Source: Pontiella sp. | Lineage (GTDB): Bacteria; Verrucomicrobiota; Kiritimatiellia; Kiritimatiellales; Pontiellaceae | Reading direction: 5' to 3' | DNA: 64,000 bases | Assembly (NCBI GenBank): GCA_050290185.1 | Contig: JBNKHE010000001.1 | Coordinates: forward strand, 450,713 to 514,712 | Part shown: positions 1 through 64,000 of the stretch, in pieces | How positions within the stretch are numbered: the first letter of the stretch is position 1 | Layout of the letters: every line of letters starts with the position of its first letter | Notes under the pieces: generated by a model | Seen by the model: the letters and a program-made list of their open reading frames with translations, nothing else | What the model was told of the DNA's origin: nothing | The model's database searches: none | Made by a program: the position numbers and the translations under genes

Positions 1-2
1 TC

Positions 3-308
3 GTCCGCCCTGAAAAGGCCGACGCTGTTATGAAATCCCTCCTCGAAGCGGGTTACCCCGCTATCACGAAGGTGCCCGTCTTCGGACGCGGCAAGCAACG
101 CGGCCTGAAGGTCGGCGAAGTCACCTACGACGAGCTGCCCAAGGAAATGCTGATGACCGTTATCCCGACAGCCGACAAAGAATTTGTCGTCAAGACGGTG
201 CTGGGCACTGCCAAGACCAGCGAAACCGGCAACTTCGGCGACGGCAAGATCTTTATCTCTCCCGTCGACGAGGTCTACACAATCAGCTCCGGCATTAAGG
301 AAGACTAA
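3..308 (+). CDS. nifI1: P-II family nitrogenase regulator NifI1 (5' end outside window)
   Basis: Frame open from window edge: VRPEK...FGRGKQRG...YDELPK...GDGKIF P-II motifs; directly upstream of a second P-II gene and nifD. Confidence 0.9.
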   Translation, partial: VRPEKADAVMKSLLEAGYPAITKVPVFGRGKQRGLKVGEVTYDELPKEMLMTVIPTADKEFVVKTVLGTAKTSETGNFGDGKIFISPVDEVYTISSGIKED

Positions 309-310
309 CC

Positions 311-406
311 TATTGGCGATTGATGATTGATGATTGTCGATTGAATGGCCCGCGGATGAAACCCAGCCAACAAATCGGTAATCGGAAATCTAAAATCGGC
401 AATTCA
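311..406. repeat. Inverted pair of heptamer tandem arrays (GATTGNN at 311-345; NAATCGG-like at 372-406)
   Basis: tattggc gattgat gattgat gattgtc gattgaa ... aaatcgg taatcgg aaatcta aaatcgg caattca. Confidence 0.7.
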
Positions 407-422
407 TCCCAAGGGAAGAATC

Positions 423-833
423 ATGAAAGAAGTAATGGCCGTAATACGGATGAACAAGATCAACGACACCAAGAGGGCGTTGAATGAAGCGGGCATCAGC
501 TCCTTCACGGCGACCGGGCGTGTCCAGGGTCGCGGGAAAGGGTTGGTGGACTACCGGATTCTTCACGGTGCCGAAGAAGGGGCGCCCGAAGCGATCGAGC
601 AGTTGGGCGAAGGTCCGCGCCTCGTTCCCAAGCGTCTGATCACCGTCGTGGTGTCAGACGACTGGGTCGAGAAGACCGTCGACACCATCATCAAGACCAA
701 CCAGACCGGCAGCTCGGGCGATGGAAAGATTTTCGTCCTGCCGATTATGGAAGCAACCCGCGTTAGAACAGGCGAAACCGTCGAAGGCCCCTCCGGCGGA
801 ACCGTCCTAGACTCCTCAGGAGGTTTAGTATGA
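423..833 (+). CDS. nifI2: P-II family nitrogenase regulator NifI2
   Basis: MKEVMAVIRMNKINDTK, GRGKG, PRLVPKR, GDGKIFVLP; overlaps the nifD start (ATGA). Confidence 0.92.
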   Translation: MKEVMAVIRMNKINDTKRALNEAGISSFTATGRVQGRGKGLVDYRILHGAEEGAPEAIEQLGEGPRLVPKRLITVVVSDDWVEKTVDTIIKTNQTGSSGDGKIFVLPIMEATRVRTGETVEGPSGGTVLDSSGGLV

Positions 834-2470
834 GCGAAGAAAGAAAACTGCCGGATCCTTCTGCACTGAAGGAAGAAATCCTTGCCAAGTATCCGCCGAA
901 GATTGCGCGCAAACGTGCGAAATCGATGGTGATCAACGACACCAAGCTGGATCAGGAAATCCAGTCCAACGTCCGCACGATTCCGGGCATCATCACTCAG
1001 CGCGGCTGCACCTACGCCGGCTGCAAAGGGGTGGTACTCGGTCCGACGCGCGACATTATCAACCTCGTGCACGGACCGATCGGTTGCAGCTTTTATGCCT
1101 GGCTGACGCGCCGCAACCAGACCGATCCCGGTCCGGATGGGCCCGATGGCGAAAACTTCATCAACTACTGCTTCTCCACCGACATGCAGGACGACAACAT
1201 CGTTTTCGGCGGCGAGAAGAAGCTGAAGGAAGCAATCCAGGAAGCGTACGACATCTTCAAACCCAAGGCCATCGGCGTGTTCTCCACCTGCCCCGTCGGC
1301 CTGATCGGTGACGATGTGCATGCGGTCTCCCGCGAGATGAAGGAAAAACTTGGCGACTGCAACGTGTTTGGCTTCAGCTGCGAAGGCTACAAGGGTGTTT
1401 CGCAGTCCGCCGGACATCACATCGCGAACAACCAGTTGTTCAAGCATGTGGTGGGTCTGGACGACACCAAACCGGAAGGCAAGTTCAACATCAACCTGCT
1501 GGGCGAATACAACATTGGCGGCGACGGCTTCGAGATCGACCGCATCTTCAAGGCCTGCGGCATCAACGTGGTCTGCACCTTCTCGGGCAACTCCACCATG
1601 GGCGCGTTCGAACAGTCGCACATGGCCGACCTGAATCTGGTGATGTGCCATCGTTCGATCAACTACATGGCCGAGATGCTCGAAACCAAGTTCGGCATTC
1701 CGTGGATGAAGGTCAACTTCATCGGTGGAGAGTCGACGGCCAAGGCATTGCGCAAGATTGGCGAATATTTCGAGGACGAAGAGCTGAAGGCAAAAATCGA
1801 GGAGGTGATTGCCGCCGAGCTGCCTGCCGTCAAGAAACGTGCAGAGGAAGCACGCAAGCGCACGGCCGGCAAGCTGGCCATGCTCTTCGTGGGTGGCTCC
1901 CGGGCGCATCATTACCAGGAACTCTTCAAGGAATTGGACATGGAAACCGTGTCCGCCGGCTATGAGTTCGGTCATCGCGATGACTACGAAGGCCGCAAAG
2001 TGCTGCCGACGATCAAGGTCGATGCCGACAGCCGGAACATCGAGGAGCTCAAGGTTGTTGCCGATCCCGAACGCTTCAACCCGCGTGCGTCCGACATCAA
2101 ACTCGAAACGCTGCAGGCCAAAGGACTCGAGGTCAGCGACTACAAGGGAATGAAGACCGACATGGCCGACAACTCCCTGATCGTCGACGACATCACACAC
2201 TGGGAAACCGAGAAGCTGGTCGAGTTCTACAAGCCCGACATCTTCTGCGCCGGCATCAAGGAAAAGTATGTGGTCCAGAAGTCCGGCATCCCGTTGAAGC
2301 AGCTGCACTCGTACGACTACGGCGGACCGTACGCCGGGTTCGTGGGTGCGATCAACTTCTACACCGACATCGAGACCATGCTCAGCACCTCGATCTGGAA
2401 GAAGCTGAAAGCTCCGTGGCTGAACAAAACGGATATGGATCCCTGCATCTGCGCGGAATATGTAGCCTAG
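830..2470 (+). CDS. nifD: Nitrogenase MoFe protein alpha chain
   Basis: P-cluster Cys motifs RGCTYAGCKG, GPIGCSFY, TCPVGLIGDD; FeMo-co ligands MCHRSINY and QLHSYDY; group II-type insertion. Confidence 0.97.
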   Translation: MSEERKLPDPSALKEEILAKYPPKIARKRAKSMVINDTKLDQEIQSNVRTIPGIITQRGCTYAGCKGVVLGPTRDIINLVHGPIGCSFYAWLTRRNQTDPGPDGPDGENFINYCFSTDMQDDNIVFGGEKKLKEAIQEAYDIFKPKAIGVFSTCPVGLIGDDVHAVSREMKEKLGDCNVFGFSCEGYKGVSQSAGHHIANNQLFKHVVGLDDTKPEGKFNINLLGEYNIGGDGFEIDRIFKACGINVVCTFSGNSTMGAFEQSHMADLNLVMCHRSINYMAEMLETKFGIPWMKVNFIGGESTAKALRKIGEYFEDEELKAKIEEVIAAELPAVKKRAEEARKRTAGKLAMLFVGGSRAHHYQELFKELDMETVSAGYEFGHRDDYEGRKVLPTIKVDADSRNIEELKVVADPERFNPRASDIKLETLQAKGLEVSDYKGMKTDMADNSLIVDDITHWETEKLVEFYKPDIFCAGIKEKYVVQKSGIPLKQLHSYDYGGPYAGFVGAINFYTDIETMLSTSIWKKLKAPWLNKTDMDPCICAEYVA

Positions 2471-2485
2471 TAAAGGAGAAGAAAA

Positions 2486-3868
2486 ATGCTCTTAAGACAT
2501 ACACCAAAAGAAATCAAGGAACGCAAGGCGTTAACCATCAACCCGGCGAAAACCTGCCAGCCGGTCGGTGCCATGTATGCCGCTCTCGGCGTGCACGGCT
2601 GCCTGCCGCACTCGCACGGATCACAGGGTTGCTGCTCCTATCACCGCAGTGTGCTGACCCGCCACTACAAGGATCCGATCATGGCCGGCACCAGCTCCTT
2701 CACGGAAGGTTCTTCGGTCTTCGGCGGACAAGCCAACCTGTTGCAGGCCATTGCCAACATGTTCACGATCTATGATCCGGACCTGATCGCAATCCACTCC
2801 ACCTGCCTGTCGGAAACCATTGGTGACGATCTTAACCAGATCGCGCAGAAGGCGGTCGACGACGGTAAGGTGCCGGAAGGTAAGAAGATCATCTTCTGCA
2901 ATACGCCGAGCTATGTCGGGTCGCACGTCACCGGCTTCGCCAACATGTGCACCGGCATCGTGAAGGGCCTGGCGGAACATACCGGCGTCGCAAAGGATCA
3001 GGTCAATATCCTGCCCGGCTGGGTTGAACCGTCCGACATGCGTGAAATCAAGCGCATCGCCGCCGAAATGGCAGCCAGCATCGTCCTGTTCCCCGACACC
3101 TCCGACGTGGTTGACACGCCGCAGACCGGCGAGTTCAAGATGTATCCCGATGGCGGTGCCACCGTGGAGCAGATCGCCTCGTCCGGCGACAGCATCAAGA
3201 CGCTGGCACTCGGATCTTGGGCTTCTGAAGATGCGGCCAAGCTGCTCGACAGCAAGTTCAAGGTGCCCTACGAAGTGCTCGATCTTCCGATCGGCCTCTC
3301 CGCCACCGACCGATTCGTCGAAGCATTAAGCAATGCGGCAAAGGTTCCGGTTCCGGCATCGTTCATTGCCGAACGCGGCCGCCTGGTGGATGTGATCGCC
3401 GACATGTCGCAGTATCTCTACGGCAAGAAAGTCGCGCTTTACGGCGACCCCGACCAGCTCATCCCGCTGACCGAGTTCCTGCTCGACCTCGACATGATCC
3501 CGACGCACATCGTATCCGGCACGCCCGGTAAAAAGTTCACGGCGAAGATCAAGGAGCTGTGCGCCGAAAAGGCGCCGAACGTCAACGTGAAGAACGGCCC
3601 GCAGGCCGATATCTTCCAGCTGCACCAGTGGATGAAGAATGAGCCGGTCGACCTGCTCATCGGAAACACCTATGGCAAATACATCTCGCGCGACGAAGAC
3701 GTACCGTTTGTCCGGTACGGCTTCCCGATTCTTGATCGTATCGGCCACAGCTACTTCCCGTCCGTCGGTTATACCGGCGGCATCCGTCTGCTCGAAAAAA
3801 TCCTCGGCGCCATCATGGACAAGATTGACCGCGATGCCGACGAAACCAAGTTCGAGCTCGTGATGTAG
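2486..3868 (+). CDS. nifK: Nitrogenase MoFe protein beta chain
   Basis: INPAKTCQP, HGSQGCCSY, TCLSETIGDD, GFPILDR; short group II-type N-terminus. Confidence 0.97.
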   Translation: MLLRHTPKEIKERKALTINPAKTCQPVGAMYAALGVHGCLPHSHGSQGCCSYHRSVLTRHYKDPIMAGTSSFTEGSSVFGGQANLLQAIANMFTIYDPDLIAIHSTCLSETIGDDLNQIAQKAVDDGKVPEGKKIIFCNTPSYVGSHVTGFANMCTGIVKGLAEHTGVAKDQVNILPGWVEPSDMREIKRIAAEMAASIVLFPDTSDVVDTPQTGEFKMYPDGGATVEQIASSGDSIKTLALGSWASEDAAKLLDSKFKVPYEVLDLPIGLSATDRFVEALSNAAKVPVPASFIAERGRLVDVIADMSQYLYGKKVALYGDPDQLIPLTEFLLDLDMIPTHIVSGTPGKKFTAKIKELCAEKAPNVNVKNGPQADIFQLHQWMKNEPVDLLIGNTYGKYISRDEDVPFVRYGFPILDRIGHSYFPSVGYTGGIRLLEKILGAIMDKIDRDADETKFELVM

Positions 3869-3873
3869 TACTC

Positions 3874-3906
3874 TTCATCCCCGCCTGTTCCGGAGGCGGG
3901 GATGAA
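3874..3906 (+). terminator. 13-bp perfect hairpin after nifK (terminator or mRNA stabiliser)
   Basis: ttcatccccgcct-gttccgg-aggcggggatgaa. Confidence 0.65.
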
Positions 3907-3913
3907 TCACTTT

Positions 3914-4004
3914 GGAACCGGAGTGCGGGAAATAGGGCATCACCTCATAACAGAAATCTCTCTCCTCCTCTGTTTGCACGCCCGCGCTCCGGTTTCATTT
4001 TTTT
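3914..4004 (+). terminator. Long stem with large structured loop followed by a T-tract
   Basis: ggaaccggagtgcggg (3914-3929) pairs with cccgcgctccggtttc (3981-3996), then attttttt. Confidence 0.55.
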
Positions 4005-4057
4005 GTGGAGGGATAGCGTCCTCGCTGTCCGTGGACGACGGGGACGGCGTCCCTCCA
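4005..4057. repeat. REP-like inverted doublet (GTGG-headed)
   Basis: gtggagggatagcgtcctcgctgtcc / ggacgacggggacggcgtccctcca: two imperfect copies head-to-head. Confidence 0.6.
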
Positions 4058-4104
4058 GGAAAAAAGCAACACCACGTATGAAAACAATAAATTAGGAGCC
4101 AACC

Positions 4105-4506
4105 ATGACCGCATCATCCGGCACCAACTACACCGCCTTCATGAACGAAGGCGATAAATATCTCAAGACCGCGCGCGGCGGCGTCAACCGTCCGACTGTC
4201 TTTACCTCCGAAATCCTCTACAACATCATTGGCCTCGCCATCGAAAAACACGTCATGGGCGCACTCATGGCCAAAGGAAAACTGGCCGACAACCACACCT
4301 TCACCGATCTCATCGACGCCGCGAACCAGGTTGGAGGAATCGATGATTCCATCGCCGTCCAGCTGCGCAAGTTCGAATCCTACCAGAACATCTGCCCCGT
4401 CTTCGCCGGCTACCACCGCACCGAACCGCCTGCCGACGCCATTCCCGAAATGATTGAAACCGCCGAGGCCGTCCAATCCTGGGCCGAAAAAATAATCGCC
4501 GCGTAA
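4105..4506 (+). CDS. Hypothetical protein with HEPN-like helical signature
   Basis: SD aggag, host-like codon usage; LAIEKHVMGAL...NHTFTDL resembles the HEPN AxEKxLKA...H(D)L pattern. Confidence 0.75.
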   Translation: MTASSGTNYTAFMNEGDKYLKTARGGVNRPTVFTSEILYNIIGLAIEKHVMGALMAKGKLADNHTFTDLIDAANQVGGIDDSIAVQLRKFESYQNICPVFAGYHRTEPPADAIPEMIETAEAVQSWAEKIIAA

Positions 4507-4518
4507 AATGAAATCCAA

Positions 4519-4577
4519 TTCACCACTCGCTTCGCTAGAGAGCACAGAGGGTGTTCCTCGGTGTCCTCTGTGGTGAA
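4519..4577. repeat. Bulged palindromic repeat, family A copy 1
   Basis: ttcaccac[tcgcttcgct]agagagcacagagg..cctcggtgtcctctgtggtgaa. Confidence 0.7.
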
Positions 4578-4632
4578 AATGAATTTCTGAGCACTTTGCG
4601 TATTTTGTGGTTATCAAATTAATGGAGAAGAA

Positions 4633-4932
4633 ATGTCAGAAGCAAAACCACTCGGAAAAATAACCGCCATCCTGGCCGACCTCGGCCTCGAAGTCACCTA
4701 CGCCTACGACGACCTCGTCTTCGTCCAGCATAGCGCCTTCCTGCTGCAATTTACCGACAAGCCGAATACACTCAAACTCTTCACCAACTCGGAGTGCGAG
4801 CCCCAGGAAGCCAACGCCGTCGCCTCCAACATCGTCCTCTCATTCCACGAGGGCGGTTTCGTCGCCACCCCCTCCGGTAAGTACACCCTCTCTCAAACCG
4901 AAAATGAAACCCTCCAGCTCGAGTTCGCATAG
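4633..4932 (+). CDS. Hypothetical protein (YAYDDLVF motif)
   Basis: SD ggag, host-like codon usage, 99 aa. Confidence 0.75.
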   Translation: MSEAKPLGKITAILADLGLEVTYAYDDLVFVQHSAFLLQFTDKPNTLKLFTNSECEPQEANAVASNIVLSFHEGGFVATPSGKYTLSQTENETLQLEFA

Positions 4933-5037
4933 ACAATCCAGCAATTGACTGGTGCAAATCCGTTTGATCAGTTTGATCCGACGGATTTTTTGCATTCAGG
5001 TTCAACTGCTACATTTCTTTCCTCCTCATTCTTCAGT

Positions 5038-5132
5038 GGAAATAAACGTCGGAATTCCGCGCAAGTGCTTGTTCTTAGATGGGTTGTAGCCCCCCCCGCC
5101 CTTCCGCCAAACCGCTACCGACAATTATTTCC
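5038..5132. promoter_or_regulatory. Candidate upstream activator sites: inverted pair CCGACnnTTATTTCC
   Basis: ggaaataaacgtcgg (5038-5052) and ccgacaattatttcc (5118-5132) match 13/15 as inverted copies, about 105-200 bp upstream of a sigma54 promoter. Confidence 0.5.
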
Positions 5133-5236
5133 GAACAAACCCCTGCTATCACGACTCACACTTCACGGCTTACGCCATCCCTTAGCACCTAACAATACGA
5201 TACTTAGAACTCCATTGCTCCTGCACGGCGCGGCAC

Positions 5237-5252
5237 TGGCACACCTGTTGCA
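5237..5252 (+). promoter_or_regulatory. sigma54 (-24/-12) promoter of the nifENB operon
   Basis: TGGCAC-acctg-TTGCA, perfect consensus, 30 nt before the nifE ATG. Confidence 0.9.
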
Positions 5253-5282
5253 ATAGGGGTTTGCATTAATTGGGATACCAAA

Positions 5283-6644
5283 ATGGCAAACGAAACGATC
5301 AACCTACTTGAAAAGCGCAAACGCCAGGTCCACGAGGGCGGCGAGTTTGCGATGGAGGCGGAGAAGCAGAGCCTCGCCGGATCGGTTAGCCAGCGTTCGT
5401 GCAGCTTCTGTGGATCGCGCGTCGTGCTCTACCCGATCGCCGATGCAATCCATCTGGTCCACGGCCCGATCGGTTGCGCCTCCTACACCTGGGACATCCG
5501 CGGATCGCTCTCCTCCGGACCCGAGCTGCACCGCCTGAGCTTCTCGACCGACATGATCGAGAAGGACGTCATCTACGGCGGCGAAAGCAAACTCTACCAC
5601 GCGCTGATCGAACTGATCGACGAGTACAAGCCGAAGGCCGCCTTCATCTACTCCACCTGCATCGTCGGCGTGATCGGCGACGACGTGGTGGCCATTTGCA
5701 AGAAGGTCGAAAAAGAAAAAGGTATCCCGGTCATCGCGGTCGATTCCGAAGGCTTCAAGGGCTCGAAGAAGGAAGGCTACAAGGCCGCCTGCGACGCCCT
5801 CTTCAGCATGGTCGGAAAGGACGACGTGAAGGAGAAAGTGCCGAACTCGATCAACATCCTGGGCGACTTCAACCTGGCCGGCGAGCTCTGGATCATCAAG
5901 GACTACTACGAACGCATGGGCGTGAGCGTCGTCTGCTCCGTTTCGGGCGACGGCCGCGTGGACGACATCCGCAAGGCGCACCGCGCCCAGCTCAACATTG
6001 TCCAGTGCTCCGGCTCGGTCAGCAACCTGGCCAAGATGCTGGAGCACGAATACGGCACGCCGATGATGCGCGCCTCCTACTTCGGCATCGAGGACATGTC
6101 GAAAGCCCTTTACGATGTCGCCGACTTTTTCGACGACGACGAAATGCGCGCCGCGGCGCAGCGCGTGATCAAGGAAGAAGTAGCCAAGCTAATGCCTCTG
6201 CTGGCGCCCTACCGGAAGGATCTGAAAGGGAAAAAGGCCGCGGTGTATACCGGCGGCGCCTTCAAGGTCTTTTCACTGGTCCGCTCGCTGCGCACGCTCG
6301 GCATGAGCGTGGTGGTGGCCGGATCACAGACCGGGTCGGTGGACGACTACAAGTTGCTCACCGAACTCTGCGATCCGGGCACCGTCATCATCGACGACAC
6401 CAATCCGCTCGAACTCGCCAAGTTCATCAAGGAAAAGGACGTCGACCTCTTCATCGGCGGCGTCAAGGAACGCCCGATCGCCTTCAAGCTGGGCGTCGGC
6501 TTCTGCGACCACAACCACGAACGCAAGGAAGCGCTGGCCGGCTTCATCGGCATGCTCAACTTTGCAAAGGAAGTCCACGCGTCGGTCATGAGCCCGGTCT
6601 GGCAGTTCGCGCCGCGTCGCGAGCGGAAAGGAATGAAGTCATGA
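5283..6644 (+). CDS. nifE: FeMo-cofactor scaffold subunit NifE
   Basis: AGSVSQRSCSFCGSR, HGPIGCASY, TCIVGVIGDD, VQCSGS, GGVKERP. Confidence 0.96.
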   Translation: MANETINLLEKRKRQVHEGGEFAMEAEKQSLAGSVSQRSCSFCGSRVVLYPIADAIHLVHGPIGCASYTWDIRGSLSSGPELHRLSFSTDMIEKDVIYGGESKLYHALIELIDEYKPKAAFIYSTCIVGVIGDDVVAICKKVEKEKGIPVIAVDSEGFKGSKKEGYKAACDALFSMVGKDDVKEKVPNSINILGDFNLAGELWIIKDYYERMGVSVVCSVSGDGRVDDIRKAHRAQLNIVQCSGSVSNLAKMLEHEYGTPMMRASYFGIEDMSKALYDVADFFDDDEMRAAAQRVIKEEVAKLMPLLAPYRKDLKGKKAAVYTGGAFKVFSLVRSLRTLGMSVVVAGSQTGSVDDYKLLTELCDPGTVIIDDTNPLELAKFIKEKDVDLFIGGVKERPIAFKLGVGFCDHNHERKEALAGFIGMLNFAKEVHASVMSPVWQFAPRRERKGMKS

Positions 6645-8185
6645 GCTCCTGCAATTGCGGAAACACCTGCGGTCCCGCCAGTGGCTGCACGGACGTCGAC
6701 AAGGCCAAATGCGGCTGTGAAAGCCCATCGGCGACTGAGATCCACAAATCGGCAATCGGCACGCGAAGCGAGGCTGGAGCCTGCGACAGCAACGAAACGA
6801 AGTGTAGTGGCCATCCAAAATCGGCAATGCCTTTGACCGGAAAACACTTCACTGCCACCCGCAACGCCTGCAAGCTTTGCGCCCCGCTCGGAGCCAGCCT
6901 TGCGTTCCGTGGAATCGAAGGCTGCCTCCCTTTCCTCCACGGTTCGCAGGGGTGCGCCACCTACATCCGCCGCTACCTCATCAGCCACTACCGCGAGCCG
7001 ATGGATATCGCCTCGTCGAGCTTCGGCGAAGACAGCGTGGTCTTCGGCGGGCGGCGCAACCTCTTCGACGGACTCAAGCACGTGATCGAAGGCTACAACC
7101 CGAAGGTCATCGGCATCGCCACCACCTGTCTGGCGGAAACCATCGGCGACGACGTACACATGTACGTGAAGGAATTCATCTCCGAAAACCGCAAGACCAT
7201 GGCCCTGCCCTACCTCCTTCACGTTTCGACCCCGAGCTATTCGGGCAGCCACGCCGACGGATACCAGTGGGCCGTGCGCGCCATCGTCGACCAGCTGGCC
7301 GTCGACGGTCCCAACGAAAAATTCATCGGCGTGCTGCCCGGCATGGTATCGCCCGCCGACCTGCGCCACCTGCGCGAAGTCATGACCGACTTCGGCATGC
7401 CGTTCTCCATCGTCCCCGACTATTCCGACCCGCTCGACGGCCCCGTTTGGGACGACTACCACCGCATCCCGTTCGGCGGCACGCCGGTTAGCGAAATCAG
7501 CAAGCTCGGCCGCGCCGCCGCCGTCATCGAACTGGCCTCGACCATCTTGGAAAAACAGTCCGCCGCCACGTTGCTCGACCAGCGTTTCTCCACCGCCGTC
7601 TTCCGCGTCGGCCTGCCGATCGGCATCCGCCAGTCGGACGCCTTCTTCAAGGTACTCGAACAGATCACCGGACGTCCGACCCCCGAAAAGCACGCCGCCG
7701 AGCGCGGCCGCCTGATCGACGCCTACGTCGACGGCCACAAATACACCTTCGGCAAGAAGGTGGTGATCTTCGGCGAAGAGGATTTCGTGGTCGGCATGGC
7801 CGCCTTCGCCGCCGAAATCGGGCTCAAGCCCGTGCTGTGCGCTTCCGGCGGCAAGAGCGGCAAGCTCAAGGAATGCGTCCTGGCCGCCGCGCCGGAAATC
7901 GATCCGGAAACCCCCATTCTCGAAGATGTTGATTTCGCCGAAATCGGCGAAGCCGTAAAGCAATTGCATCCCGATCTCCTCATCGGGAACAGCAAGGGCT
8001 TCTCCCTCAGCCGCGCCGCCGGCACCCCGCTGATCCGGGTCGGGTTCCCCATCCATGACCGGATCAGCGGGTCTCGCTCCCTCCATCTGGGATACCGCGG
8101 CGCGCAACGGCTTTTCGACACGATTGTGGACAAGCTTATGGAAATCAAACAGGACAGCAACGACATCGGATACACGTATATTTGA
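6641..8185 (+). CDS. nifN: FeMo-cofactor scaffold subunit NifN with Cys-rich N-terminal extension
   Basis: NACKLCAPLGA, HGSQGCATY, TTCLAETIGDD, GFPIHDR; ATGA overlap with the nifE stop and SD aagga; the 928-aa ORF call is over-extended. Confidence 0.92.
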   Translation: MSSCNCGNTCGPASGCTDVDKAKCGCESPSATEIHKSAIGTRSEAGACDSNETKCSGHPKSAMPLTGKHFTATRNACKLCAPLGASLAFRGIEGCLPFLHGSQGCATYIRRYLISHYREPMDIASSSFGEDSVVFGGRRNLFDGLKHVIEGYNPKVIGIATTCLAETIGDDVHMYVKEFISENRKTMALPYLLHVSTPSYSGSHADGYQWAVRAIVDQLAVDGPNEKFIGVLPGMVSPADLRHLREVMTDFGMPFSIVPDYSDPLDGPVWDDYHRIPFGGTPVSEISKLGRAAAVIELASTILEKQSAATLLDQRFSTAVFRVGLPIGIRQSDAFFKVLEQITGRPTPEKHAAERGRLIDAYVDGHKYTFGKKVVIFGEEDFVVGMAAFAAEIGLKPVLCASGGKSGKLKECVLAAAPEIDPETPILEDVDFAEIGEAVKQLHPDLLIGNSKGFSLSRAAGTPLIRVGFPIHDRISGSRSLHLGYRGAQRLFDTIVDKLMEIKQDSNDIGYTYI

Positions 8186-8257
8186 CGAGTGAAACGTGAG
8201 GCGTGATTTCCCTTCACGACTCAATCGGCACTCATCACGAAACAACGGAGAAAAACA

Positions 8258-9517
8258 ATGGCTTTAGACCTAACCAAACACCCCTGCTTCAACCCCGATG
8301 TCAAAGGCAAGTATGGCCGCGTGCATGTACCGGTGGCTCCGAAGTGCAACATCCAGTGCGGCTACTGCAACCGCAAGTATGATTGCGTGAACGAAAGCCG
8401 TCCTGGCGTCACCAGCAACGTGCTGTCCCCCGGACAGGCGGCCTACTATGTTTCGCAGCTCGTCGACATGAAGAAGCCGATCTCCGTTGTCGGCATCGCC
8501 GGCCCGGGCGACCCCTTCGCCAATCCGGAAGAGACCATGGAAACGCTGCGGCTCATCCGCAAGCGCCATCCCGACATGCTGTTGTGCGTCTCCACCAACG
8601 GCCTCGGCGTCGGCCCATACATCCCCGAGCTGGCCGAACTGAAAGTCAGCCACATCACGATCACGTTCAACGCCATCGATCCGGAAGTCGGCAAGAACAT
8701 CTACCCATGGATCCGCGACGGCAAGAAGCCGCTGCGCGGACTCGAAGGTGCGGAACTCCTGTTGCAGCGCCAGATCCAGGCCATGAAATCCATCAAGGCT
8801 CACGGCCTGACGCTCAAGGTCAACACCATCCTGATCCCCGGCGTGAATGATCATCATATCGGCGACGTCGCCGAATTCGTGAAGGCCGAAGGCGCCGACC
8901 TGCACAACATTATTCCGATGTGCCCCGTGGAAGGCACCCTATTCGAGAATCTGGAGGAGCCGACGCCCGCGATGATCCACGCCGCCCGCGAACTCGCGGG
9001 CGCCCACCTGCCGCAAATGACCCACTGCCAGCGCTGCCGTGCCGATGCGTGCGGCCTGCTGGCCGAGGGCACCACCCAGGAAACCTTGGAAATGATTCAG
9101 GACGCCGCCAACGCCCCCATCACGCCCGACGAAAACCGTCCCTACGTCGCCGTTGCCACCCGCGAAGGCATACTGGTGAACGAGCATCTCGGGGCAGCCG
9201 AAACCCTCACCATCTTTGCCGAACAGGACGGTGACTTTGCCGAAATCGAAACACGCATCACCCCCTATCCCGGCGGCGGAGACGAACGCTGGAGCAAGCT
9301 GGCCGAGCTCACCTCCGACTGCAAGGCCCTGCTGGTGTCCGGCGTCGGCCCCAGGCCCACGCGCATCCTCGAAAAGTCGGGACTGAAAGTCATTGTGATG
9401 GAAGGTTTGATCGACGAAGCACTTGTCAAAATCCAGTCCGGCCAGGAAATCCGCTCGCCCATCCGCAAGACCAAGTGCGGCGACAAATGCTCCGGAAGCG
9501 GATCAGGCTGCGGATAA
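8258..9517 (+). CDS. nifB: Radical SAM FeMo-co biosynthesis protein NifB with C-terminal NifX-like domain
   Basis: HPC, CNIQCGYCNRKYDC, ESRPG, AGPGD, TITFN, CQRCRADA. Confidence 0.96.
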   Translation: MALDLTKHPCFNPDVKGKYGRVHVPVAPKCNIQCGYCNRKYDCVNESRPGVTSNVLSPGQAAYYVSQLVDMKKPISVVGIAGPGDPFANPEETMETLRLIRKRHPDMLLCVSTNGLGVGPYIPELAELKVSHITITFNAIDPEVGKNIYPWIRDGKKPLRGLEGAELLLQRQIQAMKSIKAHGLTLKVNTILIPGVNDHHIGDVAEFVKAEGADLHNIIPMCPVEGTLFENLEEPTPAMIHAARELAGAHLPQMTHCQRCRADACGLLAEGTTQETLEMIQDAANAPITPDENRPYVAVATREGILVNEHLGAAETLTIFAEQDGDFAEIETRITPYPGGGDERWSKLAELTSDCKALLVSGVGPRPTRILEKSGLKVIVMEGLIDEALVKIQSGQEIRSPIRKTKCGDKCSGSGSGCG

Positions 9518-9527
9518 AGAGATATCA

Positions 9528-9603
9528 AACGCAAAGGCGCAAAGCACACGAAGTTTCGCAAAGGAACCTCTGCGTAGCTTAGCGAACTTAGCGCCTTTGC
9601 GTT
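9528..9603. repeat. Palindrome of roughly 9-bp periodic units (CGCAAAG.../...CTTTGCG)
   Basis: aacgcaaaggcgcaaagcacacgaagtttcgcaaagg-aa-cctctgcgtagcttagcgaacttagcgcctttgcgtt. Confidence 0.7.
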
Positions 9604-9637
9604 AAATAAAATCAACAAACAACCAAGGGAAAACAAC

Positions 9638-9946
9638 ATGGCAATAGCAAAACCGGAAATGCACTTCTTCATCTGCAACTCGTACCGTGTGAGCGGACAG
9701 GCGCAGGGCGTATGCAACAGCAAGGAGGGCGGCGACCTGCTGGCCTATCTCGAAACCGAAATCCTCGACCGCGGCCTCGACGCCCAGGTGTCCGGCTGCG
9801 GCTGCCTGAAGGTCTGCACGGAAGGGCCCGTCATGGTCGTCTATCCGGAAGGAAAATGGTTCGGACAAGTCGACGAGGAAAAGGTCGACTCCATCCTCGA
9901 TGCCATCGAGGACGGAGGGGATACCAGCGAGTATGAACTCGACTAG
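9638..9946 (+). CDS. Thioredoxin-like [2Fe-2S] ferredoxin (nif-associated)
   Basis: [27 protein letters not shown]. Confidence 0.9.
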
Positions 9947-9978
9947 ACATCCATAAATATCCGTCGGGACCTCACGAT

Positions 9979-11079
9979 ATGGAAACACCCTATTTGATCG
10001 ATACCACTCTGCGCGACGGCGAGCAGATGCCGGGCACCGTATTCACGCGCGAGGAAAAACTGACCATCGCGACTGCGCTGGCGGAAGTCGGCGTGGGCGA
10101 GATCGAAGCGGGCATTCCCGTGATGGGTCCGACGGAACAGGACGATATTGAGGCCATTATCGCCCTGGATCTACCGTGCCGGATTACGGGCTGGTGCCGT
10201 GCGGCGATGGCCGACCTCGAAGCCGCCGAAGCCGCCGGATTGGATTCGGTCCATCTTTCCTTCCCAATGTCCAACCACCACTTCCGGGCGCTCGGCAAGG
10301 ATTCGAACTGGGTGTTCAACACGCTGGAAAAAGTCCTGCCGGAAGCATTGAAGCGTTTTTCATATGTGTCGATCGGTGCACAGGATTCGGCGCGGGCCGA
10401 CCATTCATTGCTACTGGCGTTTGCACAGCGGGTCCAAGGACTGGGCGGACATCGGTTGCGCATCGCGGATACGGTCGGCGTCATGAATCCGTTCCAAGCG
10501 GTAGACTTGTTCCGAGAACTGAAAACCGCGGCGCCAGAACTCCCGCTTGCCTTTCACGCCCACAACGATCTGGGCATGGCAACCGCCAACACGCTAGCTG
10601 CTATCGAAGGTGGCGCGGAGGCTGCCGACGTCACGGTGGCAGGCATCGGCGAGCGTGCGGGTAATGCGGCGTTGGAACAAGTCGCCTTGGCTGTTCCGGA
10701 ATTCGGACTGCACACGAGGACGCTCGCATCGCTGTGTGGTCTGGTGCTTGCGGCGGCAGGGATCGATGTCCCGGCCTGCGCCCCCATTATCGGAAAGAAC
10801 GTGTTCAGCCATGAATCCGGCATCCATGTGCATGCCGTGCTGAATCACCGCAACGCATACGAACCCTTCGCCGCAGCCGACATCGGCCGGACCGATGCTA
10901 CCAATATTGTGCTGGGCATTCATTCCGGCGAAGCCGCGCTGCGCCACGCCTTGAACCAGCTTAACATCAATCCCGGAAACGAACCGCTTGGCTGGCTGCT
11001 TAAGCGCATAAAAAACCATGCGTTGAAAACCAAACAATCGATCGGGCCGAGGGAGCTTAGATATTACTACTATGAATAA
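9979..11079 (+). CDS. nifV: Homocitrate synthase
   Basis: [43 protein letters not shown]; within the nif operon. Confidence 0.9.
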
Positions 11080-11290
11080 CCAGACGCCGTCCTGCCCGCA
11101 CTGCGGCTCGCATCAGCTTATCGCCCATCAGAATAGTCGCAGGGTTGTCATTACCCATACCGGATTACGGATTCCCCTGCTCACCGCCAACTATACTCTG
11201 GATCATCCGGTGATCGAGGAGCGCACCACCACCTACACGTGCTGCTGTTCATGGACAGGGGACGAAGCGGACATCACGTCGCACGGCTAG
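11072..11290 (+). CDS. Small putative zinc-ribbon protein
   Basis: CPHCG...TCCCSWTG; overlaps the nifV stop. Confidence 0.6.
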
Positions 11291-11300
11291 AATTACGCTT

Positions 11301-11316
11301 TGGTACACTTATTGCA
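11301..11316 (+). promoter_or_regulatory. sigma54 promoter upstream of NifA-like gene 1
   Basis: TGGTAC-actta-TTGCA. Confidence 0.75.
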
Positions 11317-11393
11317 TCTATATGCACATGCATGTGTGAATGCAGATTTATGCAACATATTTGTACGCGAACACCTAAAATGATGAACAGCAA

Positions 11394-12980
11394 ATGCCAA
11401 ATTGTAAGTTTGATGATCCCAAGCTCTGTGATGCCCGCCATATCAACGAACTCGAAACGCTGGCGAAAATTGCCCGCACCCTCTCCCGCAAATCGCAACA
11501 GGAAGAGGTTCTACTCGAAGTAATCGATGTGCTCGAGCGCAGCCACAATGTTCAGCGTGTGACCATCATGCTGCTGACTGTGGATGGCCGCGAGTTGCGT
11601 GTTGAGGCGGTCAAAGACCAAAAGGTTCAGCAGGCCGAAGGCAAGGCCTACCGGAAAGGCGAAGGCATTACCGGAAAGGTGCTCGAGACGGGACAGCCGA
11701 AGATTGTTCCGCTGGTTGCTGACGAGCCACGTTTCAAGGGCCGCCTGCATCACCGCTCCAACGAACCGCTAAGCTTTATCTGCGTTCCCCTTATCCTCGA
11801 TAACGAGACGGTCGGAACACTTTCCGCCGACTGCCCGGCCCGCGGTATCCCCGCGCTTGAGGAACTCCAGCGCTTCCTTTCAATCGCGGCGATCATCATC
11901 GCCAACGACGTCAGCGGACGGCGGATCGCCCGCATGGAGCGGCAGGCGCTTGAATCGGAAAACGTACGCCTGCGCGAGGCCATGATGGCCAAGTTCCAGC
12001 CGGAAAACATGATCGGAAACTCAAACCTGATGCATGCGGTTTATACCAGCATCCATCAGGTAGCCGCCACCGATACCACCGTGCTCATCCGTGGTGAATC
12101 GGGCACCGGCAAGGAGCTGGTCGCCTCGGCCGTCCACTACAGCAGCAACCGGGCAAAAAAGCCCTTTGTGAAAGTCAACTGCGCCGCGTTGAACGAAAAT
12201 CTGCTGGAGAGTGAGCTCTTCGGCCATGAAAAAGGCGCGTTTTCGGGCGCGCTTCAAACCCGTATCGGCCGGGTGCAGGAAGCCGAAGGCGGCACTCTGT
12301 TCCTTGATGAAATCGGCGATTTTTCACCCGCCATGCAGGTCAAGCTGCTACGCGTGCTCCAGGAGCGCACGTATGAGCGCGTCGGGAGCAACGAACAGCG
12401 AGTAGCCAACGTCCGCATTATTACCGCGACCAACGCCGACCTGGAAAACGCCATTGTTGAAAACCGGTTTCGGCAGGACCTGTTCTACCGCATCAATGTC
12501 TTCCCGATTCACCTTCCACCACTCCGCGCCAGACGAGACGACATCCTGCTGCTCACTAACTTTTTCATCAAGAAATACGGAGCCCAAATGGGCAGTGAAA
12601 TCCGGCGTATCAGCACCCCGGCCATCAATATGCTCATGGCCTATCATTGGCCCGGCAATGTCCGCGAACTGGAAAACACCATCGAGTATGCCGTACTCAT
12701 GGGCAAGGAGGATGGCGTGATCCACGGCCATGACCTCCCCCCCACGCTGCAAACCCCGGTCGCCATTGCGGCAACGGGCAGCATGAAACATACCCTCAAG
12801 GCCCGGGTCGCCACGCTGGAAAAGGATTTGATCGTCGACTCCCTCAAGCGCCACAACGGCACCATCAGCGCCGCGGCCCGCGAGCTTGGGATCACGGAAC
12901 GCATGGTGCGCTACAAGATCAAAAATCTCAAAATTGACTATGAAACCCTCTTCAAGAAACGGAAACGAAGGAAGAGCTAG
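11394..12980 (+). CDS. nifA: NifA-like sigma54 activator (GAF-AAA+-HTH)
   Basis: GAF ([13 protein letters not shown]), [34 protein letters not shown]-terminal HTH. Confidence 0.85.
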
Positions 12981-13028
12981 CCTTTGCTCTTTGGACCAAC
13001 CCATCAACTAAACACGGAATTAATCCCC

Positions 13029-13469
13029 ATGGAAATTCGCACCGCGACCAAAGACGATATCCCGGCGATGGCAGAGCTTCTGCACCAGCTGTTTGCCATC
13101 GAGAGTGATTTTACTCCGGACTATCCGAAGCAGGCCAAAGGACTGGAACTGTTGATCGACCGACCGGCGGCAACGATCTTTGTGGCCGAGATCGATGGAT
13201 CCGTGGTGGGCATGTGTACGGCCCAGATTATCGTATCTACGGCTATGGGACAGGAAGTGGGTGCGGTGGAGGATGTCATTATAGATGTAGAATACCGGGG
13301 CAAGGGAATCGGTGCCGCGCTGATGCGGGCGATAGAAGCATGGGCCGTTCAAAAAAAGCTGGGCCGGCTGCAACTCCGGGCCGACAAGAATAATGGCCCC
13401 GCCCTTTGCTTCTATCGGCAACAGGGATGGAAACATACCAACCTGATTGGCTGGATGAAGTTTCTGTAG
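13029..13469 (+). CDS. GNAT family N-acetyltransferase
   Basis: IRTATKDDIP, YRGKGIGAAL, N.PALCFYRQQGW. Confidence 0.88.
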   Translation: MEIRTATKDDIPAMAELLHQLFAIESDFTPDYPKQAKGLELLIDRPAATIFVAEIDGSVVGMCTAQIIVSTAMGQEVGAVEDVIIDVEYRGKGIGAALMRAIEAWAVQKKLGRLQLRADKNNGPALCFYRQQGWKHTNLIGWMKFL

Positions 13470-13750
13470 AGATGCCGGACGACCTCGTCCACCCAGCCTT
13501 ATTCCAATGATCTACAACCCTGCTTCCTGCGCAGGTCCGCAACAACAGTATTCCCATGCGCGCATCAAAGATAGTATTTCAGGATTAAATCATCACTGAA
13601 GACGACGTTTTGAAATACCGCATGCGCTTAAGAGACCACACCTCCCCAGGACCTTCGATTTCTAGTAATTTCTACGAGCACGGACTTGCGTTCGAAACTC
13701 AGGTTATTTATGCTGTAGCAGTTAGGTCGATAGAACAGAGAGGATTCATT

Positions 13751-14119
13751 GTGGTACAGATTGCGGAAAAGGAATGGCAGACGCTCAAGAAGAAGCTGGG
13801 AGACGACGGCCGACTTGAAAAATTTACTCTCGGCGAACCCGAACAGGAGTACGTCACCTCTCGGGGAATGGATATCCTGCGCCTCCATGCAACCGACTTT
13901 GTCAACAAGCGGCTGGCTCCGGCCAATCCAAAAAACGATGGGCGTCAAACCCCGACCAAAGGACACCCGGTCTTCATTGCCCAGCATGCCTGTGGTTGCA
14001 ACGACCGCGCCAGCCTGGAAGAATTCTTCGGAATCGAAATGGGGCGGGAGCTCACCGAGAAAGAAGTGAATTTCGTTGTAGATGTGATCCTCAAGTGGAT
14101 CGAGGAACACCTTGATTAG
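13751..14119 (+). CDS. DUF4186-like protein
   Basis: RLAPANPKNDGRQTP.KGHPVFIAQHA; GTG start with SD gagga (start uncertain). Confidence 0.75.
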   Translation: MVQIAEKEWQTLKKKLGDDGRLEKFTLGEPEQEYVTSRGMDILRLHATDFVNKRLAPANPKNDGRQTPTKGHPVFIAQHACGCNDRASLEEFFGIEMGRELTEKEVNFVVDVILKWIEEHLD

Positions 14120-14143
14120 TTAATAGGGTATTCCCTGCATCAG

Positions 14144-14176
14144 AAAACCTTCCTTAAGCGGAAGGTTTTTCTTTTT
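14144..14176 (+). terminator. Rho-independent terminator
   Basis: aaaaccttcc-ttaagc-ggaaggtttt then tcttttt. Confidence 0.75.
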
Positions 14177-14210
14177 ATCGCCCCTTCTATTCGAATATTC
14201 TCTACCCACT

Positions 14211-15440
14211 ATGGAACCAGTAATTGTTAAGCGATCCGATCATAACATCAGCCGGAAGAACATCAGTTCTGCGGCGGTAAAGGTGCTCTATCATCTCAAG
14301 GATGAAGGCCACACCGCCTATCTGGCAGGAGGCGGAGTACGCGACCTGCTGCTCAAACGCAGTCCCAAGGATTTTGATGTCGTCACCGATGCTACCCCGG
14401 AGCAGATCCGCAAGATGTTCCGCAACTGCCGCCTGATCGGTCGGCGTTTCCGTCTAGCCCATATCCTGTTTCGCGGAGAGGTCATTGAAACCTCCACATT
14501 CCGCGCGCCCGTTCCCGAGGAAGAAAATGGTGACTATTGCGAAAATACCTTTCGCACCGGCGAAAGCGGAATGGTCATGCGCGATAACATCTTTGGAACA
14601 CCAGAGCAGGACGCATTGCGGCGCGACTTCACGATCAACGCCCTTTTCTACAACATTGCCAACTTTTCCGTGATCGACTACGCAGGCGGGCTGAAGGATC
14701 TGGACGCGAAGATAATTCGCGTCATCGGAGATCCCGACAAGCGCTTCGCAGAGGATCCGGTGCGCATGATCCGCGCCGCCCGTTTTGCCGGCACGCTTGG
14801 ATTTGACATTGAATCGAAAGCCTTCGATTCGATCTGCCGCAACAAGGATATGCTGGCTCAGGCTTCCTCCTCGCGCATGTATGAAGAGGTGCAAAAGCTC
14901 TTTTTCTGCGGTCATGCCAAAGAGGTCTTCCACTGGCTGGAGCGGAGCGATCTGCTGCACCCCATGTTTCACGATTTTTCCCATTGGATCGACGAAGACA
15001 AGGCTCGGCACGACTGGGTCATCCAGACGCTCGATCAGATGGATCGCTGGCGCAAAGCCGGCCTCCAGGTGCATCCTCCCTTGCTCTTCGCCCTGATATT
15101 CGGCGAATACCACGAATTTCTTGCTGACAAACTCGAAAAGGAGGGCCTATCGGCCCATGATGCCTGCAGACAGGCGGTTCAGCAGCACCTAACAGGTGTG
15201 TGCGAAAATGTGCGGATTCCAAAACAGGTCATCTATCAGGTTTCCGATATCATGGGAAACCAGTTGCGTTTCCACAAAACCCAGGGACACCGGGCGCAAC
15301 GCTTCCAGCATAGCCGCGGATTTCTGGATGCATTCCTCTACTTCAAGTTTTCCTCCAAAGCCCACAACCGAAATCTGGATTTACTCGATTTCTGGACGGA
15401 TCGCCACAAGAACCTGAAACATCGGGCTCCGCATAAATAA
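14211..15440 (+). CDS. pcnB: Poly(A) polymerase I
   Basis: GGGVRDLL, DFD, PAP signature LIGRRFRLAHI, RRDFTINAL, EDPVRMIRA. Confidence 0.9.
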   Translation: MEPVIVKRSDHNISRKNISSAAVKVLYHLKDEGHTAYLAGGGVRDLLLKRSPKDFDVVTDATPEQIRKMFRNCRLIGRRFRLAHILFRGEVIETSTFRAPVPEEENGDYCENTFRTGESGMVMRDNIFGTPEQDALRRDFTINALFYNIANFSVIDYAGGLKDLDAKIIRVIGDPDKRFAEDPVRMIRAARFAGTLGFDIESKAFDSICRNKDMLAQASSSRMYEEVQKLFFCGHAKEVFHWLERSDLLHPMFHDFSHWIDEDKARHDWVIQTLDQMDRWRKAGLQVHPPLLFALIFGEYHEFLADKLEKEGLSAHDACRQAVQQHLTGVCENVRIPKQVIYQVSDIMGNQLRFHKTQGHRAQRFQHSRGFLDAFLYFKFSSKAHNRNLDLLDFWTDRHKNLKHRAPHK

Positions 15441-15563
15441 CCGATTATAAACGGTGCGACAGCCGATTATCTAAAAACATCCTTGTTCGCCTCAGAACAT
15501 CTCTGTACATATTTGTAGCTCGTTTCTGTTTTGATACAGAAACCGATAAAGAAGGATAAAACC

Positions 15564-17096
15564 ATGACCAATAGTGAAAAGGAACTTAGCGTTCTATACA
15601 AAATTTCTCAGACTATTTCCGCGCGCCAGCACAATATTTCCGACTTGCTGAATGAGGTTCTTCAAACCATGTCGACGGACATGGGCTTGCTTCGCGGAAC
15701 ATTGGCCCTGCGCAAACCCGGAACGGATATCCTGAACATTGAAGCGTCGAGCGGACTTTCCACCAGCGAGATGCGACGCGGACAGTATCAGCTTGGAGAA
15801 GGAGTGACGGGACGGGTGGCACAGACCGGGAATGCGGCCATCGTGCCCGACATCTCCGAATCGACCGACTTCCTTAACCGCACCAAGGCTCGCAGTGATC
15901 AGAAAATAGCCTTTATCTGTGTCCCGATCGTTCACCACAAGGAAGTGGTCGGCACCATGAGCATCGACCTGCCGACCTGCGAAGACCAGGAACTTAAAGG
16001 TTATGCTCTCTTTCTCGAGCATGTCGCCCAGATTCTGGCCTCGGCCGTCTCCACGATCCGGGAGGAAATCGAAGAACGTCATGCGCTCGAATCCGAAAAC
16101 GAAATGCTGCGCCGCCAGCTGGGGGATCGCTACAGCATCGACAACATGGTCGGGAACTGCAACTCGATGCGAAGCGTGTATGAGCAGATCGTACAAGTGG
16201 CCAACAGCGCAGCAACCGTACTGGTGCGCGGAGAATCCGGCACCGGCAAGGAGCTGGTAGCCCGTGCCATTCACTTTAACAGCCCGCGCAAAAACAATGC
16301 ATTCGTCAGCGTCAACTGCGCAGCACTGCCCGAAAACCTGATCGAGAGCGAACTGTTTGGTCACGAAAAGGGCGCCTTCACCGGGGCGGCGCAACAGCGC
16401 AAGGGCCGCTTTGAACTGGCGAATGGCGGAACCATTTTTCTCGATGAAATCGGCGATATTTCCCCGGCGGTTCAGGTTCGCCTGCTGCGCGTTCTGCAGG
16501 AAAAAACCTTTGAGCGCGTCGGGGGTAATGAAACGATCGAAGTCAACGTGCGCGTCGTGGCGGCTACCAGCCGCAACCTCGAGGAAGGCATCGCCCAGCA
16601 AACCTTCCGGGAAGACCTGTATTATCGTCTCAACGTCTTCCCGATCCTGCTTCCGCCGCTACGTGAACGAAAATCCGATATCATGCTGCTGGCCGATCAC
16701 TTCCTTCAAAAGTACGGCAATATGTACGGCAAGAACATGAAACGTATTTCCACCTCCGCCATCAATATGATGATGGTCTACCACTGGCCCGGAAACGTCC
16801 GCGAGCTGGAAAACTGCCTGGAACGCGCAGTGCTAACCTCCGCCGATGGAGTGATCCACGGCTTCAACCTTCCGCCATCGCTGCAGACCAGCGAAGGGAC
16901 GCACACCAATCTGCTCCCTGAAAACGGCGCCAACCTCAAGCAGATGGTCGAAGCCTACGAACGCGAAATCCTTATCGATGCGCTGAAGAAATACCGGGGC
17001 AATGCAGCCGCCGTGGCACGCTATCTGGAAACCACGCAGCGCATTATCAACTACCGCATCAAAAATCTCGGCATCGAACCCAGAAACTATAAATAA
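15564..17096 (+). CDS. Second NifA-like sigma54 activator (GAF-AAA+-HTH)
   Basis: [38 protein letters not shown]; paralogue of 11394-12980. Confidence 0.88.
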
Positions 17097-17225
17097 CCGA
17101 AGAATACGCTGCATAACGCAGATAAGGAAAAGTGATGGACGAGTTTCTTTACAAAAACGAATCCCACGCTATCCGGTCTGAATATCATGCTGCGGGTTTC
17201 TTCGAATTCTGCGCTAAAAACATAT

Positions 17226-18089
17226 ATGGAAATTGACCAGCTAATCGAATCCTTGGAATTCCGGTTTTCGGCCGCAGGGGTGGATAATGCCAAACGTGTT
17301 GCCGAAGAACTGCTGGCACACGTCTTCCACTGTAAACCGCTGGAAATCTACACCGGCGCGGTTCCCCGGCAGGCAACCACCCTTGAGCAGCTCGAGATCA
17401 TCAAGCGTCTCGAGCCTCTGGCGCAACGTGTCGAAGACGGCGAGCCGTTGCAATATGTCATTGGCCACGTCGACTTCTGGGGACTGGAAATAAAATGCGA
17501 TCCCCGGGCGCTTATTCCCCGGCCCGAAACCGAACTGCTGGTCGAGGAAGTTCTAAGCTCCGGCATTTGGCATAACGGGCCTGCCACCGTCGTGGATGTG
17601 GGCACCGGAACCGGGTGTATCGTTTTGACGCTGGCCCAGCAAAGACCGGATGCCAACTTCAAAGCGGTCGACCAATCATCCGAAGCACTGGATCTGGCCC
17701 GCGAAAACGCGAAATTAAACGGATTGGGCAACCGCATACTCTGGCTGGTCGGGGACCTGCTGGAAGGTTTTGCCGAGAAAAGCGCAGATGCCCTCGTGGC
17801 CAACCTTCCCTACATTGCAACCGGCGACTGGAAAGAACTTTCTTCCTCCGTTCGCGACCACGAACCGCGTTCAGCATTGGACAGCGGCCCCAGTGGAATG
17901 GAACTGATCAAGCAGCTGGCCACGCAGGCCCGCTATGTCCTCGTGCCCAACGGCATGCTATTCCTCGAATTCGGCTACGATCAGGGGGAATCCGTCCGAC
18001 TTTGCCTTGAACAACTCGGATACCGTAAAATTCAGATCAAGCACGACCTCGCCGGCCACGACCGCATCGCCATTGCCGAGAACCCGTAG
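17226..18089 (+). CDS. prmC: Release factor glutamine methyltransferase
   Basis: EPLQY, LIPRPETE, DVGTGTG, NLPY, DLAGHDR. Confidence 0.92.
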   Translation: MEIDQLIESLEFRFSAAGVDNAKRVAEELLAHVFHCKPLEIYTGAVPRQATTLEQLEIIKRLEPLAQRVEDGEPLQYVIGHVDFWGLEIKCDPRALIPRPETELLVEEVLSSGIWHNGPATVVDVGTGTGCIVLTLAQQRPDANFKAVDQSSEALDLARENAKLNGLGNRILWLVGDLLEGFAEKSADALVANLPYIATGDWKELSSSVRDHEPRSALDSGPSGMELIKQLATQARYVLVPNGMLFLEFGYDQGESVRLCLEQLGYRKIQIKHDLAGHDRIAIAENP

Positions 18090-18119
18090 CCGTTCCAGAC
18101 CAAGCAAGCATGGGGAAGA

Positions 18120-18287
18120 ATAATCGTCTGCGTGATCACATTTATCGCCTTCATCTTCGATCAGCGACTGGTCTCCCTGGTTGGGAAAAGCGGCTTGAGC
18201 ATCATCACGCGCCTGATGGGACCGATTCTCGCCGTGTTCGGCATGCAGCTGCTTACAAACGGTGTAATGAACATTGTGCATGGATGA
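18120..18287 (+). pseudogene. C-terminal fragment of a MarC-family membrane protein
   Basis: IIVCVITFIAFIFDQRLVSLVGKSGLSIITRLMGPILAVFGMQLLTNGV* matches the MarC C-terminal G..G..I.TRLMG.IL...G.Q pattern; no start codon or N-terminal part. Confidence 0.65.
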
Positions 18288-18288
18288 T

Positions 18289-18909
18289 ATGGCCTTGAAT
18301 AAAACAGACCGCCTTCGGGTTCGATTTTCGCCGAATGACCGGGTCGAATTCAATTACAGGAACCGCCGCTTGACGGGATTGATTATTCGCACCAATCCCA
18401 AGCGCGCCGTGGTGCGCATAGAGGAAGACGAGTTCACCGTACCCTATGAGCGCCTCATTGCTCTGGGAGATGCCGCCGAACAGCGGGAACAACGTCTCAA
18501 TTCGATCCTCCAACTCGCATGGAACCTGATGGACAGACACGGGCTTCAAGGCTGGCGTTTTCAATTCGACCATTCCACCCGCCGGGCGGGCTGCTGCAAC
18601 TATCATGACCAATTGATTTCCATCTCCTTCGATCTCGCCCGCAGCGGCTCCGAAACCGATATCCGCGATACGATCCTGCACGAAATCGCCCACGCACTCG
18701 TAGGCAAGAAACACAATCACGATGCCGTCTGGAAGGACAAGGCCAGAGAAATCGGCGGCTCCGGAGAACGTACCCACCGAATGGAGTTTTCACCACCACG
18801 CTGGAAGGTACGCTGCGAAAACCACTGCTGGTCACATACCGCCCAGCGTCGGAACCGCCGGCTGGTTTGCCGCAAGTGCGGCGGAAAGCTCGTTTATTCA
18901 GCCTGCTGA
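18289..18909 (+). CDS. SprT-like zinc metalloprotease with N-terminal beta-barrel-like domain
   Basis: RRAGCC, TILHEIAHAL, HDAVWK, C-terminal CRKCGG (start uncertain). Confidence 0.85.
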   Translation: MALNKTDRLRVRFSPNDRVEFNYRNRRLTGLIIRTNPKRAVVRIEEDEFTVPYERLIALGDAAEQREQRLNSILQLAWNLMDRHGLQGWRFQFDHSTRRAGCCNYHDQLISISFDLARSGSETDIRDTILHEIAHALVGKKHNHDAVWKDKAREIGGSGERTHRMEFSPPRWKVRCENHCWSHTAQRRNRRLVCRKCGGKLVYSAC

Positions 18910-20007
18910 CAGCAACCGAACAATATTGCGGACGGAAAACGCCAGGTCCTCAGGGGCGTGGGCCATGCATTCTGCCAGCGAAGTATGGCCGGCGGAGATG
19001 CTGAAGGCATAATCGAATGTGCCGAAGACCGCATCAAGGTCGCCATGCAGCGCCCCCGAAAGCAACAGGGTTTTCACTCCACGCTCACGAGCCATGCCCG
19101 CCAAAACGGCACACAGCTTACCGGAGGCTGTCTGTCTATCGGTCCGGCCTTCTCCCGTAATCAGCAGGTCGGCTTCTTCGAGCGCCTGCGGCAAGCCAAC
19201 GGTTTCCGCAACCAACTGAGCACCGGGAACAATGCGGGCCTGGCAAAACGCCCGCAGTCCATAGCCCAATCCTCCGGCGGCTCCGTCGCCGGGCTCCTCG
19301 GCTACACCAAGGATGGTTCGGAGATTGCCAAGCCCGGCATCAAGACGTTCGGTCATTTCCGGCGTGGCCCCCTTTTGCGGTCCAAATACATGGGCCGCGC
19401 CGTTTGGCCCAGTCAGCGGATTGGTCACATCGCAGGCCACCTGAATGTTCGCATCGGCCAGCGCCGGATGTACCGATGCGGAATCAACGGAATGAATGAC
19501 AGAAAGGATTCTACCGCCCCGTTCAGCAGTCTCATTCCCGTCGCGATCGAGGAAACGATAGCCCAGAGCCTGGGCCATGCCGGTGCCGCCATCGACCGTA
19601 GCGCTGCCTCCAATCCCCATCACAATGGAGGTGTGCCCCTCATCCAACATATGCCCAAGAATTTCACCCACCCCATATGTCGTAGTTTCCAAGGGGTTGA
19701 GCCGGTCATGCGGAACCAGTTCAATGCCGGCGGCCGAAGCCATTTCCATCACAGCAGTACCATCATGAAGAAGTCCATACTGCGCTTCAACGCGGTCTCC
19801 CAGCGCGCCGCAAACTTCCAAGGTATGCAAGGAGCCCCTGGTTGCCGCAACCATGGCATCAACCGTCCCTTCCCCACCATCTGCCATGGGGAACATCCAC
19901 ACCTCGGCATCGGGGCACTCGAGCAAAATAGCGTCCCGGATTATGGTGCAGATCGTCGAACTGCGCATATTGCCTTTGTAGGAATCCGGAGCAATTATGA
20001 TTTTCAT
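18898..20007 (-). CDS. Glycerate kinase
   Basis: IIAPDSYKG, PMADGGEGT, GIGGSATVDGG, GPQKGA, GAAGG, TGEG. Confidence 0.92.
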   Translation of the reverse strand: MKIIIAPDSYKGNMRSSTICTIIRDAILLECPDAEVWMFPMADGGEGTVDAMVAATRGSLHTLEVCGALGDRVEAQYGLLHDGTAVMEMASAAGIELVPHDRLNPLETTTYGVGEILGHMLDEGHTSIVMGIGGSATVDGGTGMAQALGYRFLDRDGNETAERGGRILSVIHSVDSASVHPALADANIQVACDVTNPLTGPNGAAHVFGPQKGATPEMTERLDAGLGNLRTILGVAEEPGDGAAGGLGYGLRAFCQARIVPGAQLVAETVGLPQALEEADLLITGEGRTDRQTASGKLCAVLAGMARERGVKTLLLSGALHGDLDAVFGTFDYAFSISAGHTSLAECMAHAPEDLAFSVRNIVRLLSAG

Positions 20008-20147
20008 GCGTCCTCCCGGTCTCATCGTAAACTGCGTTCAGTTTGTACGCTTGACCGGAGAAAGCAAGGCCACGCACCGGCTGTTTCAGGGAGGTTGAAG
20101 CGTTCATCGCTTGACACCGTCCGTTCGAAGGGGAAGTATGCGCCATC

Positions 20148-20275
20148 AATCGGATGATTCGGCAAGTCCCGTGGAAATCGGGCGCTGTCGCGCAACTGTA
20201 ATCGGCCAACGGGCCGTAAGCCAGAAAACGGACATCGGATTGCTTTTGTTTGTCTCCTTCGCGGAATAAGGGGAT
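20148..20275 (+). ncRNA. Cobalamin riboswitch, compact (class II-like)
   Basis: cccgtggaaatcggg T-loop arm, ctgtcgcgcaactgtaa, aagccag B12-box; closing helix aatcggatg/catcggatt; P13 loop cgcgg complementary to L5 tcgcg; upstream of btuB; TTGACA at 20111. Confidence 0.85.
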
Positions 20276-20368
20276 GGCTGCCGGTTCCTACGGTCTCCTT
20301 CCCTTTGTCCTTGCGCGGGATTTTAATTAACCGACTAGCGCCCCGCGTAAGGGCAGAATGGAATACCC

Positions 20369-22378
20369 ATGCAATACCGTATCCTCGCCGTGTTCGCACT
20401 TGCGGCAACCACAACGTTTGCCGACTCGACCAACACCCTATCCAACACCGGAACGCAGGATCCCAATACCATCCTGATCACCGCAACGCGCACGAAAAGC
20501 AGCGTGCAGAACATCCCCGGAAACCCTGTCGTCATCGACTCGGACGCAATCAGGCAGGGAGGATTCACATCGCTCCCCGCCATATTGAACAAGAAGGCCG
20601 GACTGCATTTCCGCAACTATTCCGACAACCCCGGCCGCGCCTCCGTGGATATGCGCGGATTTGGAGCGAACAGTCATGGCCGGGTGCTGGTCATGATGAA
20701 TGGCCGCCGCATTAACCGACCCGACCAGGCCCCGGTCAACTGGTCGCAGATTCCGGTCGGCAACATCGACCGCATCGAAGTCGTCCGGGGAGCACACAGT
20801 GCGCTGTACGGGGACTTTGCGGTGGGTGGAGCCATCAACATCATCACCCGTCGCGGCACGGGAAAACCCGAATTCGAGGCCAGCCTCACGGGTGGCTCGT
20901 ACGGATTCAACGACGAAAGCATCAGCGCTTCCGGCGATGCAGGCGATATCGGCTACTCCACATCCATCGGGCACCAGTCCGCCGACGGATACCGGGATCG
21001 GTCTGCCTATGAAACCTGGTCGGGCACACTGAGTCTCGAAACGGATTTTTCGGATTATCTGGGATCATGGATCGATTATTCCTACATCGACTCCGACTAC
21101 GAACTGCCCGGCAGCCTGACCGAGGCCCAGGTGCGGCAGGATCGACGGCAATCCATCAACCCCGACAACGATGCCGCGGAACAGTTCCACAACATCGGAT
21201 TCGGCCTCGGGCTTTATCCCAACGAAAACAACGAGGCAACAATCGATCTCGGATTCAGCCGCAAGGACATTGAATCGAACTTCGCATCGTATTCATCCTT
21301 CAACACATGGGGGATCAACACCTATACCCTCAGCCCGAAATATGTCTACTCGGCCACCCCCTTCCACCGTGAAAACAAACTGACCCTGGGGGTCGACTTA
21401 AGCTACGACGATCTGGATGTCGACCTCTACGGCGACCGGGCCCACACCATCCGGAACGGGTCGTCCGCCGTGGGAAAAGAAACCGCCGGCGCATACGTTC
21501 ACAACGAACTCGATATTCTCGACCATCTTATCCTGTCCGGAGGAGCCCGGGTTGAGCAGGCCAAATACAGCATCAAGGAGCGCGATGCCTTCGGCGTTGT
21601 GCAACAAGACACCAGCGATACCCACAAGATATCCGCCTTCGATGCCGGAATCACCTTCCTGCCGGTCGAGCCGCTGAAGCTCTTCGCCCGGATTGACAAA
21701 CTCTACCGCCTCCCGTTTCTCGACGAGCAAATCTCCTACCAGGGCTTCGGCTCCGGCTTCAACAAGGATCTAGATCCCGAAACCGGCATGTCGTACGAGA
21801 CCGGCTTCAACCTTGCGCCCTCCGATCAGCTCGATCTCTCATGCACCCTTTTCCGCATGGATATGAAAGACGAGATCGCCTATGTCTTTCCCTCCAACGT
21901 GAACCTCGACAAAACCCGCCACCAAGGGGTGGAGCTTTCCGGCAACTGGCAGGCACTCGAACATCTGGGCCTTTACGCAAACTACACGTTCCAAAAGGTC
22001 GAATTCACCGCCGGTGCAAACAAAGGCAACGAAGTCCCGCTCGTACCCCAAAACCTGCTGACGACTGGATTCGATGCCGAACTACTGGATAACCTGCACG
22101 TCCTGACTGACGTCACCTTCACAGACTCCCAGTTTGCCGGCGGAGCCGAAAACAACGCCGCGGGATCCGAGCTCGATGCCTACACGCTGGTGGACGTTGC
22201 TTTGCGCTACACCCTTGCCTTCAAAAAGTCCGAGGTGGAGCTGTTTGCCGGCATAGACAACCTGTTCGCGGAGGAATACAGCCCCATTGCGTATTACAGC
22301 ACGTTCTCCGGTAGCATCTATGCCTACTACCCCGCGCCGGAGCGCACCTACAAGGCCGGCGTCAAAGTACGGTTCTGA
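20369..22378 (+). CDS. btuB: TonB-dependent corrinoid receptor (BtuB-like)
   Basis: Signal peptide, ITATR TonB box, plug IDRIEVVRGAHSALYG, C-terminal F; downstream of B12 riboswitch. Confidence 0.85.
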   Translation: MQYRILAVFALAATTTFADSTNTLSNTGTQDPNTILITATRTKSSVQNIPGNPVVIDSDAIRQGGFTSLPAILNKKAGLHFRNYSDNPGRASVDMRGFGANSHGRVLVMMNGRRINRPDQAPVNWSQIPVGNIDRIEVVRGAHSALYGDFAVGGAINIITRRGTGKPEFEASLTGGSYGFNDESISASGDAGDIGYSTSIGHQSADGYRDRSAYETWSGTLSLETDFSDYLGSWIDYSYIDSDYELPGSLTEAQVRQDRRQSINPDNDAAEQFHNIGFGLGLYPNENNEATIDLGFSRKDIESNFASYSSFNTWGINTYTLSPKYVYSATPFHRENKLTLGVDLSYDDLDVDLYGDRAHTIRNGSSAVGKETAGAYVHNELDILDHLILSGGARVEQAKYSIKERDAFGVVQQDTSDTHKISAFDAGITFLPVEPLKLFARIDKLYRLPFLDEQISYQGFGSGFNKDLDPETGMSYETGFNLAPSDQLDLSCTLFRMDMKDEIAYVFPSNVNLDKTRHQGVELSGNWQALEHLGLYANYTFQKVEFTAGANKGNEVPLVPQNLLTTGFDAELLDNLHVLTDVTFTDSQFAGGAENNAAGSELDAYTLVDVALRYTLAFKKSEVELFAGIDNLFAEEYSPIAYYSTFSGSIYAYYPAPERTYKAGVKVRF

Positions 22379-22389
22379 TGGAATCAAGA

Positions 22390-22419
22390 AGCGGCTTCCT
22401 TGAAACCAAGGAAGCCGCT
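22390..22419 (+). other. 13-bp hairpin without U-tract (likely mRNA stabiliser)
   Basis: agcggcttccttg-aaac-caaggaagccgct. Confidence 0.6.
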
Positions 22420-22456
22420 AACATGCGTCTGCCGAAAAAGGAGACAGGAGATACCG

Positions 22457-23080
22457 ATGTACGAGTTGATGATCAAGGGCGGTCCGGTAATGTGGCCGTT
22501 GCTGGCCTGTTCAATAGTGGCGCTGGCCGTCGTCTTTGAGCGTCTCCTGTTCTGGTTGCTCGTTTCCATGCGCAAGAACCAGAAGCTCGTCAACCGCATC
22601 TTCACGCTGACCGAAAACGGCGACTTCGATACCGCCATCCAGGAAGGCGAAGCATCCCGTTGCCTGGTCTGTCGAATTCTCACTGCAGGGCTGGCGCACC
22701 GCAACTATGGCCTCGTCCAGTCGCTCGAAGCCGCCGCCATGCAGGAAATCGAAAAGATGAAGCGCTACCTCTCCGTGCTCGACACCATCATCACGCTCGC
22801 TCCCCTGCTCGGTATTCTCGGTACGGTCTCCGGCATCATCATCTCCTTTGACCTGCTTGGAACGGCGGGCATCGAGAACCCCAAGGCCGTCACTGGCGGT
22901 ATCGCCCAGGCGCTCCTCACCACCGCCGCCGGCCTCGCCATCGCCATCGTCGCCCTGCTCCCCTACAACGCCCTTACCCGCAAGGTCGAAAAGGTCACCC
23001 GCTATCTCGAACAGCTCGTCACCTGCTACGAAGTCACCGTCCAGAAGGGGATGGAGAACCGGCGGGATTCGACAAAATAA
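22457..23080 (+). CDS. exbB: MotA/TolQ/ExbB proton channel
   Basis: GGPVMWPL, APLLGILGTV.GII, GIAQALLTTAAGL; stop codon lies inside the left inverted repeat. Confidence 0.92.
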   Translation: MYELMIKGGPVMWPLLACSIVALAVVFERLLFWLLVSMRKNQKLVNRIFTLTENGDFDTAIQEGEASRCLVCRILTAGLAHRNYGLVQSLEAAAMQEIEKMKRYLSVLDTIITLAPLLGILGTVSGIIISFDLLGTAGIENPKAVTGGIAQALLTTAAGLAIAIVALLPYNALTRKVEKVTRYLEQLVTCYEVTVQKGMENRRDSTK

Positions 23081-23927
23081 TTAGGGACAAAATAATTCGA
23101 TGCCAATGGTTCCACAGCACCCAATCCGGCGGATTCCTGAAACGGAATTCCATGAGCTGGATTATGCAATCATGAAATTGGCTTTCGACACGCACAATGC
23201 TCTCGGTCGCTTTTATGACGAGAAGATTTACCAGGCTGAGCTGGCGAGAAACTGCAAACATTCCGGCATCGATATCTCGCTGGAATTCGAGATAAAACTG
23301 GTTCATGGCGACTATCAAAAACCGCTGTATATCGACCTACTGGCAGACAAAAGCTCGGTGTATGAACTCAAAGCGTGTTCCTGCATCGCAGAACCACATC
23401 GGATACAAGCGCTTAACTACCTCTTTGCCTCCGAGACGAAACATGGAAAAATCATAAATTTCCGCCCTAAATCCGTAGAGCACGAATTCGTCTCCACCCA
23501 ACTGGATCTTCATAAACGGCGGGAGTTCAGCATATCAGATGGAACGTGGGCATCGGGAACCCATGCTGACCAGTTAAAAGATCTAATTATCGCCCTACTC
23601 AATGACTGGGGTGCATTTTTCGATACCGACATTTATCTCGATGCCATATGCCACTTTCTCGGAGGAAAGGGTGCGGTCATTCGCGACACATCGATCCATA
23701 GCGACAATGCAGTAATAGGACGCCAAACCATACCACACCTCTCCGACACCGAGGCCTTCTGCCTGACCTCCGTATCAAAAAACATTCCGACCTATGAAAG
23801 CCACCTGATCCGATTTCTGAAACACACCAAGCTCGAAGCCATCCACTGGATAAATTTAAACCGTTCCAAAATTGGTTTTTCATCCCTGAATAGAAAATCA
23901 TTTTGTCCCTAATCATTTTGTCGAACC
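23061..23927 (+). mobile_element. Inserted element: GxxExxY nuclease gene between 30-bp inverted repeats
   Basis: IRs 23068-23097 and 23896-23925 (28/30); GAACC direct repeats at 23056-23060 and 23923-23927; removal restores the exbB/exbD ATGA overlap; visibly AT-richer than flanks. Confidence 0.7.
23100..23912 (+). CDS. GxxExxY protein (PD-(D/E)XK nuclease fold), long tandem-domain form
   Basis: HNALGRFYDEKIYQ, IDLL....VYELKA, HRIQALNYL, GKIINF. Confidence 0.88.
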   Translation: MPMVPQHPIRRIPETEFHELDYAIMKLAFDTHNALGRFYDEKIYQAELARNCKHSGIDISLEFEIKLVHGDYQKPLYIDLLADKSSVYELKACSCIAEPHRIQALNYLFASETKHGKIINFRPKSVEHEFVSTQLDLHKRREFSISDGTWASGTHADQLKDLIIALLNDWGAFFDTDIYLDAICHFLGGKGAVIRDTSIHSDNAVIGRQTIPHLSDTEAFCLTSVSKNIPTYESHLIRFLKHTKLEAIHWINLNRSKIGFSSLNRKSFCP

Positions 23928-23928
23928 C

Positions 23929-24336
23929 ATGAAACTAAACTGCGGATATGAAACGAAGAAGGCGCGGGTGGAAATGCTTCCGCTCATCGATGTCGTGTTT
24001 CTGCTACTCGTCTTCTTCATCTACGCCATGCTTTCCATGGTCGTTCATCACGGCCTGAAGGTGGACCTGCCATCGGCAGGAACCGCCACGCTGGAACAGA
24101 ACGACTACATCGCCATCACGATCGATGCCGACAACCGGATCTTTCTTGGCGGTGCCCCCATCGACATGGGCGAGCTTCCGGATCGCGTGCTTGAACTGCG
24201 CGGTGCGGAATCCAAACCTGTCTTCATCGACGGCGACGAGCTCGCGGATCTTGGCTTGGCGATCCAGTTGCTGGATATCCTGAAAAAATCGGGCATTGAG
24301 GAAGTTTCTTTTTCATGCAAGCAATCGCAACCATAG
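23929..24336 (+). CDS. exbD: ExbD/TolR protein
   Basis: MLPLIDVVFLLLVFF, VDLPSA, IDGD. Confidence 0.92.
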   Translation: MKLNCGYETKKARVEMLPLIDVVFLLLVFFIYAMLSMVVHHGLKVDLPSAGTATLEQNDYIAITIDADNRIFLGGAPIDMGELPDRVLELRGAESKPVFIDGDELADLGLAIQLLDILKKSGIEEVSFSCKQSQP

Positions 24337-24926
24337 TAAGACAGCCCATCCTTGCCGGGCTGCTGCTTTCCGTGGTCGCCCACATGGCCATACTGCATCG
24401 GCACGCCATCATTGCCCCGTTGCATACAACGCCCATCCCCGAACTGGAATCAGGCCGAACGGCGGTACAACTAACCCTGATGACGACGGCCTCCGAGGTG
24501 CACATGCCACAGGAGGAACCACTCCCCGTTCCGGAACAGAACCAGCCCTCGCAGAAAGCCACCGTGGAACCCGTTGCAACCAATGCCGTTCCCCCATCCG
24601 CACCCCGGGAACCCAATACGGCAACGGTGCCGACTGAAGATACCGGCATCACATCCGAGGCTGTGGTCGTCGGCACCTACCATCCTGTCTATCCGCATAT
24701 TTCGACACGGCGAAGAGAAGAAGGTTCTGTAATGATATCGGTTCAGGTGCTTTCCAACGGGACCCCGGGCATCGTTGAAATCCTTGAATCCAGCGGCTAT
24801 CGCAGGCTAGACCAGGCCGCCATTGATGGCGTCGGAAAAACGACTTTTAAACCCGCTCTGCAGGATGGTCTTCCTGTCGAATCCACCACGGAACTCACAT
24901 ACACCTTCAGGTTGACCGATGATTAA
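24315..24926 (+). CDS. tonB: TonB energy transducer
   Basis: N-terminal TM with SxxxH, Pro-rich linker, YP..RREEGSV, SSGYRRLDQAA. Confidence 0.85.
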   Translation: MQAIATIVRQPILAGLLLSVVAHMAILHRHAIIAPLHTTPIPELESGRTAVQLTLMTTASEVHMPQEEPLPVPEQNQPSQKATVEPVATNAVPPSAPREPNTATVPTEDTGITSEAVVVGTYHPVYPHISTRRREEGSVMISVQVLSNGTPGIVEILESSGYRRLDQAAIDGVGKTTFKPALQDGLPVESTTELTYTFRLTDD

Positions 24927-25824
24927 GCGGATCCCAATAGTACTACTTACCATCCTGCTTGCGGCCTGCGGACGGCACCCCCCCCCCCTGCCCGGGAATC
25001 CGGAGCGCATCGTTTCCATGGCACCGAGCATCACCGAATGCATCTTTGCCGCCGGCGGCGGTGACCGTCTGGTCGGGGTCAGCGCCTTCTGCACCTATCC
25101 GGAAGCCGTCCATCACCTGCCGGCGATCGGTGGATACACCGATACGAACTATGAAATGATTTATTCCCTAGAGCCGGATCTCGTGTTCATTCTCGATGAA
25201 CACGGTTCCGCCGCCGAACGTCTTGCCGCGCTGGGAATCCCCTCGTTCAAGGTGGACACCTCCACCATTCCCGCCATTCTCGAAAGCCTGCAGAACCTGG
25301 GATCACTCTTCCACACCGAAGAAACTGCCGACCTGGAAGTTGCCCGGCTGAAGCAACGGATGGAGGAAATCCAAACGCGAACACGCGATGCACCGCCCCG
25401 CCGCGTCCTCATTTCCGTCGGGCGCAACATAGGAACCGGGGACCTGTCCGATGTCTACGTCGCCGGGCGGAACACCCTCTATAATGAAATGCTCGAAATG
25501 CTTGGGGCGCAGAACGTCTATTCGGGCAACCTGGAATACGCCAAGCTCTCCCGCGAAGGCCTCATGCGGCTCGCCCCCGATGTCATTATCGATCTGGTTC
25601 CCGATCTGGCGTCCTACGGCAACCTGACCGCCGATGACGTTCGGCAGGAATGGAACATCCTGGCCAGCGTACCCGCCGTGCGGGACGGACAGGTCCATGT
25701 TTTGAGCAACAACTATGTCTGCATCCCCGGCCCGCGCTTCGTGCTCACATTCGAAGACATCGCCCGCGCCGTCTATCCCGAATGCTTCGCGGCAACAGCA
25801 CAAAATAATTTGGTGACAGAATAA
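24919..25824 (+). CDS. btuF: Corrinoid ABC transporter substrate-binding lipoprotein (BtuF-like)
   Basis: Lipobox LAAC, RIVSMAPSITE, LVGVS.FC.YP, PGPR. Confidence 0.85.
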   Translation: MIKRIPIVLLTILLAACGRHPPPLPGNPERIVSMAPSITECIFAAGGGDRLVGVSAFCTYPEAVHHLPAIGGYTDTNYEMIYSLEPDLVFILDEHGSAAERLAALGIPSFKVDTSTIPAILESLQNLGSLFHTEETADLEVARLKQRMEEIQTRTRDAPPRRVLISVGRNIGTGDLSDVYVAGRNTLYNEMLEMLGAQNVYSGNLEYAKLSREGLMRLAPDVIIDLVPDLASYGNLTADDVRQEWNILASVPAVRDGQVHVLSNNYVCIPGPRFVLTFEDIARAVYPECFAATAQNNLVTE

Positions 25825-25826
25825 TT
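25800..25826 (+). repeat. Solo degenerate copy of the GxxExxY element left IR
   Basis: acaaaataatttggtgacagaataatt versus acaaaataattagggacaaaataatt. Confidence 0.65.
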
Positions 25827-26615
25827 ATGTCCAAACCGGCCATCCATATCGAGAACCTGAACCTGAGCTTGTCCGGGAAAAACATCCTCGACGGGATTGC
25901 CCTGGAGGTGCAGCGCGGCGAGTATGTCTCGATCATCGGTCCGAACGGCGCAGGGAAAACCTCGCTCATCAAATGCATCGGCCACATCCATTCGAACTGG
26001 ACCGGATCGATCGCGGTCAACGGCAAGCCCTTGAACCGCTGCCCCCAACGCGAACTGGCTCGGCAGTTGAGCTATGTTCCGCAGGCCGAAGGACGCAGGC
26101 TGCCCTTCACCGTATTCGAGTTCGTGCTCATGGGGCGCTACCCGCATCTTTCCCCGTTCACCTCGGTCGGAGCAAACGACAAATGCATCGTCACCGAAAC
26201 GCTGGAACGGACCGGATTACTTCCGTTCAGCGGCCGCCGCCTTGACACGCTCAGCGGCGGTGAGCGGCAAATGGTATTCATTGCGGCGTCTCTTGCGCAA
26301 GGGGCGGAAATCCTGTTGCTGGACGAACCGACCTCCTTCCTCGACTATCGCCACCAGGCCCAGGTCATGCAGTTGCTAAGACGGTTGCACCGGCAAAACA
26401 ACATCACCATCGTATCCGTCAGCCACGATATCAATGCCGCCTGCGCGCAAAGCGACCGCATCGTGGCCCTTAAAAACGGAAAATGCGCATTCATCGACAC
26501 CCCGGAAAATGCCTTGAATGCCGAGCGGCTGGAAGCACTCTACGGAACCTCCTTCCTGATTGCCGACCACCCCTCCGGCAATGGGCGCATCGTTCTCGCG
26601 GAGGATCCCGCATGA
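25827..26615 (+). CDS. btuD: ABC transporter ATPase (BtuD/FepC-like)
   Basis: GPNGAGKT, LSGGERQ, LLLDEPT, SHD. Confidence 0.88.
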   Translation: MSKPAIHIENLNLSLSGKNILDGIALEVQRGEYVSIIGPNGAGKTSLIKCIGHIHSNWTGSIAVNGKPLNRCPQRELARQLSYVPQAEGRRLPFTVFEFVLMGRYPHLSPFTSVGANDKCIVTETLERTGLLPFSGRRLDTLSGGERQMVFIAASLAQGAEILLLDEPTSFLDYRHQAQVMQLLRRLHRQNNITIVSVSHDINAACAQSDRIVALKNGKCAFIDTPENALNAERLEALYGTSFLIADHPSGNGRIVLAEDPA

Positions 26616-27601
26616 AAACCGGCATAACCCTTTTCATCCTTGCCTGCATCGCATTGCTGACCCTGGCCATCGCGCCCATGATCGGTATCGATTTCATTCC
26701 ATGGTCGGCTATCTGGCACAACCCGGACGGCATGGAAGCCGGCATTCTGCGCGACCTGCGCATTCCGCGCACGCTGACCGGATTCCTCGTCGGCAGTGCG
26801 CTGGCCTTGAGCGGAATGACCTTCCAGGCCATGTTCCGCAACCCGCTCGCCACCCCCTTCACCCTTGGCACCGCCAGCGGCGCTTCGCTCGGCGCAGCAT
26901 TGTGCATTCGCTTCGGACTCACCTTCTCGTTCCTTGGGCTCACCGGCATCTCGTTCGCCGCCTTTGCCGGAAGCCTGCTGGCGGTCGGGCTCGTCTATGG
27001 CCTGACCCGGTTGAAAAAGGGATTCTCCACGGCCACCCTGCTGCTTGCCGGCGTGGCGGTCAGCTTTTTCTTTTCCAGCCTGATTCTGTTCATCAACTAC
27101 ATCAGCGGCTTTGCCAACACCTTCCGCATTATCCGGTGGATGATGGGATCGGTCGACCTCACCGGCTATGCCGGCCTTTCAAACATGCTCCCCTTCGTTT
27201 CGCTGGGCGCCTTGGGCATCGTGCTTTCCGCCAACGAACTGAACCTTCTCATGACCGGCGACGACATTGCAGCCAGTCGCGGAATGAATGTCGACCGGAC
27301 CAAGAAAATCCTCTTCGTGGCGACCGCGCTCATGATTGGCGGCGTAGTCGCCTTTTGCGGACCGATTGGATTCGTCGGCATGATGGCCCCCCATATTTGC
27401 CGGTTGATCATCGGCAACGAACATCGCGCGCTCATCCCCGCCACCGTACTCTTCGGCGGCACATTCCTCGTCGTATGCGATACGCTGGCACGCACCCTCA
27501 TCGCGCCGGTAGAAATGCCCGTCGGCGTCATTACTGCCCTGCTTGGCGGCCCCTTTTTCATCATTCTCCTGCTCAATAAAAAAGGAAACCTGGATCTATG
27601 A
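26612..27601 (+). CDS. btuC: ABC transporter permease (BtuC/FecCD family)
   Basis: LRIPR, FRNPLATP.TLG.ASGA, GPIGFVG..APH, EMPVGVIT..LGGPFF. Confidence 0.9.
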   Translation: MKTGITLFILACIALLTLAIAPMIGIDFIPWSAIWHNPDGMEAGILRDLRIPRTLTGFLVGSALALSGMTFQAMFRNPLATPFTLGTASGASLGAALCIRFGLTFSFLGLTGISFAAFAGSLLAVGLVYGLTRLKKGFSTATLLLAGVAVSFFFSSLILFINYISGFANTFRIIRWMMGSVDLTGYAGLSNMLPFVSLGALGIVLSANELNLLMTGDDIAASRGMNVDRTKKILFVATALMIGGVVAFCGPIGFVGMMAPHICRLIIGNEHRALIPATVLFGGTFLVVCDTLARTLIAPVEMPVGVITALLGGPFFIILLLNKKGNLDL

Positions 27602-29115
27602 GCGCGCGCTGCATCGCATTGCTCGGCACCGGCTCCGACGTCGGCAAAAGCGTCGTGGTCGCCGCGCTCTGCCGCATCTTCAAAAACCGCGGCATCTCCG
27701 TGGCGCCCTACAAGGCCCAGAACATGTCGAACAACTCCTACGTCACCCTCGAAGGCGGAGAAATGGGACGGGCGCAAGTGGTGCAGGCCGAAGCCTGCGG
27801 CCTCGAACCGCATACCGACATGAACCCCGTTTTGCTCAAACCCAACACCGATCTCGGCGCGCAGGTGGTCTTGCACGGACACGCCATCGGCAACGCCCTG
27901 GCCGCAGACTATTTCAAGGATACGCGCCATCTGTTCAACAAGGCCAACGAGAGCCTCGCCCGACTCAAGGAAAAATATGAGCTGGTGGTCATCGAGGGTG
28001 CCGGTTCCTGCGCCGAGGTCAATCTGCGCTCCCGCGACTTCGTCAACTTCGAGACCGCCCATGCCGCCGACGCCCCCGTCGTCATCATTGCCGACATCGA
28101 CCGCGGCGGGGTATTCGCCCAGATTGTCGGAACCTTGGAAATCATCCCTGAAAAGGACCGGGCCCGCGTGGCCGGCTTCATCATCAACAAGTTCCGGGGC
28201 GATGCCGCGCTGTTCGACGACGGCATCCAATATCTGGAGGAAAAGACCGGCCTGCCGATGCTCGGCCTGATCCCCTACTACCGCCATATCGAGATCGACC
28301 CCGAAGACGGAATGCCGCTTGAAACCGTCATCGACCCGCCCACACGACCGTTGCCGGGAAAGATCAATGTCGCCGCCATTCGTCTGCCGCACATCTCGAA
28401 CTTCACCGACTTCAACCCGTTGATCCGCAACGAACGGGTCTCCTTCCACTATCTATCGAAATCCCGTTCGCTCGACGGCTACGACGCGCTGATGCTCCCC
28501 GGAACCAAGAACGTCCGCTTCGACCTCCAATGGCTCAAGGACACCGGATGGGAAAACCCGATCCGCGAATTCTCCGAAAGCGGCGGCCACGTGCTTGGCA
28601 TTTGCGGCGGCTACCAGATGCTGGGCCGCCAGGTGCACGATCCGCACGGCATCGAAGGCGAGCCCGGAACCACGGACGGCTTTGGACTACTTGACATCCA
28701 AACCACGCTCAAAAAAGAAAAGGTGCTCTCCCGCTCGCAGGGAATCCTTGCCGGCGGAATACGCATCGATGGCTACGAAATCCACATGGGAAAAACCGCG
28801 CTGGGCGGCGATGCCGCGCCCATGGTCTTCGTGCAATCCCGGAACCGGCACCCCGTCGAGGATACCGACGGAGCGGTTTCCCCCGACGGAAGAATCAAGG
28901 GTTCCTATTTCCACGGCCTGTTTGATTTTCCCGAATTCCGCAACCACTACCTGAAACGGCTCAATCCCGATTATCCGGCCGAAGAAGCGCAAGCCGCCGC
29001 CGACTTCAAGCAATCCCAATACGACCTGCTCGCCGAACATTTCGAGCAGCACCTCGACATGGATAGACTCCTGTCGATCACCTTCGCTAAAAATCAATCC
29101 CCTTGCGGGCTTTGA
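27598..29115 (+). CDS. cobQ: Cobyric acid synthase
   Basis: GTGSDVGKS, KAQNMSNNS, MNPVLLKP, EGAGS, DIDRGG, SNFTDF, GICGGYQMLG, GYEIH. Confidence 0.95.
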   Translation: MSARCIALLGTGSDVGKSVVVAALCRIFKNRGISVAPYKAQNMSNNSYVTLEGGEMGRAQVVQAEACGLEPHTDMNPVLLKPNTDLGAQVVLHGHAIGNALAADYFKDTRHLFNKANESLARLKEKYELVVIEGAGSCAEVNLRSRDFVNFETAHAADAPVVIIADIDRGGVFAQIVGTLEIIPEKDRARVAGFIINKFRGDAALFDDGIQYLEEKTGLPMLGLIPYYRHIEIDPEDGMPLETVIDPPTRPLPGKINVAAIRLPHISNFTDFNPLIRNERVSFHYLSKSRSLDGYDALMLPGTKNVRFDLQWLKDTGWENPIREFSESGGHVLGICGGYQMLGRQVHDPHGIEGEPGTTDGFGLLDIQTTLKKEKVLSRSQGILAGGIRIDGYEIHMGKTALGGDAAPMVFVQSRNRHPVEDTDGAVSPDGRIKGSYFHGLFDFPEFRNHYLKRLNPDYPAEEAQAAADFKQSQYDLLAEHFEQHLDMDRLLSITFAKNQSPCGL

Positions 29116-29698
29116 TACCGGCCTCGTAGGCGTGCTTGACGCTGTTGATTTCCGCAACGGTGTCCGCCAACTCGCGGATCGCATTGCCCCCACCGCGCCC
29201 CGTAACAACAACGGTCTGCTCGCGCGGTCGGTTGCGAATGGCTTCGAGCACCATCTCTTCGTCGAGGTATTTGTAGCCCAGCATGTAGGTCAGCTCATCG
29301 AGCACGACCAGATGCAGGCTTTCGTCCTTGAGCAACCGTTCAGCAAAGGCCCAGGTCTTTTCGGCCGCGGCCATATCGCCCGCGCGGTCCTGCGTATCCC
29401 AGGTAAAGCCCGTTCCCATTTGGTAGAACGGCAGGTCGGGATAGTTTTCGCGGATGAACAATTCCTCCCCGCTCAGCTGCTTTCCCTTGATAAACTGCAC
29501 GAGGCCAACCTTGTGGCCATAACCCAGGCAACGCATGATCATGCCGAAGGCCGAGGTCGTCTTGCCCTTCCCGTTCCCCGTGAGCAGAATCACGATGCCA
29601 CGCTCCTCCGTGGCCATCGCGATTTGACTATCCACCCGCTCCTTCTGGTGTGCCATTTCGAATTTGTGCTTCAACTGCGCCCGTCTTTGCTCGTCCAT
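29087..29698 (-). CDS. cobO: Cob(I)alamin adenosyltransferase
   Basis: TGNGKGKTTSAFG, QFIKG, GFTW, LDEL, TGR, KH, GIDF. Confidence 0.93.
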   Translation of the reverse strand: MDEQRRAQLKHKFEMAHQKERVDSQIAMATEERGIVILLTGNGKGKTTSAFGMIMRCLGYGHKVGLVQFIKGKQLSGEELFIRENYPDLPFYQMGTGFTWDTQDRAGDMAAAEKTWAFAERLLKDESLHLVVLDELTYMLGYKYLDEEMVLEAIRNRPREQTVVVTGRGGGNAIRELADTVAEINSVKHAYEAGIKARKGIDF

Positions 29699-29777
29699 GA
29701 AAATCCTCCATATAATATAGCCAAAACTATGTCACAAACCGAATTGTCGGAACAATCCAATCCGTTAGAATGCGCCC

Positions 29778-30572
29778 ATGAATTCCATTGAAGAAAAAGA
29801 ACAGACCTTGCTCGAAGAGCTCAAATCCTACGGCGCCTTGGCCGTCGCCTATTCCGGAGGGGTCGACTCCACCTATCTGGCTGACTGCGCGCACGAGATG
29901 CTGGGCCACAACGCCATGATGGTGATTGCCGATTCCCCATCGATTCCCCGCGAAGAGCTGCAGGCGGCCATCGATATGGCCACTGCTCGCGGCTGGAACC
30001 TGCGTATTATAAAAACCAGCGAACACCTCAACGACGAATATCTTCAAAACAAGGGTGACCGGTGCTTCCATTGCAAAAACGAGCTGTTCACCAGAATGGA
30101 GGACATCCTTTCTGAATTCGACGACAATATCGTACTCGCACATGGCGCCATCGAGGACGACAAGGGCGACATCCGCCCCGGCACACAGGCTGCCGCCAAC
30201 CATTGCGTTGTCGCCCCGCTGCAAAATGCGGAACTCTACAAAAAGGACATCCGCATACTCAGTGAACGGCGCGGCCTGCCCACCGCCCGCAAGGCCTCCT
30301 TCGCCTGCCTCGGCTCGCGCTTCCCCACAGGAACCCCCATCGACCTCGAATCCATGACCCGGATCGAAAAGGCCGAAGCCATTTTGCGCGCCCGCGGCTA
30401 CCGCCAATACCGCGTCCGCCACCACGGCGACCTCTGCCGCATCGAGATCGATCCGATCGATTTCGACAAACTGATGCATGAGCGCACCGAAGTGGTCGAT
30501 GCCATCAAGAAAACCGGCTATCGGTTTGTCACCCTCGACCTCACCGGCTACACGATGGGATCGAGCGCGTAA
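29778..30572 (+). CDS. larE: ATP-dependent sacrificial sulfur transferase, LarE family
   Basis: AYSGGVDS PP-loop, RCFHCK, DIRPG, ACLGSR, RVRHHG, FVTLDL.GY.MGS. Confidence 0.85.
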   Translation: MNSIEEKEQTLLEELKSYGALAVAYSGGVDSTYLADCAHEMLGHNAMMVIADSPSIPREELQAAIDMATARGWNLRIIKTSEHLNDEYLQNKGDRCFHCKNELFTRMEDILSEFDDNIVLAHGAIEDDKGDIRPGTQAAANHCVVAPLQNAELYKKDIRILSERRGLPTARKASFACLGSRFPTGTPIDLESMTRIEKAEAILRARGYRQYRVRHHGDLCRIEIDPIDFDKLMHERTEVVDAIKKTGYRFVTLDLTGYTMGSSA

Positions 30573-30582
30573 TATAATTTGA

Positions 30583-30653
30583 ACCACCCGCTGCACTAGA
30601 GGCACCAAGGTTCACAGAGACTTTTCCTCCGTGCCCCTCAGTGACCTCCGTGG
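30583..30653. repeat. Bulged palindromic repeat, family A copy 2
   Basis: accac[ccgctgcact]agaggcaccaaggttcacagag..cctccgtgcccctcagtgacctccgtgg. Confidence 0.7.
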
Positions 30654-30680
30654 AGAAAAATAAAATTAAAGGAGAAAAAA

Positions 30681-31025
30681 ATGAGCGATTTACCCAACTG
30701 CCCGAAATGCGAATCCGAATACTGCTATGAAAACCAGGATATGCTGGCCTGCCCCGATTGCGGCCACGAATGGAACCCGGCCGATGAAACCGCCGCATCG
30801 GAAGATGAGGGTCTGGTGGTCAAGGATGCTGTCGGCAATGTACTGAAGGACGGCGACGACATCACCGTTATCAAAGACCTGAAGGTCAAAGGCGCATCGC
30901 AACCGCTCAAGGTCGGCACCAAGGTCAAGGGCATCCGCCTCGTCGAAGGCGACCACAACATTGACTGCAAGATTGCCGGTTTCGGCGCCATGAAGCTCAA
31001 GTCCGAGTTCGTCAAAAAGGCATAA
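30681..31025 (+). CDS. yjdM: Zinc-ribbon protein YjdM (PhnA-like)
   Basis: [38 protein letters not shown]. Confidence 0.92.
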
Positions 31026-31034
31026 GCCAATTAT

Positions 31035-31109
31035 CACCACCCGTCCCGCTAGAGATCACAGAGTTACACAGAGCATATTACCTCCGTGTCCCTCTGTGTC
31101 CTCTGAGGT
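31035..31109. repeat. Bulged palindromic repeat, family A copy 3
   Basis: caccac[ccgtcccgct]agagatcacagagttacacagag..cctccgtgtccctctgtgtcctctgaggt. Confidence 0.7.
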
Positions 31110-31128
31110 AAAAAAACAGGTAGAGAAT

Positions 31129-31830
31129 ATGGCTTTTGAACTCCAAAGCATCGTGCCATGGGGCCCTTCGTTCGAAGAATACGTCGCCATGTTTGCACTT
31201 TCGGAACACGACCTGTCCAAGCGCATTCTCGGTTGCGGCGATGGACCGACCAGCTTCAATACCCATCTGACACAACGAGGGGGATGCGTGGTCTCCGTCG
31301 ATCCGTTGTATGCCCATAGCACGGAAGAAATCAGCAAGCGCATCGACGAAACCTTCCAGGAAGTTCTCCACCAAGCGCGCCTGAACCGGGACGAGTTTGT
31401 CTGGGACCGGATCACGAGTGTCGACGAGCTGGGCCAAATCCGGATGGCGTCGATGCGCGATTTCCTCGCCGACTACGAAACAGGAAAGGCGGAGAAACGG
31501 TATCTGCCGCAAGCGCTGCCCCGCTTGGATTTCCCGGATCGATCATTCGACCTGTGCATCTGTTCGCATTTCCTGTTCCTGTACAGCGACCAACTCGACC
31601 TCGCCTTTCATCTGGCGGCGATCAAAGAACTATGCCGTGTCTCGGAAGAAGTCAGGATATTCCCATTGCTGAAACTGGGAACGGAGCACTCCCCTCATGT
31701 AGAGCCGGTCTGCGAATACTTCACTGCCGCTGGATATGAGGTATCGAAAGTTCAGGTTTCGTACGAATTCCAGCGAGGCGGAGATAAAATGCTGCAACTC
31801 AGAACGTCCAAGGGAATTGATTCCGAGTAG
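31129..31830 (+). CDS. SAM-dependent methyltransferase
   Basis: ILGCGDGPTSF, SVDP, FDLCICSHFLFLY, EVRIFP. Confidence 0.85.
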   Translation: MAFELQSIVPWGPSFEEYVAMFALSEHDLSKRILGCGDGPTSFNTHLTQRGGCVVSVDPLYAHSTEEISKRIDETFQEVLHQARLNRDEFVWDRITSVDELGQIRMASMRDFLADYETGKAEKRYLPQALPRLDFPDRSFDLCICSHFLFLYSDQLDLAFHLAAIKELCRVSEEVRIFPLLKLGTEHSPHVEPVCEYFTAAGYEVSKVQVSYEFQRGGDKMLQLRTSKGIDSE

Positions 31831-31841
31831 CGAAACTGGAA

Positions 31842-32408
31842 CTATTCCTGCGTTTCACCTTCAGGAGCAGCGGCTTCAGTGGCATCAACTTCGGACGGCG
31901 CATTACGGGGTTTCCCGCCAAGCAGGACGACGACCTGCTCCTGCACTTGCTCGAGCTCATCGAGTTTGAGTTCAGGATCAACGACCATGAAGCTTTCGCC
32001 GGTTTTCTTGTGTTCGTAGACGCGTAGCTTGCGACCGTCTTCGGTGGTCTGGACATCGCGCTCGACAAGGATCTTCTTGCGTTCCAGCATGACGGTGAGG
32101 ATGAAAATGGCGTTGAGATCCTCCTCGTTTTCCTTGGCCATGAGCTTGCGGAGAAGGGATTCGGCGTTTTCCTTTTTAACGGCCTCCTCGGCGGGAGGCG
32201 GAGGAACAATGTAGAGGGTTTGCCACGAACTCAGGCCGGGGTCGTTCTTATCCCAGCATTCCTTGCAGAAATCCTCGCGGACATATTCGCCCTGTTCAAA
32301 GGAAAGGCGGGAAAAAATCGTTTCCTTGTCGGCAAATGCCTTTTCGCACTTGTCGCACACCTTGGAGCATTTCCGCACGCTCCAGTTTTCAATGTTTTCC
32401 CGTCCCAT
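31842..32408 (-). CDS. Hypothetical protein with two CxxC motifs
   Basis: CDKC..REDFCKECW, LERKKIL, host-like codon usage. Confidence 0.8.
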   Translation of the reverse strand: MGRENIENWSVRKCSKVCDKCEKAFADKETIFSRLSFEQGEYVREDFCKECWDKNDPGLSSWQTLYIVPPPPAEEAVKKENAESLLRKLMAKENEEDLNAIFILTVMLERKKILVERDVQTTEDGRKLRVYEHKKTGESFMVVDPELKLDELEQVQEQVVVLLGGKPRNAPSEVDATEAAAPEGETQE

Positions 32409-32496
32409 AATGAAATCCTTCAACGTAGAAGCGCTGCCCCCGCCGCTTATTGCCTTTGCACGGAAAACGCGATGAGGGCGTCGCGTCTACGATACC

Positions 32497-33063
32497 CTAT
32501 TCTTTTTCTTCCCGGTCCCAGATTGTATGGCGCTGCTGCCAAAAGTAGACCACGCCGGTCCAGGCGGTCAGCAAGGCCGTCCCAAATCCCAGCCACCAGG
32601 CAAATGCGGAGCGCGGAACAGGAAGCCATGACGTATCCCAGATCAGACCCATGAAATAGAGGCCGATGGCAACCATCTGTACCGTCGTCTTGACCTTACC
32701 CCACATACCGGCCGCCATGACAATCCCCTTCTCGATGATCAGCAAGCGCATGCCGGTTACCATAAACTCGCGCGCAATGATCAGGACCACCATCCATGCC
32801 CGCAGACTATCGAGTTCGACAAAGCCGATGAAGGCGGCGCAGACGAGCACCTTGTCGGCCAACGGATCCATCAGCTTCCCGAAGGAGGTGACACCGAAAA
32901 AGTTACGGGCCAGATAGCCGTCCAGTGCGTCGGTGATACTCGCGAGGATGAAAATGACCAGCGCAATGATCCGGGCATAGGGAAACTCGACACTCATGCA
33001 GATCATCATTACGGCCGTCATCCAGAATCGGCTTATGGTCAGATGGTTGGGGAGACTTTTCAT
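32497..33063 (-). CDS. pgsA: CDP-diacylglycerol--glycerol-3-phosphate phosphatidyltransferase
   Basis: LPNHLT, TDALDGYLAR, GKLMDPLADK, REF.VTGMR, GKVKT. Confidence 0.92.
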   Translation of the reverse strand: MKSLPNHLTISRFWMTAVMMICMSVEFPYARIIALVIFILASITDALDGYLARNFFGVTSFGKLMDPLADKVLVCAAFIGFVELDSLRAWMVVLIIAREFMVTGMRLLIIEKGIVMAAGMWGKVKTTVQMVAIGLYFMGLIWDTSWLPVPRSAFAWWLGFGTALLTAWTGVVYFWQQRHTIWDREEKE

Positions 33064-33078
33064 ACAATGATTCCGTCT

Positions 33079-33699
33079 TTATCGGTCGACTTCGATTTCG
33101 CCAGGCTTGACCAGATAGGCATCCGGAACCCCGTCGGTTATGGCTTCATACCGGACCGATGCGGTGCCACCGACCGCCGCGGGCTCCTCGGCATCATCCC
33201 CTGCGCACTGCTTCACGCTAAACACAATGATAGCCAGCAATACAACCCCCCCGGCGATGGAGAGGATGGTTTTGGACGAAATCCCGGAACCGGATAGACG
33301 GGCGATCGCTTCGTTTACATTGCTGAATATTGTTTGTCCCACACTCGGTGGAGTGGCCACCGCCGCCCCATTGGAATCCACCGAAACCTGATCCGCCTGA
33401 GCAATCTTCTGGCGCACATCATCGCTCAACTGGTTTTTTGATTTCGGGGCGTACTGGGCAACATATTCGTCGACCAGCGGTTGAGCCTCAATGCCGAGGT
33501 ATTGGGCGTACATCCGGATAAAACTCTTGGCATAAACCGGTGCCGATAGCGCACCAAAGTCGTCGGCCTCCATGGCTTCGATAAACTTGGACAGGATCTT
33601 GGTGGCCGTCCCCGCCTCGGAAACAGTTACGCCTTTCGTGCGGCGGGCTGATTCGAGCTTCTGCCCGATGGTTCCGATATTGAGATTAGCTTGCTCCAT
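33079..33699 (-). CDS. RodZ-like HTH membrane protein
   Basis: IGQKL..AR, IEAME.DDF, Y.KSFIRMYA.YLG, single TM. Confidence 0.85.
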   Translation of the reverse strand: MEQANLNIGTIGQKLESARRTKGVTVSEAGTATKILSKFIEAMEADDFGALSAPVYAKSFIRMYAQYLGIEAQPLVDEYVAQYAPKSKNQLSDDVRQKIAQADQVSVDSNGAAVATPPSVGQTIFSNVNEAIARLSGSGISSKTILSIAGGVVLLAIIVFSVKQCAGDDAEEPAAVGGTASVRYEAITDGVPDAYLVKPGEIEVDR

Positions 33700-33734
33700 G
33701 TTGACACTCCTTGTCAGTTGTTGTGTTCACAGGC

Positions 33735-36131
33735 TCAAGCCTCTCTTTCTTCGCTCGAGTCAACTGTTCCTGTGTTCTGGGGAATCTCCCCGTCAAGATC
33801 GATTAGAATTTCGCGCGGGCCTGCCCCATCAGGAGGCCCGATCACACCCCGTTCCTCCAGCAGATCCATCACGCGCGCAGCACGCGTGTAGCCGATCCGC
33901 AGGCGACGCTGCAACGAAGAAGTGGAGGCCCGTTTGGTCTGACGGATCACCTCCATTGCCTGCTCCAGAATTTCATCATCCTCGCCGCTATCCATCTCCG
34001 GCAAATCGGTGGTCGGCTTTTCAATCTTTTCGTGGATCTCGGTGATGAATTCAGGCTGGCTCTGTTCCTTGCAGAAGTTCGTTACGCGATTGATTTCATC
34101 ATCACTGGTGTAAACGCCCTGCAGGCGGATCAACTTATCAGTACCGGGCGGAAGGACCAGCATATCGCCCTTGCCGAGCAGCGTGTCGGCCCCCATGCGG
34201 TCCAGAATGGTGCGGCTATCTACTTTCTGCGATACCTTGAAGGCGATGCGTACGGGGAAGTTGGCCTTGATCGTACCTGTGATTACTTTCACATCCGGGC
34301 GTTGCGTGGCCAGAATCATGTGGATGCCGGCGGCACGCGATTTCGCGGCCAGACGTGCAATGCCGGCCTCGATCTCGGCCTGCGCCACGTGCATCAGATC
34401 GGCCAGCTCGTCGATCACAATAACGATGTAGGGAAGCTTGTCGGGAATCGTATTCTTTTTCGGCTCTGCCGAAGTGGTCTCATCGCCAAACAACTCGGTC
34501 TGCTTCTGGATGACCCGGGCATTGAAGCTCGGCAGGTCGCGCACACCAGCCTGATTAAACCACTTAAAGCGACGCTCCATTTCGTCGATCGCCCACCGCA
34601 ATCCAAGCGCCACCTTCTTCGCGTTGGTGATCACCGGCACCACAAGATGCGGCAGGTTATTGTAGGCGTGGAATTCGACGGTTTTGGGGTCGACGAGGAT
34701 CATGCGCAGATCGTCGGGCGAATGCTTCATGAGCAGGCCGGTCAAAATCGAGTTCATGCAGACCGATTTACCCGCGCCCGTAGCCCCGGCAATCAGCAAG
34801 TGCGGCATCTTGGTCAGGTCGTACATGATACTTTGGCCATTGACATCCTTACCCAACAGCAGAGGCAATGCATGTTTTCCCGACTGGAACGTGCGGCTCT
34901 CCACCATGTCACGGAAGAAAACGGAAGCCCGGGACGTATTCGGGATTTCCACTCCGCAGACCCCTTTGCCGGGAATGGGGGCTTGAATACGAATGCTTTC
35001 GGCATGCATTTTCAGCGCAAGATTGTCGGACAATGCCTTGATGCGTTCTACACGCACGCCGGAGGCGGGAAGGATCTCGTAGCATGTGACCACTGGACCC
35101 TGCTGTACCCCGGTTACCTTGGCTTCAACACCAAACTCTTCGAGAGCGTTCTGCAACACCTCTGCCGTGTTGGCAATTTCGTCGGCCGACATGCCCTTGC
35201 CCTGCGGAACAGAGGGGTCGAGCAGGTCCAGCGAAGGAAGCTTGTAGTCATCATGCCCGCCCGCGTCTACTGAAACAAAAGCAGCAGCTTCCGGCTCTTC
35301 GCCCTTGGCTTTCTCCGTCTTTGGTTTGGTGGCGGTAGCTTTCGGTTCGACCTCGGGTTCCGGCTTGGACTTGACCGGCTGCTCCGTCTTTTTCTGCTGC
35401 TCCGCGACCATTTTTCGAATATCGACTTGCGGAAGCTCCTGTGTCACCTCGGCCATGGCGGGCTCGGCCTTGGGTTTTGGCTTGCGGGGTGCACGTTTGC
35501 GCTTCGGCTTCGGCTTTTCGACCTTTTCCTCGAAAACCTCTTCCACCGATGGTTTTTCCATTTTGAGCGTTTTCGCCCATCCCCAAATCTGCTTTGCCAC
35601 ATCGACGATGTGAAGATCGAGCATGCGCATCAGCGCGATGAGCAACAGCGCGAAAAAAACGATTCCCGCCCCCGTATAACCAATCCAGTGGCCCAGCGAT
35701 CGTTGCGCCAGCATTTCACCCATCAGTCCGCCCGGCGTACCTATGTTCAAGCGCTGTACGGTCCCCATCCAGAACTGGGTATTCATATCCACCAGTCCAG
35801 CCAGACAGAACAGGCCGAGAATCAACCACAACAGCCGGGGATAGATTTTGCGGGACGACCAGATCACCGTGGAAATACCGACCCAAAGGATACTGAACGG
35901 AATGATAAATCCTGCGACGCCAAAATACATGAAGACCACATAGGCCATACGCGCGCCAAACAGCCCGATCCAGTTGCTTTCCCAATCAGGATTGCTGTTG
36001 AACAGCTCGATTTGCGACGGTTTGTAGGAAAGTATGCCCAACAGGAGCATCAGCCCCACCGTGCCCGTCAATATCCCCCCGATTTCGCGCCAACCCGAGC
36101 GAACGGGTTCCTCTGTACGTGTTTTTGCCAT
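33735..36131 (-). CDS. ftsK: DNA translocase FtsK
   Basis: N-terminal TMs, PHLLIAGATGAGKS, DELADLM, ATQRP, gamma domain LQRRLRIGY.RAAR. Confidence 0.95.
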   Translation of the reverse strand: MAKTRTEEPVRSGWREIGGILTGTVGLMLLLGILSYKPSQIELFNSNPDWESNWIGLFGARMAYVVFMYFGVAGFIIPFSILWVGISTVIWSSRKIYPRLLWLILGLFCLAGLVDMNTQFWMGTVQRLNIGTPGGLMGEMLAQRSLGHWIGYTGAGIVFFALLLIALMRMLDLHIVDVAKQIWGWAKTLKMEKPSVEEVFEEKVEKPKPKRKRAPRKPKPKAEPAMAEVTQELPQVDIRKMVAEQQKKTEQPVKSKPEPEVEPKATATKPKTEKAKGEEPEAAAFVSVDAGGHDDYKLPSLDLLDPSVPQGKGMSADEIANTAEVLQNALEEFGVEAKVTGVQQGPVVTCYEILPASGVRVERIKALSDNLALKMHAESIRIQAPIPGKGVCGVEIPNTSRASVFFRDMVESRTFQSGKHALPLLLGKDVNGQSIMYDLTKMPHLLIAGATGAGKSVCMNSILTGLLMKHSPDDLRMILVDPKTVEFHAYNNLPHLVVPVITNAKKVALGLRWAIDEMERRFKWFNQAGVRDLPSFNARVIQKQTELFGDETTSAEPKKNTIPDKLPYIVIVIDELADLMHVAQAEIEAGIARLAAKSRAAGIHMILATQRPDVKVITGTIKANFPVRIAFKVSQKVDSRTILDRMGADTLLGKGDMLVLPPGTDKLIRLQGVYTSDDEINRVTNFCKEQSQPEFITEIHEKIEKPTTDLPEMDSGEDDEILEQAMEVIRQTKRASTSSLQRRLRIGYTRAARVMDLLEERGVIGPPDGAGPREILIDLDGEIPQNTGTVDSSEEREA

Positions 36132-36211
36132 TGGAGGACTATAGAGGAAGCGGCCTTGCCAAATCAACTCAAGTAACCGTCAATGAACGCCTATATCACA
36201 ATAATAAAGGA

Positions 36212-36835
36212 TCAGCCCGAGACGCCCAGTTTTGAGCGATAAAAGGCCAGCTCGGCGATGGAAGCCTTGATGTCGAACAGGGCGTCGTGGGCATTGGCTG
36301 CCGGAATATCACCGCCGGCAAAATACCGGTTCAGGAGTTCGGTGCTTTCCTTATCAAACGGTTCGCCCCCAGCCCAATCCTGCCACTGGATTTTAATGGT
36401 GGATACATCAAGCAACCGGTAATGAAGACGGCTTGCAAAAAGCGGAAGAAAGCGGCGCATCAGATACCAGTCATTATGCACGCTGTTACCTGCTAGCACC
36501 GGGCGTTTTTCCATTTCATCGTACGGCGTCCCGCAATATTGGTCGAGCAGCGCGGCGATTTGGCGATCGGCCTCTTCAACCGAGACAGCCTGGCTCGAAC
36601 GGCATTGTTCAACCAAACCGGCCAGATTTTCGGCGACCCAGGGACTGACCTGCCCGCCCTCCTCCAATCGGATGCATAGATTCAGATCGGCTTTCGCCGG
36701 TGCGATGCGGTTAAGCTCCGTATCCGTTACGATAACCGCTACCTGCAAGAGACGGGCCTCTTCGAGGTTGAGCGAGGTGAACTCGGCATCAAACCATACA
36801 TAGGCCGATGTTTTATTTTGTACCTTATCTGTCAT
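36212..36835 (-). CDS. orn: Oligoribonuclease-like DEDDh exonuclease
   Basis: VWFDAEFTSL, LAGNSVHND, HYRLLDVSTIK, HDALFDI. Confidence 0.85.
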   Translation of the reverse strand: MTDKVQNKTSAYVWFDAEFTSLNLEEARLLQVAVIVTDTELNRIAPAKADLNLCIRLEEGGQVSPWVAENLAGLVEQCRSSQAVSVEEADRQIAALLDQYCGTPYDEMEKRPVLAGNSVHNDWYLMRRFLPLFASRLHYRLLDVSTIKIQWQDWAGGEPFDKESTELLNRYFAGGDIPAANAHDALFDIKASIAELAFYRSKLGVSG

Positions 36836-36901
36836 GGGAGCCCTTTATTCAAACGAGCCACAGATAAGCACAGATTTCAATGGATTGAAAACATGGGAAT
36901 G

Positions 36902-36931
36902 AAAAAAGGGATGGCACTCAACCATCCCTTT
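36902..36931 (-). terminator. Rho-independent terminator after ackA
   Basis: Minus strand aaagggatgg-ttgagtg-ccatcccttt followed by ttt. Confidence 0.8.
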
Positions 36932-36974
36932 ATCCGTTCACCCGAGTGGATCCGTGTTTGTACGCAATCCGATC

Positions 36975-38180
36975 CTAGACCTTCTTAATCAGATTGTAGG
37001 TATCGAGCGCGATGACGAGCTCTTCGTTGGTGTGGATCTTGATCCCGGCCACCTTCGAGTCGTCGGTGGTAATGATCGTCTCGTTGGCGTTGTTGCGGGC
37101 TTCATCGACCTTCAGGCCAATAAAGCCGAAGTTTTCAAGAATCTTGTCGCGCAGCATTGGATTGTTTTCGCCCACGCCAGCGGTAAAGACGATGCCGTCA
37201 ACCCCGTTCATGGCCGCAATATAGCTCCCGATGTATTTCTGAATGCTGTAGCAGAACATTTCGATGGCCAGGATGCTATCCTTGTCACCCGCATCAGCAG
37301 CTTCCACATTATCGCGCATATCGCTCTTGCCGGAAATCGCCAGCAAACCGCCATTCTTGTTCATCATCGTACTCACCTGAGCGGGAGTCATCTCCTGTGA
37401 TTCCATGATATGCAAAGGAATATAGGGATCGAGAGCGCCGGAACGGGTTCCCATAATGATGCCGTCAAGCGGGGTAAACCCCATCGAGGTATCGACCGAC
37501 TTGCCGCCCATGAAAGCTGCCAGCGAACCTCCGTTGCCCAGATGGCAGGTAATCAGCTTCAGGTCTTCCAACGGCTTGCCTAGTTGCTCTGCGGCCTTAT
37601 GGGCCACATACCCATGAGACGTGCCATGGAATCCGTATTTCCGGATCTTGTAGTTGGTGTACTGGGCTCGCGGCAAAGCATATAGATAGGCCTTTTTCGG
37701 CATGCTCTGGTGAATGGCGGTATCGAAAACGGCCACCTGCGGCATGAACGGCAAAAGCGAAGCCATCGCTTTGATACCCATCAGGTTCGGCGGGTTATGG
37801 AGCGGGGCCAGCATGGAGTTGCGCTCAATCGCCTTGACCACATCGCGATCAATCACAACGGAGCCGGTAAAGTCCTCCCCGCCATGAACCACGCGGTGAC
37901 CCACGCCGGAGAGATCTTCAAGACTTTCAAGAACACCTGTTTCGCTATGGGTCAGCAACTTCAGGATTTCATCAATCGCCGTTTTGTGGGTGGCCAGGTC
38001 AATGAACTGCTTCTCCTTGTCTTCGCCATCAAACCTCTGGATGGTCAGTGTGGAGCCGGCGATACCGATGCGGTCGGCCTGCCCTTCGCACATGGCCGAG
38101 AACTGGTCGCTTTCCTGATTGACCTGATAAAGCTTGAACTTGATCGAGGATGAGCCGGAATTAAGTACGAGAATTTTCAT
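36975..38180 (-). CDS. ackA: Acetate kinase
   Basis: LNSGSSSIK, GHRVVHGG, APLHNP, YGFHGTSH, HLGNG, TNEE. Confidence 0.96.
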   Translation of the reverse strand: MKILVLNSGSSSIKFKLYQVNQESDQFSAMCEGQADRIGIAGSTLTIQRFDGEDKEKQFIDLATHKTAIDEILKLLTHSETGVLESLEDLSGVGHRVVHGGEDFTGSVVIDRDVVKAIERNSMLAPLHNPPNLMGIKAMASLLPFMPQVAVFDTAIHQSMPKKAYLYALPRAQYTNYKIRKYGFHGTSHGYVAHKAAEQLGKPLEDLKLITCHLGNGGSLAAFMGGKSVDTSMGFTPLDGIIMGTRSGALDPYIPLHIMESQEMTPAQVSTMMNKNGGLLAISGKSDMRDNVEAADAGDKDSILAIEMFCYSIQKYIGSYIAAMNGVDGIVFTAGVGENNPMLRDKILENFGFIGLKVDEARNNANETIITTDDSKVAGIKIHTNEELVIALDTYNLIKKV

Positions 38181-38197
38181 AGATCAGTTTCCTTGGA

Positions 38198-39202
38198 TTA
38201 GTTTCCGGCCTGGAGCGCGGTCAGAGCAACGGTTCCAACAATGTCTTCTACATAGCAACCGCGGGAGAGATCGTTCACAGGTTTGTTCAATCCCTGAAGG
38301 ACGGGGCCATAAGCGCCAGCGCCAGCCAAGCGTTGCACCAACTTGTAGCCAATGTTGGCGGCGTTAAGGTCAGGGAAGATCAAAACACGGGCATCCCCTC
38401 CAAGCGGACTTTCCGGAGCTTTCTTAGCGGCCACACTCGGAACGATGGCCGAGTCGGTCTGCAGCTCGCCATCAATCACGATGCCCTTGCCGGGGTGCTC
38501 AGCGGCAATCTTGGCCTTGGCGATCTCAAGGGCCTGTTGAACCTTTTCAACCATCGGGCATTTTCCTCCTGATCCGTAGGAGGAAAAGGAAAGCAATGCG
38601 ACCTTCGGCGGAATGTCGTAGGCCATCGCGGAAATGGCACTGTCGACCGCGATATCGGCCAGTTGTTCGGCGGTGGGATCAACCACCAGCGCACAGTCGG
38701 AAAAGATGTAGGTTTTATCGTTCACATCCATTATGAAGAAGCTCGAAACCGTTGCGCCCTTTTTGGCAGCCTTGATGACCTGAAGCGCGGGACGAACCGT
38801 GTCGGCGGTCGAGTGCGCGGCACCGGAAACCATGCCGTCTGCATCACCCGACTGCATGATCATCGTCCCGAAATAACTAACCTGTTTCACGGTTTCAAGC
38901 GCCTGCTCGGGCGTGATGCCTTTGGCTTTGCGCATTTCATAAAACGTATCCGCGTATTCCTGAAGTTTTTCGGAGGTTTCTGGATTGGTCACCGTAATTC
39001 CATCAAGACTCCAACCCTTAGACGAAAAAGCCTCGGTGATTTTCTGTTCGTCTCCGAGCAGGATTACCGAGGCAATGCCTTCCTGATTGATAATATTAGC
39101 GGCTTCAAGTACGCGTTCGTCGTTTCCTTCCGGAAGTACGATATTTCGCTTTGTAACCTTTGCCGCATCAATGATTTGTTGAATAAATGCACTTCTGCTC
39201 AT
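38198..39202 (-). CDS. pta: Phosphate acetyltransferase
   Basis: IVLPEG, VSGAAHST, DGELQ.D, FPDL.A.NIGYK, PVNDLSRG. Confidence 0.95.
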   Translation of the reverse strand: MSRSAFIQQIIDAAKVTKRNIVLPEGNDERVLEAANIINQEGIASVILLGDEQKITEAFSSKGWSLDGITVTNPETSEKLQEYADTFYEMRKAKGITPEQALETVKQVSYFGTMIMQSGDADGMVSGAAHSTADTVRPALQVIKAAKKGATVSSFFIMDVNDKTYIFSDCALVVDPTAEQLADIAVDSAISAMAYDIPPKVALLSFSSYGSGGKCPMVEKVQQALEIAKAKIAAEHPGKGIVIDGELQTDSAIVPSVAAKKAPESPLGGDARVLIFPDLNAANIGYKLVQRLAGAGAYGPVLQGLNKPVNDLSRGCYVEDIVGTVALTALQAGN

Positions 39203-39425
39203 TTTCCCCGATTCCCCATGTTGTTTAGTAACAATAACCCCTGTTTTGCAAAAAACTTCGCAAAAAGTATCAGTTCGGAATTTTTGCGCAATCCAATTCT
39301 ACCGAAATATCATACGTTTTGGATTTATGACCATTCCTCCGCGCATCAAAAAACGTAAACATGGCAATATACCTCGTTTTTCAACATTATGAATTAGATG
39401 AAACGATCGTTTTGCGGATAAAAAC

Positions 39426-39453
39426 AAAAACCCGCAGCCCAAAGGCTACGGGT
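39426..39453 (-). terminator. Terminator of the ribosomal superoperon
   Basis: Minus strand acccgtagcc-tttg-ggctgcgggt followed by a T-tract. Confidence 0.75.
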
Positions 39454-39478
39454 CCTATCCAATCCATTTGTGCTGGAT

Positions 39479-39883
39479 TTATTCGGCGGCCGCGGGCTCC
39501 GCTACCTCTTCCACAACGGGAGCTTCGATCGCATCCACCCACTCGAGCAGAACCATCTCGGAACTGTCGGAGATACGGCGACCCAGCTTAATGATGCGGG
39601 TGTATCCGCCATTGCGGGATGCAAATACCGGGGCTACGGCATCAAAGAGTTCCTTAACGGACTTTTCGTTTTTCAACGTGGAAATCGCCTGACGGCGAGC
39701 CGCCAAAGTTCCCTTTTTCCCCAGCGTAACCATCTTTTCAGCCAGGCTGCGAGCGGCCTTGGCCTTCGGCAACGTGGTTTTGATGCGTTTATTGTCGATC
39801 AAAGCACATACCAGATTTGCGAGCAACTCGTTGCGGTGCGCACTGGTGCGGCCAAGTTTAACTGTTTTCTTACGATGTCTCAT
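39479..39883 (-). CDS. rplQ: 50S ribosomal protein L17
   Basis: MRHRK..KLGRTSAHR, GGYTRI. Confidence 0.97.
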   Translation of the reverse strand: MRHRKKTVKLGRTSAHRNELLANLVCALIDNKRIKTTLPKAKAARSLAEKMVTLGKKGTLAARRQAISTLKNEKSVKELFDAVAPVFASRNGGYTRIIKLGRRISDSSEMVLLEWVDAIEAPVVEEVAEPAAAE

Positions 39884-39909
39884 TGTTCCAACCTCTGAAT
39901 AGTTACAAA

Positions 39910-40914
39910 TTAATCGTCGGACGATGAACTCTTGAGCAGGTCTGCATCAAAGGTCATGCCCAGCGATAGACCCATTTCCTGAATCTTCGCCTTGATTTCG
40001 TTCAGCGACTTCTTACCGAAGTTGCGGTACTTGAGCATTTCTGCTTCGGTCTTCTGCGCCAGTTCGCCAACCGTAGTAATGTTGGCATTGTTCAGGCAGT
40101 TGGCCGCACGAACACTCAGTTCGATTTCGTTTACACTGATGTTCAGCTTCTTGCGCAGTTCTTCCTTCTCGAGGTCGATCTGCTTTTCGCTTTCCTCGAA
40201 CTCGATCAGATCCTTGTCATAGCTCACGAATACATCGAGATGGTGACGAAGTATCGCAGCCGACATCGTCAGTGCATCGTCAGGGCTGACGCGGCCATCG
40301 GTCCAGATTTCGATAACCAGTTTATCGTAGTCGGTACGGCGGCCAACACGGGTGTTTTCCGTTGCGTACTTTACGCGGCGAACCGGGGAGAAGAGACAGT
40401 CGATCGGAATAATGCCGATCTCCTGGTTTTCCTTCTTGTTCAGGTCGGCGGGGCAATAGCCGCGTCCTATGCGGACTTCCATATCGGCTTCGAACACGCC
40501 GCCTTCAGCCAGAGTGCAGATGACAAAATCGGGATTCAGAACCTCAATCGTGTCCGGCGCAACAATATCACCAGCGGTCACTTCACCCGGACCTTCAACT
40601 TTGATCTTAACCGTCTGCGCATCGCGCGAGTAGGTTTTGAACAGCAGTTGCTTGATGTTCAGAATGATGTCGGTGACGTCTTCGACAACCCCTTCGAGGC
40701 TGCAGAATTCGTGCGGAGCACCCTTAATCTTGATGGACGAAACCGCAGCACCCTCGAGCGAGGACAGCAACACACGGCGGAGCGAGTTGCCCATGGTGCG
40801 GCCGTAGCCTCCTTCGAATGGTTCTGCATAGAACTTACCGTAGTTTTCGGTTGAAACAGACTCATCCTTGATGACCTGTTTCGGCATTTCAAAACGACCG
40901 AGTCGTGTAGCCAT
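39910..40914 (-). CDS. rpoA: RNA polymerase alpha subunit
   Basis: GYGRTMGNSLRRVLLSSLEG, LSVRAANCL, NFGKKS. Confidence 0.97.
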   Translation of the reverse strand: MATRLGRFEMPKQVIKDESVSTENYGKFYAEPFEGGYGRTMGNSLRRVLLSSLEGAAVSSIKIKGAPHEFCSLEGVVEDVTDIILNIKQLLFKTYSRDAQTVKIKVEGPGEVTAGDIVAPDTIEVLNPDFVICTLAEGGVFEADMEVRIGRGYCPADLNKKENQEIGIIPIDCLFSPVRRVKYATENTRVGRRTDYDKLVIEIWTDGRVSPDDALTMSAAILRHHLDVFVSYDKDLIEFEESEKQIDLEKEELRKKLNISVNEIELSVRAANCLNNANITTVGELAQKTEAEMLKYRNFGKKSLNEIKAKIQEMGLSLGMTFDADLLKSSSSDD

Positions 40915-40983
40915 AGTATTATCCTCCCAGAACCGGGCATTAACCGGCTCGTATGGTGTTCATTTACGTATTGTTAGATTCAA

Positions 40984-41562
40984 TTAGACGCGACGACGCT
41001 TGGGCGGGCGGCATCCATTGTGCGGAATAGCGGTGGTGTCCTTGATTGCGGTAACAGCGAGACCGGCGGCCTGAATGGCACGGACGGCGGATTCGCGGCC
41101 GGCACCGGGACCCTGCACGCGAACTTCAACTTCGGACATGCCGTGGCTGATTGCGGTACGGGCGGCATCCTGAGCAACCGTGGTGGCTGCGAACGCCGTG
41201 CTCTTGCGCGAACCCTTGAAGTTACAGCGACCGGCACTGCTCCAGGAAATCACATTACCACGCATGTCCGTGATCGAAACGATGGTGTTGTTGAAGGTGG
41301 TCTTAACGAAAGCGATACCGAACGGGACATTCTTGGAACCCTTCTTACGCTTGATCGGCTCGATCTTTTCGTCGGCCAGAAGATCGGCTGCGGTCGGCAG
41401 ACGGCTCTTCTTTTCTTCGGAGGGTTGCTCTGCAGCTGCTTCCGTTTTCGCTTCGGCGGCGGGTTTTTCAGCAGCGGCTTCGGTTTTCACTTCAGCTTCA
41501 GCGGCAACCGGTGCAGCTTGCTCAACCACTTTTTCTTCTACTTCTTTTTGTTCTTCTGCCAT
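40984..41562 (-). CDS. rpsK: 30S ribosomal protein S11 with long N-terminal extension
   Basis: [34 protein letters not shown]. Confidence 0.96.
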
Positions 41563-41590
41563 GGGAATAATCCTTCTTTAAAGCACCTGT

Positions 41591-41992
41591 TTATTTGCCG
41601 GATTTAGCAGCGGCACGGGCTTCCTTGCCGCGAACCACGCCAACGGTGCGCTTTGCACCCTTGCGGGTACGTGCATTGGTCTTGGTCCGCTGTCCACGTA
41701 CCGGAAGTCCGGCGCGATGCCGACGGCCACGGTAGGTGCCGATGGAGATGAGACGACGAATATTGGACGAGATTTCACGCCGAAGGTCACCCTCGATGCG
41801 ATAGTCGTTCTGAAGCACAGCAACCAAATGCTGAATATCTTCGTCGGTCAGGTCGTCCGCTTTTTTGGCGGGATCCAGCTTGGCCTTCTCGCAAACTTCT
41901 TTTGCGGTGGTCGGGCCGATGCCGTAGATGTAGCGAAGCGAGTATTCAAGCTTCTTTCTACCGGGAATGTCTATACCGAGTACACGTGGCAT
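41591..41992 (-). CDS. rpsM: 30S ribosomal protein S13
   Basis: IYGIG, YRGRRH..GLPVRGQRTKTNARTRKG. Confidence 0.97.
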   Translation of the reverse strand: MPRVLGIDIPGRKKLEYSLRYIYGIGPTTAKEVCEKAKLDPAKKADDLTDEDIQHLVAVLQNDYRIEGDLRREISSNIRRLISIGTYRGRRHRAGLPVRGQRTKTNARTRKGAKRTVGVVRGKEARAAAKSGK

Positions 41993-42007
41993 TTATAAAC
42001 TCCTTGA

Positions 42008-42121
42008 TTATCCTTGGCGCTGCTTATGACGGGGATTCGTACAAATGATACGCACCACGCCCTTGCGCCGGATTACTTTACACTGTTCACACATTCTTTT
42101 TACTGAAGCTCTTACTTTCAT
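42008..42121 (-). CDS. rpmJ: 50S ribosomal protein L36 (not in the ORF track)
   Basis: [37 protein letters not shown]. Confidence 0.96.
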
Positions 42122-42122
42122 C

Positions 42123-42341
42123 TTATTGCTCCTGGTCTAGCACCAGACGCCCCTTGGACATATCGTAGGGCGACATCTCAACTGTAACCTGTGCACCGAC
42201 TTGCGGCAGCTTCCTGCCTGTGTCCTGGCGTCCTATAAACGCTACGAAACGGTGTCCATTACGCAGTTCTGCGTCAAAAGCGTTGTTGTCTAGCACAGAT
42301 ATTAAATGAGCGTCTAGTAAAATTGTCTCTTTTTTCTCCAT
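42123..42341 (-). CDS. infA: Divergent translation initiation factor IF-1
   Basis: [20 protein letters not shown]; canonical map-infA-rpmJ position. Confidence 0.8.
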
Positions 42342-43099
42342 TACTCGTCAAAATCGGGAATGGTCAGGATCTCAGCCTGATCTTTTCCAACTGCGATCGT
42401 ATGCTCGAAATGAGCCGATGGCAACCGATCCTTGGTTACCACAGTCCATCCATCGTTCAGGGTCTCGGTCTTATGTACCCCTAAATTGATCATCGGTTCA
42501 ATGGCGAAGGTCATACCGGCCTTTAGAACCGGCCCCCTTCCCGGAGGGCCATAATTCGGAATCTGCGGGTCTTCGTGCATCTCCCGTCCGATACCGTGGC
42601 CGACAAAGTCGCGTACCACCGAAAAACCGGCCCCTTCGGCCACCACCTGGACCGCATTGGAAATATCTGAAAGGCGGTTGCCTTCGACAGCCTTGCCAAT
42701 GGCGGCCATCAAAGATTCCTTGGTCGTATCCAGCAGACGCCTTACGTCTGGATCAACATTGCCTACGGGCACAGTGGTCGCCGTGTCGCCGACAAATCCA
42801 CCGTATATCAACCCAAAGTCGATACTGACGACATCGCCGTCACGAATGACACGCCGTCCGGGAACCCCGTGAACGACCTCTTCATTCACCGAGGAACAGA
42901 TATGGCCCGAAAATCCATGATAGCCATAGAACGCGCAGACCCCCTCTTCCTTGCGGGCCAGCTCTGCGGCATATTCATCCAGCTCGCGCGTCGTCACGCC
43001 CGGTGCAACCTTGGCGGCAACCCGGTGAAGGATCGTAGCCGTCTTCCGGGCACTGATGCGCATGGCGTCCAGTTCTTCTGGCTTTTTAACAATAATCAT
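42341..43099 (-). CDS. map: Methionine aminopeptidase
   Basis: SVNEEVVHG, GDTA, GHGIG..MHEDP, AIEPM, SAHFEHT. Confidence 0.96.
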   Translation of the reverse strand: MIIVKKPEELDAMRISARKTATILHRVAAKVAPGVTTRELDEYAAELARKEEGVCAFYGYHGFSGHICSSVNEEVVHGVPGRRVIRDGDVVSIDFGLIYGGFVGDTATTVPVGNVDPDVRRLLDTTKESLMAAIGKAVEGNRLSDISNAVQVVAEGAGFSVVRDFVGHGIGREMHEDPQIPNYGPPGRGPVLKAGMTFAIEPMINLGVHKTETLNDGWTVVTKDRLPSAHFEHTIAVGKDQAEILTIPDFDE

Positions 43100-43108
43100 A
43101 TCGTGCGC

Positions 43109-43753
43109 CTAATCCAGACGTTCCAGAACCTCATGCCGAACCGCTTCAATGCTCTGCGCAGCATTCACGCCCTGGATCAGGTTCTTTCCAGTGTAGTAGT
43201 TGATGACCGGAGCAGTCCGGTCCGTATAGACCTGAAGCCGCTTGCGGATGGTATCCGGAGTATCGTCCGGACGCTGGCTCAAACCGCACCCGTCATTATC
43301 GCACTGTTCATCATGCGAAGGGGGATTGAATGCCATGTGATATACGGATCCGCATTTTGCGCAGGTTCTGCGACCGGAAAGACGCTGGACTATAATATCG
43401 TCCGGACATTCAAGGAGTATGACCGATTCAAGATTCCCGTCTATGCCGTCGACCAGTTCGTCGAGTTTTTCCGCCTGAACCAACGTACGAGGGAAGCCGT
43501 CGAGGAGTATCTTAGCCCCGAAAGGTGCTTTTGAAATTAAATCGCGGATCATTCCAACAACAACATCATCACGGACAAACCGGCCATGATCCATCAGCTC
43601 CTTCGCCTCCAAACCCAACGGGGTTCCCTGTTGGATTTGTTCGCGAAGGAGATTTCCTGTCGAGACATGAAGGAATCCCTTTTCCACCAAAGCTTCGGCA
43701 ACAGTGCCCTTTCCGGCACCAGGGGGCCCCAATAAGATGACCATCTTCATCAT
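43109..43753 (-). CDS. adk: Adenylate kinase
   Basis: GPPGAGKGT, LDGFPR, lid RRTCAKCG, QRPDD. Confidence 0.96.
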   Translation of the reverse strand: MMKMVILLGPPGAGKGTVAEALVEKGFLHVSTGNLLREQIQQGTPLGLEAKELMDHGRFVRDDVVVGMIRDLISKAPFGAKILLDGFPRTLVQAEKLDELVDGIDGNLESVILLECPDDIIVQRLSGRRTCAKCGSVYHMAFNPPSHDEQCDNDGCGLSQRPDDTPDTIRKRLQVYTDRTAPVINYYTGKNLIQGVNAAQSIEAVRHEVLERLD

Positions 43754-45096
43754 AGTCTTCCGCGCATCTTGCCTTTTTTCAGGAAGCCATCGTAGTGACG
43801 CATCAACAAATGCGACTCGATCTGGCGCATGGTATCAAGCATGACTCCGACGATGATCAACAGGCTGGTTCCGCCAAAGAATGATGAGACGATAAACGGG
43901 ATGTTGAATTGTCCGGTCATGATGGTCGGCATGACCGCAATGGCCGTAAGGAAAAGCGCGCCGGCCAAAGTCAACCGGGTCATCGCCCGATCAAGGAATT
44001 CGGCGGTAGGACGACCAGGACGAATCCCGGCGATATAGCCTCCGCGGCGCTTCAGGTCATCCGCGATCTGGATCGGATTGAACTGGGTTGCCACCCAAAA
44101 ATAGGAGAAGAACAGGATCATCAAACCAAACCAGAACATATACCAGCCAGATCCGGTAAAGTGCCCTCCCCACTGCTTAGCCCACTCATAAGGCAGGTAG
44201 GCGGCAATGGTAGGGAAAATCTGCAGGATCGCAGATGCAAAGATGATCGGCATAACGCCGGAATAGTTCACACGCAACGGAAGGTGCGAGGTTCCGCCTG
44301 GCTTCATCGAACGGCCCACCATGCGCTTGGCAAACTGTACCGGCACCTTCTGCTGTGCCTGGGTCATGGCAACCACACCAAGAGTTACGCCGAAAATAAG
44401 CGCAACCATGAGCGCCACATGGAAAGGTCCGATTTCCGCAATACCGTCGACGGGGCTCAGTTTGTCAATCAGCACCTTGATGGCAGCTGGAAGACGGCTG
44501 ACAATGTTGACCGTAATGATCAGCGAGATGCCATTGCCGATCCCCCGATCGGTGATCTGTTCACCAATCCACATCAGAAGCAGCGATCCTGTTACCAGCG
44601 CAAGCACCGACAACATCACAAAGCCAAGACCCGGAATGCGCACCACGGAAGCCGGAAGGCCGCTGTTGAGGTAGTTTCCGGCCTGGATCGACAAGGCAAT
44701 GGCTGCACCCTGAAAGGCACAGATGACCACCGTCAGATAACGCGTATACTGGGTAATCTTCTGTCGACCAACATCGCCTTCTCGCGCCAGCTTCTCCAAA
44801 TGCGGAATCACGGCGGTCATCAGCTGGATAATGATCGAAGCGCTGATGTAGGGCATGATCCCAAGCGTACCGATGGTGCACTGAAGCAGCGCCCCCCCGC
44901 TGAAGAGGTTGACCATTCCAAGGAATCCCCCCTGCGATCCTGCATGATTCGCGAAAAAGTCGCGGATCTGTACGGCGTCGACGCCCGGAAGCGGAACGGC
45001 GGCAATCAATCGGCAGATGAAGATGAGACCAAAGGTGAATAGAATCCTTTGGCGGAGCTCGGCAATTTTGAAGGTGTTGGCAAACGCGGAAAACAT
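43750..45096 (-). CDS. secY: Preprotein translocase SecY
   Basis: LGIMPYISASII, GIGNGISL, GVMPIIFAS, GIRPG, FGGTSLLI. Confidence 0.97.
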   Translation of the reverse strand: MFSAFANTFKIAELRQRILFTFGLIFICRLIAAVPLPGVDAVQIRDFFANHAGSQGGFLGMVNLFSGGALLQCTIGTLGIMPYISASIIIQLMTAVIPHLEKLAREGDVGRQKITQYTRYLTVVICAFQGAAIALSIQAGNYLNSGLPASVVRIPGLGFVMLSVLALVTGSLLLMWIGEQITDRGIGNGISLIITVNIVSRLPAAIKVLIDKLSPVDGIAEIGPFHVALMVALIFGVTLGVVAMTQAQQKVPVQFAKRMVGRSMKPGGTSHLPLRVNYSGVMPIIFASAILQIFPTIAAYLPYEWAKQWGGHFTGSGWYMFWFGLMILFFSYFWVATQFNPIQIADDLKRRGGYIAGIRPGRPTAEFLDRAMTRLTLAGALFLTAIAVMPTIMTGQFNIPFIVSSFFGGTSLLIIVGVMLDTMRQIESHLLMRHYDGFLKKGKMRGRL

Positions 45097-45117
45097 GGCA
45101 ATGTGGCCTTTCGTGGG

Positions 45118-45558
45118 TTAGACGATTTCGCAGGTACCGCCGGCGGCTTCGATCTTTTCCTTGGCCGAGGCAGAGAACGCATTGACCTTAACGGTCAGCT
45201 TCTTTTCCACATTACCATTTCCCAAAATCTTGACCGCGTCGAAACGGCCATTGGCCAGTCCCTTCTCCTGAAGGAGAGCGACCGTTACTTCGCTGCCTTC
45301 TTCGAATACGTTGAGCGCATCCAGGTTAACGCCGATGATTTCCTTGCGAGTGAAATTCTTGAAGCCACGTTTCGGCAGCTTGCGGACGAAGGGCATCTGC
45401 CCCCCTTCGAACAACGGCTTATGGCTGGCGCCCGCACGCGAGAACTGACCCTTGTGACCGCGTCCAGCGGTTTTACCTTTGCCCGAAGCACGGCCGCGAC
45501 CCACACGGATCTTGCGGTGTTTGGAACCTTCTGCCGGTTGCAGTGAATGTAAATCCAT
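45118..45558 (-). CDS. rplO: 50S ribosomal protein L15
   Basis: [25 protein letters not shown]. Confidence 0.97.
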
Positions 45559-45579
45559 GACTAAATCCCTCTTGCTATA

Positions 45580-46131
45580 CTAGCCCTTGCGGATGGCAAG
45601 TGCTTCTTCCTTGGAGCGAAGCTGCCCCAAGGCTTTCAAAGTTGCTTTGGTTACATTGAGGTGGTTGTTGCTGCCCAGCGACTTGGCGAGGACATCACGA
45701 ACCCCTGCAAGCTCGAGCACGGCACGGCACGGACCACCAGCGATAATGCCGGTACCTTCCGAAGCCGGACGGATCAAGACCTGCGCCCCACTGAACTTGC
45801 CAATGGCATCATGTGGAAGCGTCGTGCCGCGCATGGTCACCGTTTGCAGGTTGCGCTTGGCGGATTCACCGGCCTTGCGGATGGCCTCGGCAACTTCAGC
45901 TGCCTTGCCGAGCCCGTAGCCTACGCGACCCTTGCGATCACCGACAACCACCAGTGCACCAAAGCTGAAACGACGTCCACCCTTGACCACTTTAGAGTTG
46001 CGGCTGATGTGAACCACGCGTTCTTCAAACTCCGGCTTTTCCCGGACTTCATTCCTATCGTCACGACGGCCCTTGCGGCCACGGCCGCCACCATCACGGC
46101 GTCCTCTGCGTTCTGTACGTTCTTCTGCCAT
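45580..46131 (-). CDS. rpsE: 30S ribosomal protein S5
   Basis: [24 protein letters not shown]. Confidence 0.97.
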
Positions 46132-46153
46132 TTAGGAAACTCCTTGGATATGC

Positions 46154-46489
46154 CTAGAATTTAAGTCCCGCTTCACGGGCGCTGTCAGCGAGTGTTTTGA
46201 GGTTGTTGCCGAAAGCAAAACCGCCGCGGTCGAATACAACCGTTTCGATCCCCTTGCCCTTGGCCACTTCCGCAGCTTTCGCCCCGAGGGCCTTTGCGGC
46301 TTCGGCGTTCTTGCCGGCGACGGCCGCACCAACAATGGTCAGGCGGGCATCGTCATCAATAAACTGGACTTCCAAACGCTTGTTGGAGCGGAAGACCGCC
46401 ATGCGCGGACGCTCAGCGGTTCCCTGCACCTTGTTGCGCACCCGGAAGTGGCGACGAATTCTCAGATCTCTTTTGCTCTTAGTACTCAT
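46154..46489 (-). CDS. rplR: 50S ribosomal protein L18
   Basis: GTAERPR.AVFRSNK, VVFDRGG, AREAGLKF. Confidence 0.96.
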   Translation of the reverse strand: MSTKSKRDLRIRRHFRVRNKVQGTAERPRMAVFRSNKRLEVQFIDDDARLTIVGAAVAGKNAEAAKALGAKAAEVAKGKGIETVVFDRGGFAFGNNLKTLADSAREAGLKF

Positions 46490-46491
46490 GA

Positions 46492-47028
46492 TTATGCAAC
46501 CGCCTTACCTTCCTTGCGGCGAATCTGCTCACCCACGTAGCGAACGCCCTTGCCCTTGTACGGTTCAGCCGGCGAGTAGTCGCGGATACGGGCCGCAACC
46601 TGTCCGACCAACTGCTTGTCAATGCCTTCGACAGAAACAGTGGTACCGTTCTGTACATCGACCTTGATTCCAGCAGGAATCGAATAGTTGATGTCATGCG
46701 AATACCCCAGCGAAAGTACGATAGACTCCCCCTGCATCTGGGCCTTGTAGCCGACACCTTCGATTGCGAGTTCCTTCTTATAGCCCTGGCTGACACCAAA
46801 GATCATGTTGTTGATCAGGCTCCGGACCGTACCAAACATCGCCTTGCCGTGCTTGGATTCATCCACGCGGGAAACGACGACGCTGTTATCTTCAACGGCA
46901 ATCGCGATGCACGCCGGAGCGGTATAGGCGCATTCGCCCTTGGCTCCCTTGACGGTCACGGTTTGCCCACTTACCTCGACGGTCACGCCGTCGGGAATCA
47001 AAACTGGTTGTTTACCTATTCTTGACAT
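46492..47028 (-). CDS. rplF: 50S ribosomal protein L6
   Basis: MSRIGK, LGYSH, EPYKGKG. Confidence 0.97.
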   Translation of the reverse strand: MSRIGKQPVLIPDGVTVEVSGQTVTVKGAKGECAYTAPACIAIAVEDNSVVVSRVDESKHGKAMFGTVRSLINNMIFGVSQGYKKELAIEGVGYKAQMQGESIVLSLGYSHDINYSIPAGIKVDVQNGTTVSVEGIDKQLVGQVAARIRDYSPAEPYKGKGVRYVGEQIRRKEGKAVA

Positions 47029-47045
47029 AACTAAACTCCGCTTTC

Positions 47046-47444
47046 TTACCAGATGTAGCAGAGGACTTCGCCCCCGATTTTCTTCTGTCTGGCATCGTTG
47101 TCTGTCATTACACCTGACGACGTGCTCAGGATACCCATGCCGATACCGCCCAAAACGCGCGGAACCTCTTCGGCATTGACATACTTGCGGCAGCTGGGCT
47201 TGCTGATGCGGCGAAGCCCCTGGATGACCGGCTCGCGGTCAATCGTGTATTTCAGGAAAATGTTCAGGACGCTCTTGCCGCCGTCGTTTTCCACCGTGTA
47301 ATCCTTGATAAACCCTTCGGCCTTGAGGATACGTGCGATTTCGCTCTTCATCTTCGAATGCGGCATCTGCACAATTTTCTTCTCAGCCATGTTCGCGTTG
47401 CGAATGCGGGTCAACATATCAGCAATTGGATCTGTAAGTACCAT
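47046..47444 (-). CDS. rpsH: 30S ribosomal protein S8
   Basis: DPIADMLTRIRNA, STS.GVM, GGEV. Confidence 0.97.
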   Translation of the reverse strand: MVLTDPIADMLTRIRNANMAEKKIVQMPHSKMKSEIARILKAEGFIKDYTVENDGGKSVLNIFLKYTIDREPVIQGLRRISKPSCRKYVNAEEVPRVLGGIGMGILSTSSGVMTDNDARQKKIGGEVLCYIW

Positions 47445-47462
47445 TTCTTAAACCCTTCTTCC

Positions 47463-48008
47463 TTAGTTGCCCGTTGAAAACGGCATTCCCATCAGCGTCA
47501 GAAGCTCTTTGGCTTCCGTATCGGTCTTGGCCGACGTAACAAACGTGATGTCCATACCGTGCGTCTTCTTGACCTTGTCCGGATCGATTTCCGGGAACAC
47601 AGTCTGTTCCTGCAGGCCCATCGAATAGTTGCCCTGTCCATCGAACGAATTGCCCGGGATGCCGCGGAAGTCGCGGATACGCGGCAGCGTAACGTTGACG
47701 AGGCGGTCCATGAATTCATACATCCGATTGCCGCGCAGAGTAACCCGTGCGCCGATCGGCATACCTTCACGCAACTTAAAGTTCGATACGCTCTTCTTGG
47801 CCTTCGTAATAACAGCCTTCTGACCGGTAATTTTGCCGAGGTCATCGGCAAGCGCGGTCAGAGTATCGCGGTCATTCGACAGCGATACACAAAGATTGAG
47901 CACAATCTTCTTCATTGCGGGAACCTGCATTTTGCTCGAGTAGCCCTGGCTTTCCATCAGCTTGGGAGCTACCGCGTCTTGATATTTTGTTTTCAGTGTT
48001 GGGGCCAT
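47463..48008 (-). CDS. rplE: 50S ribosomal protein L5
   Basis: ITGQK, FKLREG, LPRIRDFRG, FPEI. Confidence 0.97.
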   Translation of the reverse strand: MAPTLKTKYQDAVAPKLMESQGYSSKMQVPAMKKIVLNLCVSLSNDRDTLTALADDLGKITGQKAVITKAKKSVSNFKLREGMPIGARVTLRGNRMYEFMDRLVNVTLPRIRDFRGIPGNSFDGQGNYSMGLQEQTVFPEIDPDKVKKTHGMDITFVTSAKTDTEAKELLTLMGMPFSTGN

Positions 48009-48051
48009 TGCACCCTTCCTCCAAAATTACGGTTCCATTCCTTGGAACGGT

Positions 48052-48279
48052 TTAGTTAGACACCTTCAAGTTTGAGATCGCGATAGGAGCTTCCTTCTCG
48101 ATGATCCCGCCCTGCGGGTTGTCTTGCGTCTTCTGCATGTGTTTCTTAACGATATTGACACCTTCAACAAATGCGCGTCCGGTCTGGGGGACAACCTCCA
48201 GAACCTTGCCGGTCTTGCCCTTGTCGTCGCCAGCGATAACCTTCACGGTGTCGCCTTTTTTGATGTGACATTTAATCAT
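48052..48279 (-). CDS. rplX: 50S ribosomal protein L24 (short form)
   Basis: IKKGDTV.VIAG.DKGK.G, EGVN, EAPI.ISN. Confidence 0.95.
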
Positions 48280-48296
48280 GATAAATCTCCTCTGCG

Positions 48297-48662
48297 CTAC
48301 AGGACTTCGGGCGCCAGCGAAACAACCTTCATGAAGTCATTGTCGCGGAGCTCACGGGCAACCGGTCCGAAGATGCGGGTGCCGCGCGGGTTCTTGTTGT
48401 CGTCAATAATTACGGCAGCATTGCTGTCGAACCGAAGGCAGGAGCCGTCGGCACGACGGATGGTGCTTTTGGTGCGAACCACAACCGCTTTACACAGGTC
48501 GCCCTTCTTCACCACACCATTCGGCTGTGCTTCCTTAACGGTAACGCGGATAATGTCGCCAACACGGGCGACCGAGCTCTTGGTGCCGAGTACGCGGATG
48601 CACATCACACTGCGTGCACCCGAGTTGTCCGCTACTTTCAAACGTGTTTGTTCCTGAATCAT
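48297..48662 (-). CDS. rplN: 50S ribosomal protein L14
   Basis: [27 protein letters not shown]. Confidence 0.97.
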
Positions 48663-48674
48663 CGCTATCTACCC

Positions 48675-48941
48675 CTATTTGGCCGATTCCGCAACGACAT
48701 CCACCAGACGCCAGCGTTTCATGCGGCTGATCGGGCGGGTTTCCATCACGCGGACAACGTCGCCAACCTTGGCGCGGTTTTCTTCGTCGTGGGCGTGAAC
48801 CTTCTTTGAGACGCGGATTTCCTTGCCGTACAGCGGATGGCGGATACGACGCTCGATCAGTACAACGATCGTCTTATCGCCGCTTACGCTGGAGACACGG
48901 CCTTCGCGGGTCTTTCTGAGATGTCTTTTTGTCTCTTCCAT
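48675..48941 (-). CDS. rpsQ: 30S ribosomal protein S17
   Basis: KTIVV, HPLYGK, AHDE, ETRPIS.MKRW. Confidence 0.96.
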
Positions 48942-48946
48942 GACCT

Positions 48947-49141
48947 CTACCCTTCAACTTTCTTTGCATTTTGGATGGTCTTGATGCGGGCAACCGTACG
49001 GCGCAATTCCTTGATGCGCGCCGGGTTTTCCAGCTGACCTGAAACCTGCTGGAGCTTCAGATTGAACCGCTCCTTCTTGATTTCATCCAGCTGCTGGTCC
49101 AGCTCCTCCACCGTCATTTCTTTTAATTCCTTAACCTTCAT
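48947..49141 (-). CDS. rpmC: 50S ribosomal protein L29
   Basis: ELKEM..EEL, GQLENP, VARIKT. Confidence 0.95.
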
Positions 49142-49156
49142 GGCCCATCCCTATCT

Positions 49157-49576
49157 TTAATCGTGAGCATGCCGCTGTACGAACCGGGCGCGGATCGGCA
49201 GCTTGGTAGCTGCAAGGCGGAGACATTCCTTCGCCAGCGATTCCGGAATCCCGTCCATTTCAAAAAGCATGGTTCCAGGTTTTACCACGGCGACCCAGGT
49301 GTCGACACCGCCTTTACCCTTACCCATACGAACTTCCAACGGCTTCTTCGTAATCGGTTTGTCGGGGAATATGCGAATCCACAGCTTCCCTTTACGTTTC
49401 ATGGCACGGTTTGCGGCAATACGGCACGCTTCGATCTGGATATTGGTAATCCATCCGCGTTCCAAGGCCTGAAGACCGTACTCCCCATAGGCCAGCTGGT
49501 TGCCGGATTGCGCGAGACCGCGACGGGAACCACGCTGGACCTTCCTGTGTTTAACTCTCTTTGGCATCAAAGGCAT
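49157..49576 (-). CDS. rplP: 50S ribosomal protein L16
   Basis: [23 protein letters not shown]. Confidence 0.97.
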
Positions 49577-49587
49577 GGTTCAAACTC

Positions 49588-50232
49588 CTAGGCTTTCTTT
49601 TCCGCTTTCTTTTCCGCTTCCTTGCAGATCCACACCTTGATGCCGATGATACCGGCAACGGTGTTGGCTTCCGCCGTACCGTAATCGATATTGGCGCGCA
49701 GGGTGTGCAGCGGGATCTTGCCTTCCTTATAGCTTTCCGAACGCGCAATTTCAGCACCGTTCAAGCGACCGGCCGCGAGAATCTTGATGCCAAGGGCACC
49801 ATTATCCATCGCCATCTGAATCGCACGCTTCATGGCGCGGCGGTGAGACACACGGCGTTCGAGCTGCATGGCCACGTTAGCGGCAACCAAGGTGGCGTCG
49901 GTATCGGGCGATTTCACTTCGGCAATCTCGATGTAGACTTCCTTCTTGGTCATCTTGGCGAGCAATTCACGAAGCTTATCGATATCTTCGCCCTTGCGGC
50001 CAATGACCAGTCCCGGACGTGCACTCTTGATGGTCACGCGGATACGGTTTGCATAACGCTCAATGTAGATATCCGACACAGCCGCGTCCTTGAGGCGTTC
50101 GGCAACCAGTTTACGGATGTCGGTGTCTTCCTTGAGCATGGTGCCGAAGTCACGCTTTTCCGCGTACCAGCGCGAACGCCAGTCCTTGGTCAATGCGAGT
50201 CTTAGCCCAATAGGATTTACTTTCTGACCCAA
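49588..50232 (-). CDS. rpsC: 30S ribosomal protein S3 (TTG start)
   Basis: GQKVNPIGLRL, RPGLVIG, GRLNGAEIAR, PLHTLRANIDY. Confidence 0.97.
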   Translation of the reverse strand: MGQKVNPIGLRLALTKDWRSRWYAEKRDFGTMLKEDTDIRKLVAERLKDAAVSDIYIERYANRIRVTIKSARPGLVIGRKGEDIDKLRELLAKMTKKEVYIEIAEVKSPDTDATLVAANVAMQLERRVSHRRAMKRAIQMAMDNGALGIKILAAGRLNGAEIARSESYKEGKIPLHTLRANIDYGTAEANTVAGIIGIKVWICKEAEKKAEKKA

Positions 50233-50251
50233 AATGGTCTCCTTTCGTCAA

Positions 50252-50587
50252 CTACGCGTTGTCGGTTAATATAATGGTTACGTGGCTGGTCTTCTTCTGA
50301 ATCGGACTGGCCATGCCACGGGCACGCGGACGGAATCTCTTCATCATCGGTCCGCCATCCACAATGGCGTTCTTTACAAACAGGCTCTCCACAGACAAAC
50401 CCTCGTTGTTTTCGGCATTTGCAATCGCCGACTTCAGGGTTTTGCCAATCTGGACAGCAGCCTTGCGGGCGTTGAACTCGGTAATGCGCAATGCATCCGC
50501 AACCGGCAAACCTTTGATCTCGTTTGCCAGGTCACGCGCCTTGGTAGGCGACATTCTCACATATTTAGTTGTTGCTGACACTTCCAT
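50252..50587 (-). CDS. rplV: 50S ribosomal protein L22
   Basis: SP.KAR, LKSAIANA, KRFRPRARG, TSH. Confidence 0.97.
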   Translation of the reverse strand: MEVSATTKYVRMSPTKARDLANEIKGLPVADALRITEFNARKAAVQIGKTLKSAIANAENNEGLSVESLFVKNAIVDGGPMMKRFRPRARGMASPIQKKTSHVTIILTDNA

Positions 50588-50674
50588 GGTGTTTTCACTC
50601 TCATTTTGTCCACGGTGTAAAGGGCGGACAGTTTATGTAATTGTTTTTTGAAATCCAGCGATTTCAGCAAAAAA

Positions 50675-50944
50675 CTACTTCTCCGTAGCCATACCGTGGG
50701 TTCTGAAGGCGCGGGTAGGCGAAAATTCGCCCAGTTTGTGCCCGACCATGTTTTCCGTAACAAACACCGGAACGAAAACTTTGCCGTTGTGAACATTGAA
50801 CGTGTGTCCCACGAACTCCGGAACAATCATCGATCCGCGCGCCCAGGTTTTGATCGGAGCCTTGCGTCCCGAATCTTCCAGCTTGCGAACCTTCTTGACC
50901 AGTTTCAAATCTACGTATGGGCCTTTTTTCAGTGAACGTGCCAT
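50675..50944 (-). CDS. rpsS: 30S ribosomal protein S19
   Basis: [24 protein letters not shown]. Confidence 0.97.
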
Positions 50945-50946
50945 AA

Positions 50947-51774
50947 CTATTTCTTCCTCCGTTCAACAATATACTTGTTGCTCTGCTTGGCCTTGTTGCG
51001 CGTACGCTTACCCTTGGCAAGCAAGCCCCAGGGCGACTTCGGATGGCCACCACCGGAGGTGCGGCCTTCACCACCACCCATCGGATGGTCAACCGGGTTC
51101 ATGGCAACACCGCGTACGGTCGGACGAATGCCCAACCAGCGCTTACGGCCGGCCTTGCCCATTACGATGCTGTCGTGCTCAACGTTTCCAACGCGGCCGA
51201 TCGTGGCCAGGCAGTTGGTGCGGACGAGCCGGATTTCGCCGGACGGCATCTTGATGTGTGCGAATTCCGATTCACGGGACATCAGCTGCGCCGAAGTACC
51301 GGCGGAACGGACCAGCTGGCCGCCCTTTCCGGCAACGAGCTCAATGTTGTGCACAGACATCCCCACCGGAATCTTGCTCAGCGGCAGAGCGTTACCCACT
51401 GCAGGCTCGGCATCCGGACCGGACATCAGGGTGGTGCCTACCTTCAAACCGGCGGGAGCGATAATGTAACGCTTTTCACCATCGGCATAGTTCAGCAGGG
51501 CAATACGTGCGGAGCGGTTCGGATCGTACTCAACCGAGGCAACCTTGGCAGGGATGCCAAACTTGTCGCGCTTGAAATCGATCAGGCGGTAGCGGCGCTT
51601 GTGCCCGCCCCCGCGATGGCGCACGGAAATACGTCCCGCGCTGTTGCGGCCGGCATTACTCTTCTTCGCCTTCACCAGCGAACGCTCGGGCGTCGACTTG
51701 GTGATATCGGCGAAATCGGACAACACCATGTGCCGGCGACTTGGTGTGTACGGTTTGTGTGCTTTTAAACCCAT
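50947..51774 (-). CDS. rplB: 50S ribosomal protein L2
   Basis: [30 protein letters not shown]. Confidence 0.97.
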
Positions 51775-51786
51775 TGCAACAAACTC

Positions 51787-52071
51787 CTAGATCAGGTTAA
51801 TGCTGTCTTCAGCATGCAATGTAACCACGGCACGCTTCCATGCGGCGGTCGTTCCGAATTGAGCCGTGCGTTGACGCTTCTTCTTGCCTTTTCGGCTCAT
51901 CGTATTGACGGCCATAACACGGACATTGAAGAGCTCTTCCACAGCTCGCTTGATTTCTACCTTGTTGGCATCCCGGGAAACGCGGAACACATACTTGTTC
52001 TGCTCCTCGGTGAGGCGCGTTCCCTTTTCGGTCAACAAAACTTCTTTAATGACATCGGCTGAATTTCTCAT
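51787..52071 (-). CDS. rplW: 50S ribosomal protein L23
   Basis: TEK, YVF.V, ANK.EIK.AVE.LF.V.V. Confidence 0.96.
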   Translation of the reverse strand: MRNSADVIKEVLLTEKGTRLTEEQNKYVFRVSRDANKVEIKRAVEELFNVRVMAVNTMSRKGKKKRQRTAQFGTTAAWKRAVVTLHAEDSINLI

Positions 52072-52084
52072 CTCGTAGACTCCT

Positions 52085-52708
52085 TTATCCGATGCGCTGT
52101 TCCAGCGCTTCCATGCCTGCCTTGGTCACGATGACGTTCTTGTAGCGCAGGATCTGATACGTGTTGACCAGCTTGGCAGTGGCCACTTCAACACGCGAAA
52201 TATTGCGGGCGGCCAGCAGCAGGTTATCGGAGGTTTCATCCACAATGAACAGCGCGCCGCGGTCGAGACCGAGGTTCTTCATCACGGAGAAAAATTCCTT
52301 GGTCTTCGGAGCGGACAGGGTCAGCTCGTCGATCACGGTAATATCGCCCTGGTCGATCTTGGCGCTCAGCGCACGACGGAAAGCCAGTTTGGCAGCCTTC
52401 TTCGTGAGCGACTTGCTGTAATCACGCGGACGCGGACCGTGCGCAGCATGACCACCGCGCCATACATTGGACTGCTTGTAACCGGCACGTGCACGGCCCA
52501 GGCCCTTCTGCTTCCACGGCTTCTTGCCGCTGCCATTAACTTCCGCCTTGTTCAGGGTGCTGGCGGTACCGGCACGCTGGTTGGCCTGGTAGGCAACAAT
52601 CGCTTCGTGAACCGTCGCTTCGCCCTTGTCGAGGACGAGGAGATTATCCGCAACTTCATAGTCGCCGACGCTCTCTCCTTTTACATTTTTCAAAGGTATT
52701 TTGCTCAT
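52085..52708 (-). CDS. rplD: 50S ribosomal protein L4
   Basis: R.GTA, KPWKQKG.GRAR.G, GP.PR, PKTK. Confidence 0.96.
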   Translation of the reverse strand: MSKIPLKNVKGESVGDYEVADNLLVLDKGEATVHEAIVAYQANQRAGTASTLNKAEVNGSGKKPWKQKGLGRARAGYKQSNVWRGGHAAHGPRPRDYSKSLTKKAAKLAFRRALSAKIDQGDITVIDELTLSAPKTKEFFSVMKNLGLDRGALFIVDETSDNLLLAARNISRVEVATAKLVNTYQILRYKNVIVTKAGMEALEQRIG

Positions 52709-52720
52709 GATCTTCCTCGC

Positions 52721-53350
52721 TTACTTCTTTTTGAGGGCTTCCTTGATCGTAACGATGCCGCCGTTGGCGCCAGGTACGGAACCCTTCACCAGAATCAGAT
52801 TTTCTTCAGGGCGAACCTGTACGATCTTGAGATTCTGCGTGGTGACACGCTTGTTACCCATCTGACCCGGCATCTTCTTGCCCTTGAAAACGCGGGCAGG
52901 ATGTTCGCACATGCCGATCGAACCCGGACGACGGATCCAGCCGCCACCATGGGAGGCGCGACCGCCGCCAAAGTCGTAGCGTTTAACTACGCCCTGGAAA
53001 CCACGGCCCTTACCGGTTGCAACGATATCGACGAAGTTGACTTCGGCAAACGCGTTGGCGTCAATCACATCACCGACATTGACTTCGGCGCTTTCATCGA
53101 TACGGAATTCCTTGAGTATGCGCTTGGCATCAACTCCGGCCTTTTTGAAGTGTCCGAGCGCCGGCTTGTTGAGGCGCTGTTCCTTCTGGTCTTCAAAACC
53201 AAGCTGTACGGCGGAATAACCTTCCTTGTCGTTCGCTTTCAGCTGAACAACGACGCATGGACCGGCTTCGATTACCGTGACCGGTACGGCAACGCCGTCC
53301 TCGTCATAAATAGAGGTCATCCCCAGTTTCTTTCCAATCAAACCTTTCAC
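52721..53350 (-). CDS. rplC: 50S ribosomal protein L3 (GTG start)
   Basis: GKKLGMT, GY.AVQLG, KGRGFQG, RPGSIG, KG.VPG. Confidence 0.97.
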   Translation of the reverse strand: MKGLIGKKLGMTSIYDEDGVAVPVTVIEAGPCVVVQLKANDKEGYSAVQLGFEDQKEQRLNKPALGHFKKAGVDAKRILKEFRIDESAEVNVGDVIDANAFAEVNFVDIVATGKGRGFQGVVKRYDFGGGRASHGGGWIRRPGSIGMCEHPARVFKGKKMPGQMGNKRVTTQNLKIVQVRPEENLILVKGSVPGANGGIVTIKEALKKK

Positions 53351-53364
53351 GATGCCCCTCCTTC

Positions 53365-53673
53365 CTAGATCTTAATAGTGATATCGACACCCGCCGGCAG
53401 GTTGAGCTTCTTCAGCTCGTCAACCGTCTTGATGGTCGGATCAATGATGTCCAGCAAACGCTTGTGCGTGCGGATTTCAAACTGTTCCATCGACTTCTTG
53501 TTCACGTGCGGACTGCGGTTCACCGTGAAGCGTTCGATACGGGTCGGCAACGGAATAGGTCCCGCAACGCGGGCACCGGTACGACGTGCCGTTTCGACAA
53601 TTTCCGTGGCCGAGATATCGAGGACACGATGGTCGAACGACTTCAGCCTTATTCTGATACGTTGATTTGTCAT
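53365..53673 (-). CDS. rpsJ: 30S ribosomal protein S10
   Basis: [34 protein letters not shown]. Confidence 0.97.
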
Positions 53674-53685
53674 TTTTTCTCTCTC

Positions 53686-55821
53686 TTAGCGGTTAAGGAT
53701 AGAATCTTCCATGGACGCCGGAACCGGTTCAAACGCTTGCGGTTCCATCGTATAGCTCGCCCTACCCTTTGTTAAGGAACGCAACGATGTTGAGTATCCA
53801 AAAACTTCGGCAAGCGGTACATCCGCCTGCACGACCTGCAAATCATTTGTAGCCTTGATGTCACGGACACTGCCGCGGCGGCTGTTGAGGTCGCCCAGGA
53901 CGTCGCCCAGGTGCTCCTCGGGGGTTTCGATTTCCAGCTTCATGACCGGTTCAAGCAGAACCGGACTGGAGGCGGAAATCGCGGCGCGCAAGGCCATCAC
54001 GGCGGCCGAGCGGAAGGCCATTTCGGAGGTGTCGGTGGGATGGGTTTGGCCGCCCACGACCTTGACCGCGACATCGATAATCGCGAAGTTTCCGAGCACA
54101 CCCGTTAAAAGTGCGTCGGAAAGCCCCTCTTCAATCGCCTTGCGGTATTCGTTCGGCACTATGTTGGCCGAAACATCAAAATCGATGCTGTTTCCCGTGC
54201 CGGCGGACCTTGGTGAAACTTCCAGGGAAAGGCCGGCAAAATGGGTGTCATTGCCGATTTCACGATCAAAGGTATAACTCGCGGAGCCCTTCTTCGAAAC
54301 GCTTTCACGGTATGAGACCATCGGCTTACCGGCATTGGCGCTGACCTTGTACTCCCGCAGAATTCTGTCGCGGATGATTTCGAGGTGCAGCTCTCCCATG
54401 CCGTGAATGATGGTCTGGCCGGTTTCCTCGTTGATGGAGGTGTGGAACGTGGGGTCTTCGTCGGCCATATCCTTGAGCGCATCGACCAGCGAATCCTTGT
54501 CGGCAGTCGTCTTCGGCTCGATAGCCATGGAAATAACGGGTTCAGGAAATTCGATGTTTTCGAGCAGGATCGGATCGTTTTCCATGCAGACGGTATCGCC
54601 GGTGGTGAACAATTTCTGTCCGACCATGCCGCCAATCTCGCCGGCATAGAGTACATCGACGTCTTCGCGGTGGTTGGCATGCAAGCGCAGCAGACGGCCG
54701 ATGCGTTCGCGCTTGCGGGTGCGCGGGTTGAAAATGTTCTGCCCTTTTTTCAGCTGTCCGGCATAGATGCGAACAAAGGCCAGCTTGCCGACAAACTTAT
54801 CCGTGGCCATCTTGAATACGAGTCCGGTCAGCGGCTCGAAATCGGAAGCTTCCCGGCGAATTTCGTCCTCGGACTTCGGCGAAATGCCATGTACGGAAGG
54901 CACATCAACCGGGGAAGGAAGATAGGACACCACCGCATCAAGAAGCGGTTGAACTCCCTTGTTCTTCAGCGAGGAACCGCACAGAACGGGCACAATGTGG
55001 TTTGCGATGGTTGCACGGCGAATCGCATCAATCAGGGCCTGTTCGGAAACATCGGTATTTTCCATATAGGCTTCAAGCAGCTCTTCGTCCACCTCGGCAA
55101 CTTTTTCTATCAGCTCGGCGCGGGCCTCTTCGGCCCGGGCGGCAAGGTCAGCCGGAATATCAATGTATTCAACCTTGGAGCCGTAGTCTGTTTCGGAGAA
55201 ATTGATACCGCGCATCTTGATCAGATCCACGACACCCGTAAAGGTGTCGGAAGCGCCAATCGGCAGCTGGATAGCAACCACCGGAGCGGAGAGCTTGCTG
55301 CGCAACTCGCCGAGCACCTTGTCGAAGTCGGCACCGATGCGGTCCATCTTATTGACGAACGCAAGACGCGGGACGCTGTACCGGTTCGCCTGACGCCATA
55401 CGGTCTCGGACTGCGGCTGCACCCCTCCTACTGCGCAAAAAACGCCCACTGCGCCATCCAGTACGCGCAACGAGCGTTCAACCTCCACGGTAAAATCCAC
55501 GTGGCCGGGGGTGTCGATAATATTGATTTGATGGTTCTGCCAGAAACAGGTGGTGGCGGCACTCGTAATGGTGATGCCGCGCTCCTGCTCCTGGATCATC
55601 CAGTCCATGGTTGCGGTTCCATCGTGCACTTCGCCGATTTTGTGAACCTTTCCGCTGTAGAAGAGAATGCGTTCGGAAGTGGTCGTTTTGCCCGCATCAA
55701 TATGGGCGACGATACCGATGTTGCGAACGGTAGACAAAGCATAACCACGGCCATCGGCTTCCCGCTTGGAAACCGAGTCCTTCCCTGCTTTGTCATTCTG
55801 ATGTTTCACAACGTTTGTCAT
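53686..55821 (-). CDS. fusA: Elongation factor G (domain IV divergent)
   Basis: [34 protein letters not shown]; str-operon position. Confidence 0.93.
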
Positions 55822-55837
55822 TTCTTTTTCAACAATC

Positions 55838-55866
55838 GGAAGGCTCCAATGAGTTTGGAACCTTCC
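55838..55866. repeat. Hairpin with TCCAA..TTGGA core in the rpsG-fusA spacer
   Basis: ggaaggctccaa-tgagt-ttggaaccttcc; related gttcca..tggaac at 48032-48048. Confidence 0.5.
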
Positions 55867-55924
55867 TGTCTATCGGCGATCCCCGTCCTACGGAGATTTC
55901 CTATATCAGCGGCACGGAGCCGTA

Positions 55925-56398
55925 TTACCAGCGGTAATGGGCAAAGGCCTTATTGGCCTGGGCCATCTTGTGCGTGTCGTCACGCTTCTTGATGGCATTT
56001 CCCTGTCCGCGGTATGCATCCATCAGCTCGATAGCCAACGCGCGCTGCATGGGAACACCCTTGCGGTTTCCGGCAAACTGGATCAACCAGCGGGTTGCGA
56101 GAGCCAGCTGACGCTTGGGCTTCACCTCCAGCGGAACCTGATAGGTCGCACCACCCACACGGCGGGACTTTACTTCCAGACGTGGGGATACGTTTTCAAG
56201 CGCAATGGTGAACACTTCAACCGGATCCTCGTCCTTGATCTGTGCCTGGATATCCTCAAGGGCTCCATAAACGATCTTGGCAGCGACCGATTTCTTGCCG
56301 CGTTCCATCACGCAGTTGATCATGTACGCCACGAGTTGATTATTGTAGCGCGGATCAGGAATCAGCTCGCGCTTTTCTGCTCTATGTCTTCTGGCCAT
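55925..56398 (-). CDS. rpsG: 30S ribosomal protein S7
   Basis: GKKS.A, EVKSRRVGGATYQVP, HKMAQANKAFAHYRW. Confidence 0.97.
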   Translation of the reverse strand: MARRHRAEKRELIPDPRYNNQLVAYMINCVMERGKKSVAAKIVYGALEDIQAQIKDEDPVEVFTIALENVSPRLEVKSRRVGGATYQVPLEVKPKRQLALATRWLIQFAGNRKGVPMQRALAIELMDAYRGQGNAIKKRDDTHKMAQANKAFAHYRW

Positions 56399-56484
56399 AT
56401 CTCAATTTCCAGTTTTTCTTAACACTAAGATCGCAAAGGTTCGAATCCTGCCTTGCCCAGCGCTCTCAGCGTCTTTCTGTTAAA

Positions 56485-56859
56485 TTAGGCTTTCGGGCGC
56501 TTCGCACCATACTTCGAACGACCGCGCTTGCGGCCATCTACACCCAAACAGTCGAGTGCACCACGAACAATGTGATAGCGAACACCCGGCAAGTCCTTTA
56601 CACGGCCGCCGCGCACCAGCACCATGCTGTGTTCCTGCAGGTTGTGCCCCTCACCACCAATGTAGGCGTTGACTTCACGGCCGTTGGTCAAACGGACACG
56701 GGCCACCTTACGCAAAGCCGAGTTCGGTTTCTTCGGGGTCTGGGTTTTAACAAGCAGACAAACACCACGACGCTGCGGGCAATTTGCCAGTGCGGGCGAT
56801 TTGCTTTTCTTCTTAGCAACCGCACGCGGCTTTCTAACCAGTTGATTAATTGTAGGCAT
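56485..56859 (-). CDS. rpsL: 30S ribosomal protein S12
   Basis: [32 protein letters not shown]. Confidence 0.98.
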
Positions 56860-57498
56860 ATCGTTTTCCTTACTCTAGTTGCGCCGCAGACTCGAAAATC
56901 AGCAACCGCAAATCTAAAACCAAAAGTCCGCCGCAAAGCAGCACTGGTCTCTTCCGTAAAAAGACAAGCGCAGGACAGTAGTTGCCTCCTACACGTATCA
57001 CAAGCGAAAGATTCCACTTTTTATTCAGTTTATTCCGGTTTCCATCCTTCTCGCGGCGGTTCAATGCTTGCGCCACACTCCAGACAGAACTATCGGAAAA
57101 GGCACGTACAATAGAGAGTTAGCCGAAAGATTCCAGACAAAAATCCGGTTATTTTAACCCGCATTACCGCCGGAATTTATTACAGGAAAAGAGAAAATCG
57201 GTCTAATTTCCCCTCCCGCACTTGCGGTTTCCCACGAATACTCAACGAACGGCCACGATATCCGGCAGCAAAGCCCGAAATAACCAGGGGGTCATATGGA
57301 CCGCGAATTCCAGATTAAGCGCCTTCTGATCGTGATGGCAAACGCAGCGCAGATCATTAATAGAAGTGAATTAACGAGAAAAACGAGAAGTTCAAAACCA
57401 ATCCACCGACGGCGAAGGTTATGAAGGACCAGATCGTTTTCATACCCGACAGTTATATCCGCCCCCCAGCCCGACCATTGGGATACTGCTCCGGCCTA

Positions 57499-58692
57499 TC
57501 AGCTAACAAAGATCGTTCGCTGGAGGAACCAGTAGAGGCCGATTAGGGCAATGATTACGGATAGGATGGGTTTCAACCATCGACGTGCATGTGCGCTGGC
57601 GTGCTGCAGCCATAACAGTCCCGGGAAGACGAGCGCCACAATCGATAATTGCCCGGCTTCGATACCGACGTTGAAGGCCAAGAGCGGAGCCACGATACTG
57701 CGCCCGTCCTGTCCCAGCCCGACATCGCGCAATACACTGGCAAAACCGAAGCCGTGGATCAGGCCAAAGGCAAACGTCAGTAAAACGCGACCTTTGCCGA
57801 TCTCGCTCCTCAGAATGTTTTCAACACCCACATAAACAATCGATGCGGCGATGGCGGGTTCTACGATACTGGAAGGCGGTGCCCACAGGTCCAGCGCCGC
57901 CACGGAAAGTGTGACCGAGTGGGCCAGCGTAAAGCTGGTAACGATGGCAAATATATCCCGGGGCCGGCGGCAGGCCACAAGCAACCCGCCGAGAAACAGC
58001 AAGTGGTCGAAACCAAAGGCAATGTGCTCGATTCCGATCTTAAAAAAGGCAGGTGGAAACAAACATCGGGACGAACGAACCCCGGATTGCGGGTGAACCG
58101 CATCCCTGCCCCCTTCACCGACCACAGCCGAGGTTATGGAGGACGTCGCAGGCACGGCTCCGGGAAGTGATACGGTTGCACGGGGCTCGGTGGCGGTAAA
58201 CACGATGGTTTTATCCACACTTCCATCCGCAAGGATGACGTCAAGCAACATCTTGTATCCCTCGCGCATCCGGTCGAGAAATTCATTGGTCAGGGTAATC
58301 TGCCCGTCACCCGCCCGCGGATAGCGTATGGTGTAGATGCAGTCGTCCTGTTCAACCCGAAAGTCCGTACCGAGCGGATCGTACTGCTTTCCACCGACTT
58401 CCGCCTTGAAGAAGGTTTGGGCCTCCTTGGATAAAATGGACCTCGATTGTTCGAAATTAGCGTGATCAAGCCAGTTGCCTGCATTTTCAAGCTCATCTGA
58501 AACGAACGATTCGGTCACATAGGGATCAAGAATCACCTCGATGATCCAGGCATCCGGAGCCGCTCGGATTTGGGCATAGTTCAGCAGCACGTCGTGCGCG
58601 GATGCCCCCGTTGCAGCGAAGCCCAGTAATCCCATCGCACTGGTCAGGATGCTACGGAGGAGTCGGAACTTGAAAGGTTCTGGTTTTTTCAT
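57499..58692 (-). CDS. HupE/UreJ family membrane protein with N-terminal soluble domain
   Basis: Signal peptide ASAH; GIEHI..GFDHLLFL, FTLAHSVTL, FGLIHGFGFA, FNVGIE.GQ. Confidence 0.85.
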   Translation of the reverse strand: MKKPEPFKFRLLRSILTSAMGLLGFAATGASAHDVLLNYAQIRAAPDAWIIEVILDPYVTESFVSDELENAGNWLDHANFEQSRSILSKEAQTFFKAEVGGKQYDPLGTDFRVEQDDCIYTIRYPRAGDGQITLTNEFLDRMREGYKMLLDVILADGSVDKTIVFTATEPRATVSLPGAVPATSSITSAVVGEGGRDAVHPQSGVRSSRCLFPPAFFKIGIEHIAFGFDHLLFLGGLLVACRRPRDIFAIVTSFTLAHSVTLSVAALDLWAPPSSIVEPAIAASIVYVGVENILRSEIGKGRVLLTFAFGLIHGFGFASVLRDVGLGQDGRSIVAPLLAFNVGIEAGQLSIVALVFPGLLWLQHASAHARRWLKPILSVIIALIGLYWFLQRTIFVS

Positions 58693-58775
58693 CGCCCGAT
58701 ACATATGCCAGAGAACGGATCAGTCTCTAGAAAAAACAGGCATCAAGAAGCTATCCCCCATGAAGACGAGAAAGA

Positions 58776-61172
58776 CTAAATCTTCTCAAGCGCATGCTCC
58801 CATTTGCTGTCGAGAGCCTTTGCCACGGCGTTTTCCTGAAGCCGGTCATACAGGTTGTGACTGGTGACGATATTTTTCATCGCCTCGAACATTTCATCCG
58901 GCGTACGGGCGCCAACCACTATGCCCGATCCGTGCGACTCGACGATTTCCTGCGGGCCTCCTTCGTTCGATACGATCGCCGGCAGGCCGCAGGCATGGGC
59001 TTCGAGCACCACGTTTCCGAACGTGTCGGTCAAGCTCGGGAAAACAAACATATCGGCGCTGGCATAGGCCTTGGCCAGTTCCTCGCCGTAGAGATAGCCG
59101 GTAAAAACAATCTGCGGATCATTGTATTTCAACTGCATCTCATCGCGCTGCGGGCCATCGCCCACGAGAATCAAATCGGCATTGCATCCGGATTCGATCA
59201 AGCGCGCAAACGCCTTGAGCATGACCTCGATATTCTTTTCCTTTGAGATGCGTCCGGCATAGATGAACTTGAAGCTGCCGTTCAGCCCGTATTCGTTCCA
59301 GAGTTCGCGGTTGCGGAAGGAGGGATTGAACTTGTCGCGGTTAATGCCGCGCGGCATGACTTCGATGTTTGCGCCATCAAAGCCACCATCCATCAACAAC
59401 CGCTTGTACTGCTTCGTTGGAACCAGAACCTGATCCACCTTGCCGTAGAACCAGCGCATGAAACGCCATGCCGTTTCACCGAGTTTTTCGTCCTCGGTGA
59501 TGTCGGCGAAGAAGCGCGGAAAATCGGTGTGGTAGATCCCCTTGGTCGACAGGCCCAGCATTTTGGCAGCCCCCAGCGCGCAGATGCCGAGGGGACCCGG
59601 TGTGGAGATGATGACCTCGTCAAATTCCTCCTGTTCGAAGTAGGCCAGCAGTTCCATGAAGGGCGGATAGCTGATGAGGAGCGATTCATATTCCGGCAGC
59701 TTGAACGAGCCAACCGGCTTGAAGTTCTTTATGGGAAAGTCGGCTACAGGATCTTCGTCCTGGCTAGTAATGACAGTGATGTCCTTTTCAACCCCCTTGG
59801 CCATGCCGGCCAGTGTACGGATGGTTTTCGTGACCCCGTTGACGTCGGAAAACGTATCGGTGACCCATGCCTTTTTCCCACTCTTCTGCCGCAACCCGGA
59901 CGAACCGGCGAAATGCTCCGTCACCTCGCGCAGAAACTTCTCATCCTTGTGCTGGGTCGAGAATGCCGTCAGGTACGGCGCAATGCCGAGCGCGACGGGT
60001 CCGAGCGAGGAGATCGCCTGCAACGAACCGATCAGCTCGCCGGAACGGATCTTCTTCGACGCCTTTTTCAGAAAGACAAAGCTCAACTCCTGGCTGAGTC
60101 GGCAAGCCGCCTTGAAGTTTACCGAATCCGTTTCGTCCTTAGGCACGGTGTCGTCAGATTCTTCGAGTACCCGGGAAAATTCTTCGATGATCATCTGTTC
60201 GATCTCGTTCATCTGCTTCTTGACGTAGGCCTGCTTGACCTTCTTCCGAAACGCCGCGCGCACGCTGGCGCGGAAGCCGGTGGCCTCGGGCTCTTTCTCG
60301 TTCGGCTGTTCCGCGAGGTTTTTCAAGACGGCACCCATCACCGAACGGTCCGGGGTGCCGGGTGCCAGAAAGCGGTCCTTATAGTAGCAGTAGGCAATCC
60401 GGTAGAGACTATTTGCCAGCCGCACGCTGGTTCCGCCGGTGCCGCCGGGTTCATGCTGTCCCTCCCGTACATATTCCAGAAAATCAATCACGCTCGGCGC
60501 ATGGGGAGTCACCGTGTAGGCACTGGCCACGTAAAGACCGCCGTGGTCGTCCGACCCGCCGGTCAATGTCTTGTTCCACGGCTCCAGACCAACCGGTTGG
60601 ATATCGTGGCGGTCGGCCATCTCGTTGATCATCTCCGGCGTCAGGCTCTTGAACACCACATTGCCGATATCGCAGGCACGCGGCACGCGCGAACCATTAA
60701 TACCCTCGAAGCGATTGAACATCAGGATCAGCTTTTCAAACTGGGCGATAGTCAACTTGTCATTGATGCGGAAGAGCGGATGGGCAATCGTATGGATAAC
60801 CCGGTTTTCATTCATGTACTGCTGCAGGTCATGGATGTTTTCCCGTAGACTCTGCATCTCATGGAACTGCTTTTCCGTGATGCCGGTCACGAGGCAGTGG
60901 ATCTTGCAGCCGTTTTCCGGGAAGTAGGTGGTCAGTTCGCTCGAAAGAAAAGTACCCGGCAGATGGGCGATCTCGCACGCGCCACGGATGCAGTTGTGGT
61001 CGGAGATGGTGACGTAGTCCATACCTGCCGCCTTGCAGGAATCATAGACGTCCAACGGCTCCATGAAACTTTCCGGCGCACCGATCCGGCGCAGGAACCA
61101 TTCGCTCGGGCGGTTGGAATATTTGCTATGAACATGTAGATCGGCCCTGGATATGCGCGTATTCGTTTTCAT
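58776..61172 (-). CDS. PHP-domain / GT4 glycosyltransferase fusion
   Basis: PHP motifs DLHVHS, SDHN, AHP, GSDDH; GT4 motifs YHTDFP, GRISKEK, DTFGNVVLEA.ACGLP. Confidence 0.88.
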   Translation of the reverse strand: MKTNTRISRADLHVHSKYSNRPSEWFLRRIGAPESFMEPLDVYDSCKAAGMDYVTISDHNCIRGACEIAHLPGTFLSSELTTYFPENGCKIHCLVTGITEKQFHEMQSLRENIHDLQQYMNENRVIHTIAHPLFRINDKLTIAQFEKLILMFNRFEGINGSRVPRACDIGNVVFKSLTPEMINEMADRHDIQPVGLEPWNKTLTGGSDDHGGLYVASAYTVTPHAPSVIDFLEYVREGQHEPGGTGGTSVRLANSLYRIAYCYYKDRFLAPGTPDRSVMGAVLKNLAEQPNEKEPEATGFRASVRAAFRKKVKQAYVKKQMNEIEQMIIEEFSRVLEESDDTVPKDETDSVNFKAACRLSQELSFVFLKKASKKIRSGELIGSLQAISSLGPVALGIAPYLTAFSTQHKDEKFLREVTEHFAGSSGLRQKSGKKAWVTDTFSDVNGVTKTIRTLAGMAKGVEKDITVITSQDEDPVADFPIKNFKPVGSFKLPEYESLLISYPPFMELLAYFEQEEFDEVIISTPGPLGICALGAAKMLGLSTKGIYHTDFPRFFADITEDEKLGETAWRFMRWFYGKVDQVLVPTKQYKRLLMDGGFDGANIEVMPRGINRDKFNPSFRNRELWNEYGLNGSFKFIYAGRISKEKNIEVMLKAFARLIESGCNADLILVGDGPQRDEMQLKYNDPQIVFTGYLYGEELAKAYASADMFVFPSLTDTFGNVVLEAHACGLPAIVSNEGGPQEIVESHGSGIVVGARTPDEMFEAMKNIVTSHNLYDRLQENAVAKALDSKWEHALEKI

Positions 61173-61275
61173 GCCCGCAATATCGCTCCAACCCGTTAAT
61201 TACAGATTTGCCGACCGTTAGAATTGCGCAAGCACATAGCACCGTTCGAGCTGCTACGCAGACGGGACGATACGG

Positions 61276-62514
61276 CTAGGGATTTGTCCCTGCCGGATCG
61301 GGAACGGGCTTTTCATCTCCAGTACGTGGTCCGGGACAGCGTCCAACGATTTCCGGAACCGTGCCGCCGGCGCGGATGACCTGAATGCGGTCGCCGATCA
61401 TCAAATCCAGTGCGCGCAGATGATCGAGACTGTGCAAGCTGGCGCGCTCCAGGGTTGCTCCATTGAGGTCAACCGGTTCGAACAGGGCCACAGGCGTAAG
61501 ACGCCCCGTATCTCCGCGCGTCCACTCCACACCAATCAAGCGGGTCTCCACCGGTACGGACTTGTACTTTCTGGCCAACGCACCATTCGGATAGCGCGCA
61601 GTCATACCCATGCGTTGGAAGGCGGCACAATCATTCAACCTGATTACAATGCCGTCCGTCGGAAAAGGAAGACCGGCTCGTTTCAGATTCAGCTCGTTTA
61701 CCTGCTCCACAACTTCACAACCGGAAACGGCATGGCATTCAACCACCGGAAATCCCCATCCCAATGCCAAGGTCAGGCCGTTGATCTGGGTTTGGGGCAT
61801 GAAATCGATTTCGACGACATCAAAAATACAGCATGCAAGACCTCGCTGTGCCACCTCGGATAGATCTTTCATCCGCAAGGTTCCTGCCGCGCTGTTTCGT
61901 GGACTCTTAAGGGGATTTTGACCGGCCTGTCTGCGGCGCACATTCAAGGTCTCAAAAGCATCGAAGGGCATGAACACCTCGCCGCGCACTTCCAATACAG
62001 CAGGTGCATTCGTCAACACCAGCGGAACGCATCCCGTCGCCATGATCTGCGGCGTAACATCCATACCGGAAAGGCCATCTCCACGCGTCAACGCACGAAC
62101 CAGCTTTCCCTCCCGATAACGCAACACGACCGTTAATCCATCAATCTTCGGTTCCACACAATAGGTTTCATTGGTGCCGCATTTCTTCAGAAAATCCGCT
62201 ACGGCCTGATCGGAATAGGCTTTTTTCAGACTTAGCATCGGACGGGTATGCGGCACAGGAGAGTCCATGTCGGGCACATCCGCCCCAACACTGAACAGAT
62301 CGGGAAGATCTGGATAGTCGCCCCGTAGCTCTTCATATTGCTCGCGCAACGCGTCATACGCCGCATCACTCATGATCGGGTCGCCGGCATTATAGTAGGC
62401 CTCATCGGCCTGCTGCAAAACCGACCGAAGTGCCGCCGCCTGCCGCGCCACCTGCTCCGGCGTCGCGAAACAGGAGAGGCAGACCAGACTAAGAATCAAG
62501 AGTTGGATGCGCAT
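61276..62514 (-). CDS. Truncated NAD+-dependent DNA ligase-like protein with N-terminal signal peptide
   Basis: YY....P.MSD..YD, MLSL, EPKIDG, TRGDG, EVRGEV, PRN.AAG.LR, DGIV, TG..TPVA; ends after the OB fold. Confidence 0.85.
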   Translation of the reverse strand: MRIQLLILSLVCLSCFATPEQVARQAAALRSVLQQADEAYYNAGDPIMSDAAYDALREQYEELRGDYPDLPDLFSVGADVPDMDSPVPHTRPMLSLKKAYSDQAVADFLKKCGTNETYCVEPKIDGLTVVLRYREGKLVRALTRGDGLSGMDVTPQIMATGCVPLVLTNAPAVLEVRGEVFMPFDAFETLNVRRRQAGQNPLKSPRNSAAGTLRMKDLSEVAQRGLACCIFDVVEIDFMPQTQINGLTLALGWGFPVVECHAVSGCEVVEQVNELNLKRAGLPFPTDGIVIRLNDCAAFQRMGMTARYPNGALARKYKSVPVETRLIGVEWTRGDTGRLTPVALFEPVDLNGATLERASLHSLDHLRALDLMIGDRIQVIRAGGTVPEIVGRCPGPRTGDEKPVPDPAGTNP

Positions 62515-62617
62515 GCGTGCATGCTGGCACAATCAGACCGGCAGTCCAGCAAACATATAAGATAACTTTCTCTAGTCATCTCTTTCTTGCAAACAACTCC
62601 TTCGTGCGCGCGCGATA

Positions 62618-63592
62618 TCAACCGTTGGGCACGTTGATCTGGTCAATGTCGTACGGCGTAGCCTCGTAGATAATCATGATCCAATTCGCGTAGATGAACC
62701 CGATATGCCGCCACAGATTCAGCGGTTTTTGCGAAGGATCGTCGTGGGGAAAATAGTGTTCCGGCACGGGCTGGTCGGGATTGGCTGCGGCATCGCGGGT
62801 GTATTCCCGGTTCAACGTATCGGCATCGTATTCCGGATGGTTGAGAATATACACCCGAAGCGGAAAACGGCCCGTCCCCGTTACGCCGGGAGCGGATTCG
62901 ACGATAATGTTGGGACCCACGTCCGGCGCATGCGCCACCACTTCGAGCCGGTCGCATTCTGCCACCGCCTGGGGATCCGGCGATTTCCAGCGCGACACCG
63001 GCGTCGGGAAACGGTCGGGCAACCCGAACGCGATCCCCGTCGTATCGGAGCGGAGTTCATGATCATACACACCGAAGATCTTGGGATCCCCGGGAACGCT
63101 GTCGATGTCGTAGAAATATTTCAGCGCCGCCTTCGCCCCCCAGCACAGGAAAAGCGAGGAGAGCACATGCGTTTCGGACCAGTGCAAAACCTCCTCCACC
63201 TCCGGCCAAAAGACCTCCTCCTCGACACGGGGCTTGAGGGCGTTAACGCCGGTGATGATCATGCCGTCAAACTTCCGATCCTTGAGCGAACTCCAGCTTT
63301 GGTAGAAATCGGTGATATGTTCGGTGCTGGTATTCCTGGTTTTCCGTCCTTTGGAGATGGCTTCCATATAGGAATCCGTCGCGGCAAAGGTCAGATGAAC
63401 CTGCAACGGTGTGTGACCCAGCCAGTGCGCCAACTGCCGTTCCGTGGTCTGCTTGTCAGCCATCAGATTGAGAATCAGGATTTCCAGCGGGCGGATATCC
63501 TGACGATTGGCCCGTTCCTGATCGATCGCATTGGGAGAGCCCAACGACGGCAAAAATGGGTGGACGGCATCGCTTCTAACAATAACAGGCAT
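62618..63592 (-). CDS. metA: Homoserine O-acyltransferase, MetA family (divergent)
   Basis: QDIRPLEILILNLM..K..TE.Q, FDG.IITG, CWGA, HPEY, YFP.DDP. Confidence 0.88.
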   Translation of the reverse strand: MPVIVRSDAVHPFLPSLGSPNAIDQERANRQDIRPLEILILNLMADKQTTERQLAHWLGHTPLQVHLTFAATDSYMEAISKGRKTRNTSTEHITDFYQSWSSLKDRKFDGMIITGVNALKPRVEEEVFWPEVEEVLHWSETHVLSSLFLCWGAKAALKYFYDIDSVPGDPKIFGVYDHELRSDTTGIAFGLPDRFPTPVSRWKSPDPQAVAECDRLEVVAHAPDVGPNIIVESAPGVTGTGRFPLRVYILNHPEYDADTLNREYTRDAAANPDQPVPEHYFPHDDPSQKPLNLWRHIGFIYANWIMIIYEATPYDIDQINVPNG

Positions 63593-63629
63593 AATCTTAT
63601 CCTTGCTCTCAAAACTCCGGGTGAGCTGC

Positions 63630-63665
63630 ACCGCACCCTGTTCCTCGCCAGGGCATCGGTGGAAA
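63630..63665 (-). promoter_or_regulatory. Structured metA leader, possible SAM/SAH-riboswitch-like element
   Basis: Minus strand tttccACCGATGCCCTGGCgaggaacagggtgcggt; 14-nt loop ending CCTGGC. Confidence 0.3.
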
Positions 63666-63724
63666 TTCGTCGGATTATTGCACGAATCGAAAAAAGCTCA
63701 AGACCCGCTTTGCCCCGATCCTAG

Positions 63725-63769
63725 GTAGGGACAGCTGTCCCAGACGTCCATCCGGTGGCCCGCTCTACC
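63725..63769. repeat. REP-like element (GTAG head ... CTAC tail)
   Basis: gtagggacagctgtcccagacgtcc...cgctctacc. Confidence 0.5.
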
Positions 63770-63787
63770 GCTTTGCTTCCTATTCTA

Positions 63788-64000
63788 TCACTTAAAGATG
63801 GAATCGAAGCCCATGGCGGATTCGGAGGCGAAGTCGGGAACGGCCTTTTTGCCGAAGCGCTTCAGAAGCGGATAGAGCAAGGAGAGCATGTTGAGGGTGA
63901 CGATGCGGTCAACCAAGCGGTAACCGTGCTTGCCGCGGAACAGGATCCGGATCATCAGGCGCAGGTGCGCGCGGCGCAGCTTGAAGCGCGAAAAGTCGAG
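63788..64000 (-). CDS. C-terminal part of an unidentified protein running off the window
   Basis: Open frame ...LDFSRFKLRRAHLRLMIRILF...AMGFDSIFK* with host-like codon usage. Confidence 0.7.
   Translation of the reverse strand, partial: LDFSRFKLRRAHLRLMIRILFRGKHGYRLVDRIVTLNMLSLLYPLLKRFGKKAVPDFASESAMGFDSIFK

Follow-up and report, generated by a model that had tools for sequence, protein, structure and literature searches.

The insert between exbB and exbD in a 64,000-nt stretch of Pontiella sp. DNA (the window) is rather probably a one-gene selfish cassette, whose two-domain protein likely binds the word repeated in its own terminal arms and likely nicks beside them, thereby driving sideways copying of the cassette into the same junction. 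That the protein reads its own arms is suggested mainly by the covariation of residue 134 with base 3 of the arm word, and the cargo nuclease would, judging from sequence comparison, both cut the DNA and mobilise the cassette.

The cassette and its host operon

The locus comprises the following features (window coordinates).

22457..23080, + strand: exbB (host gene; PF01618), an ORF with stop, whose last codons enter the left arm, which supplies the TAA
23061..23067, no strand: left flank of the insert, between the divergence point of the empty alleles and the arm; ragged ends among full alleles
23068..23097, + strand: left arm, two units of the word GACAAAATAATT at a 15-nt period (word consensus over 98 loci)
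TAA 23078, TAG 23082, TAA 23093: stops inside the left arm
23083-87: AGGGA in the left arm, 12 nt upstream of the cargo ATG
23100-23912, + strand: cargo ORF (270 aa), the sole ORF of the insert, with its TAA (23910-12) within the right arm
23100..23519, + strand: cargo domain 1, residues 1-140, GxxExxY / PDDEXK_3, with G36, E41, Y44, E62, D79, E89 and K91, and Q134 near its end
23520..23912, + strand: cargo domain 2, residues 141-270, a degenerate repeat of domain 1 that lacks the catalytic acidic residues and lysine
23896..23925, - strand: right arm, an inverted copy of the left arm, 28/30
23929..24336, + strand: exbD (host gene; PF02472)
25799..25826, + strand: single left arm at the btuF/btuD junction of the same operon, a relic of a second, paralogous cassette

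According to profile searches, the operon products are a TonB-dependent receptor, ExbB, ExbD, TonB, a periplasmic binding protein and a CobQ-like protein; the names btuF, btuD and btuC for the ABC genes, and cbiP for the last gene, derive from operon context. Rfam searches of window positions 19500-30000 returned no match, including a cobalamin riboswitch upstream of the receptor gene. The 28/30 identity of the arms at 23068-23097 and 23896-23925, each composed of two 15-nt units, agrees with the description in an earlier note on this DNA, which had also stated that the arms provide stops for exbB (TAA 23078-80) and for the cargo gene (TAA 23910-12), and that a PD-(D/E)XK protein is the only cargo, with no DDE, HUH or recombinase domain. 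Both statements were borne out, PF13366 and TIGR04256 being the sole Pfam and NCBIfam matches. The stop of btuF is supplied by the single arm at 25799-25826. In a separate part of the window, 41418-41493 consists of two tandem copies of 39 nt that are 81% alike.

In a sample of the genus, exbB was detected at E 1e-70 in 38 of 53 genomes, 37 of which are callable at the junction (G340 ends before it). With allele classes assigned by eye, 11 of these junctions are full (two of them cut by contig ends) and 13 are empty, so that the gene, whose fixation across the clade had been considered as an alternative, is not fixed here: 13 of 37 callable genomes lack it at this junction. The remaining 13 comprise seven heptamer-type repeats, four short spacers and two relics of the cassette. 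The heptamer-type inserts replace the cassette in L103, L107, L117, L119, L123, L127 and L137, a difference found even in so close a pair on rpoB as G342 and G304.

Deletion of 23061-23927 from the window sequence yields exactly the join that had been proposed as the empty site. The empty alleles of relatives resemble this proposal in length, the exbD ATG lying 35 nt past the anchor in 12 of 13 (32 nt in the other), and in the position of the Shine-Dalgarno (SD) motif, with GGAG or GGAA 5 nt upstream of the ATG in several of them, but they differ from it in letters: in all 13, exbD starts with ATGC and overlaps exbB by 10 nt, instead of the predicted ATGA. An ATGA start is found in all nine full alleles with exbD on the contig. 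Relatives without the gene do not, to this extent, have an outright different junction, though the real empty junction is spelled differently.

GAACC flanks the insert on both sides, which had been treated as meaningful, but of the nine full alleles for which both ends are available, only those of G000 (the genome of the window) and of the nearly identical G348 show it, and the right-hand GAA (23923-25) is itself part of the right arm. A GAACC target duplication was rejected on the basis of this allele comparison and of 92 long-form loci with no excess of direct repeats: short direct repeats outside the arms average 4.0 nt at these loci versus 3.9 nt in mismatched pairs, the insertions being old and their ends eroded. 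In contigs of four DNA runs from one study, which drop rare variants, no clean-loss join for this strain was found. The joins in these contigs were ATGC-type empty junctions of related organisms and, elsewhere, gene-less hairpins; one further join, 23058-23927 with unknown letters between, came from an 88%-identical contig and was left uncounted.

Arms and the two-domain protein

Inverted arms accompany the long form of the gene generally. Both flanks are available for 119 of 133 distinct long-form loci, and arms (score at least 12) are present at 114 of the 119, compared with 1 of 78 displaced control windows, so that the search for flanking inverted repeats at homologues, suggested in the earlier note, gave a positive answer for two-domain loci. 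A CARAATNAT-type word is found forward on both arms in 98 of the 114, mostly with a period of 15 or 16. Within the genome, a loose arm-dimer pattern occurs at 19 places, versus 3 and 1 in two order-4 Markov copies, and at four of these places an inverted pair that encloses no gene lies between co-oriented genes. In G000, two long stretches that contain arms and resemble each other (C4:29838 and C4:49058) lie in inverted orientation 19 kb apart. Across 301 genomes of the phylum, the long gene is present in 22, and at least five exact arm dimers occur in 15 of the 22 genomes with it versus 1 of the 279 without it, kin not being independent in these counts; the reversed dimer pattern was never matched in the 301 genomes. 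The exception, G313, contains 31 arm dimers, and searches there found no long gene, only short GxxExxY genes with other arms. No long form was found in viral contigs, in plasmids or in 300 further genomes drawn around G353.

The cargo matches TIGR04256 with 70.5 bits (cut-off 35) and PF13366 with 74 bits (cut-off 22) over residues 19-128, where the GxxExxY motif reads G36-R-F-Y-D-E41-K-I-Y44. In its structural model (pLDDT 96), the same order of elements appears twice, the C-terminal 130 residues forming a second copy of the domain that the earlier note had missed. An alignment of the profiles of the two halves spans 106 columns (probability 79.7, P 1.5e-5), and its score of 33 exceeds the maximum of 18.4 reached by 30 controls that were reversed or shuffled; the relationship became clear only with a wider alignment, an earlier comparison having been weak (probability 5.7 in local mode, nothing in global mode). 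Structural matches are middling for domain 1 (Cas4 SSO0001, Z 7.6, rmsd 4.2, 100 aligned; BpuSI, Z 7.5, rmsd 2.9, 93 aligned), and domain 2, folded alone, best matches restriction-endonuclease folds with modest Z (3ijm 5.9, BglII 5.8). Foldseek gave no match for the cargo at E 0.001, and the PADLOC profiles (2023 library) gave none at E 0.1.

Across 140 diverse homologues, E41, E89 and K91 are conserved in all, D79 in 138 and E62 in 130, and the equivalent positions of domain 2 contain no such residues. The cargo is thus a tandem duplication with a predicted live site in the first domain alone, one per chain, and because of this single predicted site it would be expected to nick rather than to cut both strands. 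For seven diverged pairs, dN/dS is 0.05-0.16 in domain 1 and 0.10-0.41 in domain 2 (the pair G000/G348 is too near-identical for such a reading), which indicates that both domains are under purifying selection. For the two-domain form, 458 clusters at 50% identity reach E 1e-30.

The evidence for arm reading comes from a scan for association between 270 cargo columns and the individual bases of the word among 76 representatives, in which residue 134, picked after the fact, stood out for base 3 (z 15.7). Ser or Thr occurs with G in 44 of these representatives, other residues with A in 21 and other residues with G in 5, with seven independent pairs (median p 0.06, quick tree). In a held-out test with the prediction fixed beforehand, 38 of 54 loci were callable, and Ser/Thr was accompanied by G in 25 of 25 and other residues by A in 9 of 13, some of the held-out loci being near training loci (three at 95-100%) or duplicates; all four misses are Arg. 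When the data were pooled below 85% identity (113 rows), Ser/Thr was found with G in 70 of 70, and Gly, Lys, Asn or Gln with A in 25 of 26; Arg was accompanied by A in 8 and by G in 7 rows, and Leu and Pro occurred with G. Base 3 changes 15 times on the tree, and of nine independent pairs 6.6 go in the same direction and none in the opposite one (median p 0.016, quick tree). The cargo of the window has Q134 together with a CAAAAT arm word. Other covarying residues (139, 132 and 14) have too few independent pairs or weaker support. The covariation suggests that the cargo protein binds its arms directly.

The arms could also act in RNA, as the earlier note proposed: by pairing in the transcript, they would have the insert looped out or removed and keep exbD translated. 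We consider this highly improbable. Pairing itself is well predicted (mean pair probability 0.83 in the folded transcript; duplex -32.6 kcal/mol), and 70 of 86 cassettes lie between co-oriented ORFs versus 16 of 86 for the opposite strand, but the arm mismatches have no G-U bias (64 on the mRNA strand versus 92 on the other strand, plus 164 transversions), ribosomes on exbB and on the cargo gene run into both arms, and single-arm relics persist ahead of intact genes. Spacers agree more within a locus (0.81) than between loci (0.43), which also fits selection for pairing and leaves room for some role of pairing or for copying of one arm from the other, but agreement at the variable base 7 of the word is no better between arms (0.65) than between units of one arm (0.62), which speaks against the RNA reading. 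The loop-out is in addition superfluous for exbD, which needs no rescue: the cargo stop lies 16 nt before its ATG, so that translational coupling would explain its expression, and SD-less starts are common in this genome, where an SD-like 4-mer is present at just 410 of the 899 long ORFs whose start is clear. Translation likely runs through the insert into exbD by such coupling, and the host would tolerate the cassette because the upstream gene finds its stop in the left arm and only 16 nt separate the end of the cargo from exbD.

Spread, junction fidelity and decay

Each cargo lineage keeps to one junction: exbB/exbD, btuD/btuC (in a related family), btuF/btuD or btuC/cbiP. Two further cargo junctions, which we take to be nadC/coaX and nucleoside phosphorylase/cytidine deaminase, are tight and empty in G000. 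The original description of a minimal element that inserts at gene junctions holds in that the element is bounded by arms, lacks a transposase and is absent in relatives; with one junction per cargo lineage, its insertion is less free than this description implied.

The 11 cargos at exbB/exbD form one clade (100/99). Full and empty alleles are interleaved on the host trees, with seven changes on exbB+exbD and six on rpoB. In AU tests, for which the groups were named after the trees had been seen, the empties as one clade were rejected on rpoB (p 3e-85, quick tree), a host clade was rejected by the cargo data (p 3e-66), and two cargo clades were rejected by the flanking genes on the same contigs (p 0.0011 and 1.5e-76). 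Two of three cargo clades were also rejected by rpoB (p 0.0004 and 2e-8), which did not reject the window's own cargo pairing of G000 with G001 (p 0.073). G348, with an exbB 99% identical to that of G000 and an rpoB nearly identical to that of G011, is probably a mixed assembly and was excluded from the rpoB AU tests; since the exbB/exbD conflict lies on the same contigs, mixed bins cannot cause it. A concatenated operon protein tree was set aside for uneven missing data. The tree conflict argues for lateral spread of the cassette into its cognate site, with the exception of G000 and G001 on rpoB. No rise in flank identity near the junction was found in 30-nt windows, and no co-conversion tract; because flank identity is flat, little host DNA would appear to move, namely the cassette and perhaps ten or twenty bases.

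Two alternatives bear on this pattern. In the first, the cassette would be a passive passenger, whose protein binds the arms for self-regulation or has a host function, such as SsnA-like filtering of incoming single-stranded DNA, and which changes genomes when host recombination in the flanking genes swaps it. Genomes with cargos of the same clade have flanks of only about 70-82% identity, with no converted tract, and sequences so diverged are poor substrates for host recombination. Several paralogous lineages at different junctions of one operon also speak against a passenger, as does the frequent decay to relics, which is more in keeping with a selfish cycle than with a gene that is needed. 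That each lineage is strictly faithful to one junction would be expected of a passenger, covariation and purifying selection fit any arm-binding function, and Chenal et al. (PMC11893778) report a host role of SsnA in an NTS-ssnA-NTS arrangement. In view of these points on both sides, we regard a passive passenger as unlikely.

In the second alternative, classical homing, the nuclease would cut the empty exbB/exbD junction and repair would copy the cassette in, the arms being secondary. Site fidelity, lateral spread and decay together make up a homing cycle, and a single-chain duplication recalls monomeric LAGLIDADG enzymes. PD-(D/E)XK homing endonucleases exist as well, Ssp6803I being one (PMC3424549). 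Nevertheless, the variable residue tracks the arm word, which is absent from the empty site, no co-conversion tract extends past the first codons of exbD, and only one active site is predicted, all of which makes classical homing distinctly improbable.

For the self-mobilising selfish cassette, the following course can be proposed. The protein would bind the repeated word in its own arms, its single active site would nick beside them, and the cassette would be delivered along with a handful of bases from its flanks; the short homology of these bases to the ends of the genes may account for the fidelity to one junction. New site lineages would be founded when a cassette, on rare occasions, jumps to another tight junction, and copies would decay in place from the full form through internal deletion to a hairpin and a single arm. 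The empty junction has no arm word, so that arm recognition alone does not explain how an empty site is found.

A decay series of this kind is present at btuF/btuD, with lengths of about 790 nt in four genomes, a length of 467 nt, hairpins of 60-100 nt that sometimes retain the first codons of the cargo, single arms and tight overlaps. A full-length paralogous cassette occupies this junction in G338, G352, G022 and G016. At the same junction, G009 and G334 (L122 and L119) are apparently empty, yet contain half an arm word, the ATGA of which is the btuD start; this suggests secondary loss by short-homology deletion. At each of the junctions purA/uppS and nifU/nifS (L325-L384), both of which hold hairpins in the window genome, no fewer than four unrelated arm families take turns with tight empty alleles across the genus, and a short GxxExxY cassette fills nifU/nifS in 4 of 28 genomes (G007, G339, G016 and G021). 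No full long cassette was found at these hairpin junctions in 29 callable purA/uppS and 28 callable nifU/nifS relatives, taken from the best 30 of 50 and the best 30 of 40 genomes with a match. As the same junctions take unrelated repeat families, a shared host process could explain their occupancy, which counts against the selfish cassette.

Known elements and the GxxExxY family

The layout alone has precedents in REPtrons, TIRtrons and NTS-ssnA-NTS, and the behaviour parallels that of homing endonuclease genes. REPtrons and REPINs with RAYT (PMC3116915) and TIRtrons with TIRYT (PMC3733652) share with the cassette a single nuclease-type gene that stands between inverted repeats cognate to it, scattered intergenic inverted pairs that lack the gene, and a repeat type specific to the gene lineage. 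RAYT and TIRYT are described there as HUH tyrosine transposases, whereas the cargo is a PD-(D/E)XK protein, both domains of which model as restriction-endonuclease folds, with no HUH match in Pfam or NCBIfam at E 0.1. REP palindromes bear a GTAG/CGTC tag in these accounts, whereas the single arms here do not fold, consist of tandem 15-16-nt words and have no tag. The copies also number tens, not the hundreds given for REPtrons, and the full cassette changes hosts at one junction.

The Ssn nucleases with their NTS/SRM repeats (Chenal et al. 2025, PMC11893778) are likewise encoded by a small gene flanked on both sides by a repeat, which Ssn is proven to recognise and the cargo protein would be expected to. 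Protein-repeat pairs co-evolve in both, and an IS-like origin has been proposed for Ssn. Ssn enzymes are of the GIY-YIG type, unlike the cargo, a two-domain PD-(D/E)XK chain in which GIY-YIG was not matched; SRMs are described as hairpins on their own, which single cassette arms do not form; and the activity of Ssn, site-specific cleavage of single-stranded DNA close to the repeat, is demonstrated there, whereas the covariation in the cassette suggests recognition only. Homing endonuclease genes, exemplified by I-Ssp6803I (PMC3424549), resemble the cassette in fold class, site-faithful lateral spread, decay and loss. By comparison with them, the cassette has no intron or intein (its ORF is free-standing, with no Rfam match in 19500-30000) and possesses terminal arms, and the sequence evidence points to its own ends, rather than an empty target, as what is recognised.

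Insertion sequences and MITEs also have terminal inverted arms and gene-less derivatives, and PMC3424549 lists TnsA of Tn7 as a PD-(D/E)XK transposition nuclease. Unlike insertion sequences, the cassette has no DDE, HUH or recombinase domain and no target duplication signal (92 old, end-eroded loci), and each lineage has a single copy in a genome, always at its fixed junction, with none on the plasmids and viral contigs searched. The cassette may represent a new class, since for every known kind the enzyme or structure that defines it was looked for and found to be lacking. In this tentative proposal, which we consider possible, with the odds somewhat against it, a PD-(D/E)XK nickase, in effect a pseudo-dimer within one chain that has a single live site, would read the tandem end word via a residue-134 code, lift the cassette with a few flanking bases and home into matching junctions of other species with no transposase, recombinase, intron or target duplication, and would also move gene-less hairpins. 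If the protein is instead an SsnA-like host factor, the claim to a new class falls. No published description of such a cassette was found in the literature searched, which takes in few subscription papers; such loci may be listed in the supplements of PMC11893778 or PMC3733652.

If the enzyme drives the spread, the cassette would represent a route of gene movement with a REPtron- or Ssn-like layout and homing-like behaviour that has the enzyme of neither. The natural series of full, empty and relic alleles at one junction makes its function directly testable. For the GxxExxY family, the locus offers a candidate substrate, the arm word, and an apparent one-residue specificity switch that held on new loci; if these are true, the family would constitute an extensive natural collection of small nicking enzymes, sequence-specific and with targets that can be read. 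Proteins with GxxExxY abound, with at least 7,924 clusters for one short query, and in PMC3424549 the function of the family (TIGR04256 / PF13366 PDDEXK_3) is listed as unknown. Domain 1 of the cargo is a member as so defined, and the cargo differs from the family by its tandem degenerate second copy and its own arm word. That word was found at none of 15 single-domain or other GxxExxY loci examined, and most of the short GxxExxY genes examined have arms built of other words. An apparently separate two-domain GxxExxY form, a 251-residue open frame missed by the long-form profile, occurs at L092 (G304 C120), the left flank of which is cut by the contig end. A second GxxExxY gene of G000 (L001:1466-1885, on C2) is single-domain, encodes 123 aa and has its own inverted arms of a CACAGAG word.
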